Source of the DNA: Centroscyllium fabricii
Taxonomy: Eukaryota
Assembly: GCA_051313645.2 (NCBI GenBank)
Contig: JBNRSN020000024.1
Coordinates: 66,154,001-66,218,000 of the forward strand
Direction of reading: 5' to 3'
DNA length: 64,000 nt
Numbering within the stretch: the first letter of the stretch is position 1; every line of letters begins with the position of its first letter. The notes under the pieces were generated by a model that saw only the letters and a program-made list of their open reading frames with translations, ran no database searches and was not told where the DNA came from. A program made the position numbers and the translations under genes. Shown here one piece after another: positions 1 through 64,000 of this stretch.

Positions 1-705
1 GGACGTGGACTAACTCTACCCGAGTTCTGGGAGCAACGGCCAGCGGCCTGGTTTATGTGCATCGAGACCAGCTGCCGCACACATGGCATCCAGGGGTACG
101 ACCGCTACGACCTGGTGTTCTCAGCCCTACCACAGACGACGATCGATCGGATGTGGTCAAAAATACAGCGTGTGCCCACCGCAGGCAGGTATGAATCACT
201 CAAGGCCGCGCTTATAAAAAAAATTACCCCCTCTCAATTTGAGCGCGACTGCCAGCTCCTCGACCTCCCCGAACTCGGGGACGCAGACCCATCGGACCTC
301 TTAGGTCAGATGCAAGCGCTCACACCCAACCCGGCCTCCCTCTTCCGCACCGTCTTCCTCCTTAAACTGCCCCGCGCCATCAGACCGGCCTTGGCGGCCC
401 TTGGCCAACGGAGCGATGACGAGCTCGGAGAGGAAGCCGACAGGCTCATGGAGGCGCAGCGCACCCGCTCAACCACTTGCGACCCTAACTCCGCATCGGT
501 AGAGCGCAGCCAATCACCCCCCAGGCATAACTTTACGCCTGAACCTAGGGCCCCGCGCCCACCTAGGCAACCGCGTCCCTCTAGCACCGGCTGGTGCTAC
601 TACCACACGCGGTTCGATCATAAAGCGCACCGCTGCGTCCAGCCATGCGCGTTCAAGCCACGGCCCAACTCAGCCCCCACCATGTCTGTAGGCCACAGGA
701 GCACT
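1..705 (+). CDS. gag: Gypsy Gag (5'-partial, frame 1)
   Basis: Frame 1 reads [22 protein letters not shown]... and [18 protein letters not shown] (C-X2-H-X9-C-X3-C). Confidence 0.85.
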
Positions 706-3700
706 GCTCTTTGCCACAGACAGCGGCACAGGCCTCAGGTTCCTCTGCGACACAGGCGCACAGCACAGCATCGTGCCAGCCTCCCCTGCAGAAACCAAAC
801 AAGGCACCCGGGGCCCGCCACTAGCGGCGGCCAACGGCTCCAATATAAAAACGTACGGCACCCGCAAGCTTACAATTACCCTTGCAAGCCACGCGTACAC
901 CTGGGATTTTGTAACGGCCCAGGTCACATCGCCCCTCCTCGGGGCAGATTTCCTCTGCGCCTACGGCCTACTGGTCGACTTAACCCGGCGCCGCTTGGTC
1001 AACATAAATACTATGACGACCATCCCATGCTCCACAGGGCCCGCACTCCTGGCCCACGCGGCAGCCCAATGCCGCTCCCGGGACTCCGATGCCTACGGCA
1101 CACTCCTGGCAGAGTTCCCCACCCTAACCAACCCCACGTTCACCACCCGCCAGGCCAAACACGGGGTGGAGCATTTTATTACGACCACAGGCCCTCCCGT
1201 CCATGCCCACGCCCGCAGGCTCGACCCGGCCAAGCAGGAGATAGCGCGCACCGAGTTCTGCACCATGGAGCAACTCGGTATAATCCGCCGCTCCAGCAGC
1301 CCCTGGTCCTCTCCGCTCCACATAGCCCCCAAGCCCGACGGAGGTTGGCGCCCCTGCGGCGACTACCGCCGCCTAAACAATGCCACCACCCCGGATAGGT
1401 ACCCCGTACCCCACATCCAGGATTTTTCCGCCAGATTAGCGGGCTGTACGATCTTTTCCAAGATCGACCTGGTGCGTGGCTACCACCAGGTGCCGGTACA
1501 CCCGGCGGACATTCCTAAAACGGCCATCATTACCCCCTTCGGGCTCTTCGAGTTCCTTAGGATGCCCTTCGGCCTTAAAAACGCGGCCCAGGCCTTCCAG
1601 CGCCTCATGGACTCAGTCCTACGGGACTTGAAGTTCATTTTCGTCTATTTAGACGACATCCTCGTGGCCAGCACCTCCCCCCAGGAACACCTCCTGCACC
1701 TCAGGACCCTGTTCCAGCGCCTTACCGAACACGGCCTTATCTTAAGCCCCACCAAGTGCAAATTCGGCCTCGAGACTATTGACTTCCTCGGCCACCGCAT
1801 TTCCCAAACAGGGGCCATACCCCTGCCCTCCAAGGTGCAGGCGGTACAGGAATTCCCCCGCCCGCACTCCATTAAAGGGCTGCAGGAATTCTTAGGCATG
1901 GTTAATTTTTATAACCGCTTTATCCCGGGAGCAGCCGCTCTCAAGGCCCCCTTATACCAGGCCACCCGCGGGCAGTCCAACAAGGCTGCGGTCGAGTGGA
2001 CGGCCGACGCCGCCACCGCCTTCACCGCAACTAAAACCGCCCTGGCAAACGCCACCCTCCTAGCCCACCCTAGGCCCAACGCCAGAGTAGCCCTCACCAC
2101 CGACGCCTCCGACCATGCGGTCGGGGCCATATTTGAGCAGTGGACCGGCAACTCGTGGCAGCCCCTGGCCTTTTTCAGCCGGCAACTCCGGCCCCCAGAG
2201 GTTAAATACAGCGCCTTCGATAGGGAGCTACTCGCTCTCCATCTGGCAGTGCGACACTTTCGTTTCCTCTTGGAGGGCCGCCACTTCACAGCCTTCAGCG
2301 ACCATAAGCCACTCACGTTTGCGATGGCTAAGGTCGCCGAACCCTGGTCGGCCAGGCAGCAGCGCCAACTCGCGGCCGTGTCGGAATTTACAACCGACAT
2401 CCAGCACATTTCCGGCCGCGACAACGTGGTCGCTGACTGCCTCTCACGCCCCACCATTAACGCCGCCCAAATGGCGGTCGATTACGCCCAGCTGGCCGCG
2501 GACCAGCTGGCCGACCCCGACCTGCTCAACGCAGCAGTTAATCTCCCCGGCCTCCACTTGGCCAATATCACGCACGGCCCCGCTGCCACCGTCGTCTGCT
2601 GCGACGTATCCTTGCCGCAACCCAGGCCAGTCGTACCCCACGCTTGGAGGCGACACATATTTAGGACCCTCCATGACCTGTCCCACCCCGGCGCCCGCGC
2701 GTCCATCAAATTAATCTCGGCCCAATTCGTATGGCGCGGCCTGCGCAAGGACGTCCGCGCCTGAGCCAGCTCCTGCATAGCCTGCCAGCGCTCCAAAGTA
2801 CACAAGCACATCAGGGCACCGCTGGAAACTTTTAAAGTGCCGGCCAGACGCTTTGACCACGTCCATATCGATCTCGTCGGGCCACTACCGCCATCCCGGG
2901 GCCACACGCACCTAATGACCATGGTCGACCGCAACACTCGCTGGCTAGAAGCAGTCCCTCTCACTGCCACCGGCACCACGGACTTGGCCAGGGCATTCAT
3001 CGCCACCTGGGTCGCCCGCTTCGGCGTGCCCACAGACATCACCTCCGACAGAGGACCCCAGTTTACGTCGGCATTATGGGCGGCCATCGCCCGCGACCTT
3101 GGGGTTACACTACACCGAACCACCGCATACCACCCACAGGCGAACGGCCTATGCGAACGGTTCCACCGCTCAATGAAGGCATCACTACGAGCCACACTAA
3201 AGGACGCATCGTGGACCGACCGCCTTCCATGGGTTCTCCTCGGGCTGCGCTCGGCAGTCAAGGAAGACCTAAACGCCTCGGCAGCAGAGCTCGTCTACGG
3301 CCAAACTTTAACGGTACCGGGCGAGTTCCTGGCTGAGCCCAACGCTCCCTGGTCAGCCGACCAGTATTTAAAAGACTTCGCCAACCCGGCACGAGCTTTC
3401 CAGCCACTACCAGTGGCCCGGCACAGAGAGCCGGCAGCTCGGGTGCTGGACGACATTAAAAAAGCTAAATTTGTGTTCGTCCGGCGCGACGGACACCGAT
3501 CTCCACTACAGCCACCGTACGATGGCCCCTACAGAGTGCTTCGGGCGGGAGCTAAAGCTTTTGAATTACAAATGGGCAACAGGACTGACACTGTGACAAT
3601 AGACCGGCTCAAGCCGGCGCACGTTATAGCGGGTGAGACAACGGTCCCCGCACAACCACCACAACGCGGTCGCCCTCCCGCAACAAAACACGCCCACACT

Positions 3701-3772
3701 CCACCGCAGAACCAGGAGCAACAGACAACATGGTCCGGCCGCATCATCCGGCCACCCCAACGGCACACATAG
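692..3772 (+). pseudogene. pol: Gypsy Pol (protease, RT, RNase H, integrase) with in-frame TGA at 2762-2764
   Basis: FLCDTGA protease; [18 protein letters not shown] and YLDD in RT; TDASD RNase H; HHCC zinc finger broken at DVRA*ASSCIACQ; integrase HIDLVG/SDRGPQF/GLCERF; GPY motif; TAG at 3770-3772. Confidence 0.93.
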
Positions 3773-3814
3773 ACTCTGTCACTATTCCTCCCGGACGGAT
3801 TCTGGGGGGAGCTG

Positions 3815-4061
3815 TGTGGCGGCACGCTCACTGAGACATCGAATCCGCCACGGGAACTCCGCGGAGCGAAGCCCCGCTCATCCGGGTGACGCGACGACGT
3901 CACCACGTCGGCCGACGCGATGACGTCACCAACCGCGGGACTGTTTAAATACGCTTGTTGCGAGTGGTTCACTCTCTTTTTTGTTTTGCTTAGTATATTA
4001 AAGCTGTGTTTTCTCTAGCTCTGGCTCACGTGTAGTTCCTAGACCCTGCCGGCGCGCTACA
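3815..4061 (+). repeat. 3' LTR (~247 bp)
   Basis: Preceded by PPT GGGGGGAG (3804-3811); ends TGTGGCG...CGCTACA; contains TGACGTCA, TTTAAATA and ATTAAA. Confidence 0.85.
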
Positions 4062-4095
4062 ACATCACCTTTTAAAAATTATTTGAAATGACAAT

Positions 4096-4838
4096 GGCCC
4101 AAAAATTAGAGTGACCACGGGCCATTCTGGAGCCACTTACTCACGAGTGTGGGCTCCGAATTGCAGGTAGACACTATTTCCCGGTGCTACCTGCAATTCC
4201 GATGAAGGCCAGCGGGGGGTCGCGAGCTGCAGCGAGCTGTATCGCGTTCGCCTGTGCACCAGGAGGTGCGCAGTAGGATTCCTATTTTTTTTTTTCTAAG
4301 AGTTTTTTTATCTGTGTAAGTATCGAAAAAGTTATGCTGAAAAATATCAGCTGTAACGATCTCTTTTTATCAGGTAAGTGTTTTATTTTATAGAATTTAG
4401 GGGTTTTTTTTGTTTTTTTTTTAAACAGGTTTTTACTTTTTTTAAACTTAAAAGACAGGTAAGTATTTTTTTAGGCCAGCTAAAAACTTTAAATTAAAAA
4501 AAAATCTCTTTAAATAGAGTATTGTTAAAAAATGTGGTGCTTTTTAAATTTTATTTTTGTGTTTAGATGTGTTTTTGAAGCTCTTCCTTTTCATAACTTA
4601 CACAGATTTCTCCATGTAAGTTATGAATGGAGGATTGCTTCCATTCATTGGCTCCCCACAGATCACGTGGCCCCGCGCGAACTACGTCATTGAGTTGCCT
4701 CAGCACGGCGCCTGGAGCCTGAAGCAACACTCCAATTCGGAATTTCACATCGCAGAATTGGAGAACGGCAGGAGCGCAGGGCAAGTGGACCTCGGAGGCA
4801 TACACGCGCAGGAAGCCTCCGAAGCTAATTTTTGGGCC
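4096..4838. mobile_element. Non-autonomous DNA transposon (MITE), PIF/Harbinger-superfamily-like
   Basis: Perfect 14-bp TIR GGCCCAAAAATTAG/CTAATTTTTGGGCC; flanks AAT/ATT; related to 49052-49788. Confidence 0.75.
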
Positions 4839-6345
4839 ATTAAATTAAATATTTTAAACAAAAATTTAATTTTTTGAATTATTATTTTTTTTAAACGGGG
4901 CTAAAGATAAACATACCTTTTTTAAAACAAGTATTTTAAAATGATAAATGAGTGGAAACAATTTTTTGATTACTTTTTTCAACTTTTACCCTGGTAAAAA
5001 CAGGCCTCACATCGGAGAGCATTCTTGACAGTTTTCAGTGCATGCACCTTACATGCCTGAAACCAGCATTTCTAATGTCCCTAGGGGTGCATACACAGCG
5101 CGTACACACCCGTAGGGATCGGAATATACGGCCCAAATTGTTTGCACAAAAGCAATGAAGATATACAATAATGAGATTTTGGAAAGGATTTAGTGCTTTG
5201 GATTTTGAAATACTCTTGCAAAATATTTAAAAATCACTAAAATGTAAAAGAAAACCAAGTGGAAATTGTTGCCTTTTTATTTTGTTTCAAAACTGGCAAA
5301 GCATCCAAAAAAAAAAAGATTAGGTAGACGACACACTTGCTTCTACATTAAAACATAAAATGCATTAACAAACTGAAAATATAAGAGTTTTATTGACTTG
5401 CTTTATGAAATATGAACCAGAAACACTTCTGTGGGTTTGCAGTATCAAAGCCAAATGAAAAGCATCATAGTTAAACTAAAAAAAATATTTACAAAAATGA
5501 CAAATTGTTAAAAAAAAATCAGAGGCACTCGAGACTGGAACATATCTTGCTGACCTAATTATTTTCCATCTTTTATATCTGAATAATGAGCAACTGGAAC
5601 ATCACTTTTTCTAAATCAGCCATTTTTAAATCTCTTCAGAAAACAACAGTTCACAGGGGTCAAATCTACACAGCACAAATACAAGTGAAGGCCCACTGAG
5701 TGCACTTTGTACGTGCAGTCTTCAACCTTAAAAAAAATCATTTAAAACAGTGACTTTATTCTAGACATGTCGGAAATTGAAATCGACATAAAACTGTGAA
5801 TTTAAATAAAATTTGCTCTGTGTGTTGAATCTGAATAAGAACATAAGAAATAGGAGCAGGAGTCGGCCATTCGGCCCCTCGAGCCTGCCCCGCCATTCAA
5901 TGAGATCATGGCTGATCTGATCTTGGCCTCAACTCCACTTTCCCGCCCGCTTCCCATAACCCTTGACTCCCCTGCAGCTCAAATATCTGTCCATCTCCGC
6001 CTTGAATATATTCACTGACTCAGCCTCCACAGCTCTCTGGGGTAGAGAATTCCAAAGATTCATGACCCTCAGAGAGAAGAAATTCCTCCTCATTTCTGTC
6101 TTAAATGGGCCACACCATATCCTGAAACTAAGCCCCCTTGTTTTAGATATCCCCCACGAGGGGGAAACATCCTCTCAGCATCTACCCTGTCGAGCCCCCT
6201 CAGAATCTTATATGTTTCAATAAGATCACCTCTCATTCTTCTAAACTCCAATGAGTATCGGCCCAACCTGCTCAACCTTTCCTCATAAGACAACCCTTTC
6301 ATCTCAGGAAACAACCGAGTGAACCGTCGCTGAACACCCTCCAAT

Positions 6346-6598
6346 GTAGTCCAAAGTTGTGCGGGTTAGGTTGATTGGCCAGGATAAATTGACCCTTAGT
6401 GTTCGGGGGATTAAATATGTGGGGTTATGGGGATAGGGTGGGATATGTGTCGGTGCAAGCTCGATAGGGATCGAGGGATATGGGGAGAGGGCAGGGGCGG
6501 GGTGCTGGGTTTGGATGATCGGCCATGATCTCATTGAATGGCGGAGCAGGCTCGAAGGGCTGAATGGCCTACTCCTGCTCCTATCTTCTATGTTTCTA
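6346..6598 (+). mobile_element. 5'-truncated HE1-type V-SINE nested in CR1
   Basis: Matches the 3' half of 59899-60300; CR1-derived tail ...CTCCTGCTCCTATCTTCTATGTTTCTA. Confidence 0.85.
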
Positions 6599-7193
6599 TC
6601 CCTCCTTAAATAAGGTGACCAGAACTGTGTACAGTACTCCAGGTGTGGTCTCACCAATGCCCTGTACAGTTGTAGCAAGACTTCCCTACTTTTATACTCC
6701 ATTCCCCCTAGCAATTAAGGCCAAGATTCTATTTGCGTTCCTAATCACTTGCTGTACCTGCATGCCAACTTTTTGTGTTTCATGTACTACGACACCCAGA
6801 TCCTTCTGTACCACAGCATTCTGTAGTCTCACTCCAGTTAAATAATATTTTGCCTTTATATTCTTCCTACCAAAGTGGATAATCTCACATTTTTCCACAT
6901 TATACAGCATCTACCAAATTTGTGCCCACTCACCTAACCTATCTATATCCCTTTGCAGACTCTGTCCTCCTCACAACTTGCTTTCCCACCTATCTTTGAA
7001 TCGTCAACAAATTTGGCTACAGTACACTCGATCGCTTCATCCAAGTCATTAACAGAGATTATAAGTAGTTGGGGCCCCAGCACGGATCCCTGTGGCACCT
7101 CGGTAGTTACAGATTGCCAACCTGAAAATGATCGATTTATCCAGACTCTGTTTTCTGCTAGTTAGCCAAACCTCTATCCATGCTAATATATTA

Positions 7194-7609
7194 CAGGTAC
7201 ACAATCATTTATCCGAAACCCTTGGGACCGGATGGGTCTCGGATTTTTTCAGATGGTGCCCAGTGCGCATGCGCTCTGCGCATTGCTGTGTTGGCGGCCC
7301 AATGCGCAGACGCGGAACAGTGCTCTGCGCATGCCCATTGCCGTGTTGGCGGCCCAGTGCGCAGACGCGGAACGGCTCTCTGCGCATTGCCGTCCTCTGA
7401 AATTGAAGAGACGCTCCCGGGAGGCGGTAGGAGATTGTGGGCTCGGGGAGGAATTGGACCCGCGGGTGGGCTGGAAACCCGGTGTAGGCCTCAGGCCCCG
7501 ATTAGATTTAGGTTTGTGCTCCAAAACGGGTCATGTGATGCTCCGAAAAAACTTTCGGTTTTCGGAGCTTTTCGGTTTTTGGAGTTGCAGATAAAGGATT
7601 GTGTACCTG
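7194..7609. mobile_element. Tigger/pogo-type MITE, CAGGTACACAATC TIR subfamily
   Basis: TIR CAGGTACACAATC.TTTATC; TA TSD; interrupts CR1 at AATATAT-TA-CCCCC. Confidence 0.9.
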
Positions 7610-8059
7610 TACCCCCAACACCGTGAGCTCTTGTGCAGTAACCTTTTATGTGGCACCCTATCAAAATCCAAATACACTACATCTACTAGTTCCCCTTGAT
7701 CCACTCTGCTCGTTACATCCTCAAAGAACTCTAAAAAAAAATGTCAAACACGATTTCCCTTTCATAAAACAATGTTGACTCTGCTTGATTGTATTATGCT
7801 TTTCTAAATGTCCCGCTACTGCTCCCTTAATAATGGATTCCAGCATTTTCCCAACAACAGATGTTAGGCTAACTGGCCTATAGTTTCCTGCTTTCTGTCT
7901 CCCTCCTTTCTTGAATTGGGGCGTTACATTTGCAGTTTTCCAATCAGCTTGGACCTTTCCAGAATCTAGGGTATTTTGGAAGATCACAACCAATGCATCC
8001 ACTATCTCTGCAGCCACCTCTTTTAAGACCCTCGGATGCAGGCCATCAGGTCCGGGGTA

Positions 8060-8365
8060 TACAGAAACACAGAAGATAGGAGCAGGAGTAGGCCATTCGG
8101 CCCTTCGAGCCTGCTCCGCCATTTTGATGAGATCATGGCTGATCATCCAAACCCAGCACCCCCTCCTACCCTCTCCCCATATCCCCCGACACCCCCAACT
8201 CTAAGAACTATATCTCACACACATACCCATGGGCAATTTTAGTATCTCCAATTCACCTAACCTGCATGTCTTTGGGTGCTGGGAGGAAACCGAGTACCCG
8301 GAGGAAACCCACACGAACACGGGGAGAACATGCAAACTCCACGCAGAGGTGTCCCGGGCCAAGCA
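8060..8365 (-). mobile_element. V-SINE (second subfamily), truncated, nested in CR1
   Basis: Reverse complement of 50281-50643; V-domain present. Confidence 0.85.
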
Positions 8366-10514
8366 AAATTGTCAGCCTTTAGTCCCATTAGTTTGCCTTG
8401 TACATTTTCTCTAGTAATAGTGATTGTTTTAAATTCCTCCCTCCCTTTTGTCCCTTGATTATCTACTATTATTGGGTTGGGATGCTTTTAGTGTCTTCTA
8501 CCGTGAAGACAGATACAAAATATTTGTTCAAAGTCTCTGCCATTTCCTTGTTCCCATTATTAATTCCCCAGTCTCATCCTCTAAGGGACTAACGTTAACT
8601 TTAGCTACACTCTTCCTTTTTATATACTTGTAGAAGCTCTTACTGTCCGTTTTTACATTTCTTGCTAGTTTACTCTCAATCTATTTTCTCCCTCTTTACA
8701 ATTTTTTAAGTCATCCTTTGCTGGTTTCTAAAAATGTCCCAATTTTCTGGTCTACCACTAATCTTCGCAACATTGTATGCCTTTTCTTTCAATTTGATAC
8801 CGTCCTTAACTTCCTTCTCGTAGAGTCTTTCTTTCTTACTGGAATATATATTTGTTAAGAGTTATGAAATATCCCCTTAAATGTCTGCCACTGCTTATCT
8901 AAAGTCTTACCATGTCTTCATGCCTTTGGAATTGCTTTTACATAAGTTTAAGACATTAGTTTCAGATCCAAGTTTCTCACCCTCAAACTGAAAGTGAAAT
9001 TCTAACATGTTATGATCACTCTTCCCCAGAAGATCCTTCACTATGAGATTAACCCTGTCTCATTACACATTACCAGATCTAAAATAGCCTGTTCCCTGGT
9101 CAGTTCCACATCGTATTGTTCGAAGAAACCGTCCCCAATACACTATAAACTCATCATCAAGGCTACCATTGCCAATTTGATTTGTCCAATCGATATGAAA
9201 ATTAAAATCACTCATGATTATTTCAGTACCTTTCTTATAAGCCCCCATTATTTCTTGACTTATACTTTGTCCAACAGTGTAGCTACTGTTAGAGGGCCTA
9301 TAGACTACTCCCACCAGTGACTTCTTTCACTTTCTATTTCTTATTTCTATCCAAACTGATTCTACATCTTGATCTTCTAAGCCAAGGTCATTTCTCACTT
9401 CGGTACTGATCTCACCCTTTATTAACAGAGCTACCCCACCCACCTCCTTTTCCTTTCTGCCTATCCTTCCAAAATGTCAAATACCCCTGAATATTTAGTT
9501 CCTGGTCTTGGTCACCTTGCAACCATGTCTCTATAATGGCAATCAGATCATACCCATTTATTTCTATTTGTGCCATCAATTCATCTATCTTGATACGAAT
9601 TCTGCGTGAATTCAGATAAAGAGCTTTCAATTTTGTCTTTTTAACATTTTTCCCTACTCTGACCCTATTTACAGGTACACTCTTATGTTTGTACGCTCTG
9701 TCCCTTCGTGTCACACTCTGGTTCATTGCTCCTGTCGCTGCCCTGCACGATTGCCTTGTCCTTTCTCTTTATTTCTAAATTTCCCCTCACCTGACCCTCC
9801 CCCCCCTATTTAGTTTAAAACTATCTACAGCCCTAGTTATTTGATTCAACAGGACACTGGTCCCAGCATGGTTCAAGTGAAGCCCATCCCAACGGAACAG
9901 CTCCCTCTTTCCCCAGTACTGGTCCCAGTGCCCAATGAATTGAAACCCATTTCTCCCACACCACACTGAGCCATGTATTCAAACCTCTGATCTTATTGAC
10001 CCTGTTAATTTGCTCGTGGCTCAGGTAGTAATCCAGACATTACCACCTTTGTGGTTCTGCTTTTTTAAATTTAGCCCCGAGCTGCTCATACTCCCTCAGC
10101 AGAACTTCGTTCTTAGTCTTACCTATGTCGTTGGTACCTATGTGGACCACGACAACTGGATCCTCACCTTCCCACTCCAAGTTCTTCTCCAGCCAGGTGA
10201 TGTCCTTAAACCAACTTGCTCATTTGAAAATAAAAACTGTATCTGATCGAGTCAATTTTGAAGTCTAAATTGAAAGAAGTATTTTAAGTTAAGAGTTGGT
10301 AAGACAGCATTTGCGGATGTTGTTAATGACCCCCCTTTTAAAGGAATTCAGAGTCTGGCTAGACGAAGTCACTTCATTAAGACCAATATAGATGAGAAAA
10401 GCCAATCCTAGCTCATCCATCTAGGCAGACCCGACAATTCCCCTCCCATCGGACATCCAATGCTTGAAGATGTCAGAACTGCACCCAATGCTGATAAATC
10501 GGTGTTGATAATTT

Positions 10515-11455
10515 AAAAAAATTAATTCTTGGGATACGGGCGCTGCTAGCAAGGCCAGCATTTATTTCCCATCCCTAGTTGCCCTTGAGATGATGGCGGT
10601 GAGCCGCCTTCTTGAACTGCTGCAGTCCGTGTGGTGAAGTTACTCTCACAGTGATGTTAGGTAGGGAGTTCCAGAATTTTGACCCAGTAACTATGAAGTC
10701 AGGAAGGTGTGAGACTTGAGGTGATAGCGTACGCATGCGCCTGCTGCCCTTGTCGTTCTAGTTGGTAGAGGTTGCAAGTTTGGGTGGTGCTGTCGAAGAA
10801 GCCTTGGCGAAATGCTGCAGTGCATCTTGTAGATGGTACACAATGCAGTTACAGTGCCATTTACTTTACATGAGGGAAAAGGAATATGGCTGACAAAAGA
10901 GCAGCTTCAGAATTTTAATTTTTGTTTTTAAATTGCTCCGTTGCACCACTTGCTGGCTGCATGTAGACTCAAAGCATTTTTCCCCCACCAGCCTGTGGTA
11001 GAGGTGTTCAAGGTGGTGGATGGGGTGCCGATGAAGCGGACTGTTTTGTACTGGATGGTGCCAAATTTCTTGTGTGTTGTTGCAGCTGCACCCATCCAGA
11101 GTATTCCATCACACAATTGACTTGTGCCTTGTAGGTGGTGGAGAGGCTCTGTTGAGTTGGGGTGAGCCAATCGCCGCAGAACTCCAAACCTCTGACCTGC
11201 TCTAATAGCCACGGTTTTTAAGTGGCTGATCTAGTTGAGTCTCTGGTCAATGGTGAACCCCAGGATGTTGAAGACGGGGGAGTTGCTAATGGTAATGCCA
11301 CTGAATGCCAAAGGGAGGTGGTTAGGCCCTCACTTGTTGGAGATGGGTCATTGCCTGGCACTTGTGTGGTGTGAGTGTTACTTGCCACTTATTAACCCCA
11401 GCTGGATGTTGTCAAGGTCTCGCTGCATGTGGGCATGGACTGCTTCATTATACTA
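10515..11455 (-). mobile_element. Non-LTR retrotransposon 3' fragment (CR1/L2 group, different family)
   Basis: Remnants AGQRFGVLRRL and WMGAAATTHKKFGTIQYK; the same tail also occurs at 31960-32035. Confidence 0.7.
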
Positions 11456-12259
11456 ATACTTAGCATAAAACCTAGACTCACCGTGAGCAATGCCATGGTA
11501 GATTTGCATACACATAACAGTGGACTGGCAGTAGCAGAGAAGGTGGCTGAGAGTGGGCTACAAGAGGAGAAAGCCTCGAACGCCAGGGAAAAGTAGCCTT
11601 AGGGCTGAATTTTGCCGGCACTCAGAGGACGGGTTCGGAGGCGGGTCTGCTGTCAAAATCCAAAAGATTGACAGCGGGGTGGTATCCCGGTAAGAATGTC
11701 ATGTTATTTATTTTACACGAGGGAAAGCAATACGGCTGACAAAACAGCAGCTTCAGAATTATTTTTTTTTATTGCTCCGTTGCACCACTGCATGTAGACT
11801 CAAAGCATTTGTCCCCCCAATATATTTGTCTGTGACTGTAACACTTCAGTGAAATTAACACTGAAAATCCTATTAGAGCACCAACTACAGGTATCATGGG
11901 GGATGGTTACAGGTAGATGTGGACACATTTAACATAAGTCCAAAGGAGGCGGTTCACATAGGGCTCATCAACACGTGATTTTTAAATATCATTCCTCGAT
12001 GCCACAGTAGGCAGTGACTGCGGTCATACTACCTGTACCATGATTAAATCGTGTAACTAGTAACTGAATATTACCCAAACTAATTTCACCAAGTACTCTT
12101 GAAGACAGCAATATTCCTAACTCTTGTATTTTATACATTGGTATGACATTATCATGCTTTCCTCGTGATTTAGCTCACCCACACCCCTTAAATGTGTTCT
12201 ATATTACCAGGAGTTCTGTGCCAGAATGTGTACTGGATAATTTTCTCATTAACTTTGCT

Positions 12260-12690
12260 TCATCCAGCAACCACAGCTGAAACGCAGACACTTTTGTCAT
12301 CTCCAGACTTGATTATTACTCTGCCCTTCTTGCTAGCCTCCCAGCCTCCATAAACTCCAACTTGTCCAAAACTCTGCTGTCGGTATTCTGTTCTGCAAAT
12401 GTTCCACTCGTTCATCCTCGCTAACTTACATGGATTTCCTGTCCCCCCCACCCCCCCACCCAACAAATACAATAAATTTGAAATCCTTGTCCTCATCTTC
12501 AAATCTTGTCATAGGCTTACCCCACCTAATCTCTGCTTTAGATCCTCTCCCATATCGCTCAGTCCTCTGACTCTGGCATTTTGTGCATCCCGCTCCGTGA
12601 CAGATCTATCAGCTGCCTCAGCCAAACTGTCTGAAGCTGCTTCCCTAATCCCTCTGCCTCGCCACACCTTTAAATACCTGTTCAAAACAG
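12260..12690 (+). mobile_element. Old L2 LINE fragment
   Basis: TTTGTCATCTCCAGACTTGATTA (FVISRLDY); similar to 47850-49940. Confidence 0.6.
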
Positions 12691-12837
12691 ACAGATGTGA
12701 CATCAAGATTGCAATCTGATTTCAGGGCTCAAAGGATGTTCACAAACAGCCAGAGCTTTAGTCTCGTAGTTTTTGGCAGCCCCTCAACTGTATTACAGAT
12801 GTAATCACTTCCTTCTGTCCATTACAGATTACAAATA

Positions 12838-13061
12838 GCAGAAAATGCTGGAAAAACTCAGCAGGCCAGGCAGCATCGGTGGAGAGAAACAGAGTTAACA
12901 TTTCAGGTTCGGACCCTTTGTCAAAACTAAACTAAAGTTTTGACAAAGGGTCCGAACCCAAAACGTCGACTCTTTCTCTCCACCGATGTTGCCTGGCCTG
13001 CTGAGTTTTTCTAGCATTGTTATTTCGGATTTCCAACATCTGCAGTATTTTGCTATCATAT
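12838..13061. mobile_element. Palindromic mini Penelope-like insertion (family 2) with hammerhead-like cores
   Basis: Inverted arms around loop 12929-12935; 3' tail; TSD ATTACAAATA at 12828-12837 and 13062-13071. Confidence 0.8.
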
Positions 13062-14499
13062 ATTACAAATATATTGTTTATGGTTAAATTCTACTGCATA
13101 TTTAACAGTTTAATTTAAGCAATACTTGCCTTTAAAAAAATGTTATGGGAACCAAAACAAACTAATTTTAATTCTTTGGAGATAATTGAGATAGCCAAAT
13201 GTACAATATTTTCATTCTTATTTTCTGACCACTGTAGCAATCCAGATTTTTCATTTTTCAATATTTATTAATATTCATATCAGCAAATGGTAAATTACAA
13301 CATTTAACACCATAACAATTTGAAGATTCAATGGAAGTGCGCTGTTTATTTTCTTGCTGGAAGGTCATTTAGGGCGTGATTGTACTGCAAGTAGACAGAC
13401 ATCGTAATATGTCTCATTATATTTTTCCTGTTTATCCTTAGTAAATGCTTGTTATTGCTCTAGCTTTCTTTTACACGCATAGAATGGGTGTAGCACTCGA
13501 ACATACTCATCCCTAATTCTCTAGCCCAGGAACGAACAAACAAAAAAAGGAATCATCTTCTAAACAGAGAAATATATCAGTAAGAACATTTAAATCGTAA
13601 ATTGACTGAATATATCTGAAGATGTTATGTGAAGATATGAATACAGTATATTGCAAAGTCACTTTGGGCAAGAAAAATTAAGCTTAAACAATTCTTGGAA
13701 ATTACTCAGACTCACTGATAAACTTTGGAGGCATTTGTTTGAAATCTCCCACAGAATAAAGGTACATTAATTAGGATGTCAGAGTGGATCCAGATAAAGT
13801 TAATGGTTTCATTTAAGATCACAAATAGGGCTGTTTCCCAAATATAATTGTTAGCAATAGAATTTATATGTACAACCCATTTTGACTGTTCCCACTATCC
13901 ACTGTTAAAGCTGATCGAGAGGCAAATTATCAAATGGATGCAGAACGGGTTTGTTCAGACACAATAATTATGTTCATGTGAAATGATTGTGTAATTTGAA
14001 ACAACACAACCTCTGAGGAAATTGTTAATTAATGTGCAGTTAAGGTACAAGAGCAGTTGAAATTACGGATGGTGTTGAATTTGGCTTTCTACATAACCAG
14101 GAGCAAAAATATTTGTCCACACTTAGATATACAGCGAATACATTTTAAGGAGTTACGTGATTTGTACTTAATTCCCGAGGGATAGTTTTCATGCTAAACT
14201 ATTATATTAGCCATCATCTATTTATGAAATTTCTTTCAATTCTGTTTATTCCCTGGAGATTTCAGAATTTTACCCTAATCAAAAAAAAAGGAAAGGTTAA
14301 GCAGTTACATAAACTACTAGTAAGAAAGATGTGGCTCTGAAAACATGTTGTTCTGAAAATGAAGAGGCATTACTTGAGGAATTAAACTGCATTAAGGCAA
14401 AATATCAAAGAGAATAATATCCAATATACTCAAATAACAATGGGAGGTTCTAAAAACCAATAGAAATCCCAAAGTGATTTAGACTAAAATAATGTGATA

Positions 14500-15219
14500 C
14501 AGGTTGTGCACCGTTAATCCGTTACCCGATAAGCCGGCAGCTTCAGTCTTCCGGAACAAATTGCCCCGACTGTCTTGCGCGTGTGCAAAATGGTCGGTGA
14601 TCGATGCTTTGGCGAATGATCTGCGCATGCGCCGCCGAACGGCGAGCACATGCGCAGATCATTCAAAATGGCCGCCGGAAGAGAAATGGTGCCTGTGCTC
14701 CCAGAATGCTGCGGGTGGGCAGGTGAGGAAGATAGCGCAGAGCGGCTTCCTTGTAAAAGCTGGGCTGAAGCCGGTGGGAGAATATTGCGAGTGTGAAATG
14801 TTTCCCGCGCCGACATTGTGGATGAAAAGGCCTGCTCCCTCTATGTGCGCGAGGAGTGAGAAGCTCCGCGGCTGCAGCTATCACATCCATAAAAATTCCC
14901 CCACAAGCTTTAAAATCTATCTCCCCTCCCGGCTTCTCTAGTTTTGAAAAAAGGTCATCGACCCGAAACGTCAACACTGCTCCTCTCCCCACCGATGCTG
15001 CCTGGCCTGCTGAGTTTCTCCAGCGTTTTTCTATTGTTATTTAACATTTCTTTAGGACTCTTCAAAACTTCGCGGTGGCCATTTCCAATGTTATGCGCAT
15101 GCGCGCTACCATTTTGAATGGTGCGCGCATGCGCACTGGCTGGCTTCATTCTCCCGTTTTCTTCGGTATACCGGCACAGGCCTAGTCCCGCCCGTGCCGA
15201 ATTAATGGTGCACAACCTG
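14500..15219. mobile_element. Tigger/pogo-type MITE containing a PLE family-2 terminal fragment (~14899-15043)
   Basis: TIR CAGGTTGTGCACC.TTAAT; TA TSD; internal piece matches 54000-54138. Confidence 0.88.
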
Positions 15220-15373
15220 TACTTGAGTTGTGATGTATAAATTTGATATGTTACCAGTGGATCTCCCACGACATTGTTCATGGGTAGTCCTGGGTTTGAA
15301 GCACGGTTGTAATGTTTAGCAGATAACCTGCTCTGTTCATTTAAGGCCTGCTCGAATTAGACAAATCCAGGTA

Positions 15374-16619
15374 TATAGAACATAGAACATACAGCACTGT
15401 ACAGGCTCTTGGGCCCTCAATGTAGTGCCGCCCTTATTCCGTCTCTGATTTTTCCTGTCCCCCCTACTGTTCCTTCCCTTCCATGTACCTGTCTATCATC
15501 CTTTTAAAAGCACCCAGACTGTCCGCATCCACTATTTCAGATGGTAGCCTATTCCATTCCCCGACCACTCTGTGTGAAGAACTTGCCCCTGCCATCCCGT
15601 CTGAATCTTCCTCCTTGAATCTTGTGCTCGTGTCCTCTTGTTGTCGTTCTTCCCGCCCGGGGAAACAGTCTTTGCACATTTACTCTGTCGATCCCCTTCA
15701 TCATTTTATACATCTCTATCAGGTCCCCCCTCTTCCTTCTTCGTTCCAGGGAGAAGAGTCCCAGTTCCCTTAACCGTTCCTCGTATGACTTTCCCCCCAT
15801 TCCCGGCAGCATCCTGGTGAATCTCCTCTGCACTCTTTCCAGTGCCTCCACATCCCTCCTGTAGTACGGTGCCCAGAACTGCACACAGTACTCCACGTGT
15901 GGTCTCACCAGTGACCTGTACAACTGCAGCATGACCTCCCGGTTCTTAAACTCTATTCCCCTGTTGATGAAGGCCAATACACCATAGGCCTTTTTTACTG
16001 CTTTGTCCACCTGGGTGGCAGCCTTCAGTGATCTGTGTACATATACTCCCAGATCCCTTTGCTCCTCTGCTTCACTCAGGATCCTGCCGTTGACCCTATA
16101 TTCCCTCTTCCTATTTGCCCTGCCGAAGTGCATCACCTCGCATTTCCCCGTGTTGAACTCCATTTGCCATTCTTCAGCCCAGCTCTGCATCCTGTCTATA
16201 TCCCTCTGAATCGTTCTACTCCCTTCCTCCTCATCCACTACTCCCCCAATCTTTGTGTCATCTGCAAATTTGCTGACCCACCCCTCAGCCCCCTCCTCCA
16301 AGTCATTGATGAAGATTACAAACAGTAGTGGCCCCAACACCGACCCCTGTGGTACCCCGCTGGTGACCGGTCTCCAGCTCGAGTATTGGCCTTCTACCAC
16401 TACCCTCTGCTTCCTCTGAGCCAGCCAGTTCTCAATCCATCCCACCACTTTGCTGCTTACCCCGCAACTCCTTACTTTCTTCATGAGCCGACCGTGCGGG
16501 ACCTTGTCGAACGCCTTGCTGAAGTCCATATATATGACATCAACCGCCTTTCCCTCGTCCACACTCTTGGTCACCTCTTCAAAGAATTCTATCAGGTTGG
16601 TCAGACACGATTTACCCTT
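15374..16619 (-). mobile_element. Young 5'-truncated CR1 LINE
   Basis: 341-aa uninterrupted RT ORF 15549-16574 ([23 protein letters not shown]); short tandem tail. Confidence 0.95.
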
Positions 16620-17493
16620 AGCTACTTATAAACTGCTGAGGTCAATTGAAGGGCAGGTGTAGCTGTGTGTAAATTCAGGCTTCAGGGTGAAGGTTGGCTT
16701 TCTTTCTGCTTATAAAAAAAATTGTTGTTTTGATCTGTAATGGTGTGCAATTCCTGGAGTGTGAATGCTGTGTGCGAGATGCCAGATTTTTCTGCACAAG
16801 ATAGACACAACTAGATATACAGACTTACAAGAGACACAATGAAGGCTGCATGACCTGGTTTTGAGAAGGATTTGAATTTGAAATACTACAGCTCATGTCA
16901 GTGCAGTAGTATTGATCATGGCACAGCATTGTTACAATCACAGCAAAGTACACAAACAGATCATCAATGGCTTATAATGCAAAGTTACTGCAGCTACACA
17001 ATATGGAAAATTGCCTGCACATAAAGTTCAAAAACAATGGTGCTATTACTGGACTTAATCAACTAATCTTGCAGGCAACCAAAAAAATATATGGGCATGT
17101 TAAGACTTTTATATAACTGGTGTTAAAAGCCAAATAAAATATTTACTTTGGAGCTCAGTACGGATTACCACGAGGCAGTTCAGACTCCAGCATCTATTAA
17201 ATTAGTGTCATTAGTTTTAATCAATTGAATTTTAAGAAATCATCTTAAATGACACGTACCAAGGTTTTCAAAGACAGTAATCTTATTACTACAAATACAG
17301 CTATCTCAACATTTAGCATCTTCAAAAATGTACAAATACTATTGAAAGATTATGCAGTGCATTTTAGGATAATCTGTTTAAACACTCAGGATTAGAGACA
17401 AACCTTCATCCACTGACAAGTATTTCTGGCAGTTGTTTATAATTCAGAAACATCTGTTTCTATACAAATCTCAAGACTTCAAATGTGTACTCA

Positions 17494-17616
<123 letters not shown>

Positions 17617-17734
17617 TCAGAACTGATAACAATGAAATGGTAATTTTCAGTGTGTTATTTAAGGTTTAATTCAGAGTATAATTGCAGTCATTTTAAATGC
17701 ATTGAAAGTAAGAGTTATCAAGCATAACTTATTA

Positions 17735-17911
<177 letters not shown>

Positions 17912-18600
17912 TCAGTAAAATAGTAGTTTTAGTTTGATAAATTTGCATTGTAACTATGACTTATTTTATTGATGGCTGCTGTTACTGTACATATCTCCAA
18001 AAGTTACAATGGAGACACGAGATTGCCATTTATGTCTGATGTGTCAGAAAGTACTGAAACCATTTTCAAACAGACAGCAGCATATTTGATATACCAGCAC
18101 TTAAAACAGTATTTATCGAGATAGTTCTGTTTAAACCAACTGAAATAAACAAAGTAAAACTTCAAAATAACCAGGTTCTCCCTTCATCAAGAGACTTAGT
18201 TTGAGATATTAAAACACAAACTTTGCTAAATTTAAATTATAACGGTTTGCTTAATTTCTGTGCCATTCACATTCAATTATATCAATTAATCATGAAGAAT
18301 CCGATACTTGGCAAACATACTCCAGTTCAATAAACGGTTAAGTCCCACTTTATCAATTTCTTGTGGCCTTGGTCAGCAGAACTAACGCAAGAGTGCCAGG
18401 TTCTAAGAAAATAAAATCCTGCTGCAAACAACTTTGTTTGTGTGATTTTTGTACTATTTACACCGGCAATTTCACTTAAAAACCATCTCAGTGTTTCTGG
18501 TCCAACCTTCTCCTCAATGCAGATTTGTTTGTACAATTCCACAGGCTACAGCAGCCCTCTGGCACGTCAATCAAGTGCCCATCCTTCATATGCAGGCCTA

Positions 18601-18672
18601 GAAAATTATTTCATTTTGGGGAAGGAAAATTATTTCATTTTGGGGAAGGAAAATTATTTCCTTTTGGGGAAG
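18601..18672. repeat. 24-bp tandem repeat x3
   Basis: GAAAATTATTTCATTTTGGGGAAG x3 with one mismatch. Confidence 0.95.
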
Positions 18673-19581
18673 GGCAATGTTGTATCAAAGGCAAGCATGA
18701 TCAAGTACCTAAACAAATTTGCATTGTTACCTATCCAAACTCCATGTGGATTTTCCAATAGGAGTTGATAGATAATGAGCAGGAGTGGAAAGTTTAGATG
18801 ATCAGCCCCCTCACCTAGCCCAGAGTACTGAAACCAATGTAACATCCCTACCGTTGGTTCAGTTGGAGCCATTTAAGTCAGGACTGACCAAGAATCTAAC
18901 GCCAGTTAGTTTATTTAATAATTGAAACATAGTGCAAGCTGTGCAATGTTTATGAGTGAAAACAAAAACTATGGAAAACTTTGGCTTTGAAGGTTTAAAT
19001 ATTCTTAAAAAGCGTTTAGCCTTTTAAAACAAAACTACATATTGCACCCAATTTATGCTCAAGACTCAAAATGGGAATCCACATCTGTGCGTTCAGAGGT
19101 ACTGCTATCAGTTAGTGAAACCATCTTGTTTATATCTTATGCACTTTCACTAACAAAGAACATGATGACTGGTGAGATGAAAAAATGAGTGGCAACTGCC
19201 TCCTATCCTGTCTTTAAACAGTTTTAAATCAATTTACCTTAAATCAACTCCTATTCTCATTACATGGAAGAAATTGAAAAGGCTGGATTCTTTATGAAAC
19301 TGTGCGTTCTATATTAAGAGAAGCCCAATGGCAGCATATATCAGGTTGTTAAACAGATAGAAGAAATGTTTTTTTGCTGTTGCAAATGTAATTGTGTGGC
19401 GCTCCATTCAGAATAATGGCACACACGAAAAGCTTCATTTTTGTTTTAATTCCAATGTTTCTAAATGCAAGCGACAGCCAAATTACTTCCTTTGATGATT
19501 TGGCTCCTGTTTTTGACTATAAATAAGACATTAAAGACAAATGATAATGCATGCCTTTTGGTTCAAAAAAAAGGTTTCTTA

Positions 19582-19734
<153 letters not shown>

Positions 19735-19893
19735 TCATCAAATTCAGTACTCAACTCCAAATACTGTTCATAACCATCATTACATACAAGCTTTATCGAA
19801 TACAATTTTAACATTAACATTTGTGGCTTTAACAAATTTATTAAAATGATACATGGCCAAAGAATATATTAGGCAAAAATATAAACCAGGGTC

Positions 19894-20305
19894 GATTGGG
19901 CTTGTACTCACTGGAGTTTAGAAGAATGAGAGTGGATCTCATTGAAACTTATAAAATTCTAACAGGACTAAACAGACCAGATGCACGAAGGATGTTCCCG
20001 ATGGCGGGGGAGTCCAGAACCAGGGGTCACAGTCTAAGGATAAGGGGTAAGCCATTCAGGACAGAGATGAGGAGGAATTTCTTCACCCAGAGAGTGGTGA
20101 ACCTGTGGAATTCTCTACCACAGAAGGCAGTTGAGGCCAATTCATTAAATGCATTCAAGGAGTTAGATATATTTCTTAAGGCTAAAGGGATCAAGGGATA
20201 TGGGGAGAAAGCAGGAACAGGGTACTGAGTTTGGATGATCAGTCATTGAATGGCAGAGCAGGCTCGAGGGGCCAACTCCTGCTCCTATCTTCCATGTTTC
20301 TATAT
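19894..20305 (+). mobile_element. CR1 3' fragment
   Basis: GLYSLEFRRMR.DLIETYKI...WNSLP followed by tail. Confidence 0.88.
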
Positions 20306-20384
20306 TCTATAAAGCGCTTTTGCGGTGCTGTATACAAGAATTGCTGCCAAGACACCATCTCTGAACACCTATTTAAAAAATAAG

Positions 20385-20660
20385 AAGTTTCCCTGATGGT
20401 TCAGTGATATAGTCCAGGCTGAGTTAGGTAGGATCTGGGAGCACTAAAATTGGCTTCAGCATCTTAGGTTAAGGACGGGAGAAATCAGCCGCAGACCCGG
20501 CTCCCGATCACAATCCAGCAACTGCTGTTGGAAATACATTTGAGTGGACGTTGTGCGAAGGCAGGATCAAATTCGGCTGTGATCGCCACCTCCTCGGGTC
20601 AAACAAACTGCCAACACTGTCAAGTGTCAGACATGAATAATAGCAACTTGGGCAATTGTG
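20385..20660 (+). repeat. Old SINE-like interspersed repeat (related copies ~28460-28850 + and ~62100-62480 -)
   Basis: Shared motifs such as GGCTGTGATGC/CGCC and AAATTGGC...AG among the three loci; highly diverged. Confidence 0.4.
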
Positions 20661-20916
20661 CCAACTGCAAGAAGTCAACAACTGCAAGAGGGGTGGGAAG
20701 AAAACGAATAACTTTTTTTGGACAAAATATAATAAAATGATCTGAGGCGGAGGATGGCAAGTCACCGGTCAAGTTTGCTGAAAAACTAAAAGTACTTGGG
20801 TTAAGACACCAAATTAATATTTTCAGATTCATGGCCAGATAAATTCATAGCTGTACACAAGCCAATTTTAAAAACGGATGGCCATAAAGTATATGAGAAA
20901 ACTCCCCAATCAACTA

Positions 20917-21356
20917 CAGGTTGAGCACCGGTCATCCGGCACCCTCGGGACCAGGCCGGTGCCGGACCATTGAAAATTCCGAACCACTGAAGGTTCAGAG
21001 AGCGCGCGGGTAGAACAGTCCATGTGGCCGCAACGCACGGGTGGAACAGTCCATGTGGCCGCAACGCGCGGGTAGAAGAGTCCATGTGGCCGCAGCGCGT
21101 GGGTAGAACAGTCCAAGGACCACTGAAGATGCTGGACGGAGCTCGCGGGTAGAGCACTCCACGGGGCCGGAGCGCGCGGGTGGAACACTCCCCGGGAGGC
21201 AGCCCAGGGATAGAACACCTAAAATACCAGCAAACCAAACCAAACGCTGGCGCCGCTGAGCAGCTGCTCGGCAAATTGAAGACCGCCGCTTTGATTTCGT
21301 GCCGGACAACTGAAGGTGCCGGACCATCGGGTGCCGGATTACCGGTGCCCAACCTG
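20917..21356. mobile_element. Tigger/pogo-type MITE with internal ~33-bp tandem repeats
   Basis: TIR CAGGTTG.GCACCGGT.ATCCGGCACC; TA TSD; same subfamily as 61691-62037. Confidence 0.9.
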
Positions 21357-21454
21357 TACTATTACAAAGGTTCAATAGTGCTTAATGTTTACTTGTATTT
21401 ATTTAGAAAACATACAAGGGATACTCTGACACTTTGTCAGTAATCCATTGCCAT

Positions 21455-22660
21455 GTAGCAGAATAGATGAGGGGGAACCAGTGGATGTGGTGTATTTGGA
21501 TTTTCAGAAGTCTTTTGATAAGGTGCCACACAAGAGGTTATTAAACAAAATTTGGGCTCATGCGATTGGGGGTAATATATGAGCATGGAATGAGGTTTGG
21601 TTAATGGACAGAAAACAGAGAGTAGGAATAAATGGGTCATTTTCGGGTTAGCAGGCTGTAACTAGTGGAGTACCTCAAGGTCAGTGCTTGGGCCTCAGCT
21701 ATTCACAATCTACATCAATGATTTGGATGAGGGGACAAAATGCAATATATCCAAATGGATGGGAATGTAAGTTGTGAGGAGGATGCAAGGAGCCTTCAAG
21801 GGGATATAGACAGGCTAAATGAATGGGCAAGAACATGGCATGTAATATGGAGAAATGTGAAGTTATCCACTTTGGTAGGAAAAATAGAAAAGCAGAGTAT
21901 TTTTTAAATGGTGAGAGATTGGGAAATGTTAGTGTTCAGAGGGACCTGGGTGTCCTTGTACACAAATCGCTGGAAGTAAACATGCAGGTAACAGCAAGCA
22001 ATTAGGAAAGTAAATGGTATGTTGGCCTTTATTATAAGAGGATTTGAGTATAAGCGTAACAACGTCTTACTGCAATTATATAGGGCCCTGGTGAGACCAC
22101 ACCTGGAGTATTGTGTACAGCTTTGGTCTCCTTACCCAAGGAAGGATATACTTGTCATAGAGGGAGTGCAATAAAGGTTCACCAGACTGGTTTCTGGGAT
22201 GGGGGGCATTGTCTTATGAGGTGAGATTGAGTAGACTAGGCCTATATTCTCTAGAGTTTAGAAGAATGAGAGGTGATTTCATTGAAACGCACAAAATTCT
22301 TACAGGACTTGACAGGGTAGATGCAGGGAGGATGTTTCCCTGGCTGGGGAGTCTAGAACCAGGGGTCACAGTCTCAGAATAAGGGGTCAGCCAACTAGGA
22401 CTGAGATGAGGAGGAATTTCTTCATTCAGAGGGTGGTGAATCTTTGGAATTCTCTACCCCACAGGGCTGTGGCGGCTCCATCATTGAGTATATTCAAGAC
22501 AGAGTTTGATCATTTTTTGAATATTAAGGGAATCAAGGGATATGGGGATAGCGCAGGAATGTGGAGATGAGGTAGATGATCAGCCATGATCTTATTGAAT
22601 GGCAGAGCAGCTTCGAAGGGCCAAATGGCCGACTCCTGCTCCTATTTCTTATGTTCTTAG
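21455..22660 (+). mobile_element. Degraded CR1 RT and 3' end
   Basis: VYLDFQK, RPHLEYC and CR1 tail, with frameshifts. Confidence 0.88.
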
Positions 22661-22692
22661 GTGAGAGATCTACCACTGAGAACATAACATAC

Positions 22693-23545
22693 GAGTCAGA
22701 AGGCTGTGGGTTCAAGTCCAACTCCAGGACCTGAGCACATAATCCAAGATAACACTTCAGTGTAGTACTGAGAGAGTGCTGCACTGCCAGAGGTGCAGTC
22801 TTTTGGAAGAGGCGTTAAACCGAGGCCCCGTGTGCCCTCTCCAGTGGACGTAAAAAAATCCCATGCCACTAATTTGAAGAACAGGGAAGTTCTCCCCGGT
22901 GTCCTGCCTCAACCAACGCCTAACAGATTATCAGGTTATAGAAACATAGAAAATAGGTGCAGGAGTAGACCATTCGGTCCTTCGAGCCTGCACCACCATT
23001 TAATGCGTTCATGGCTGAACATAAGAACACAAGAAATAGGAGCAGGAGTAGGTCAATCGGCCCCCCGAGCCCGCTCCGCCACCCAATAAGATCATGGCTG
23101 ATCCTACCCTAACCTTCATACCACTATCACCCTTCATCCCACCCAAAGAACCATGTGCTCTCCTGGGAGAGGCGAAAAACCAGATAAAAACCCAGGTCCA
23201 ATTTGGGAAAGAAATCCGGGAAATTCCTCTCCGACCCCAATCTAGGCGATCGAAACTTGTCCAGGAGATCACTCAGGTCTTACTATACTAACAATAGCTC
23301 AGGTCCACTTCCCTGCCCGCTCCCCGTAACCCCTCATATTTGTGGGAGCCTGGTGAGTACAAATTGGCTGTTGCGTTTCTAGAATTACAACAGTGACTAC
23401 AGTTCAATACAATACAATTCAATTTATTGTCATTGTAAAGCGAACACAATACAACGAAATACAATGAAGTACTTCATTGGCTGTAAAGCGTTTAGGACAT
23501 CCTGAGGTCGTGAAAGGCGCTATATAAATGCAAGTCTTTCTTTTA
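22693..23545 (+). mobile_element. DeuSINE (SacSINE1-like) split by minus-strand CR1 3' ends (22938-23335)
   Basis: Deu-domain GTGCTGCACTG...GTTAAACCGAGGCCC; L2-like tail GAAAGGCGCTATATAAATGCAAG. Confidence 0.7.
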
Positions 23546-24080
23546 TTAAGTGCAATGGAAAAGCAGAATGGGTGCTTCCTAGCATTTGTGTCAGTGTATT
23601 TAGCTTGTTTTCAAATCAGTTATTGTTGGTATATGATTACACATAAAAAAAATGTTAGTGATTACATATAAACAAGTGCTATGAAACAGAAGTATTTCAA
23701 GGGGGTCTCCTCAGTCGACACCACAACACGGCCAACATCTTGCTTACCAAATGCATTACTTTCAGTTGTCCAAGTTTATAAACAAAATAAATCCAGTCCA
23801 GTCACAAGAGTTTTGTAGAACAGAGCACAAATTTACACCATTGCATTCTGAATTTGAAACCATGTGCAAATCTGAAGAATCAGTCTGTATGAAATGAAAA
23901 ATTGCATGCAAAATTCTGGGTAATTTAATACTCTTAGTAACGGAGTCCAAGCCCAAAAAAAGGTAAACATTTTGAATGCATTAAGTTCACATCATCCTAT
24001 TCATGTCAAATGGAATCTCTCACTAGAAACTATCTCCTGTGCAAATGTCAAAAAGGAGCAATTTCTACATGCTGTATGTA

Positions 24081-25515
24081 CAGGTACACAATCGTTTATC
24101 CGAACACCTCGGGACCAGGCGGTCTTCGGATAATTTCGGTTTTCGGGTTGGTGCCCAGTGCGCATGCGCATATTGCCATGTTGAATTACGCACTGAAACT
24201 GTTCAATGAATGGGAGATCGAGAACGTCTCAAAGACAAGGTGAGCGGTAGGGTGAAGCTTCTGGAAGCAGATTAAAGTTCAGTCAGTCAGCTGGTGGCGG
24301 GCGGGCGAGGGGAAGCGGAGCGGGCAATCGCTGGGAATGGCGGCAACTCCCCCTACCAACCGTCACCGGACCAGCTCCAGCAGCGTCCGCTCCCCTAGCA
24401 ACCGTCGGGCCAGCTCCAGTAGTGTCCGCTCCCCTAGCAACCGTCGGGCCAGCTCCAGCAGTGCCCGCTCCCCTAGCAACCGTCACCGGACTAGCTCCAG
24501 CAGCGTCCGCTCCCCTAGCAACCGTCGGGCCAGCTCCAGCAGTGTCCGCTCCCCTAGCAACCGTCGGGCCAGCTCCAGCAGTGTCCGCTCCCCTAGCAAC
24601 CGTCACCAGACCAGCTCCAGCAGCGTCCGCTCCCCTAGCAACCGTCGTCGGGCCAGCTCCAGCAGCGTCCACTCCCCTATCAACCGTCACCGGGCCAGCT
24701 CCAGCAGCATCCGCTCCCCTAGCAACCGTCGCCGGGCCAGCTCCAGCAGTGTCCGCTCCCCTAGCAACCGTCGCCGGGCCAGCTCCAGCAGCGTCCGCTC
24801 CCCTAGCAACCGTCACCGGGCCAGCTCCAGCAGCGTCCGCTCCCCTAGCAACCGTCACCGGGCCAGCTCCAGCAGCGTCCGCTCCCCTAGCAACCGTCAC
24901 CGGGCCAGCTCCAGCAGCGTCCGCTCCCCTAGCAACCGTCACCGGGCCAGCTCCAGCAGTGTCCGCTTCCCTAGCAACCGTCACCGGGCCAGCTCCAGCA
25001 GTGTCCACTCCCCTAGCAACCGTCACCGGACCAGTTCCAGCAGCGTCCGCTCCCCTAGCAACGGTCACCGAGCCAGCTCCAGCAGCATCCGCTCCCCTAG
25101 CAACCGTAACCGGGCCAGCTCCAGCAGTGTCCGCTCCCCTAGCAACCGTCACCGAGCCAGCTCCAGCAGCGTCCGCTCCCCTAGCAACCGTAACCGGGCC
25201 AGCACCAGCAGTCATCTTGGCGGCCAGGATGTCGATGGCCAGCAGCATCGCCGCGAAAATGAACCTCGGCTCCTTGAGGAGGAGGAAGCGGATGAAAACT
25301 TTCAGCGTTCGGATTCGAACCATCCTGGCTAGCAGGGACAGGTGACAATACCCAATTTCCAGCTACTTCAGATCCAGAAAACAGCACAATATCCACAGCT
25401 GAGAAACAAAATTAAGTTATTTTGGCGCAAATCAGGTCATGTGACGCTCTGAAAAAACTTTTGGTTTTTGGAGCTTTCCGGTTTTCGGTGTTGCGAATAA
25501 GGGATTGTGTACCTG
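24081..25515. mobile_element. Tigger/pogo-type MITE (CAGGTACACAATC) expanded by an internal minisatellite
   Basis: TIRs and TA TSD; ends match 7194-7609. Confidence 0.9.
24347..25210. repeat. 42/39-bp GC-rich minisatellite, ~21 units
   Basis: Unit TCCCCTAGCAACCGTC(ACC)GGGCCAGCTCCAGCAGCGTCCGC. Confidence 0.97.
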
Positions 25516-26159
25516 TACTTCTATGGTAACCTACAACCCATAATGGTAAATACCTACTAGAGAATCAAGGGTAAATAAACTGGGATTTACCACTGATAAC
25601 TTTCACCCAGTATATACAGTTTTGTTTTGCACTCTACAACTTCCACATCTTCTTCTTTCCTGCATCTACAAAGTGATTTTCTGTTACTTACTAATGATCC
25701 ATATTATAAAGTGGAATTGGTGAAACAGAAGAACATTAATCAAGTCACAGCACTCTCAGAATAAATTCAATCTCACTAACTGTTATTTTAGTGCAAAATT
25801 GCCATTGTAATCCTTGAGCGGTTAAAGTTCACTAAGGAAAAAGTATGAAGGTAATTGTGAGCCACCAAAAAATGTACATCAGTACGCAGAAAGAGTTTGC
25901 TCCTTCGGTGTAATCCGCAAAATTCGATTTACAAGCTCCAATCTTTTTTTCTTGCTAAATCTGTAAATCGACCATAACATTGGTATAGATCTCAGATCAG
26001 TATCGGTGTAGTAGGGCATGCAGCTGGCAGACTTTAGTTATGCTGCTGCTGAAGCACACGATGAGGTTTCACTGATGCAGAAATGGTATTGAAATGTCAG
26101 CCCAAATGCTGTTTATTAAAATATTTTCATCGATGCAATGTTGCACTGAATAGGCTTAC

Positions 26160-26256
26160 CTGTGAATCATGTTGTGGGAATGCAAATATGCTAATCCCTG
26201 CAGAGCACCATGGGTAATGGCTGCTATCTCAATTTCCTGAAGTGGCTTCTTATGAA
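26160..26256 (-). CDS. TAOK1: TAO kinase coding exon 5 ([33 protein letters not shown])
   Basis: 97 bp; AG/GTAAG boundaries. Confidence 0.97.
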
Positions 26257-26550
26257 CTGAAACGAAAAAAAATCTAATAAATGTGCTATTAGAAGAATAT
26301 TTAAAGTTGTAAACTATAACTGGTACTTCATTATTAAAAGAAATGATGAAAAACAATTCACAAAAATATTTTTTTCCAAAATGAAATCTTGAGCAAGATT
26401 ATTTTAATTTTAAAATAAATCTCCTCTGTACATGTCCAAGGACAATCCTCTGCCAAGAATCTAAAACTTCAAATAAACGCTCATTTTTCTTTACCTGTGC
26501 CTGAAAGGAAATATAAACTGACTTTATTGTAGTCAGGCATGTCTGAGAGA

Positions 26551-27965
26551 GAAATAACAACAGAAAACGCTGGAAAAACTCAGCAGGCCAGGCAACATCC
26601 GCGGAGAGAGAAATAGAGTCAACTTACAACTCGAAGACCCTTCATCAGAACTGAGAAAAAAGGCAGGAAATTAAGAGATTAAAAGGCCAGTTTTGGGGGT
26701 TGGGAAATGGGGGAGGAGATGAAAGACCAAAAGGGAAGTGAAGAGACATTAAGAGGTATTCAAGACGAGACAAGATGGTTATAGGACAAGTTAAGAGACA
26801 AAAGATGGCTCTAGATGAAGTGTGAAATGCACTGGCAGAGAAAAAAAAGGGGTAAAAGGCGCAAACCAAAGGTGTGGATAAAAAATATATAAAAATGTAA
26901 TGGGGGCCGAGGTTATGATCTGAAATTGTTGAACTCAATATTGAGTCCGGAGGGCTGTAAAGTGCCTAATCGGAAGATGAGGTGCTGTTCTTCGAGTTTA
27001 CGCTTACGCAGAGCTTTCGTGGAACAATGCAAGAGCCCAAGGACAGAACGGTCTGAGTGGGAGTGGGGCGGTGAATTAAAGTGACAGGCGACCGGAAGCT
27101 CAGGGTCACCTTCTGGACTGAACGGAGGTGTTCCGCAAAGCGGTCACCCAATCTGCGTTTGGACCACATCGTGAGCAGTGAATACAGTATACTAGATTGC
27201 AAGTACAATTAAATCGCTGTTTCACCTGGAAGGGGTGTTTGTGGCCCTGGACAGAGGGAAGGGGGGAGGTATACGGGCAAGTGTTGCATCTCCTGCGCTT
27301 GCACAGGCAGGTGCCAGGTGAAGGGGAAGGGGTGCTGGGGGTGATAGAGGAGTGGACTAGGGTGTCTCGGAGGGAGCGGTCCCTACGGAATGCTGAAAGG
27401 TGAGGTGAGGGGAAGATGCGTTTGGTGTTGGGATCACGTTGGAGGTGGCGGAAATGGCGGAGGATGATCCGTTGAATGTGGAGGCTGGTGGGGTGAAAGG
27501 TGAGGACAAGGGGAACCCTATCGTGGTTCCGGGAGGGAGGGGCAGGGGTGAGGGCAGAAGTGCGGGAGATAGAACGGACACGGTCAAGGGCCGTGTCAAC
27601 CACGGTAGAGGGGAATCCTCGGTTGAGGAAAAAGGAAGTCATGTTGGAAGCACTGCTGTGGAAGGTGGCATCGTCGGAGCAGATGCGGCTGAGATGGAGA
27701 AACTGGAAGAATGGAATAGAGTCCTTACAGGAGGCGGGGTGGGAGCAAGTGTAGTCCAGGTAGCTGTGGGAGTCAGTGGGCTTGTAGTGAATGTTGGTCA
27801 ATAACCTATCCCCAGAGATGGAGACGGAGAAGTCGAGGAAGGGAAGGAAAGAATCGGAGATGGACCATATGAAGGTGAGGGAAAGGTGGAAATTGGAGGC
27901 AAAGTGAATTAAATTGTCTAGTTCAGGGCGAGAGCAGGAAACGGCACAGATAGTCATCAATATAC
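26551..27965 (-). mobile_element. Penelope-like element, 5'-truncated (RT thumb, GIY-YIG remnant, pLTR)
   Basis: LPFLD, YKPTDSHSYLDY, CKRRRCNTC, NLVYCI.C..C, RLGDRFAEH; pLTR with CTGATGAAGGGTC. Confidence 0.9.
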
Positions 27966-29260
27966 CAATGAGAGAGAGAGATGTCAGGAAGTGATAGAGT
28001 ACCAGCACCTAAACATCTGCTATGTTCAGGAGAATGTCAGGATAATAAACATTTCAATTTATCTAAACATGATCATCAATGGTCATGGAAAGGTAAGAAA
28101 CTGAACTGTTTGAATGCATAGTTTGCGCCACAGCATTAAGAAAATGCACCGAGTATTAGAGCAAGACATATACAGATCTACTTTTTCACTTTTTTTTGTT
28201 AACTATGAAAACAGCATGACCTGCATACAAGTTGCTTTTTTTTCCCCTGGAGAAGGACGGAGGTAGTGAGTGAGTGGAATTGATGACACAGATGGAAAAA
28301 TACAAAAAAAATCAAGTAATTGGGTGGGGTGGGGAAACCAAATGTTCTCTGTACAACCATCATCTTAGTTGAATTAAAGGCTTAAAGAATTTGTTGGAAA
28401 ACATTTTGTATTTCTTTTTTAAAAATCAAAGTTACATTTGAACTAAATAAAATATGGTAAGCTTGGTGATGTAGCCATGAACAACACTGGTTAGGAAGGT
28501 CCCAACTTCAATGCTTTGTGTTTGCCAAGTTAGCTCATCTCAGCCAGGGCCATGGCCCACAGAAACACACCAACTCCTGCTGAAAAGTTAGGTGTGGGCA
28601 ATGGGTGAGCACCCCAGCTGTGATGCCACGCCCAATGGTTGAATAGCTCATTAACATTCAAGTTTCAGTTTTCTTATTGGCAGTATTAAAACGTTGACAG
28701 GAACCCATTTATGTTTGATGCATTAGCATTGCTGTTAAAACATCAAAGCAGAAAAGCTGAGCTTGAAAAGTTGAGGGTTGAATGGGTAGAATCATCATTT
28801 GGTTGAGTAACTAGAGGGGGGTCTATGACCTTGGAACGGTGACCCTAATAAAAGTCAGCATGTTTCGGAAAGGAGGGGAGAATAATAATGAAACTGGAAA
28901 AAGTTACAAAATACTTCAACCAACATACAAAATGGGTTTCCTTGTGTAACTTTAATCTAATGCTCAGACAATACTGGACTATACTGAATTCAGTTTGTAA
29001 ATACAAGATATTTGGACATTCTTGTTAAACTGCGTATTTATGGAAATACCAAGTTAAGAAAAATTCATTTGAGACACCATTAATGAGTACCTAGTGAATG
29101 GTAGCAGCCTTTGCTGTGCTCTGTTTAGATTTGTAGTATTTGGAAAAAAATGAGTCGATTAATGTATTCATTTCTTGAATAATGTCAAATATTACACAGA
29201 ATATTTTGCGATCTGTATTTGAATGGATGAACTTACAAGCAGAGAATGGAAATTTTTTAC

Positions 29261-29306
29261 CTTCTAGGAGATCTGAAGCTGACCCTAAACAGTACTCCAT
29301 GACCAG
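29261..29306 (-). CDS. TAOK1: TAO kinase coding exon 4 (LVMEYCLGSASDLLE)
   Basis: 46 bp; hinge region; CAG/GT boundaries. Confidence 0.95.
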
Positions 29307-29845
29307 CTGCAAAAGAGGAAAACAGCTGATAAAACTGTACGCAAGCATAATCTTTGCATATCTACTGGTCTCATATTAGAAAGAGAATGGGGCCACCACA
29401 GCTATAATTATACGGCAAAGAGTGTACACTCGATACATGTTTGATAAAATGGAAGTGCACCTTTATTTCCAACCATCGAAAACCACCATGTTTAAGACTC
29501 ATCAGATGGGTATGTAATTTACAAACAAAGGAGTTTCATCTTGATCATTATAAAACAAATAGGCTAAGCAGATATGTGCATAAAGAGTTACTATTGTATT
29601 GTTAACCATTTGAAAACCAAGTTCTCCCTTCTGAACAAGTAGGACAAGTACCTGCATCATAATTGCAGCTTTCAGATTTCAAAGCCTGTTTAAATGGGGA
29701 GATTTTTTTTTCATGGCTCCAAGACTTGAGGACGGAAACATATTTCTGGATAAAATTACTAAGGGGCTCTTAAATACTTCATTAACAATATGCATAGTGG
29801 TATGCAGTCAGTTCTAATTATTAGTAAACAAATTAGATTTCTTAC

Positions 29846-29947
29846 CCATGCTGTATGTTCCCGTAGATAGCAACCTTTGTATTCAATACTATTTGGATGT
29901 CTTAGCTTCTGTAGAAATTTGACTTCTTTGATAATATCCTGCCATTT
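29846..29947 (-). CDS. TAOK1: TAO kinase coding exon 3 ([34 protein letters not shown])
   Basis: 102 bp; CAG/GTAAG boundaries. Confidence 0.97.
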
Positions 29948-30496
29948 CTGTAAGAAATGTTTATAGTAGTTTATAAAAATTTAACAGATCTTTGAACTTA
30001 GAAAAACACATGCCCATCATTATTAAAGAGTAAATCGGACAGCAACTTCCGGCGACCGCATATCCGCAGTTAAAACATGGAAATCAGGACGTTGCTGTCC
30101 AAGTTGCCCTGCTCCTCCAGAAGCTTCGCTATACCGGTATCTCGCCCAGAGACTCGACACTGAAACACATGCAGGGCATGAAGTTGCTGTACTTACCCAC
30201 TGGATACCCACTAAACTTGCCACACTTGTCCATTGATACCCACTAAAGTTAGGACTTATCCATTTTCGTGTAAGTGGATTTTTAACAGCGTGCTAAGTCT
30301 TAATTACTGCTAAACAACCTCTCTGGGCACTGAAAATTAGCTTTTACAAGTGTGGAGTCTCACTCATTCAGATTTAAAGTATTGCTGGAGATTTTTTATT
30401 AATTAAATATTTTTTTCTTTTTTCTTTCCGTCTCTTATCTCTCTCTCTCTCTCTTATTCTCATGTTTCTTTCCATCTCTTTATTTCGCTTTCTGTA

Positions 30497-31376
30497 CAGG
30501 TTGAGCACCGTTAATCGGGCACAGGCGGGACCAGGCCCGTGCCGGGAAATGGAAAAAACCGGGAGAACGAGTTTGGACACTGCGCATGCGCGCAACTTTG
30601 ATATTGGCTGGCGCGCGCATGCGCAGATCGTCCAATATTGGCCGCCGCGAAGTTTTTTGATGGGCTCAGGCTTTTGTGGCGTTCCGTTTAGGTTTTAGGA
30701 CTGTCGGGCAGCAGTGAAAGGCCGGTCTTGCGGGGGGAGGCAGGAGGGTGGCGCGGGTCGGGGGCGGGGAAGGAGGGTGGTGCGGGTCGGGGGGGGGGGG
30801 GAAGGAGGAAGGCGCGGGTCGGGTCGGGGGGGGGGGGAAAAGGAGGGTGGCGCGGGTCAGCGGGGGGGCAATTTATCCAATCCCCTGTTTTGCTTTCAAT
30901 TGTAAGAGGTCACACGGCGCCAGGCTGTGGTCCAACGGTTTTAGTTGGGGTCACGGGCTTTCGGAGCGCCGCTTCCCCGTCAGGTGATGGGGGAGCGGCG
31001 CTCCGAAGGCCCGTGATTTCGAGTGGGACTTTTGGACTACAGCCTGGTGCTGTGTGGCTTCTTACAATTGTCCATCCCAGTCCAACACCAGCACCTCCAC
31101 ATCATGGCTTCAATTACAGTTATCGATAAAATAACCGGCGGCCGTATTGAATTATCTGCGCATGCGCTAACCTTCCGGCGACGCATGCGCAGATCATTCA
31201 AAACACCCGCAGCTGTTTTGAATGATCTGCGCATGCGCTCGGCGCATGCGCAGATCATTCGTTGAAGCCACGATGGCGGCTGCCATTTTGCGCACGCGCA
31301 GTGCAGTCGGGGCAATTTGTGCTGGCAGACTGAAGCTGCCGGCTATTCGGTTACCGGATTAACGGTGCTCAACCTG
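30497..31376. mobile_element. Tigger/pogo-type MITE carrying a G-rich repeat (30731-30870) and a nested PLE hairpin
   Basis: TIR CAGGTTGAGCACCGTTAATC; TA TSD. Confidence 0.9.
30898..31107 (+). mobile_element. Palindromic mini-PLE (family 1), A-to-G hypermutated copy
   Basis: Aligns end to end with the 41953-42173 and 54298-54625 copies; short TSD TTCAATT. Confidence 0.85.
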
Positions 31377-32099
31377 TACTTGATTTGCCATTGAATTAAA
31401 TATTCTAACTTATACTTCCTGGTTTAGCCTCTGTGCTGCTCAATATGAATTCTTCAATCTGATTGGGTAAGGAGCTGCACAGTCACTTGGCTGTTCACAA
31501 AGGTCCAGATTCCCTAAAGAGGGTGCCGCGCTGAAATGGATTTCTAATTACTGCAAGTTCCAGTGTAAAAGCTCAATAAAAGTCTGTGGTCCAGTGTAAG
31601 CATAATGAACTCGCCGCTGACTGCAAAATCCAGACCAAAGACAATGGGACATAATTTGCGCATGCGCTAAACCCCGAAACTTGCAATCTGTCAATAACCT
31701 TCTTGACAGATTGCACTCATCCCCAGAACGGCCTCTGCGGGCGGAGTGTTGCGCTATTTGCACAACTTCTGCCCAGCGAATGCCCGTGAAATTCTTACGC
31801 CTGGTAGAGTTTTGAAAAACATAAAAATAAAATGTTTTCATTTAAACATTAAAACACATGTACAATAAGGTAAGTTTATTTTTAGACCATTTAAAATATG
31901 TAAATTAATTTTTGAAAAAAATAAATGTTTTCAATTTTTAATTATTTATTGTATTTTAATAGGGATGGGCACTAAATGCAGGCCTAGCCAGCCAGCGACG
32001 CCCACGTCCCACCAATGAATAATAAATAAAAAAAAATAATGATAAATATGTAATTTTTTTGTTATGTTAATTCTATTTTTAATGTCATCCACATTCATA

Positions 32100-33285
32100 C
32101 TTGCTGGGACCCCAACTCTTTACAATCTATATTAATGATTTGGAGGAAGGGACCAAGTGCAACATATCAAAGTTTGCGGATGACACAAAGATGGGAGGGA
32201 GTGTGATGAGTGAGGGGGACATTAAAAACCTGCAAAAGGACATAGATAGGCTAAGTAAGTGGGCAGAGATTTGGCAGATGGAATATAATACTGGAAAGTG
32301 TGAAGTTATGCACTTTGGCAGGAAAAATAACAGAGTGAGTTATTATCTAAATGGAAAGAAACTGGAAAGTACTTCAGTGCAAAGGGATCTGGGGGTCCTG
32401 GTGCAGGAAACACAAAAAAAGTTAATATGCAGGTGCAGCAGGTGGTCAGGAAGGCCAACGGAATGTTGGCTTTTATTGCTAAGGGGATGGAGTATAAAAG
32501 CAGGGAGGTCTTGCTGCAGTTGTCCAGGGTATTGGTGAGACCACACCTGGAGCACTGCGTGCAGTTCTGGTATCCATATTTAAGAAAGGACATACTTGCT
32601 CTCAAGGCAGTGCAAAGAAGGTTCACTAGGTTAATTCCGGAGATGAGGGGGCTGACATATGACAAGAGGTTGAGTAGATTGGGCCTCTACTCATTGGAGT
32701 TCAGAAGAATGAGAGGCGATCTTATTGAAACATACAAGATTGTGAGAGGGCTTGATCGAGTGGATGCGGTGAGGATGTTCCCAATGGTGGGTGAAACTAG
32801 GACTCGGGGGCATAATCTTAAAATAAGGGGCTGCCATTTCAAAACTGAGATGAGGAGAAACTTCTTCACTCAGAGGGTGGTGGGGCTGTGGAATTTGCTG
32901 CCCCAGAGAGCTGTGGAAGCTACTACATTGAATAAATTTAAAACAGAGATAGACAGTTTCCTGGAAGTAAAGGGAATTAGGGGTTATGGTGAGTGGGCAG
33001 GTAAGTGGACGTGAGACTAGGTTCAGATCGGCCATGTGATCTCCTGGACCAGTTTTCGATCGCCTAGATGGGTCGGAGAGGAATTTCCCAGATTTTTTCT
33101 CCCAAATTGGCCACTGGGTTTATCTATCTGGTTTTACTCCTCTCCCGGGTGATCACATGGGTTTGGGCGGGATGGAGAGTAAAAATAAAATTGTTAGGAT
33201 CAGATCAGCCATGATCTTGTTGAATGGCGGAGTGGGCTCGAGGGGCCGATTGGCCGACTCCTGCTCCTATTTCTTATGTTCTTAT
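32100..33285 (+). mobile_element. CR1 3' part with an extra 3' UTR module
   Basis: RT ORFs 32101-32538 and 32427-33014 separated by a frameshift; tail at 33200-33285. Confidence 0.92.
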
Positions 33286-33544
33286 GGAAGTTCTGTTTAA
33301 ACAGAACTTCCATAAGTATGAATGGGGTTCCCCCTTCTTTGATTGGTTGGGCCGGCCCACGTGATCCTAGGGATGCTTGTGAACCGCATGCCTCCCTGGG
33401 ATACGTGGGCCTCTACTCAGGCCTACGTGTAGAGGCCCAGGAGCGCAAGTGTCTGAACTGCCGAGACTATCAGGTAAGTTTGTAGATTTTTTACTGGTCA
33501 GAGGCATCTGGCCGTCGGAAGCCTCCAACCGCAAATTCAGCTCC

Positions 33545-34340
33545 CATATCTTAACCTTGTTTTGTTTAAATCCGTCCTCAGCCTTAACCCTCCCATACCT
33601 AACAATGACCCCTCTCCTCCCAAACCCACCTCTTTGACCAAACTTTGATCATCCCTCCTAATCTTTGGTTCAATGTCCATTCTTTCCTCATGACGTTGTT
33701 GATGGCACCGTGAGATGTTTTCTATGTTAAAGGGGTGATATAAATGGAAGTTGTTATTGAACAGAATGCAAGATTTCAAATGGACTGGTTGAGCCTGAGC
33801 AAGTAGCCAGGGAGAAGGATAGAGTTTATGGAAGAGCCAATAATAGTTTCAGTCCTCCCGATGACTCATCCATGACTTAATGTCTGCTTGTTTGACCGAA
33901 CAGAGGTAATTGTGGGTTTGAGGGAAGTGATGGAGAGAGCTCGGTGTCATCAACATACAGAATGAAGCAGACCATCATCCGCAGATTATGTCATTAAGAG
34001 GCAGCATGTTGATGAAGAGCAAGAAGTCGAGACCTTGGCGGACAATGGAGGTGTCTGCGGGATGGGAAGAGAAGCCATTTCTGGAAATATGCTGCACAAG
34101 TAGGAGGGGATTGACGAAGCTGGACAATAGAGGAGGTGATGGAGGAGGACAGCGTGGTCAACTGTATGCGGAGAGATTGAGGAGTACAAAGGATAATAAC
34201 ACACTCCATTCAAAGTCACAACCGATTTCATCTCTGACTTTTTCCAGCGAAGGCTTGGTGCTGTGAGAAGGATGGAAGCTGTACTGAAGGTGATCCCAAC
34301 AGGGAGCTTTGGAGAGATGGGCACGGGGTTGGGCAAGACT
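33545..34340 (-). mobile_element. Old L2 fragments
   Basis: TVDH.VLL RT remnant; L2-type tail near 33730-33765. Confidence 0.5.
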
Positions 34341-34521
34341 CAGTATTAAGTCTGACTTTCCACCTCAAACACATCAGGATTCCAAATATAGATTTTTAAA
34401 CTGGCAGTTTGGGAAGGAATGGAAGTGAGCAGACTGTTCCGTCACTGGTACTAAGTACTAAGGTCACACACCAGAACTGATGTAATTTTATATTCTTGCA
34501 GTATTAGTATACAGTAAAAAA

Positions 34522-34830
34522 AACTTGCATTATTATAGTGCCTTTCATGACCTCAGGATGTCCCAATGTGCTTTGCATCCAATTAAGTACTTTTGAACTG
34601 TTGTAATGCAGGAAACACAGGGGGTGAATATTGGCCAGGGCACCGGGGAGTACTCCCTGCTCTTCTTCGAAATAGTGCCATGAGATCTTTTATATCCACC
34701 TGACAGCAGGCATCCGAAAGACAGCACCTTCAATAGTGTAGCATTTCCTCAGTACTGCACTGGGAGTGTCAGTCTAGATTATGTGCTCAAGTCTCAGGAA
34801 TGGGACTTGAACCCACAATCTACTGACTAA
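34522..34830 (-). mobile_element. DeuSINE (SacSINE1-like)
   Basis: Reverse complement of the Deu-domain and L2-like tail. Confidence 0.7.
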
Positions 34831-35694
34831 GAGTGTGCTACCAACAGTATGCTAAGGGACCCCATGGCATTGTTCACAGATGCTGACCAAGAGCAGAGCC
34901 ATAGGTCTCTGGCAAATAAGCTGGCCATTTTTAATAACCAGCTGAAACAGGCAACTGAAGGGCTGGTATTTTAGAGGGCATTGAGGATGCACACTCCCAG
35001 AGGCCTGAAGCTATGCACGCGAGCGTGAGCAAAGGCACTTCTATTTTTCTACTACAAAACCGATGCTTGGCCTTCCACACAAGTTTAGCAAAGCAAGGTT
35101 TAGGAAGACTCAAAACTCAAGTTCAAAGTCTTGAAGACAAGATAGGCCTCTGACAGCAAAACCTATTGGATAGATTTCCAAGAGACCATGAACAATTTTA
35201 CGAGTAAGCCTAAAGATTTTTTTGGTGTATTTTTAAAGTTTATATATGCTGGTGATGTAACAAATATTTTTAGTACTATGTGATGGCTGAAAAGATTTTC
35301 AGAAATTACTAGGGTGTGCTTTGATTGGTTTCCCCTCCTTGCCAATTGTTTCATTAGTAGCTGTTTGCTGTGTTTTGTATATACTTTTTACACTAGCTTG
35401 CTCCTTGTTCATTACCAATCTACTTATTCAGTTGTGGATTGTTGCTTTTGTCTAAATATGATATTTTTACCAATTAGGTTCAAATGTTGCATAAATTTTT
35501 AAGGTGTAACCGAATATGCAAAACATTTCAGTGTGATGGACCAATGCTAGATACAAGGCTTTTAATAATATAGATAGTTAACAGACTGTATCCAGTATGC
35601 AAGTTTAACTCCTGCTGATGCCATTTCAAAGCTGGTAGACAAAAATGTTATCTCCTACTTTATTTAGAGTGAAAGAAACTTCAAATAAAGTATA

Positions 35695-35972
35695 TGTCCC
35701 GTGTCTGCGTGGGTTTCCTCCGGGTGCTCCGGTTTCCTCCCACAGTCCAAAGATGTGCGGGTTAGGTTGATTGGCCATGATAAATTGACCCTTAGTGTTA
35801 GGGGGATTGAATATGTGGGGTTACGGGGATAGGGTGGGATATGTGTCAGTGCAGGCTCGAGAGGGATATGGGGACAAGGCAGGGATAGGGTATTGGGTTT
35901 GGATGATCAGCCATGATCTCATTGAATGGCGGCGCAGGCTCGAAGGGCCTACTCCTGCTCCTAGTTTCTATA
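35695..35972 (+). mobile_element. HE1-type V-SINE, 5'-truncated
   Basis: V-domain CCCGTGTCTGCGTGGGTTTCCTCCGGGTGCTCCGG and CR1 tail. Confidence 0.88.
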
Positions 35973-35997
35973 TAAGGTTCCCCCTCCCATATTTATA

Positions 35998-36550
35998 CAG
36001 GTTGAGCACCGTTACACCGGCACGGGCAGGACTAGGCCCACGCCGGTAGAGCGAAAAAACCAGTAGAATGAAGCCGGCCAGTGCTCATGCGCGCACCATT
36101 CAAAATGGCTGCGCGCATGCGCACAACGTTGGAAATGGCCGCTGAACGTCCTTGCTGAGTCTCAGCTGCGGTTTGTGCCTCCTGATGACGGCCTGCAGGC
36201 TGCTCCGGGGAACCGCGCGTTTCACCATGGCGGGCGCTTGGGGCCCGCACATTTAAAACGCGGCGCAAGCCGGCGCGCCCTGACGTCACGGAAGATCCGG
36301 CTTGTCCGGCGGCCGTTTTGAACGATCTGCGCAAGCGCTCGCTGTTCGGCGGCGCATGCGCAGATCATGCAAAACATCCGGCAGCCATTTTGAATGATCT
36401 GCGCATGCGCTCGCCGTTCGGCGGCGCATGCGCAGACCATTCGCCAAAGCATAGATCGCGGCTGCCATTTTGCGCATGCGCAGGGTAGCCGGGGTGATTT
36501 ATACCGGACGACTGAAGTTGCCGGCGTTTCGGGTAACGGAGCTCAACCTG
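35998..36550. mobile_element. Tigger/pogo-type MITE
   Basis: TIR CAGGTTGAGC.CCGTTAC; TA left, CA right. Confidence 0.85.
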
Positions 36551-37236
36551 CAATAGTCCAACCTAAATTGCTTTTCAAGCCACATCACAACTTGTAAATA
36601 AATAGTATAATACTGCTGCTGCATTGCCTTGGAGGCCATGCTTGCAGTTGAGGCGACCTATAAGATAAATGAGGTAGGACAAGAATTTCACTCAACCCCT
36701 CCTTCAAGATACTGTTTTTCTGAACATCGCTCTTTAATATTTAATGATAATTTCCAAAGATTCGCAGAGCTGTTAATTAGAACAACTAGATTTAGGTAGC
36801 AACACTTGTAGTGACACTGGAATCGAAAATCACAGAAGTCAGCATGTGTGAATTGCAAGCAAGATCGTTTTCACTTCAGCATCATCAACAGCATGTTGAT
36901 GTTACTGGCGCATAACCATCAAATCTATTGTCTGGTCATGTGCAATAATTTGGCACGAATTGTGAATTCTGATGCAAGGGTTGTAAACTCAAAGGATATC
37001 ACAGTAATCCGGCAAAGAATCCTGGTATTGTAATTGAAAACACAGCTATCCCAGATGTACAGAGTTTTGTTCATCAGTTGCACTCAAACAACAATGGATC
37101 CCTTTGGCGTAGATCGGTATTACTAGTTATTCAAAAGCAAAAATCAACACTACCTTTGAGTGACAGTTAACTACTACAAAACATTTCAATCGAAAAATAT
37201 TTAAATTGAACTCCTGTAATATTTAAGGATCTGGTA

Positions 37237-37792
37237 CAGGTTGAGCACCGTTAATCCGTTACCCGAAAAACTGGCGGCTTCAGTCGTCCGGCATAGATTT
37301 TCCCGACTGCCCGGCGCATGCGCAGACCATTCAAAATGGCCACCGTCGGGGTTGCACTTCCCTTTCACCTAACAGATACGCACTGGATCCCGGCTTAGTG
37401 ACCACCCCGATGCCTATTGTGAATCCCAGGCCCAGAAGATGAGCTGTTGTGCCAACCGCCTTTCACAGGACGCGGTACAGGTAATGCTCGGGTCGGCTCT
37501 TTCATCGCTGCCGGAGGCTCCTGCCTGGCTGCGTGCTGACGTCACCGCGCTCCGAAGCTGGCGTGCGGTGGCGTCAGAATCGAGTGCGTCTTTTTCAGCG
37601 AGTTCCACCCAACCCTTGGGCCGAAACTCACCTTCCAGGTACTGGCGAGCGCATGCGCAGAGCATTCAAAATTTTGCGGCAACCATTTTGAATGCTCTGC
37701 GCATGCGCCGCCGAAGCTTTAATCATTCGGCGTTTTCAAAAATTCGGTAGGGTGCTGGTCCCGACCCTGCCGGATTAACGGTGTTCAACCTG
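37237..37792. mobile_element. Tigger/pogo-type MITE (same interior as 45684-46425)
   Basis: TIRs and TA TSD. Confidence 0.9.
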
Positions 37793-39920
37793 TACTTTAT
37801 TTTAGATATGCAGGACCGGGAGAAGTTTCTCACTTGAGAGGTCTGTATACTATAGCTATGTCTTAATATTTTTCAGCAAGACTACAGTTTAACATGCGAG
37901 AGTCATGTGTTTACATTACTCATTTCAAGGAAGCTTTGATTGGTGTCCACAACAATCACAGAAGCAGTCAGTTTAGAAAAAAAAAAAAATTGTCTTAATG
38001 ATTGTCATGAAATGTGCTCAATCCAAGGTTAATAGGATGATTCTAGAGCAAAGCCAATTATGGACACTTTCTGCTTGTGATCTGATTTTTGGCTTGAAAA
38101 TAGAAATAATAGCATGCTACAATTCATTTGCCACATTCCTTCCACAGGGGTTATGAAATCTACATTACACGCTAATTGTACTTAGATTTTTCTCGGCACT
38201 ACCCTGCCCTTCGTTAATATAGTAATTTTAATCCTTTCTGCATCCTTGAGAAGAAAACTTTTCTTATGGTTCTGCATCAATGTTTACAGCAGAGCTATCG
38301 GATTGTAAAATTCTAACCCCTGGTTGAAAACCTGCTCCAAAGGCCAGTTAAGTTTTTAAATCCAAAGTTGGTCCCCATCTGCAAAGTGGGTGCAGATACC
38401 TAGTAAGCATAAGAAGGGTAAGTAACATGAACTTTTAAAAATAAGCTATAAGGCAACATTAGGAAAAAATAATAGTTAAAATAATAAAGCAGTAGGCATA
38501 AGTATGGGTAAGGCAAGAATTGCAGAAGCAGAAATGTTTGAGAATTATTTTCGTTGTTTAAGTTTAATGACAATAATAAAGCTCTTCCTGACATCTCAGT
38601 TTGCAGCTCAAATGTAATTTGATCGCTTTAGTGTCATGTGTGTACGAACTGAAAGATAACCAGTTGATTGTCTGGAATCTCCCAAAACTGTCAGCAGTTT
38701 AACCATTAAAAAAAGAGGAAGATTTCCTAACACGGGTCTTTTCAGAAAATTCGCACTGGACTGTAAAATGGCAGGGCGAACATCGTAAGACAACCACAGC
38801 TGCACATCCTTTTAATTTGAAAAACTTTCTCAGTGCTGTCTGAGGATTAATAGATAAGAAACATTTCTAAATATTCATAGATGCCAAGAATGAATATGCC
38901 CTAGCCTTTGACCATGCATTCTCTACTTAAACATTGCCTACGGCAATCATTTTTCATTTTGTATCAACACATGTCCCATTGCTCCTGACAAGTCAGAGGG
39001 TAGGCTGCTTTATAACAATATGGGTGTTAATACCGTGTAGAGCATAGTATCAGAGCAGTTGATTTACAATGACTGAACAAGTAAAATAACATTTTTATTA
39101 AATAATATTTTACGAGGCTCTGGGGACTGAACCAAATAATCTGGCCATTATTTGATTTTTTTTTTAAACTTAAATACCTATATAAAGTTTTTGAAATTTG
39201 TCCTCTAGCTTTTCTTCAAATAATGTTGAAGAAGCATCCAAATAAAATTTGTTGGGAGATAGAGAAAAATGTTCTATTTGGGTTTCTTAAATGCTACTAC
39301 TGCATTCTGGGAAATTGTGCACACAACATATGCTCGATCTGCCGTCATCTGCAGTCACGACACTGGATAAAAATATGGGCCCAGAATTTGCGGTCAGCGG
39401 CGAAGTTGTAGACAGGGAGTGCACACCATGTGCAAGATTTTTCATATCTCGATATATGTTTAAATATAAAAACATTTGCACATAGCACTGATTATACGCC
39501 AATGATCACCGAGGGGTTGGGGGTGGGAAGATAGTAGTAGGTATCTTGGCTATTAATGCTACACTGCCATGCTCCAAGCACGGTTAACAATACTTTGGTT
39601 GATTTAATTAATCATGATGTAAATCTTAGTACAGGTATATTTATTATTCCATGTCTAACAATTCAGCTAAAAATCTTGAGAATAGCGAGCTATTGGAAAA
39701 CCTTCAGCAAAGTTCTGAAGTCACATTCCTCCATTAACTTTGAAAACATTTTCCCCAAACAACTGCAAAGTATTAACTTGAATTAAAATAAAATATATAT
39801 ATAGTGATGTACATTTTTGCTTTCACAAGAAGCTGAACTAGTTCAAGTCAACTCGAAGATTGGTCAGTGTGAGCAAATTTTCTATCCAAAAAGTTGTAAA
39901 AAATTGATTCCTTTTGTTTT

Positions 39921-41352
39921 ACATAACATAAGAAATAGGAGCAGGAGGAGGCCAATCGGCCCCTCGAGCCTGCTCCGCCATTCAATAAGATCATGGCTGA
40001 TCCGATCCTAACAACCAACCTACTATCACAGAAGCATCTCCTGCATCTAACAGAATTAGACACACGAAATAGGAGCAGGATCAGGCTACACGGTCCCTGG
40101 GCCCGCTCCACTACCCACAGGGCAATGACCGATCTGAACCTAGACTCATGTCCAAATTCCTGCCCGCTCCCCGTAACTCTTACTACTAGGAAACTGTCTA
40201 TTTCTGTTTTAAATTTATGTAATGATGTAGCTTCTACAGCTTTTTGGGGCAGCATGTTCCATGGACCTACCATCCTCTGAGTGAAGTAGTTTCTCCTCAT
40301 CTCAGAGCAGCCCCTTATTCTAAATTTATGCCCCCTAGTTCTAGTTTCACCCATCATTGGGAACATCTTCCCCGCATCCACCCGATCCAACCCCTTCACA
40401 ATCTTATATGTTTCAATAAGATCTCCCCTCATTCTTCTGAACTCCAATGAGCAGAGTCCCAATCTACTCAACCTCTCCTCATATGTCCAACCCCTCATCC
40501 CTGAGATTAACCGAGTGAACCTTCTTTGTACTGACTCAAGAGAGAGTATGTCCTTTCTTAAGTATGGACACCAAAACTGTATGCAGTATTCCAGGTGCGG
40601 TCTCACCAATACCTTGTACAACTGAAGCAATACCTCCCTGTTTTATATTCTATACACCTAGCAATGAAAGCCAACATTCCATTGGCCTTCTTAATCACTT
40701 GCTGCACCTGCATACTAACCTTTTGAGTTCCGTGCACCAGGACCCCCAGATCCCTGTGTCCTACAGTACTTTCCAGTTTCTTGCCATTAAGATAATAATC
40801 CGATCTACGATTTTTCCTGCCAAAGTGCATAACCTCACACTTTCCAGTATTGCACTCCATCTGCCAAATCTCTGCCCACTGACTTAGCCTGTCTATGTCC
40901 CCTTGCCGGTTCTTTACGTCCTCCTCATTCACCACTTTCCCTCCCATCTTGGTATCATCTGCAAACTTTGATATGTTACACTCGGTCCCCTCCTCCAAAT
41001 CGTTAATATAAATTGTAAAGAGTTGGGGACCCAGCACTGACCCCTGCGGAACACCACTAGTTACCGATTGCCAGTCTGAGAGTGAACCATTTATCCCAAC
41101 TCTCTGCCTTCTGTTAGATAGCCATTCCTCTATCCATGCCAGAATATTACCCCCAATTCCGTAATTTTTTATTTTAAGCAATAATCTTTTGTGTGGCACC
41201 TTGTCAAATGCCTTTTGAAAGTCTAAATACACTGCATCTACTGGTTCCCCTTTATCCACCCTATATGTTACTTCCTCAAAGAACTCCAACAAATTTGTCA
41301 AACAAGACTTCCCCTTCATAAAACCATGCTGACTTTGTCCTATTAAATTATT
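39921..41352 (-). mobile_element. CR1 RT and 3' end with a duplicated tail
   Basis: ORFs 40603-41319 and 39848-40630 with RT motifs. Confidence 0.93.
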
Positions 41353-42037
41353 GCTTCATTTCTACTTTAGCCTTCCTCCTTTTTTTCCCAGATCTTTCAG
41401 CTCTACTGTCAATTATAAGTAGCTTTTGTGACATCACCACCTGCTACTACTTTTAACCATGAGCACTTTATGGTTCTACGTTATTTTTAAACTTCACTCT
41501 TCCACTGTGTAAAACGGCTGAAATCAAAACCACGCTGTTACTTTTACCTCGACAAAATTAAGTTTTCAAACAAATTATTTGCTTAATAAAAATGTGATCT
41601 GAAATGATATAGCGTAACACAACAGTTTAAAAAACCACATTTATACCTGAACCAATTGGACAAAGAGTACATTCAGCTTGGCTCCCTTCCTCAGTCAGCT
41701 TACTGGAGATTGTGCCAAAATCACGCCTCTGTGCACTCACTTATTAGCTACTCAACCACGTACTGGTAATTTGTTTTATCATTTTTGCCACAAGACGAGC
41801 TTCTGATTTTAGCCACAGCATCCAACGGTGGTGCTGCAGGAGTCAGATGTTGTCCCACAGGGAGGGTAGTTTTTTTTAAAAAGTCAGACATGAAGCCTAA
41901 TCAAGCCAATCCTACACAGCAAGCAGCTGTTCGATAACAATGTGAACCAAGATGTGGAGGTGCCGGTGTTGGACTGGGGTGGACAATTGTAAGAAGTCAC
42001 ACAACACCAGATTATAGTCCGACAGTTTTATTTGAAA

Positions 42038-42074
42038 TCACAAGCTTTCGGAGCGCAGCTCCTTCCTCAGGTGA
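42038..42074 (-). ncRNA. Minimal type I hammerhead ribozyme motif
   Basis: UCAC-CUGAGGA-A-GGAGC-UGC-GCUCC-GAAA-GC-UU-GUGA. Confidence 0.75.
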
Positions 42075-42085
42075 AGTGACGAGAT

Positions 42086-42123
42086 TCACCTGACGAAGGG
42101 GCAGAAGCTCCGAAAGCTTGTGA
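42086..42123 (+). ncRNA. Minimal type I hammerhead ribozyme motif
   Basis: UCAC-CUGACGA-A-GGGGC-AGAA-GCUCC-GAAA-GC-UU-GUGA. Confidence 0.75.
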
Positions 42124-42411
42124 TTTCAAATAAAACTGTTGGACTATAATCTGGTGTTGTGTGACTTCTTACAAATGTAAACCAAGACCATGGAGCAATT
42201 TGCCTACCCACTCAAGGGTGTAGTGGAGGGTGCACTTGGGTAGAGTATCTCCTCCAAATAAGAAGTGGGTAACATCCCGATTCCAAAATCACAAGACAGC
42301 AAATTACATAGGGTAAGACAATATAAGCAGCTACCTTCTGTGGAGATTATATAGTCCTGTGGAAGTAATGAAGATCTGTTTTTTGCAATGCATTATTCTA
42401 TTGTAGGTGTG

Positions 42412-42792
42412 CAAGTTGAGCACCGTTAATCCGGCACGGTCAGGACCAGGCCCATGCCAGACAAGTGAAAACTCCGAACGGTTGAAGCTTCGGCGAGCGC
42501 ATGTGCAGACCATTCAAAATGGCCACCACAAAAGGCCACCGGCCATTTTGAATGGTCTGTGCTCATCGTTCGTGGAGGCCCGGGATCGCTGGGGACCATT
42601 CAAAATGGTCACCACGAAAGGCCGGTGGCCATTTTGAACGGTCTGCACATGCGCTCATCGTTTGGGAAGGCCCGAGCATGCGCAACCAAGCGCGGCAGCC
42701 ATTTTGTGCATGCGCAGATCAGTCGGCCGGATTCGTTCCGGACGACTGAAGCTGCCGGATTAATGGTGTCCGGATTAACGGTGCTCAACCTG
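42412..42792. mobile_element. Tigger/pogo-type MITE
   Basis: TIR CA(A/G)GTTGAGCACCGTTAATCCGG; TG left, TA right. Confidence 0.85.
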
Positions 42793-42806
42793 TACACACT
42801 AAAAAA

Positions 42807-42838
<32 letters not shown>

Positions 42839-43170
42839 CTGGGAAAGGCATCATTGAAGAGTGAAAAATCAATTTTTTTCTGGCGGATGGGGAATTATCC
42901 TGGAACCCCTAGAAATAAAATGCCATGCATGCTGGACAGTAAATCCATTTCTAAAATTGACACTCCACCAGTGTATCCATCCCCTTGAGTGGATGTGAAT
43001 GGTGTTTAACATGGGAAGACTAGAAAATGGTGAAAAAAAAGTACAGATATAGATTAAAGCACCGTGGGCTATAGAAAATAGGATTATGGGCTGGTCCAAT
43101 CTACAGGCCTTACATAAATTGCTAAGAATTTTATACAAACTTTACCATAGAAGGATTAATTTTGCTTGTG

Positions 43171-43600
43171 TCAGCTTGGCTCAGTGGTAGCACTCTTACC
43201 CCAATCAGAAGATCATGGCTTCAAGCTCCAGTCCAGTCCAAGACTTGAGCTCAAAATGTAGAATGACACTTCAATGCAGTATTCAAGGAGTGAACTACTG
43301 TTGGGAAGTATTGCCTTTACGAGCCAACATTAAACCAAGTCTGCTTGTTCAGGTGGACGTACACAATCCCATGGCACTAGTCAAAGAAAAGCGATGAGGC
43401 CTCCTGGTGTCTTGGCCAATATTTATTCCTCAAGCGTCACCAGATTAACTGGCTATTTATCTCATTTGCTGTGTACAAACTGGCTGTTCTGCTTGTCCAC
43501 ATAACAGCACCGTCTACTCTTCAAATGTAATTAATTGGCTCAAAGTACTTTGGGATATCCTGAGGATGTGAAAGGCTTTATGCAAGTGCAAGCTCTTTTT
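43171..43600 (+). mobile_element. DeuSINE (SacSINE1-like), old
   Basis: tRNA-like head TGGCTCAGTGGTAGCAC, diverged Deu-domain, L2 tail. Confidence 0.7.
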
Positions 43601-44822
43601 CTTTCTTTCTAGTCAGTATTATACCCATACTTAGAACCTAGATTTCACCTTAATGCAAGTCAGTGAAAAAGTTATTAAAGAAAATCTGCAATGTATTACT
43701 GAATCAAAGATAAATGGAGTAATTAGTCTGAAGTGGAGTTTGGGTAAAACTTTACTGCTAAAGATCAGGAAGAACTCTAATAAATAGAAAAATTACTTGG
43801 GAGTAAGCAGATATAGTAATGTTACCATTTGCTCTAGGCACGTGATTAAATATTTTAAAATAAACATACATATATGATCTTCTCTCAATTGCTGCAAAAA
43901 TTCCATACATTTTAAACTATAATAGAAAAAATAACCAACACTCAAAATGTCATAGCCCTAAAGAGTGAAGTAATTCTGATGAGCAGTTTGCTTGATTAAA
44001 AAAATGTAAGTTTTAAATTCTTAATTTTAATGGAACTTCTGCAAGGGATTGTAGAAAGAGTACATCATGAGGTATATAATAACCAAATTTGCTACATATT
44101 TTACACATAAAAACATTGCATCTAACATGCTTTTTTCCGGTCACATTTCAGGCATCGCATTGCATGTGCATATTTCTGTGTCACATCTGCATCTTATTCC
44201 ATTATTCATATTAACAGTAACAGATCATAACTGTACAGGTAGGGAACATATCAATCAGCAAGCAGAATGAAATTCACCGCTGGTGAAGTTCAAACAAGAA
44301 CAGAAATCTAAAAATAGGCAGTCAGCAACAGCTACCAATTAAGAAAATGACAAACCAATCAAATTGCTCAAACTATTGTTTGAAAATCCTTTCGGCCAGC
44401 AACTTAGATTCTCCACTAACCTAAGCACATACTAATGGGAATAAGATTTGCAAAATAATAAAGAAATTTTAAAAGTACAAAATTGACATATTTAATCAAA
44501 CTTAGCTAACTAATACAAATGGCTATCGCTCACATTTTCCATTGGAGGCCTATGCCTATGTAAGAAGCCTGAGCCCTAAATTCATGCAGGTACACGGGCT
44601 GAACAGACTGCTCAGGGTAGCAGCTTACATCTCCTAGCATACACCTGTACCTGCAACTTCGAGAAATGTTCATGATTGACTTGTGATGTCCCCCCACCGC
44701 CATGCCTCATGATTCTGCACTCTCAGGTGTCATTTGGACACGCATTTCTTTCTTGATTGCAATTGACAACACACACACTATGTGTCCTCACTTCCTTCAT
44801 GCATATTTTATAATGTACTCAC

Positions 44823-44894
44823 CTCATTGGACTGTTTGCCACTATAAGACATTTTCTTGATAGCCACCACTTCATTAGTGCGAACATCTCGTGC
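44823..44894 (-). CDS. TAOK1: TAO kinase coding exon 2 (ARDVRTNEVVAIKKMSYSGKQSNE)
   Basis: 72 bp; VAIK lysine; TAG/GTGAGT boundaries. Confidence 0.96.
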
Positions 44895-44994
44895 CTATAA
44901 GATTTAAAATCATGTATTACCAAGTTTGTTTAAGAAACTAATTTGAATATTGAACCAAGAGTAACAGTGCAGTAGAGAACACAACATTTCTTCA

Positions 44995-45135
44995 GGCTAA
45001 AGAGATTAAGGGTTACGGAGAGAAGGCGGGGACGGGGTACTGAACTTGAAAGATCAGCCATGATCTCATTGAATGGCGGAGCAGGCTCGAAGGGCCGAAT
45101 GGCCTACTCCTGCTCCTATCTTCGATGTTTCTATG
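44995..45135 (+). mobile_element. Short CR1 3' end
   Basis: IKGYGEKAGTGY* followed by tail. Confidence 0.8.
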
Positions 45136-45683
45136 TAATAATATGGCCCGAATGAAACACTTTGGGCCAAACATGGGCTGACCTTTGAAGCTACAAAACA
45201 ATGTTTTCTGCCAATTTTCTTTGAACTGTTTAAAAACTAAGAACTAACCCCGAATAAAATCATTCCCACTGGATTACTCACTTCACTCGCCATGTAATTT
45301 AACATTTCTCGACTGTTTTTTCCTTCCTTCATTTGAATCATTTTGGAATTCTTAAACATTATTTTGCAATCTAGAATGTAGAATTTCAAATGTACCTGTA
45401 AGAGTTAGGGGCACTATAATGTAATAGTTGCTACTTCATAACCTCAAAGAGCAGTTTCACACAACTTAATCAACATAGCCAAAGAACTACCACCATTAAG
45501 GGGCAAAATAGGCAAGTACAAAAAGATAGAATAAACATGATAAAAGAACAGAACTTATATTAACACAGGAAGAAAAAAGTTAAACTTAAGTGAAATCTTT
45601 CATGTAAAAGGGAGGGGGGGAAGCTGTATGACAGATTAGATAACTAACAGCTACCTGCCATATCAGGATATTTAAAAATATTA

Positions 45684-46425
45684 CAGGTTGAGCACCACTA
45701 ATCCGTTACCCGAAAAACCGGCAGATTTCCCCAACTGTGCAGACCATTTAAAATGGCCACCGTCGGGGCTGGGCTTCCCTTTCACCTAACAGATACTCAC
45801 TAGATCCCGGCTTAGTGACCACCCCGATGCCGATGGTGAATCTCAGACCCAGAAGATGAGCTGTTGTGCCAGCCGCCTTTTGCAGGATGCGGTACAGCCA
45901 AAACTCGGTGCCCGGCTTTGCCATCGCTGCCGGAGGCTCCTGCCTGGCTGTGTGCTGACGTCACCGCGTTCCGAAGCTGGCGTGCGGTGGTGTCACGTGA
46001 GCCGGGCTTGAGCCCCACATTGGGCCTCAGGCCCGCTGGAGCCGTGCAGCCCGCTCCCTGATCTACCATGGGTAGCAGAATCGAGTGCGTCTCGAGTTCC
46101 ACCCGACCCTTGGGCCGAAAACCACCTTCCAGGTACCAGCGAGCGCATGCGCAGACCATTTTAAATTTTGCGGCGGCCATTCTGAATGATCTGCACATGC
46201 GCCGCCGAACGCATGCGCAGACCATTCACAACTTCGCGGCGGCGATTCTGAATGATCTGCGTATGCGCCGCCGAACGGCGAGCGCATGCGCAGACCATTC
46301 AAAATTTTGCGGCAGACATTTTGAATGGTCTGCGCATGCGCCGCTGAAGCTTCAATCATTCGCCGTTTTCAACAATTCGGCAGGGTGCTGGTCCCGACCC
46401 TGCCGGATTAACGGTGTTCAACCTG
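45684..46425. mobile_element. Tigger/pogo-type MITE
   Basis: TIRs and TA TSD; repeated GCGCATGCGCAGACCATT modules. Confidence 0.9.
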
Positions 46426-46556
46426 TACGTCAAAAAACTCTGCAATGCAGGCGACCTAAATTGCTAGCCTTTGTCCCCAATTAAGAATTAGCATTAAATA
46501 CTGTCACTATATCCTGATTGGTCACTATAACGTCATTAAATAGCGGGATGGTGCTG

Positions 46557-46957
46557 GAAACATAGAAGATAGGAGCAGGGGTAGGCCATTCGGCCCTTCG
46601 AGCCTGCTCCACCATTCAATGAGATCATGGCTGATCATCCAAACCCAGCATCCCGCCCCTGCCCTCTCCCCATATCCCTCGATCCCTATCGAGCCTGCAC
46701 CAACACATATCCCACTCTATCCCTGTAACCCCACATATTCAATCACCCCTAACACTAAGGGTCAATTTATCCTGGCCAATCAACCTAACCCGCACATCTT
46801 TGGACTGTGGGAGGAAACCGGAGCACCCGGAGGAAACCCACGCAAACACGGGGCGAATGTGCAAACTCCACACAGATGGTACCCGAGGCTGGATTTGAAC
46901 TCGGGTCTCTAGTGCTGTGAAGCAACAGTGCTAACCACTATGCCACCGTGCCGCCCC
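46557..46957 (-). mobile_element. Full-length HE1-type V-SINE
   Basis: tRNA head (A and B boxes), V-domain, CR1 tail. Confidence 0.92.
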
Positions 46958-47139
46958 TAAAGTGCAACTATGTGAACACATATATTATATTGCAGTTTGT
47001 TGTCTATCTTGACTTGGTTGCAAAGAGGCAAGTAGTTGCGGCTGAAATGCCAAGCTTCCAGCTGGTTAAACTACCATTTGATGGTACAGGTACATGTTGG
47101 GGACAATGCACTTAGACACTTTAACTAGGAGCCATGCCA

Positions 47140-47375
47140 TGTAAAAGATCCCATGGCACGATGTGAAAAGTGGGAGTGTTTAACTGGCATTGTGGCTGAT
47201 ATTTAGCCCTCAACGAACATCACACTACTGTTTGTGGGATCTTGCTGTGCACAAATTTGCTGTCCGTACAGTGTATCAGTGACGACACTTCAAAAAAATA
47301 CTTATTTGGCTGTGAAGCACCCAAGGCTGTCCTGAGGTCATGAAATGTGTAATATAAATGCAAGTTCTTCTTTTT
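47140..47375 (+). mobile_element. DeuSINE 3' fragment
   Basis: AAAGATCCCATGGCAC...ATATAAATGCAAG. Confidence 0.6.
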
Positions 47376-48467
47376 CGTCAAGAATCTGACAAATTCGTGA
47401 CTATCCTCTGGGGGAGCGAGAGTAAAGGGGGAAGCTAAGTGAGTCTCTTAGTTGACTCCAAGGTGATACCTCCAGCCACAGAAGATTGGATCTGTGTGAC
47501 AGACACGGTCATCTGGTACTGAACGCGGGTGGTCTGAGGTACTCCAGGTCACTGTTAATGGTTGACCAGCTAATGTGACACACTATTGGAACAATAAAAG
47601 GTAGTCGTCAGGAAGGGCTGCGGTCGTCAGGAAGGGCTGAGAATCTTCCCACTGTGCTCCACAGAACTTGAAGATAGTGCCCTAACAGGTAGGGTAGTAC
47701 CAGCTGGGTAAACAGTAGAATTCTCAAAAATGCAATTAAATTAATCAAACACAACCTGTTCTTTACCAATTCATGCTGACTCTCCCCCCCCGCCCCCCCC
47801 AAAATCAGGCCAAGCCTGCTAATGGTTCATTAATTTCATCCCGTCTTATAAACAACAACCACCTGTATTTATATAGCGCCTTTAATGTAGTAAAACATCT
47901 CAAGGCACTTCACAGGAGTATTATAAAACAAAATTTGATGCCGAGTCACAAGGAGAAATTAGGGCAGATAACCAAAAGCTTGGTCAAAGAGGCAGGTTTT
48001 AAGGTGCGTCTTAAAGGAGGAAAGAGTAGCGAGGCAGAGAGGTTTAGGGAGGGAATTCCAGAGCTTAGGGCCGAGGCAGCTGAAGGCACGGCCACCAATG
48101 GTTGAACGATTAAAATCAGGGATGCTCAAGAGGCCAGAATTATCTCTGAGGGGGGGGGGGGTTGTGGGGCTGGAGGAGATTACAGAGATAGGGAGGGGCG
48201 AGGCCATGGAAGGATTTGAAAACAAGGATGAGAATTTTAAAATCGAGGCGCTGCTTAACCGGGAGCCAATGTAGGTCAGCAAGCAAAGGGGTGATGGGTG
48301 AATGGAACTTGGTGCGAGTTAAGACACGGGAAGCCGAGTTTTGGATTACCTCAAAAGTTTACGCAGGGTACAATGTGGGAGACCAGCCAGGAGTGCATTG
48401 GAATAATCAAGTCTAGAGGCAACAAAGGCATGAATGAGGATTTCAGCAGATGATCAGCTGAGGCACA

Positions 48468-48869
48468 TAGAAACATAGAAGATAGGAGCAGGAGTAGGCC
48501 ATTCGGCCCTTCGAGCCTGCTCCGCCATTCAATGAGATCATGGCTGATCATCCAAACCCAGCACCCTGTCCCTGCCTTCTCCCCATATCCCTCGATCCCT
48601 ATCGAGCCTGCACCGACACATATTCCACCCTATCCCTGTAACCCCACATATTCAATTCCCCTAACACTAAGGGTCAATTTATCCTGGCCAATCAACCTAA
48701 CCCGCACATCTTTGGACTCTGGGAGGAAACCGGAGCACCCAGAGGAAACCCACGCAGACACGGGGAGAATGTGCAAACTCCACACAGATAGTACCCGAGG
48801 CTGGATTTGAACCCGGGTTTCTAGTGCTGTAAGGCAACAGTGCTAACCACTATGCCACCGTGCCGCCCC
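48468..48869 (-). mobile_element. Full-length HE1-type V-SINE
   Basis: TSD GGCACA at 48462-48467 and 48870-48875. Confidence 0.92.
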
Positions 48870-49051
48870 GGCACAGGCGGAGATGGGCGATGTTATGGCG
48901 GTGGAAATAGGCGGTCTTAGTTATGGTGCGGATATATGGTCGGAAGCACATTTCAGGGTGAAATATGACATCGAGGTTGCGGACAGTCTGGTTCAGCCTC
49001 AGACAGATGCTAGGAAGAGGGATGGAGTCAGTGGCTAGAACCGAAGACAAT

Positions 49052-49788
49052 GGGCCAGAAATTAGGCTCGCAACGTGTGAGTACGCACTGGGTACTCACG
49101 CGTGGGCCCATCGGAATTGCTGGTTTCCGGCATGCACCACACATGGGTGCGAAACCAGCACTTCCGATCCCCTGAAAGAAGGGGTCTGGGGGTCGGAATG
49201 CGTGCGCGTGCGCAATGTAATTCCGATTTTTTTACAACTTTTTATCCGGGTAAGTATTAGAAAAAGATACGTCTCCTGTTTTCAAGCGCAAAGAGTGGTT
49301 TTCTGCAGGTAAGTAGTGATTTAATTCAATTTAAGAATTTTTTTCCACGTTTTTCATTTTTGCATACTTTAAAGAAAGGTAAATTGATTTTGAGCCCCGT
49401 TAAATACTTTAATTATTTTTTTCAAAATTTAGAATTTTTGTTTAAAATAGCTAATTTGTGTAATTGATAGTTATTTTAAAAAATGTGATTTAAAAAAAAT
49501 TTATTTTAAGATTTAGTGATGTTTTGGGGTTGTAGTATTCATAAGTTTGACAGGTCTTCCTGTCAAACTTATGAATGGAGCATTCTGTGCTGCGATTGGC
49601 TCTCCGCGGCCCACATGATCCCGCGCGCTATCTTCACCGCTGGGATCCGGGAGCACAGCGCGCCGGCACTTCAGGAGGTCCCAACATGGGAATGCCATGT
49701 GAGTGCAATGATCAACGGCCGGCGTGGTCCGTAAGTGTGGGTTGGAGGCTTGCACTCACGGGAAGCCTCCAACCCGAATTTCTGGGCC
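49052..49788. mobile_element. MITE with 3-bp AAT TSD (PIF/Harbinger-superfamily-like)
   Basis: TIR GG(G/C)CCAGAAATT; host L2 reads GAAGAC-AAT-GGCTTCGG once the element is removed. Confidence 0.85.
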
Positions 49789-50280
49789 AATGGCTTCGGT
49801 CTTCCCAACATTTAATTGGAAAAAATTTCTGCTCATCCAGTACTGGATGTCGGACAAGCAGTCTGACAATTTAGAGACCGTGGAGGAGTCGAGAGATGTG
49901 GTGATGAGGTAGAGCTGGGTGGCGTCAGTGTACATGTGAAAACTGACTCTATAGACTCTAGAAGTTTACCCACAATCAAGGTGGGACAAATTTCCCGATA
50001 ACAAAAGATATCATGGTTTTGCTTGTGATATCCTTCCCATACGTTGCCATCCGTGCCTGCAAGTATCCAGCATTGTATATAGATCAGACAGCTTCAGACA
50101 TTTTCCCCCTCCCCTACCCCAAGAGGTTTCTGCACTGTCTCTAACCAAGTCCCCCTTTCATTTCAGTAAATGGTCACCTAATTTCCTTCCTTATGCCCCA
50201 CTATTCCTCTCTGGCTGTGGGTTGACCACCTATGCAGTAGTTGTTCTAGGAACCCTCCCCACCCATAATGCAGTGTGTCT

Positions 50281-50643
50281 CCAGTGGTTAGCACTGCTGC
50301 CTCGCAATAAGGAGCTCCTGGGGTCGAATCCTGCTCTGGCCCGGGACCTCTCTGCGTGGAGTTTGCATGTTCTCCCCGTGTTCGTGTGGGTTTCCTCCGG
50401 GTACTCCGGTTTCCTCCCACCATCCAAAGGCATGCATGTTAGGTGAATTGGAGATACTAAAAATTGCCCATGAGTATGTGTGTGAGATATAGTTCTTAGA
50501 GTTGGGGGTGTCGGCGGATATGGGGAGAGGGTAGGAGGGGGGTGCTGGGTTTAGATGATCAGCCATGATCTCATCAAAAATGGCGGAGCAGGCTCGAAGG
50601 GCCGAATGGCCTACTCCTGCTCCTATCTTCTGTGTTTCTGTGT
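50281..50643 (+). mobile_element. V-SINE (second subfamily)
   Basis: tRNA head, V-domain, CR1 tail. Confidence 0.88.
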
Positions 50644-51578
50644 TTTTCAGCTTTGAGCTCTAGCAAATGCATCTGGAGACACTTCTTACGCTTGTGGTTG
50701 CCCTGGACATGGAAATTCAAAGCTGCAAGTAGCTTCAAGTTAATTACATGTTGGGCTAAATTCTACTCAATCTGCTTGCCTTCACACTCTGCTGGTTTCT
50801 TATAACTCAACCTTTCTAAATAACCTGCAGCCTTAACGTTAAAAAAAATCTTCCACCTAAAATTCATGATCACCTTTTGCATTTCATATGGGAAAATAAA
50901 AAATTAATCTGCAGCAGTCCTTGCCACTTGAGCACTGGCCCTTACTCCAAATGTACAGTTATGTAACATGGGAACCTTCTCAAAACACTTTGGGCAGGCT
51001 GACGTGCTGATTTCTACAACCAAGTCCTTTGATAAGGGAATACAGGGGGTAATGCCATTATTTTCCTGAATTCTGTGTTACGGACCTATACAATGAAGCA
51101 TTTGGTAACGACTGTCAGCATTTAAGCCTTCTATGGTATATACAGTTCATAAACCTCACTGGGATCGCTGCAAAATAAAAAGATGGCTAGAAAGAAAAGT
51201 TTCTGCAAGAACAAACTAGATTCCTAACGTAACTTACCCATTGAAAGCGAACATGGACGTGGGACTAAAATCCAACAAAGAAAGAGGAACTATGATTTCA
51301 GAGACAGGACAAATTACATACCACAGAAAGAGAAACAAAACTGTACTGCCTACTGCAAGACCATGCTTTAATTATCTGAAATGAAAATACTTACCAGTCT
51401 GAGCAGGACATTAAAAACGGAACTTTTAGGAGCTAGATACTTCATAGGAATATGTTTTTTTTTGCTTCTATAAATGAATGTAGATACCATTCTAATAATT
51501 TTAGTTTTTAATTGCCATAAACTTGGATAAAGTGAGGCAAAATAATTGAGATGGCAAGACTACAAGAGCTTTTCTTTA

Positions 51579-51872
<294 letters not shown>

Positions 51873-52813
51873 TTAGCCGTCTGACTATCTGGGTTCACAC
51901 TGTCTTAATTCTTGCTGCATCTGCATGAATGAGGCCTCTTGAACATGGGCAACTGCAAAAGAAAAACTGCTAGTTATTAAATATGCAATCCCTCTGAACG
52001 AGAATACCCTGAAGAGGAAACTGCGAATTAAACTAATGGTATAATGCAATGACTAAACAAAGAACAACTGAAATCAGAATTTTTCCCTGGAAACAATTTT
52101 AAAACAGGGATATTTGATAAAATTCCAAACATACAATGACATGAACGCACTTGCAGCCTGGCTAGTACAGTGCTAGACTCCCAACTAGAAGATCCAAATC
52201 TGAATCGGACCCTTGATTGTCATGTGAATATGCCTATTCTAACATGAATAGTTCATGATGCTACTTTTCAACCAAGCACAGAACAGTGCAGACAGTAGCC
52301 ACCGAAGTTCAGCTTCCTGCAATATGCTGTATGATGCTGGGGTACAATAGTGAGGATCCAAAAAGGCCAACTTTATTTTTCCTTTTAGATGGAGGTGGAA
52401 ATAGAGGGGAAGAAAAGTTATGACAGACAGTAAGACAACGGAGACTCAGTATTATGCTATACTTCCCGCAAATAGAACATAATAAGAAACACATTTTCTT
52501 CACAATTGACATGAATTCACAAGCCGTGGCTCAGTGGGCAGCACCCTCGCCTCAGAATCAGAAGGTTGTGGGTTCAGGTCCCACTCCAGAGACTTGAGCA
52601 CAAAAATCTAGGCTGGCACTCCAGTGCAGTGCTGAGCGAGTGCTGCACTGTCAGAGGTGCCCTTTTTTGGATGAGACGTTAAACCGAGGCCCCTTCTGCC
52701 CTCTCAAGTGGACATAAAAGATCCCACTGCACTATTTCGAAGAAGAGCAGGGGAGTTATCCCATGTGTCCTGGCCAATATTTATCCCTCAACCAACATCA
52801 CTAAAATTGATTA

Positions 52814-54138
52814 GGAAAATGCTGCGGATGCTGGAAATCTGAAATAACAACAGAAAACGCTGGAGAAACTCAGCAGGCCAGGCACAGAGTTAACGTTTCA
52901 GTCGATGACCTTTCTTCAAAACTGGAGAAGCCGTGAGGGGGGATAGATTTTAAAGCTTGTGGGGGCTGGGGAAAGGGGGGGGGGGGGGGGGGAGGCTGAA
53001 AGAAGAAAGGAAAGATCAGCGACAGGCTGTAAGGCGGGGGAAAGATAAGAGATATTCGGAGAAATTGAAGGAACACAGGATGGCTCTGAATAGGTGTGAA
53101 CAGCTCTAGCAGAGTAAAGGGAAAAAAAGCCCCTCCCTCCCGGAACCATGAGCGAGTTCCCCTTGTCCTCACCTATCACCCCACCAGCCTCCACATTCAA
53201 TGGATCATCCTCCGCCATTTCTGCCACCTCCAGCGTGATCCCACCACCAAATGCATCTTCCCATCACCTCCCCTTTCCCCATTCTGTAGGGACCGCTCCC
53301 TCCGCGACACCCTTGTCCACTCCTCTACCACCCCCAGCACCCCTTCCCCCGGCATCTTCCCGTGCAAGCGCAGGAGATGCAACACCTGCCCTTATACCTC
53401 CCCCTTATCCAGGGTCCCAAACACCCCTTCCAGGTGAAACAGCGATTTACCTGTACTTCCTGCAATTTAGTATACTGTATTCGCTGCTCACGATGTGGTC
53501 TCCTCTACATCGGGGAGACCAAACGCAGATTGAGTGACCGCTTTGCGGAACACCTCCATTCAGTCCGTAAGGGGCACCCTGAGCTCCCGGTGGCCTGTCA
53601 CTTTAATTCTCCATTCCACTCCCATTAAGACCTCACTGTCTGTGGCCTGCTGCACTGTTCCACAGAAACCCAGCGTAAACTCGAGGAACAGCACCTCATC
53701 TTTCGCTTAGGCACTCTACAGCCCTCTGGACTAAACCTAGAGTTCAACAATTTTAGATCATAACCTTGGCCCCTACCACACTTTTTTTTAACAGATATAT
53801 ATTTTCTCTTCTTTCAATCCACACTTTTGTCTGGCTTTTTTTTTCTTTACTCTGCTAAAGCTGTTCACACCTATCCAGAGCCATCCTGTGTTCCTTCAAT
53901 TTCTCTGAATATCTCTTACCTTCCCCGCCTTCCAGCCTGTCACTGATCTTTCCTTTGTTCTTTCAGCCCCCCCCCCCCCTCCTCCTTTCCCCAGCCCCTA
54001 CAAGCTTTAAAATCTATCCCCCCTCCTGGCTTCTCCAGTTTTGAAGAAAGGTCATCGACCTGAAACATCAACTCTGTTCCTCTCTCCACCGATGCTGCCT
54101 GGCCTGCTGAGTTTCTCCAGCGTTTTCTGTTGTTATTT
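52814..54138. mobile_element. Penelope-like element with inverted pLTRs and a GIY-YIG fragment
   Basis: 52814-53128 is inverted relative to ~53840-54138; LVYCIRCSRCGLLYIGETKRRLSDRFAEH; imperfect 15-bp TSD. Confidence 0.9.
54037..54073 (+). ncRNA. Hammerhead-like motif, U3 variant
   Basis: AGUU-UUGAAGA-A-AGGUC-AUC-GACCU-GAAA-CA-UC-AACU. Confidence 0.55.
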
Positions 54139-54297
54139 CACCAAAACAGATTATCTGGTAATTATCACATTGCTGTTTGTGGGAGTTTGCCGCGTTTCCT
54201 ACATTACAACAGTAACTACACTTCAAAAGTACTTAATTGGCTGTTAAGTATTACACAGAATCTGGTCATTTAGAAATTACACAAACATGGATAACAA

Positions 54298-54625
54298 TTG
54301 CAAGAAGTCACACAACACCAGATTATAGTCCAACAGTTTTATTTTAAATCACAAGCTTTCGGAGCGTTCGCACCTTCGTCAGGTGGAAAGAGAGACTGAC
54401 CTAAAGAAAACACATGTCGGAGGAAGGGAGAAATCCGATGTGGGAGAGATCGGATTTCTCCCTTCCTCCGACATGTGTTTTCTTTAGGTCAGTCTCTCTT
54501 ACCACCTGACGAAGGGGCGAACGCTCCGAAAGCTTGTGATTTAAAATAAAACTGTTGGACTATAACCTGGTGTTGTGTGACTTCTTGCAATTGTCCACCC
54601 CAGTCCAACACCGGCACCTCCACAT
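54298..54625 (+). mobile_element. Palindromic mini-PLE (family 1), 146-bp arms
   Basis: Arms 54294-54439 and 54449-54594; tail to 54625; perfect TSD CATGGATAACAA. Confidence 0.9.
54503..54537 (+). ncRNA. Minimal type I hammerhead ribozyme motif (mirror copy on - strand at 54351-54385)
   Basis: CAC-CUGACGA-A-GGGGCG-AA-CGCUCC-GAAA-GC-UU-GUG. Confidence 0.75.
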
Positions 54626-54999
54626 CATGGATAACAACGTGGGTTTTGTCTGAATATAACACTATGTAATTTAATCAAATGAAAAACAGAAATTTAAGTA
54701 TAAACTCCTGCTACACAAGATCTAAGAGTGCTTCTAACGGCATTGCAGATATTTTGTAATCTGTTATTCAGCACTAACAGCACATTCATATCCCAAAGCA
54801 ATCATTTAGGAGCACAGGAACGGGGGGCAGCCATTGGGCATTTCTTGCCTTTTCTCTATATCCCTTTCCTTTCAAACACGTTAATTAATCTCGATCTATA
54901 AACTTCTGGGGCAGTTTCACATTCTTACTACCTCTTGTATACTAAGTTTTACCTGATTTTATTTTAGTGGTTTAGCTCAAATTCTAAGTTTATGTTCTG

Positions 55000-56085
55000 G
55001 ATTTCCCTACCAGAACAAAGAGCCATTGCCCATCTACCGGGTCAATTTACCTTAAATATCTTGATCAGATCACTTAACCTGATCATCTACAGGGAATTTA
55101 ACCAAATTTCACCAGTCTCATCACAACTCAGACCCTTCACCCTAGATATCATCCTGATGAGTTGTTGTTGGACTTTCTCCAAGGCCAAAACATCTTTTTG
55201 AAGATAGGATATCCAAAACTGCCACAATATTGTAAATGAGACTTGATCACTCTGCTCTGTAAACTGCAGTAGCACTTCCTTTATTTTATAATCTATAGAG
55301 AGTCATACCTCTTTGATAAGGCAACACATTTCTTTATGATCACTTTTTATACCTGCAAGCTAGCTTTTAATGATCTGAATGCCTAAATCCCTTTGTTCAT
55401 TTAACCCAACCCTGAGCGCTTCCCCATTTAGATTGTCCTCCCATCTGCTCAACAAGATATATTTCTGGAGAGAAAACAATTTGAAAGATATGGCGGGCAG
55501 GTAGGTATGCAAGATCGATCAAAAGAGGCTAGCTTATCTGACCTAATGACTTTTTTCCCCGTTTCCAAATATTTTGCTTTCATGCAATTTCACAGTGATG
55601 CTTCCCTTGAGGAAAATAGAGAACGGTACTGGCAACAGTTAAGGAGATAACCTTAATATTAACGGTCCTACCCTTCCAGTTGTTCTCCATGGAGCAGAGA
55701 AGGCTAAGAGGAGATTTAATAGAGGTGTTTAAAATCATGAAGGATTTAGAGTAAATATAGAGAAACTGTTTCCAATGGCTGAAGGGTCGATAACGAGAGG
55801 GCACAGATTGAAGGTGATTGGCAAAAGAACCAGAGGCGACATGAGGAAAATACTTTATGGAACGAGTGGTTAAGATCTGGAATGCACTGCCTGATAGGCG
55901 ACAATTAAATCTGTATCCACCGCCCTTCGAAAGGGAATTGGATAAATACTTGAAGGAGAAAAAATTGCTGGGATACGGGGACGGAGTGGGACTGACTGGA
56001 TTCCTCTTGGAAAGAGCCGACGCAGACTCGATGGGCTGAATGGCCTCCTTCTGTGCTGCACTATTCCAAGATATGATTCGATGAT
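55000..56085. mobile_element. Two old CR1 fragments (- at ~55000-55450; + at ~55680-56085)
   Basis: QFWISYLQKDVLALEKVQ; RVVKIWNALP. Confidence 0.7.
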
Positions 56086-56157
56086 GTGAGTTGATCGTTG
56101 CACTGTTATTTCAAGGGTGGGTGGTAGTGTCGGATCCTTCAATGTGAAATGAGATAG

Positions 56158-57768
56158 GAATCATAGAATCATAGAAGATAGGAGCAGGAGTAGGCCATTC
56201 AGCCCTTCGAACCTGCTCCGCCATTCAATGAGATCATGGCTGATCTTTAGCAAGCTAGTACCCCGTCCCCGCCTTTTCTCCGTAACCTTTAATCCCTTTA
56301 GCTTGAAGAAATATATCTAATTCCCTCTTGAATATGTTTAATGAACTGGCCTCCACCGCCCTCTGTGGCAAGGAATTCCACAGGCCCACCACTCTCTGAG
56401 TGAAGAAATTCTTCCTCATGTCTGTCCTAAATGGCTTACCCCTTATTCTTAGACCGTGGCCCCTGGCTCTGGACTCCCCCGCCATTGGAAACATTCTCTC
56501 TGAATCTAACCTGTCCAGACCTTTCAGAATTTTATACGTCTCAATGAGATCGCCTCTCAATCTTCTAAACTCCAACGAGTACAAGCCCAGACTACATAAT
56601 CTCTCCTCGTAGGTCATTCCTGCCATTCCAGGAATCAGCCTGGTGAAACACCGCTGCACTCCTTCCATGGCAAGAACATCCTTCCTCAGGCGAGGCGACC
56701 AGAACTGTACACAATACTCAAGGTGTGGTCTCACCAGTGCCTTGTACCGCTGCAGTAAGGTATCCTTATTCCTATACTCGAACCCTCTTGATATGAAGGC
56801 CAACATACCATTTGCCTTCCTAACCGCCTGCTGCACCTGCGTGCTCGCCTTCAGCGACTGGTGCACAAGAACACCCAGGTCTCTTTGCACCTCCCCATCT
56901 CCCAATCTATTGCCATTTAAGTAATAATCTACCCTCCTGTTTTTGCCCCCAAAGTGGATAACCTCACATTTATCCACATTATAGTGCATCTGCCATCTAT
57001 CTGCCCAGTCCCCCAACTTATCCAAATCGCCCTGTAACTTCCTGACACCCTCTTCAGAGCCCGCCCCCCCCCTCCTAGTTTGGTGTCATCCGCGAATTTG
57101 GAGATATTACATTCAATTCCCTGATCCAGATCATTAATATATATTGTAAACAGCTGGGGTCCCAGGACAGACCCCTGCGGTACCCCACTAGTCACCGGCT
57201 GCCACTCAGAAAACGAGCCGTTAATTCCAACTCTCTGTTTTCTATCTGCCAACCAGTTCTCTATCCACATCAAAACTTTGCCCCCAATCCCATGAGCCTT
57301 AATTTTACATGCTAATCTTTTATGTGGAACCTTATCGAAGGCTTTCTGGAAGTCAAGGTACACCGCATCTACTGGCTCTCCCCCATCTATTTTCCGAGTT
57401 ACTTCCTCAAAGAATTCCAATAGATTAGTTAAACACGATTTACCTTTTGTAAATCCATGTTGACTCTGTCCGATCTCATCCCTAATTGTCAAATGCTCCG
57501 AGATTACATCCTTGATAATGGACTCGAGCATTTTGCCCACTACTGATGTAAGGCTTACTGGTCTATAATTCCCTGCTTTCTCTCTGCCCCCCTTTTTAAA
57601 TAGTGGGGTAACATTAGCCACCCTCCAATCCGTGGGTACTGATCCAGAGTCTATCGAGTTCTGGAAAATGATCCTTAAAGCACCCGCTATTTCCAGGGCC
57701 ACCTCTTTAAGTACCCCAGGATGTAGATTATCAGGCCCTGGGGATTTGTCGGCCTTCAATCCCTTCAA
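56158..57768 (-). mobile_element. Young CR1 RT and 3' end
   Basis: Near-intact RT ORFs; single frameshift at a C-run near 57060-57075. Confidence 0.95.
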
Positions 57769-58505
57769 CTTGGGGAAAGAAAGACAGGAGCAAGAGAAAT
57801 AATTGGAAAAGGAAATAAAAAAGCAAAACCATGGTTCCAAACAAAAGAAAATTCCTAACTCCTCTCTTTTCCAATTCTGAAGAACTGTCAGAAATATAAA
57901 GCAGAGACAGACCCTCACCAGGGACAGACTAAGTGACCACCAGTTGGCAGTCGAAAAAGGAAGACAGAAGAAATCCTGGCAGCCAAGAGAAAATAAAATA
58001 CGCGGTCACTGTTTGACAGATGAGGTTGAAACAGAGGTGCACTTCCTCCTAAAATGCAAAAGATTCGACAAAACAAGGAAAACATACTTTGACAAATTAA
58101 GCTTGGCAATCCCAGATTTCAAAGAACTAGATGATATATCAAAACTAAGAACAATCCTTGGCGAGGGAAATAGGGCACAGCTTGGTGCACAATATGTAAC
58201 AGCATGCCACAACCTGAGAGATAGTGAATGACCAACATGCACACACGCACGCACACACAAACAGAGACTAATCAACACTAATTATTATACCGTTTGTAAC
58301 TGCAAGAACGTGTAGCAACCGATAAAAGGTTACAGATGTATTGTGTGTATATATATATATATGTACAGGGGCATATCTGCCCATACATTGTATACCTGTA
58401 TCTGTATCTATGCATTTTAACTATGTATGTTATGTTTTATACTTTGGCAACATAGGGATGTATCCTGTCATGCCAATAAAGTTTTTAAATTGAAATTGAA
58501 ATTGA
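57769..58505 (+). mobile_element. RTEX-like LINE 3' fragment
   Basis: [13 protein letters not shown]...HC..EVETEVHFLLKC; AATAAA followed by (AAATTG)n tail. Confidence 0.65.
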
Positions 58506-59318
58506 GTCTCTTTTGCTAATAGCAGAGGCTCCTCTAATTCAGTTCCACAGCTGGCAGGCTTCAAGTACCTTCCCCAAGTAGCTATTGTGTGTGTGTCAGT
58601 GTTACAAAATCAGGTCTGCTGTAGATACCTTTGCGGATTCAATTGCATTAGTTGCTCCTGCAAGCAGTCTGAGTGGCTTATTTTTATGAAAGTTGCCTCA
58701 TACTTTCCCATATCTACTTGCATGGTGGTGTAACCCAGGGATGTAACGCTAGTCTCTACCTTGTGATCTGAACCAGATGTTTGTGCCTTTCGCACATGTA
58801 TTTCTTCAATCTCTCTGAAGATGAGCCAAGCAAAAACATAGTGAGGCAGACTTGGCACAAATTGTTAAGCTGCTTTATTTCACAGCAAAGTGAAGATACA
58901 GAATCGCTGTTATAATTGGACTCACTCAATTCAATCCATACACCAACGACACGAGGATAGGTGCCATTGTAACCAGTGTAGATCGAAGCATACAATTACA
59001 AATAGATATTAATAGATTAAGTGAATGGGCAAAATTCTGGCAAATGGATTTCAATATAGGCAAGTGAGAGAGCATCCACATTGCACCTAAAAATGGATAG
59101 ATCAGAATACTTTCTAAATGGTGAAAAGCTAGAAGCAGTGGAGGTCCAAAGAGACTTGGAGTCCATGTATACAGATCATTAAAATGATTTGGAAAAGTAC
59201 AAAAAATAATTGAAAAGGCTAATGGAATGCTGGCCTTTATATCTAGAGGACTAGAATACAAGGGGGTAGAAGTTATGCTGCAGCTGAATAAAACCCTGGT
59301 TAGACCGCACCAGGAGTA

Positions 59319-59712
59319 CAGGTTGAAGTTCGTTAATCCGGCAGGGTCAGGACCAGCACTGTGCCGAATTGTTAAAAACGCCGAATGATTGAAGCTTTGG
59401 CGGCGCGTGCGCAGATCATTTAAAATGGCCAGCGAAGTTTTGAATGGTCTGCACATGTGCTCGCCATTCGGCGGCGCAGGCACAGATCATTCAAAATGGA
59501 CACCGCAAAATTTTGAATGGTCTGCGCATGCGCTCGCCGGCACATGCGCAGATCATTCGCCAAAGCATCAATCATTCGGGGAGGCCTGGGCATGCACAGC
59601 CATGCGCGGCGGCCATTTTGCACATGCGCATGCGCAGGGCAGTCGGGGAAATCGTTGCCGGACGTCTGAAGCTGCCGGTTTTTCAGGTAACGGATTAACG
59701 GTGCTCAACCTG
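59319..59712. mobile_element. Tigger/pogo-type MITE
   Basis: TA TSD inside CR1 GGAG-TA-CTGTGT. Confidence 0.9.
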
Positions 59713-59898
59713 TACTGTGTTTAGTTCTGGACACCACACCGTAGGAAGGAATGCAGCGTAGATTTACTAGAATGATACCTGGATTCCAAGGGTTAAATTA
59801 TGAGGAGAGATTACATAAACTAGGGTTGTATTGCCTGGAATTTAAAAGATTAAGTGGTGATGTGATCAAAGTTTTCAAGATATTAAGGGTAGATAGAG

Positions 59899-60300
59899 AG
59901 CGGCACGGTGGCACAGTGGTTAGCACTGTTGTCTCACAGCACTGGAGATCCGGGTTCAAATCCAGCCTCGGGTACCATCTGTGTGGAGTTTGCACATTCT
60001 CCCCGTGTCTGCGTGGGTTTCCTCCGGGTGCTCCGGTTTCCTCCCACAGTCCAAAGATGTGCGGGTTAGGTTGATTGGCCAGGATAAATTGAACCTTAAT
60101 GTTAGGGGGATTGAATATGTGGTGATACGGGGATAGGGTGGGATGTGTGTCGGTGCAGGCTCTATAGGGATCGAGGGATATGGGGACAAGGCAGGGACAG
60201 GGTACTGGGTTTGGATGATCAGCCATGATCTCACTGAATGGCGGAGCAGGCTCGAAGGGCCGAATGGCCTACTCCTGCTCCTACCTTCTATGTTTCTATG
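59899..60300 (+). mobile_element. Full-length HE1-type V-SINE
   Basis: tRNA head, V-domain, CR1 tail. Confidence 0.92.
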
Positions 60301-60995
60301 TCTAAACTATTTCCGCTGGATGGGGAATCTAGGGAACATAACCTAAAAATCAGAGCCAGGCATTTCAGGAGTGAAGTTATGAAACACTTCTACAAAGGGT
60401 GATAGGAGTTTGGAACTCTCTTTCGCAAATGGCAGTTGATGTTGGGTCTATTGTTTAATTTTAAATCTGAGATTAATAGAATTCTGTTAACCAAAGATAT
60501 TAAGGGATATGGGCAAAGACACATGAAGTCACAGGTAAGCCAAGATCTCAGTGAATGGCAGAACGGGCTAGAGGGTCTAAATGGCCTATTCTTGTTCCTA
60601 CAACATATCTTTGCATAATAATAAAAACACTAGATTCTACCCCACATTGGTGGGTCGCCTTACTTGACTTAGAAATGTTGGAGGATAGTTAGGAGTCATC
60701 TTTTCTAATTTCTTTGCTTCAGCAAAAGTCCTCACAGCTTGCTCTAACAAACCCAGCTACCTTTGCAGCTTTCCGGCTTCAAAAAAGCACCTCCTCCCAC
60801 CTGTGTCCCAGGTTGTCCTGTCTCCCTCGTTTCTCAGCCAAAAGGATCAAAGATTTTCCAAGACAACAGGTGCGAGATGTTTTCTGATTGCTGACAATCT
60901 GATGAATTGATTATTTAGTCTATGGAGAAATAACATCAGTGCCAGCTCATTAGCATCTTAACTACAGTACCTAATGCCCCAGACTTTTTCTTGTA

Positions 60996-61674
60996 CAGGT
61001 TGAACTTCGTTGAACCGGCAGGGTCGGGACCAGGCCCATGCCGGACTACTGAAAAAACCGAACGAATGAAGCTGTCCCGAGCGCATGCGCAGAACATTCT
61101 AAATGGCTGCAGCACGCGCAGACCAGTGCAGGTGGCCGCAGCGCGTGGGTGGAGGCAGAGCACAGAGCACGGTGCGATTTCCGGGCGGAGCAATACAACT
61201 CCCCGCGGCTCGCGGGTGGAACAGAGCAGAGTGGGGAGGAGGGGGGGGAGGGGGGGGAGGGGGCACTCTGCAAGATGGAGCTCTGTAGCTCGCCGGTAAA
61301 GCAGTCTGTGAGGCCTCAGCGGATTGGAGCACTCGATGGGGACACACCCCAGAAGGTCAAGCATGGTTGTGGACATGCCCCAGAAGGTCGGGTGCTGCTG
61401 AAGCCACGCCGTCGGGACCAGTGCGCATTCGGGAAAGGCCCCGGGAGGGAGCCCGGTCCAACACTTCACGGGGCCCGAGCTTCATGCCAGGTACGGGTTT
61501 TTTTTTTGTAAAGCACAGGAAGCGTCGAAGAGCGCCGCTGCACATGCGCAGGCCAGTCGGGGATTGCGGACGGTGAGGAGCACCACTGCGCATGCGCCGA
61601 CCACGCGGGGATATCTGAGCCGGACATCTGAAGCTGCCGGTTTTTCGGGTGCCGGATCAACGAAGTTCAACCTG
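60996..61674. mobile_element. Tigger/pogo-type MITE
   Basis: TIR CAGGTTGAACTTCGTTGA.CCGGCA; TA TSD. Confidence 0.9.
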
Positions 61675-61690
61675 TACTTGTCTGAATATA

Positions 61691-62037
61691 CAGGTTGAGC
61701 ACTGTTAATCCGGCACCCTCGGGAGCAGGTTGGTGCCGGACCACTGAAAATTCCAAACCACTGAAGGTTCGGGGGGAGCGCGTGCTAGAACACTCCCCGG
61801 GGCCCGGAGCGCATGGGTAGAACACTCCCCGGGAGGGAGCCTGAGGATAGAACACTTACAAAACCTAAAAAAACAGAAACCCAAACACCCGACGCCTTTG
61901 GCGCTCGCTCACCCTTAACGGGAAACGGCGGCGCCGCCGAGCGGCTGCTCTGCAAAATGAAGAGCGCCGGATTCCAATCGTGCCGAACCACTGAAGCTGC
62001 CAGACCATCGGGTGCCAGATTACCGGTGCTCAACCTG
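61691..62037. mobile_element. Tigger/pogo-type MITE (subfamily of 20917-21356)
   Basis: TIRs and TA TSD; lies 16 bp from the previous MITE. Confidence 0.9.
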
Positions 62038-64000
62038 TACCAGGCTTTTAAAAACCCAACATTAAAAGTAGCTCTTTTTTCCACCTCCTATCTGTGGAAA
62101 AATGGTCAGAAAATCCTGAAACATGACAATCAGCTTACGCAGTAAACCCTAGCAGTCTATTTGACCATGGGGGAAGCATCACAGCCAAGCCCAACAGCTT
62201 CTCGTGCTATATTCTGCACAAGCATTTCCAATAAGAATCACTGGATGAGTTCAATGATTTCCCCTTTCTTAGCCCAGGGCACTAATGCCAACTGTAGTGC
62301 TCCCAATTTTGCCTAGCTCGCCACAAACCAGGGAAATTTCTTGTGTACACACAATTCAGTTCCATATCAACCCATTATTTAACCACTGAGCCACAGAGAT
62401 TTCAAACTGTTCCTACTTAAATCAAATTGTGCTCTCTGGATCAGCCATTCAATGTAGTGAGTAAAGCTCACCAATATAGTTCAATCACCACTGAGGCAAA
62501 TGTTCTATGTCCCCTTGACAAACAGAAAACAGATCATTCTACCGTATAACACATTCTAACATGCTTTTTGTATGCATCACAAAACAGCTTTCTAAAAGAG
62601 GGGCTAATATGCATTTACCCAAGTCAAAATATCTAAATTTGCATTACATCTAACTTCTGCAATAGAAGCAGTGAGAGAAAATTAACTGGTTACCTAAATG
62701 GCCTACACATATATGGAGGCTAATCATTTTTAAATTATATTTAATATTCAATTATCTTAAACCATTTACAGAAAATATAAGACTTAATTAATAATTTAAC
62801 CTGTGTTCTGTGTGTACGTATAGGACTACATGATGGTCATCGGAATTTATTTTTTTAGAGAGCTACCTTTTCCCCCAAATAATCATTTGCTATATGGCAT
62901 TCACCAGACTTCCCAACACTGGACCACAAAATGCTTAGATAGGGAGTGTAAGAGTTGCACACAGTGCTTCTAATAAAAGAATTACTGTAAATACTTCAGG
63001 GCATTTTGCTGAACAATAGACAATATGATCATAGTCTGGATTTGGAACGATGGGGGAGGGAGAGGTTTTAAACACAGTAAATCCAAGAACAGTAAAGGAA
63101 TGTTCCTCGGGTAAGATGATGATGTCATGTTGTTGTATCCTCTCGCAGCGTGGCTTTCTACAAAAGGACACTGTTGTTTAAGAACAACTGCTGCTATCCC
63201 AACATGCAGTTCTCCATACATCTGTTGATCTGGCTGGGAGAGCGAGCTGCCAGTATGACATGAAGTCACATGGCACAAGCAGGAAGACAGCTGAGGAGAT
63301 TATTCTTTGGCTTCCTCGGTGACTTCACTTCTGTTTGGCTTTATTGTTTGGCAAATGACTCCACAATGTCATCAGTGAGTGTAAGCTTTACTCACAGAAG
63401 AATGCCTGCTATGCTGATCCTGCCAGTTGCACAGCAGGAGGCTCCATGTGGCCCACTGCACTTCATTGCATTGCATTAGTGTTAACTTCTTTAACAATCC
63501 TCATTGGACTGTGGTCACAGAATTATAAGAATTTAGGACTTTTCCTTTTCAATTTGTTGAATTCTGAGAGATCTTTCAACTTTTCATACCAGTATTACAT
63601 GTTATAAAAACAAACATGTTACATATACGTGGAATATAAAAATTAAATTCATGGCTTTTTTTGTTCTCAAACAATATAGAACAATTTACAATGAATACTA
63701 AAACACTGTTAATTGGTGAACAATTAGAAATCGAATTCAAGCAAACTGACCAAGATATTTGGTATTGGAAAAACAAAAGGCGTCTCTTTCTTAGTTTACA
63801 CAGATTACTCAAGCATTTTACAAATTACACCAGACATATACTGTCTTCGGTTAATCGACTACAAACCGTTCCTTGACAAACGTACAGAAAATTCACTATC
63901 GTTAATCGTACAGTGTGAAAATCACTTACTAGCAACATGGAGCACAAAGAGGCTGGGTTTTTTTGGGGGGGGGGGTGGGGGTGGAAGAAAGGAAAGACGT

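Follow-up and report, generated by a model that had tools for sequence, protein, structure and literature searches.

An inverted Penelope-type repeat end with apparent ADAR-type A-to-G hypermutation, carried by a Tigger-type DNA transposon in Centroscyllium fabricii

Introduction

RNA editing is normally regarded as not inherited. Deaminase footprints are known from APOBEC-edited LTR retrotransposon copies in vertebrate genomes, and A-to-G hypermutation by ADAR has reportedly been met in retroviral proviruses. ADAR also hypermutates viral RNA genomes from A to G (PMC5075021, in the part available). The hairpin described here resembles the viral case in that A-to-G changes cluster on one strand, are limited to what would be double-stranded RNA and are passed on by a polymerase that takes I for G; unlike it, the template is a host repeat, the record is inherited with the nuclear genome, and a DNA transposon, which has no RNA stage of its own, serves as carrier.

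In Penelope-like elements, an ORF with a reverse transcriptase (RT) and a C-terminal endonuclease lies upstream of the pLTR (PMC4209133, PMC8557442); the pLTRs carry minimal hammerheads (PMC4209133) and have an inverted 5′-truncated partner and a 30–40 bp tail on either end (PMC8557442), and the available parts of both papers do not mention editing of these structures. The family studied here shares the minimal hammerhead, the inverted 5′-truncated partner and the 30–40 bp tail, and may share the upstream RT/endonuclease-type ORF, but the copy under study appears to be a dead ribozyme that moves as cargo. Its carrier is like the Tigger/pogo MITEs that capture and amplify inserted DNA in its TA duplication, short terminal inverted repeats (TIRs), internal deletion series and bursts, and differs in that the cargo was probably altered by an RNA-editing-type process while inside the element.

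In the open-access literature, to which our search was confined with subscription journals outside its scope, no report was found of transposon copies in nuclear DNA, those of DNA transposons included, in which ADAR editing had become fixed; one review, in the part available, covers editing at the RNA level only. The unedited-to-edited series inside a DNA transposon appears to be new. The findings would mean that editing has left a permanent mark in the germ line at dozens of independent sites, and that in one lineage this mark sits within a DNA transposon, an element expected never to pass through RNA. Since all stages are kept in the genome, it becomes possible to test by which route RNA passed into DNA, how often this happened and in which direction the repair of G.T hairpins is biased, and the copies may preserve a record of how active and how specific ADAR was in the germ line.

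The hairpin and its Penelope-like family

The hairpin lies in the window, that is, the whole stretch of 64,000 nt that was analysed, to which all plain positions refer. Its features and those of its two sister copies are as follows.

30898..30981, plus strand: left arm, an inverted, antisense copy of the Penelope pLTR end
30902, 30908, 30916, 30917, 30919, 30927, 30929, 30937, 30948-30950, 30955, 30956, plus strand: A-to-G changes of the left arm
30925, 30970, 30976, 30977, plus strand: T-to-C changes of the left arm
30986..31069, plus strand: right arm, the sense pLTR end
30990, 30991, 30997, 31008, 31021, 31023, 31025-31027, 31042, 31057, plus strand: A-to-G changes of the right arm
31011, 31012, 31040, 31050, plus strand: T-to-C changes of the right arm
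31070..31104, plus strand: unpaired 35-nt Penelope 'tail' free of A-to-G, from the fold and comparison with the family
30985..31016, plus strand: remnant of a minimal type I hammerhead with destroyed core, from the descriptor of PMC4209133 and folds
41953..42178, minus strand: unedited sister copy of the Penelope fold-back, with its tail on the left
54294..54630, plus strand: unedited sister copy of the Penelope fold-back, with 146-bp arms that are 98% complementary

Each arm corresponds to the 3′ end of a very abundant repeat, for which an exact pattern search of the 7.2-Gb genome gave 55,036 matches. The family majority fits the minimal hammerhead (core boxes, an extra base between 9 and 10.1, G10.1-C11.1, and a palindromic 15.2-16.2), the z of its hammerhead folds being only -1.3, and a Rfam scan of the window gave no match at gathering score. 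An inverted partner and the 35-nt tail at either end were also found in the family, and frames of 566 and 497 aa with RVT_1 end 240–360 nt upstream of the same repeat on the same strand; a VY..YIG and a Cys/His motif were recognised in them by eye only, with 0 Pfam matches to GIY-YIG. On sequence grounds, the hairpin is identified as the inverted 3′ (pLTR) end of a Penelope-like element. Pfam found no domain in a 79-aa Penelope fragment, and in 72 of the 95 long frames around family copies only domains of neighbouring LINE, LTR and DNA-transposon sequences. At L220:1239-2936 (minus strand) and L221:1307-4160 (minus strand), long RT frames of Penelope type precede the hammerhead repeat and are candidates for the autonomous parent family.

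Compared with the two sister copies, the plus strand of the hairpin carries A-to-G changes at 13 positions of the left and 11 of the right arm, with 3–5 T-to-C changes per arm. Against the majority state of 29 family copies, A-to-G changes were found at 24 positions, among which 30979 is a family polymorphism with G already present in the unedited parent, leaving 23. An A-to-G change lies opposite each of the eight T-to-C changes, the remaining arm changes are three (30944, 30974, 31031), and the unpaired tail has no A-to-G change. The initial annotation had put these figures at about 23, about 8 and about 3, with A-to-G on the plus strand of both arms and a tail free of it, and the family consensus upheld all of them.

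When the arms were compared with each other, 16 G.T and no A.C pairs were counted on the plus strand, which folds into an 84-bp stem with G.U wobbles and two 1x1 mismatches (-157.5 kcal/mol, z -18.3), while the minus strand forms a broken stem with A.C mismatches (-114.8). The hammerhead-like fold, present in both sister copies, is lost in the window copy, the core of which is changed at A9, A15.1, U16.1 and H17 on the plus strand and at A9, U16.1 and H17 on the minus strand; destruction of the core, as initially proposed, is thus borne out, and the ribozyme is predicted to be dead on both strands. The near-perfect unedited palindrome at 54294-54594, with 146-bp arms, indicates that long stems persist in this genome.

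The carrier and the copy number of the hairpin

The hairpin is enclosed in a short transposon with the following features.

30497-31376 (30495..31378 with both flanking TA duplicates): non-autonomous DNA transposon (MITE) of Tigger/pogo type, 880 bp
30497..30519, plus strand: left TIR, 23-nt inverted match to 31354-31376
31354..31376, minus strand: right TIR, which is the 5′ end in the reading direction of the transposase gene that long relatives carry
30731..30870, plus strand: G-rich internal repeat of the young MITE subfamily
30891..30902, plus strand: left copy of a target duplication, 11-12 nt, now with 2 changes
31105..31116, plus strand: right copy of the target duplication, with one T-to-C at 31108

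The 30 sister loci read have both arms and both flanks in common; at 28 of them the two TIRs are bordered by TA and by unique outer sequence, with a divergence of ~0.7% from their own majority. Longer relatives encode CENP-B_N, HTH_Tnp_Tc5 and DDE_1 (Pfam) on the strand opposite the edited one; one long member (L145), read short of the 5′ TIR, has a transposase with all three domains in three broken frames. The carrier is accordingly classed by sequence features as a pogo/Tigger-type DNA transposon, with a TIR that we take to be Tigger4-like. Given the TIRs and the TA duplication, the hairpin most probably reached the window locus by DNA transposition as MITE cargo, and the initial proposal that the inverted-repeat form itself was the mobile unit does not hold for this copy.

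A search of the genome with an edited-arm pattern gave 1,492 matches, and 96 of the first 100 listed were the right arm of the window hairpin; the dispersed copies sharing its changes number ~1,400. The window copy has no difference from their majority over 30898-31107. Contigs from one public run (X1) match 30938-31007 and 30978-31105 with 0 differences, one holder of which may be the source sample, and another public run (X20) matches over the tail only. No RNA sample was listed among the holders, a result that carries no information about expression.

A-to-G changes of ADAR type in other hairpins

Matched patterns, each needing three fixed transitions, were searched among the 55,036 family matches. 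Triple A-to-G and triple T-to-C were found 24 times each, and triple C-to-T and triple G-to-A not at all. With L065, L080, L102 and L105 left out as duplicates from the counts of edited loci, A-to-G on one strand made up 768 of the 916 changes in 66 edited arms (pattern-fixed sites included), and all of the 21 two-arm loci carried A-to-G on one strand. By comparison, 30 unedited hairpins of the same junction had a symmetric spectrum (26 A-to-G and 27 T-to-C in those counted). The footprint resembles APOBEC-edited LTR copies in being frozen in genomic copies of mobile elements, but there the changes are G-to-A made on single-stranded cDNA, whereas here they are A-to-G and tied to RNA stems.

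ADAR prefers 5′ neighbours in the order U>A>C>G. At the other loci and outside the searched motif, As were edited after A in 121/179, after T in 107/192, after C in 110/354 and after G in 40/168 cases, that is, in fractions of 0.68, 0.56, 0.31 and 0.24 (A/T vs. G, P = 2e-16), so that the depletion of 5′ G anticipated by the initial annotation was found, with A slightly above T unlike the ADAR order. Several of the window copy's own 23 sites have a 5′ G (30990, 31057, 30948). As after C were edited in 43/113 cases in arms vs. 2/117 in the tail (P = 2e-13). Dozens of other hairpins were thus, as far as their sequences can tell, independently hypermutated in a strand-coherent manner limited to the arms with the tail spared, and the spectrum, strand coherence, neighbour bias and spared tail together support the initially suggested ADAR-type origin of the A-to-G changes. 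The rate would be roughly a few hundred editing events among ~55,000 copies. Exons of A_deamin (PF02137), a domain that in this search does not distinguish ADAR from its ADAT/ADAD paralogues, occur at five places of the genome.

Some edited loci have other forms. Eight (L063, L073, L074, L081-L084 and L087, at ~1426-1605) are single arms with T-to-C in pLTR sense and an intact tail, their edited strand being antisense to the pLTR, and no edited partner arm was found within these loci. L093:1481-1879 is a three-armed edited structure of two sense arms and one inverted arm, and L097:1426-1757 an edited palindrome with the tail on both arms.

Insertion of the hairpin precedes its editing

A search with an internal transposon segment gave 977 candidates, 40 of which were scored and 30 loci read. 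These comprised 20 empty sites, four unedited hairpins, four edited and two partial ones.

L181/L222, L223, L230, L240: unedited hairpin at the same transposon site

The 11–12 nt target sequence is single in the 20 empty relatives and a perfect duplicate in the unedited and first-stage edited copies, and the duplication was in all likelihood made by insertion of the Penelope hairpin into the transposon. Since unedited copies occupy the same transposon site, editing followed insertion, contrary to the earlier view that the hairpin was already edited when it entered the site. The unedited fold-back junction gave 45 matches, and one of the 30 read (L181) was at this transposon site; five gapped loci were left out of this comparison. 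From unedited to edited, A-to-G changes arose at 18 of 47 arm As vs. 3 of 298 As in the tail and flanks, and made up 18 of the 25 arm differences. As far as the sample goes, the 18 changes seem to have been gained in one step.

The first-stage subfamily (171 matches) has an identical A-to-G pattern, no T-to-C and a perfect target duplication around the hairpin; this less-edited version was first seen in public contigs. It diverges by 1.6%, compared with 0.6% for the subfamily of the window (P = 0.002), and is accordingly dated as the older of the two. A further 162 matches were intermediates, from which L148 and L159 were left out as the same places as L046 and L129. In L129 and L158 the T-to-C changes at 30976, 30977, 31011, 31012, 31040 and 31050 are present and the last four A-to-G absent, and most other intermediates have all changes save one late one. 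As later-stage haplotypes are partly mosaic, the later stages can be ordered with less certainty than the first three. Read together, these copies show an apparent order of empty, unedited, edited, corrected and burst, with editing confined to the arms of the transposon-borne hairpin.

An empty-site pattern from the flanks of the young subfamily had 0 matches in the genome, and two unedited-hairpin patterns with exact flanks gave no unedited copy (one gave three edited copies with CpG decay, the other none), because the older flanks differ. In L223, L230 and L181 the equivalent of 30902 is an A facing C in the unedited stem, derived from the target duplication, and is G in all edited copies; an A facing C is the kind of site that ADAR prefers.

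Correction of G.T pairs in the transposon lineage

G.T mismatch repair leans towards G-C, and GC-biased gene conversion is known in palindromes. After the first edit, Ts became C at 8 of 19 positions in G.T pairs vs. 0 of 26 in A-T pairs, with no reversion, and the A:T-to-G:C share was 12/14 in the arms vs. 4/21 in alignable flanks (P = 1e-4), 17 loci without both TIRs being left out of the flank comparison. The initial idea that G.T pairs were subsequently corrected to G-C is thereby supported, as a separate later step. The four late A-to-G changes all have a 3′ G (4/11 vs. 0/15, P = 0.02). Two transversions restored pairing, at 30970 (on one path) and 31036, and point to templated DNA repair between the arms. 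In other edited hairpins correction was found at 2 of ~420 positions, and this rarity suggests that it goes with life inside the transposon. The raw count there was 18 of 438, and compensation in other palindromes was rejected as 16 of the 18 fell at two polymorphic family sites.

The reverse-transcription route

One hairpin is present in six copies within a retro-transcript that has variable, 5′-truncated 5′ ends and a fixed tandem-repeat 3′ end. The six copies have six different A-to-G patterns, all on the transcript strand, with 26 A/G columns in the arms vs. 3 of 193 upstream.

L089, L090, L096, L101/L102, L104/L105, L106, L108, L111: retro-transcript hairpin copies with a LINE/SINE-type tail, hairpin at ~1430-1605

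In these copies A-to-G changes also occur in the downstream retroposon part (6–46 G calls per copy), and the group from L089 to L111 is a natural replicate series of editing and retrotransposition. Of 37 edited loci, 12 had a retroposon 3′ tail downstream and in the same sense as the edited strand, compared with 6 of 118 locus-strands without editing (P = 5e-5), in a test that used one distance (800 bp) and a control set mixing single and paired arms and left out seven members of the shared-host family; the other 25 of the 37 edited loci had no tested retroposon tail within 800 bp. The six-copy series and this link of edited strand and retroposon tail show, as far as genomic copies can, that the RNA route works in this genome. 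The reverse transcription initially proposed is therefore supported as a route, but not as insertion of an edited hairpin RNA at the window site. For the transposon lineage we infer the same route by analogy with these loci, no founder having been found in which the edited transposon is joined to a retroposon tail. The edited hairpins of L066, L077 and L109 lie near integrase (rve) frames and may be carried along in transcripts of LTR elements; L065 and L066 belong to a 6-kb duplication.

Origin of the edited transposon and alternative explanations

The explanation that we consider probable is that the inverted pLTR end of a Penelope element was still unedited when it entered a Tigger-type transposon, was edited by ADAR, was reverse-transcribed back into the genome and spread to ~1,400 sites. 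After the insertion, a plus-strand transcript would have folded into the 84-bp stem and been hyperedited by ADAR; read-through transcription would be needed, as the transposase gene runs on the opposite strand. A reverse transcriptase would then have read I as G; its product would have been a retrocopy of the entire element, much as other hairpins here travel in transcripts with a retroposon tail at the end, or else a cDNA by which a genomic copy was converted. A retrocopy with both TIRs would be an uncommon event, since long first-stage copies exceed 2.5 kb. Partial resolution of G.T to G-C would most likely have come from repair with a GC bias, acting on the folded DNA while the element transposed or a gap was repaired, the four further A-to-G changes may be a second, milder editing round, and the edited hairpin would then have spread by DNA transposition in a young burst.

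Another explanation is that master copies were rewritten repeatedly in place, by edited transcripts or by ADAR on hybrids, on the plus strand, then on the minus strand (A.C) and then on the plus strand again; this we regard as unlikely. If it were true, RNA editing would repeatedly mutate inverted repeats in the germ line of a vertebrate, with their structure as the target. Editing in place as such, whether by ADAR acting on DNA As in RNA:DNA hybrids or by edited RNA or cDNA templating repair (e.g., of an excision gap), would need no new retro-insertion and is judged rather improbable. It would account for changes that end at the arms with intact flanks, for three successive steps from AT to GC-richer states in one DNA-transposon lineage and for the 3′ G of all four later A-to-G changes; ADARs deaminate dA-C in hybrids (PMC5389660, PMC7955049, in the parts available), and in both cases with a resolvable history the hairpin came first and editing later. 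Against it, 38% of As were changed in one step, a share typically met in RNA hyperediting, the flanks too would have been edited in an ordinary R-loop, and the retroposon-tail link and the 5′-truncated family need reverse transcription of RNA; the rarity of correction in other edited hairpins also counts against it. The T-to-C step may also have come from ADAR acting on dA.C mismatches of the minus strand, on which the transposase is encoded.

Ordinary mutation with GC-biased gene conversion, or error-prone reverse transcription, could have produced a GC-rich subfamily with no deaminase involved, and such conversion can explain the T-to-C step, but not 18 unpaired G.T wobbles on one strand. 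The symmetric spectrum of the 30 unedited same-junction hairpins, the neighbour bias and the spared tail make it highly improbable. The exact changes are indeed common to many copies, which the initial annotation had named as a mark of an ordinary GC-rich subfamily; the sharing is real, but with both flanks shared and an unedited state preceding, the copies are descendants of one edited ancestor and not such a subfamily.

In the initial model, a fold-back RNA was the mobile unit and was already edited at insertion. In its favour, 9 of 15 independent edited palindromes are bounded by target duplications of 8–14 nt (control 23/420), and 45 unedited hairpins share the exact fold-back junction. 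However, duplicated sequence at the ends of a hairpin does not tell when it was edited, and for the window copy the model is excluded by the unedited copies at the same transposon site, so that it is scarcely credible here, although insertion of edited fold-back RNA may have occurred at some other loci. As proof of edited insertion the target duplications were rejected, both resolved cases having inherited theirs from an unedited insertion.

Although the G-rich repeat at 30731-30870 adjoins the hairpin, the sequencing or assembly artefact beside its G-runs against which the initial annotation had warned can be dismissed, given identical letters in public contigs, ~1,400 identical copies and an edited subfamily without G-runs, the absence of the repeat from this older subfamily also showing that it did not cause the A-to-G changes.

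Other repeats in the window

A search of a phage collection gave no match. Putative HE1/HER1-type repeats point to a cartilaginous fish as the probable host. Older relatives of the same Tigger-type MITE family also lie in the window; short internal palindromes are abundant in them, and none has the hairpin.

14500-15219, 35998-36540, 37237-37792, 42412-42792, 45684-46425, 59399-59712, 60996-62037: older Tigger-type MITE relatives

A 42-bp tandem array of ~20 units, with cores 88–97% alike, occupies 24350-25326.

Follow-up and report, generated by a model that had tools for sequence, protein, structure and literature searches.

A palindromic hairpin derived from a Penelope-like element and its likely origin in a single twin-priming event

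The window, by which we mean the whole 64,000-nt stretch of DNA that was analysed, contains the pol frames of an LTR-type retroelement (protease, RT, RNase H and integrase; 692-3772, plus strand) and further RT fragments at 7721-8200, 15549-16625, 40603-41355 and 56929-58005. The long frames scanned (45/68) held only retroelement domains and no host gene, in a scan that would miss short exons. A GIY-YIG fragment on the plus strand (53290-53625; Pfam E 5e-5) is probably the 3′ end of an older Penelope-like element (PLE), and about 700 bp downstream of it lies the hairpin at 54286-54637.

The hairpin has two arms of 146 nt each (54294-54439 and 54449-54594) that are complementary at 143/146 positions, the mismatched pairs being 54322/54566, 54372/54516 and 54387/54501. 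The arms are separated by 9 nt, followed by 31 unpaired nt and framed by a perfect 12-nt direct repeat (Table 1), and a reading-frame check of the element found no ATG ORF of more than 31 aa. An earlier note on this DNA had listed the arms, the 9-nt loop, the ~31-nt tail, the 12-bp TSD and the lack of an ORF, and all of these are present in the sequence. We found that the loop is no spacer: it consists of sense pLTR sequence and forms part of the tailed arm. Element and TSD share bases at both outer boundaries, 4 nt (ACAA) at the left one and 5 nt (CATGG, which is the parent's C-ATG-G) at the right. Contigs from two samples of organism A, one of them possibly the assembly's own source, cover the right junction (54605-55400) with zero differences, indicating that this junction is not an assembly artefact. 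In addition, the alignment of a contig of organism C begins exactly at 54626 and runs to the right; the 48 letters that this contig has before that point are consistent with an empty site.

Table 1 Features of the hairpin element (positions in the window)
Position	Strand	Feature	Remark
54286..54297	.	Left TSD, 12 nt	Last 4 nt also start the tail-less arm
54294..54439	-	Tail-less arm, 5′-truncated pLTR copy	3′ end at start site B
54350..54385	-	Putative minimal type I hammerhead motif	Stem II with private U.U mismatch; anatomy as in PMC4209133
54353/54352	-	Predicted cut of the minus-strand motif	
54437..54439	.	GAT, common to both arms	3-nt microhomology joining the arms
54437..54630	+	Tailed arm, 5′-truncated pLTR copy	Ends at start site A (parent ORF's ATG)
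54440..54448	+	9-nt 'loop', sense pLTR	Tailed arm's excess length over the other arm
54503..54538	+	Putative minimal type I hammerhead motif	
54503..54505, 54536..54538	+	Stem I of the plus motif	
54506..54512	+	Core of the plus motif	
54513	+	Extra A	
54514..54527	+	Stem II	
54528..54531	+	GAAA	
54530..54535	+	Palindrome AAGCTT	Predicted cut after 54535
54595..54625	+	31-nt PLE tail	Between the two start sites, directly 5′ of the parent's start codon
54626..54637	.	Right TSD, 12 nt	First 5 nt also found in parent RNA, spanning the ATG

When the genome was searched with the hairpin apex, a parent was found in the same genome (L031), a 3.3-kb PLE with a 221-bp pLTR, a second pLTR 3,041 nt on and a long ORF interrupted by a single stop. 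The ORF contains RVT_1, a DKG motif, a CX4CX2C linker (CHSNLCKTC) and a GIY-YIG-type C terminus. The last was read from the sequence (VVY..C..C..YIG), Pfam giving L031 itself no GIY-YIG score, and homologues of L031 carry PF00078, some of them also PF01541. The nearest named homologues were shark proteins (79-92% identical), and a PDB sequence search with the RT-EN piece returned 0 matches. According to PMC8557442, a CX2-5CxxC linker between RT and EN marks Neptune/Nematis and not Penelope/Poseidon; by this linker motif alone L031 would be of Neptune/Nematis type. The tailed arm is identical to the 5′ pLTR of L031 at 191/194 positions and the tail-less arm at 144/146, bearing out the pLTR origin that had been proposed for the hairpin (98-99% for both arms). 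The tail corresponds to the 31 nt before the ATG, and in an alignment this ATG falls on residue 1 of an 881-aa, full-length homologue. The tailed arm therefore ends at the ATG (site A), and the 3′ end of the tail-less arm lies ~31 nt before the tail end (site B). As in EN+ PLEs, the parent has one ORF, with RT followed by a C-terminal GIY-YIG, between pLTRs, and the insertion has an inverted 5′-truncated pLTR, a tail in the 30-40 nt range at one end and a TSD. The layout of an inverted pLTR plus a pLTR with tail, also anticipated earlier, thus matches the layout published for PLEs (PMC8557442, PMC3846280). In the genome, 80,738 exact matches were found to a 23-mer from the tail and 534 to a subfamily 23-mer from the arm. 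The locus is an ordinary one, since this shark-type genome contains >80,000 tailed ends of the PLE family. None of 124 scored copies had a stop-free ORF of ~890 aa, the longest open frame being 836 aa, so an active master today is without support.

The CUGACGA/stem II/GAAA core that the earlier note had seen in each arm was confirmed at 54506 (+) and 54382 (-). After each core come a single additional A, stem II, GAAA, GCUU and a stem I of 3 bp, and a private G>U change in the minus-strand motif creates the mismatch in its stem II. CUGANGA, the extra nucleotide, G10.1-C11.1 in stem II, GAAA, the palindromic stem III, NUH and the short stem I were all found, which at the level of sequence agrees with the minimal type I hammerhead of PLEs that had been put forward. 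Rfam gave no hammerhead at the gathering score in the window and none at E<=10 on the right arm, where it returned three chance matches only (E 2-8), and the ribozyme call therefore rests on motif anatomy. GCTT is kept in 218/223 matched arms, a count from a search pattern that itself demanded most of the core, and stem II in these arms alternates G.U and A-U between two main haplotypes. The hammerhead fold was predicted to lie +6.7 (plus) and +8.8 (minus) kcal/mol above the best fold of a lone arm, and the palindrome duplex was predicted to contribute only -4.3 kcal/mol. A transcript of the full element was predicted to form a single hairpin of ~-270 kcal/mol that buries both cores; a search for expression listed no RNA data with the element. 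The suggestion that the antisense arm switches cleavage off is thus in line with predicted thermodynamics, but no 'on' state is evident for such a switch, because the long hairpin buries the cores and a lone arm disfavours the hammerhead by 7-9 kcal/mol. In PMC4209133 a single motif is reported to show no cleavage and dimers to cleave at a low level. The two motifs are probably passengers, carried along because of their position 55-95 nt upstream of site B. Their role would be in the tandem transcript of the parent, as dimers or with protein help, and not in the stub.

Two other hairpins of the family are present in the window. One (41952-42178, tail on the minus strand) has its apex at the hammerhead's 5′ edge, and its arms carry the CUGACGA/GGGGC and CUGAGGA/GGAGC stem-II haplotypes, respectively, pointing to two templates or to later conversion. 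The other (30897-31102) has arms 76-84% identical to the family, both differing from it by many T>C and A>G-type changes, and could be an older copy or one that underwent GC-biased change.

We then considered whether the hairpin moves as a unit. The earlier note had read it as a retrozyme-like, MITE-mimicking retroposon whose antisense arm could silence the ribozyme, and had named identical junctions at several loci as the mark of movement as a unit. Spelled out, this would be a non-autonomous hairpin that is transcribed and re-inserted whole. The 35-nt junction of the element has 2 exact copies in the 7.2 Gb genome, and in the second one (L003) the loop is reversed relative to the tail, so that the census proposed in the note goes against movement as a unit. 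A gapped-pattern search found 75 hairpins with their apex in the same 30-nt window; details were listed for 50, and among these 50 there were 41 distinct junctions. A mobile unit would account for the presence of 75 hairpins of roughly the element's size, for a read-through RNA that is predicted to hide both cores in one long hairpin, and for the recurrence of some junctions, one of which was seen six times, two others twice each and one three times among the 50 listed. The recurrent junctions, however, fall at the best microhomologies: the commonest, at a near-palindromic 7-mer, is shared by three subfamily backgrounds and is seen with the loop facing either way. The sole triplicated junction (L058-L060; G000:C1:331925351-331930606) lies within 5 kb, in both orientations, in a short-unit tandem repeat, as in local amplification along with the host tandem repeat. 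Furthermore, outer ends vary between copies, and the three arm changes of the element are minority or private ones, 111/117 other arms having the majority state. Arm length in two-armed copies varies continuously from 13 to 2,153 nt, with the window's element at the short end. The stub also lacks the ORF-start sequence, which would be needed for RNA binding if the anole protein described in PMC11167929 is a guide. The many copies of fixed structure with fixed ends that define a MITE were not found. Non-LTR retrozymes (PMC7229834; bioRxiv 10.64898/2026.07.22.740005) share with the element a non-coding, pLTR-related body and a type I hammerhead, but they are described as head-to-tail tandems of hammerhead units, mostly canonical hammerheads, that amplify as a family, whereas the element is a single head-to-head unit and unamplified. 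With 41 junctions among the 50 listed hairpins and variable outer ends, we regard a mobile hairpin as highly improbable.

To see how such copies end, we surveyed 76 loci in genome order, drawn from 94 of the first 100 of the 534 matches. They comprised 31 simple two-armed copies, 3 two-armed copies with complex interiors, 29 single-armed copies and 13 complex, incomplete or internally starting loci that stand outside the 31 and the 29. In all 31 simple two-armed copies one end was tailed (A) and the other tail-less (B), with one A end cut short at +18 and one B end at -19, and the outer ends of the 3 copies with complex interiors were also A and B. Among the 50 hairpins listed, 46 had exactly one tail, one (L090) had tails on both arms and 3, representing one event, had none. 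Four loci (L048, L068, L085 and L095) carry short deletions within the tail, between repeated CCA(C) words. Single-armed copies ended at A in 18/29 cases and at B in 11/29, demonstrating that both sites serve as ends; if the ends were chosen independently at these frequencies, mixed pairs would make up at most half of the two-armed copies.

Among the 50 listed hairpins, 38 had an exact TSD of at least 8 nt, and in 35 of these its length was 12-14 nt. The mean overlap between TSD and element was 1.7 nt at the A end and 2.1 nt at the B end, the latter too high because of a small number of calls that tolerate mismatches (6-8 nt), compared to 0.72 under a blunt-join null, and the overlaps sit at both 3′ ends expected from a 12-nt staggered cut. 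Single-armed loci showed a duplication of 10-15 nt in only 12/29 cases, with approximate boundaries, compared to one of at least 11 nt at 30/34 two-armed loci, and single-armed events may trim the unprimed end. The possibility that the palindrome arose from two separate insertions and later recombination, or from an assembly fold-back, was weighed against these data. The family is dense, as the number of tail matches indicates, and palindromes can trouble assemblers, but a single TSD encloses both arms, the same architecture was found, with a TSD of at least 11 nt, at 30/34 two-armed loci, the arms differ by three separate substitutions and the right junction recurs in the contigs of two samples. 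An origin of this kind is barely credible.

A more serious alternative is fold-back self-priming, in which one cDNA (or an antisense RNA, as in the account given in PMC3846280) folds onto itself at a short palindrome and serves as its own template, the tail-less end being the point where the self-copy joins the target. The hairpin at 54286-54637, taken alone, also fits this model, its tailed arm being the longer one and its loop orientation and 3-nt GAT/ATC junction being compatible with snap-back of a tailed cDNA, and junction palindromes are indeed read as self-priming in PMC3846280. The survey is harder to reconcile with it. The tail-less arm was the longer one in 22 of the 50 hairpins listed (up to 2,009 nt vs 730), the tailed arm in 13, with 9 equal and 6 unpolarised, and copying a tailed cDNA cannot yield a longer tail-less arm. 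The 9 hairpins with equal arms, several of which have palindromic centres, fit fold-back. Site B, in contrast, is also the end of 11 single-armed copies, and at two loci (L064 and 41952-42178 of the window) the arms carry differing common stem-II haplotypes, one per arm. Junctions were blunt in 16 of the 50 hairpins and had extra or unassigned bases in 13, results that also led us to reject junction microhomology as a general rule. At six loci the true junction overlap is 3, a value of 14 being an artefact of mismatch tolerance. Arms diverged by 1.3% within a locus and by 7.4% between loci, a likeness that twin priming and fold-back predict equally.

One locus, L100 (4009-4680; G000:C1:3043408-3044079), carries the same unique join in both arms, as fold-back would have it. 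It is two-armed with a 12-nt TSD, and each arm contains one blunt join of ORF +167 to pLTR -158 (relative to site B), which genome-wide was found at L100 alone; a mobile mini-family built on this join was rejected for the same reason. One arm overruns the point where it began, as if its template were a 325-nt RNA that was closed or end-joined, and the shared join fits either two rounds of copying of one RNA or the copying of one arm from the other. The join position (-158/-159) is also where the tailed arm of the window's element starts. Taken with the survey, these observations leave fold-back an unlikely origin.

Arm lengths were examined in the 31 simple two-armed copies. Their correlation was weak (Spearman 0.27, p 0.14); lengths agreed within 20% in 9/31 copies vs 4.8 expected (p 0.03) and within 30 nt in 5 vs 2.7 expected (p 0.12), so that equal-length arms are at most a weak sign of a shared RNA end. 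The first 25-nt bin held 14/94 arm ends vs 42/467 arm-bins afterwards (p 0.09), and a fixed 5′ stop near the element's apex, such as a transcription start, was not established.

Strict pairing of a tailed with a tail-less end, 12-14 nt TSDs, microhomology at both ends and the fact that either arm can be the longer fit twin priming. Together with the parentage, the one-off junction, the 12-bp duplication and the arm ends at A and ~31 nt earlier at B, which can be read off directly, they lead us to conclude, with a probability of about three in four, that the hairpin consists of two 5′-truncated, head-to-head pLTR copies of an RT + GIY-YIG PLE of the same genome, likely made in one twin-priming event and likely immobile on its own. 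In the mechanism that we infer, the element's endonuclease would nick both strands ~12 nt apart, and each 3′ end would pair with a few bases of the RNA (5 nt at site A and 4 nt at site B) and prime a cDNA. Each cDNA would end prematurely and independently of the other, in the present case ~150-160 nt upstream of site B, and the far ends of the two would be joined through the 3-nt microhomology, second strands being filled in by repair. Twin priming was reportedly described for L1 by Ostertag and Kazazian in 2001; there the second target end is said to prime another cDNA, so that an inversion results within one TSD. The two L1 parts are said to copy different stretches of RNA, whereas in the window's element the same stretch would be copied from sites 31 nt apart, resulting in a palindrome.

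A wider reading, which we hold tentatively and at rather less than even odds, is that PLE insertion is an obligately asymmetric form of twin priming, in which one RNP hands A and B to opposite nicked strands and the RNA is copied twice. Such an RNP would probably contain a protein dimer, the RNA would not be removed by RNase H, and a leading and a displacing RT would copy the same RNA, sometimes closed or end-joined (compare L100). If this is true, the tail, the inverted pLTR and the fixed 12-nt duplication are the signature of one reaction, and asymmetric twin priming replaces the antisense self-priming model. PMC8557442 calls the mechanism of PLE insertion undefined. The value of the locus and its relatives lies in data on this process, namely the 31/31 pairing, the 12-14 nt duplications and the two-ended microhomology, patterns that yield predictions for a direct test in the PLE system already available in vitro. 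In annotation, hairpins of this type belong with truncated PLE insertions and not with MITEs or retrozymes. A literature search of titles and the starts of abstracts, with few subscription papers, found no account of twin priming applied to PLE inversions and nothing on point for palindromic non-autonomous shark PLEs.

The anatomy itself, an inverted pLTR, a one-sided tail and a TSD with hammerheads on opposite strands, is already published for PLEs, and the layout in PMC8557442 includes a one-sided tail of 30-40 nt. The closest likeness is Pen2a_Av (PMC3846280; Fig. 2 legend of PMC8557442), which has a head-to-head inverted 5′-truncated pLTR within one TSD and, as in the window's element, a 31-bp tail on one side only (PMC3846280). 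Compared to the rotifer examples in these two papers, the arms of the element are too short for any ORF, and the TSDs of its family are longer (12-14 bp vs 8-10 bp). The hammerheads have the core, the extra nucleotide between A9 and stem II, G10.1-C11.1 and the palindromic 15.2-16.2 as in PMC4209133, which describes the extra base after A9 and the palindrome for metazoan PLE hammerheads and already records paired motifs that lie on opposite strands at distances of 100-700 bp. Within that set, the 3-bp stem I and 5-bp stem II seen here, with the cleavage triplet CUU, stand at the short end. For the anole PLE protein in vitro, PMC11167929 reports that both strands are cut and extended, that two internal start sites bound the tail, that a protein dimer is predicted and that the hammerhead is dispensable for insertion and cleaves only with protein. 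The window's family resembles this element, Poseidon_Ac, in having two internal start sites that bound the tail. It differs in carrying a Neptune/Nematis linker, Poseidon_Ac belonging to the Poseidon clade, and in start sites that flank the ATG, whereas those of Poseidon_Ac lie 111-118 nt inside the ORF. The start sites in vitro are reported to be used without strand bias and without homology to the primer (PMC11167929), whereas the genomic copies studied here show strict pairing of one A with one B end and microhomology to the primer.
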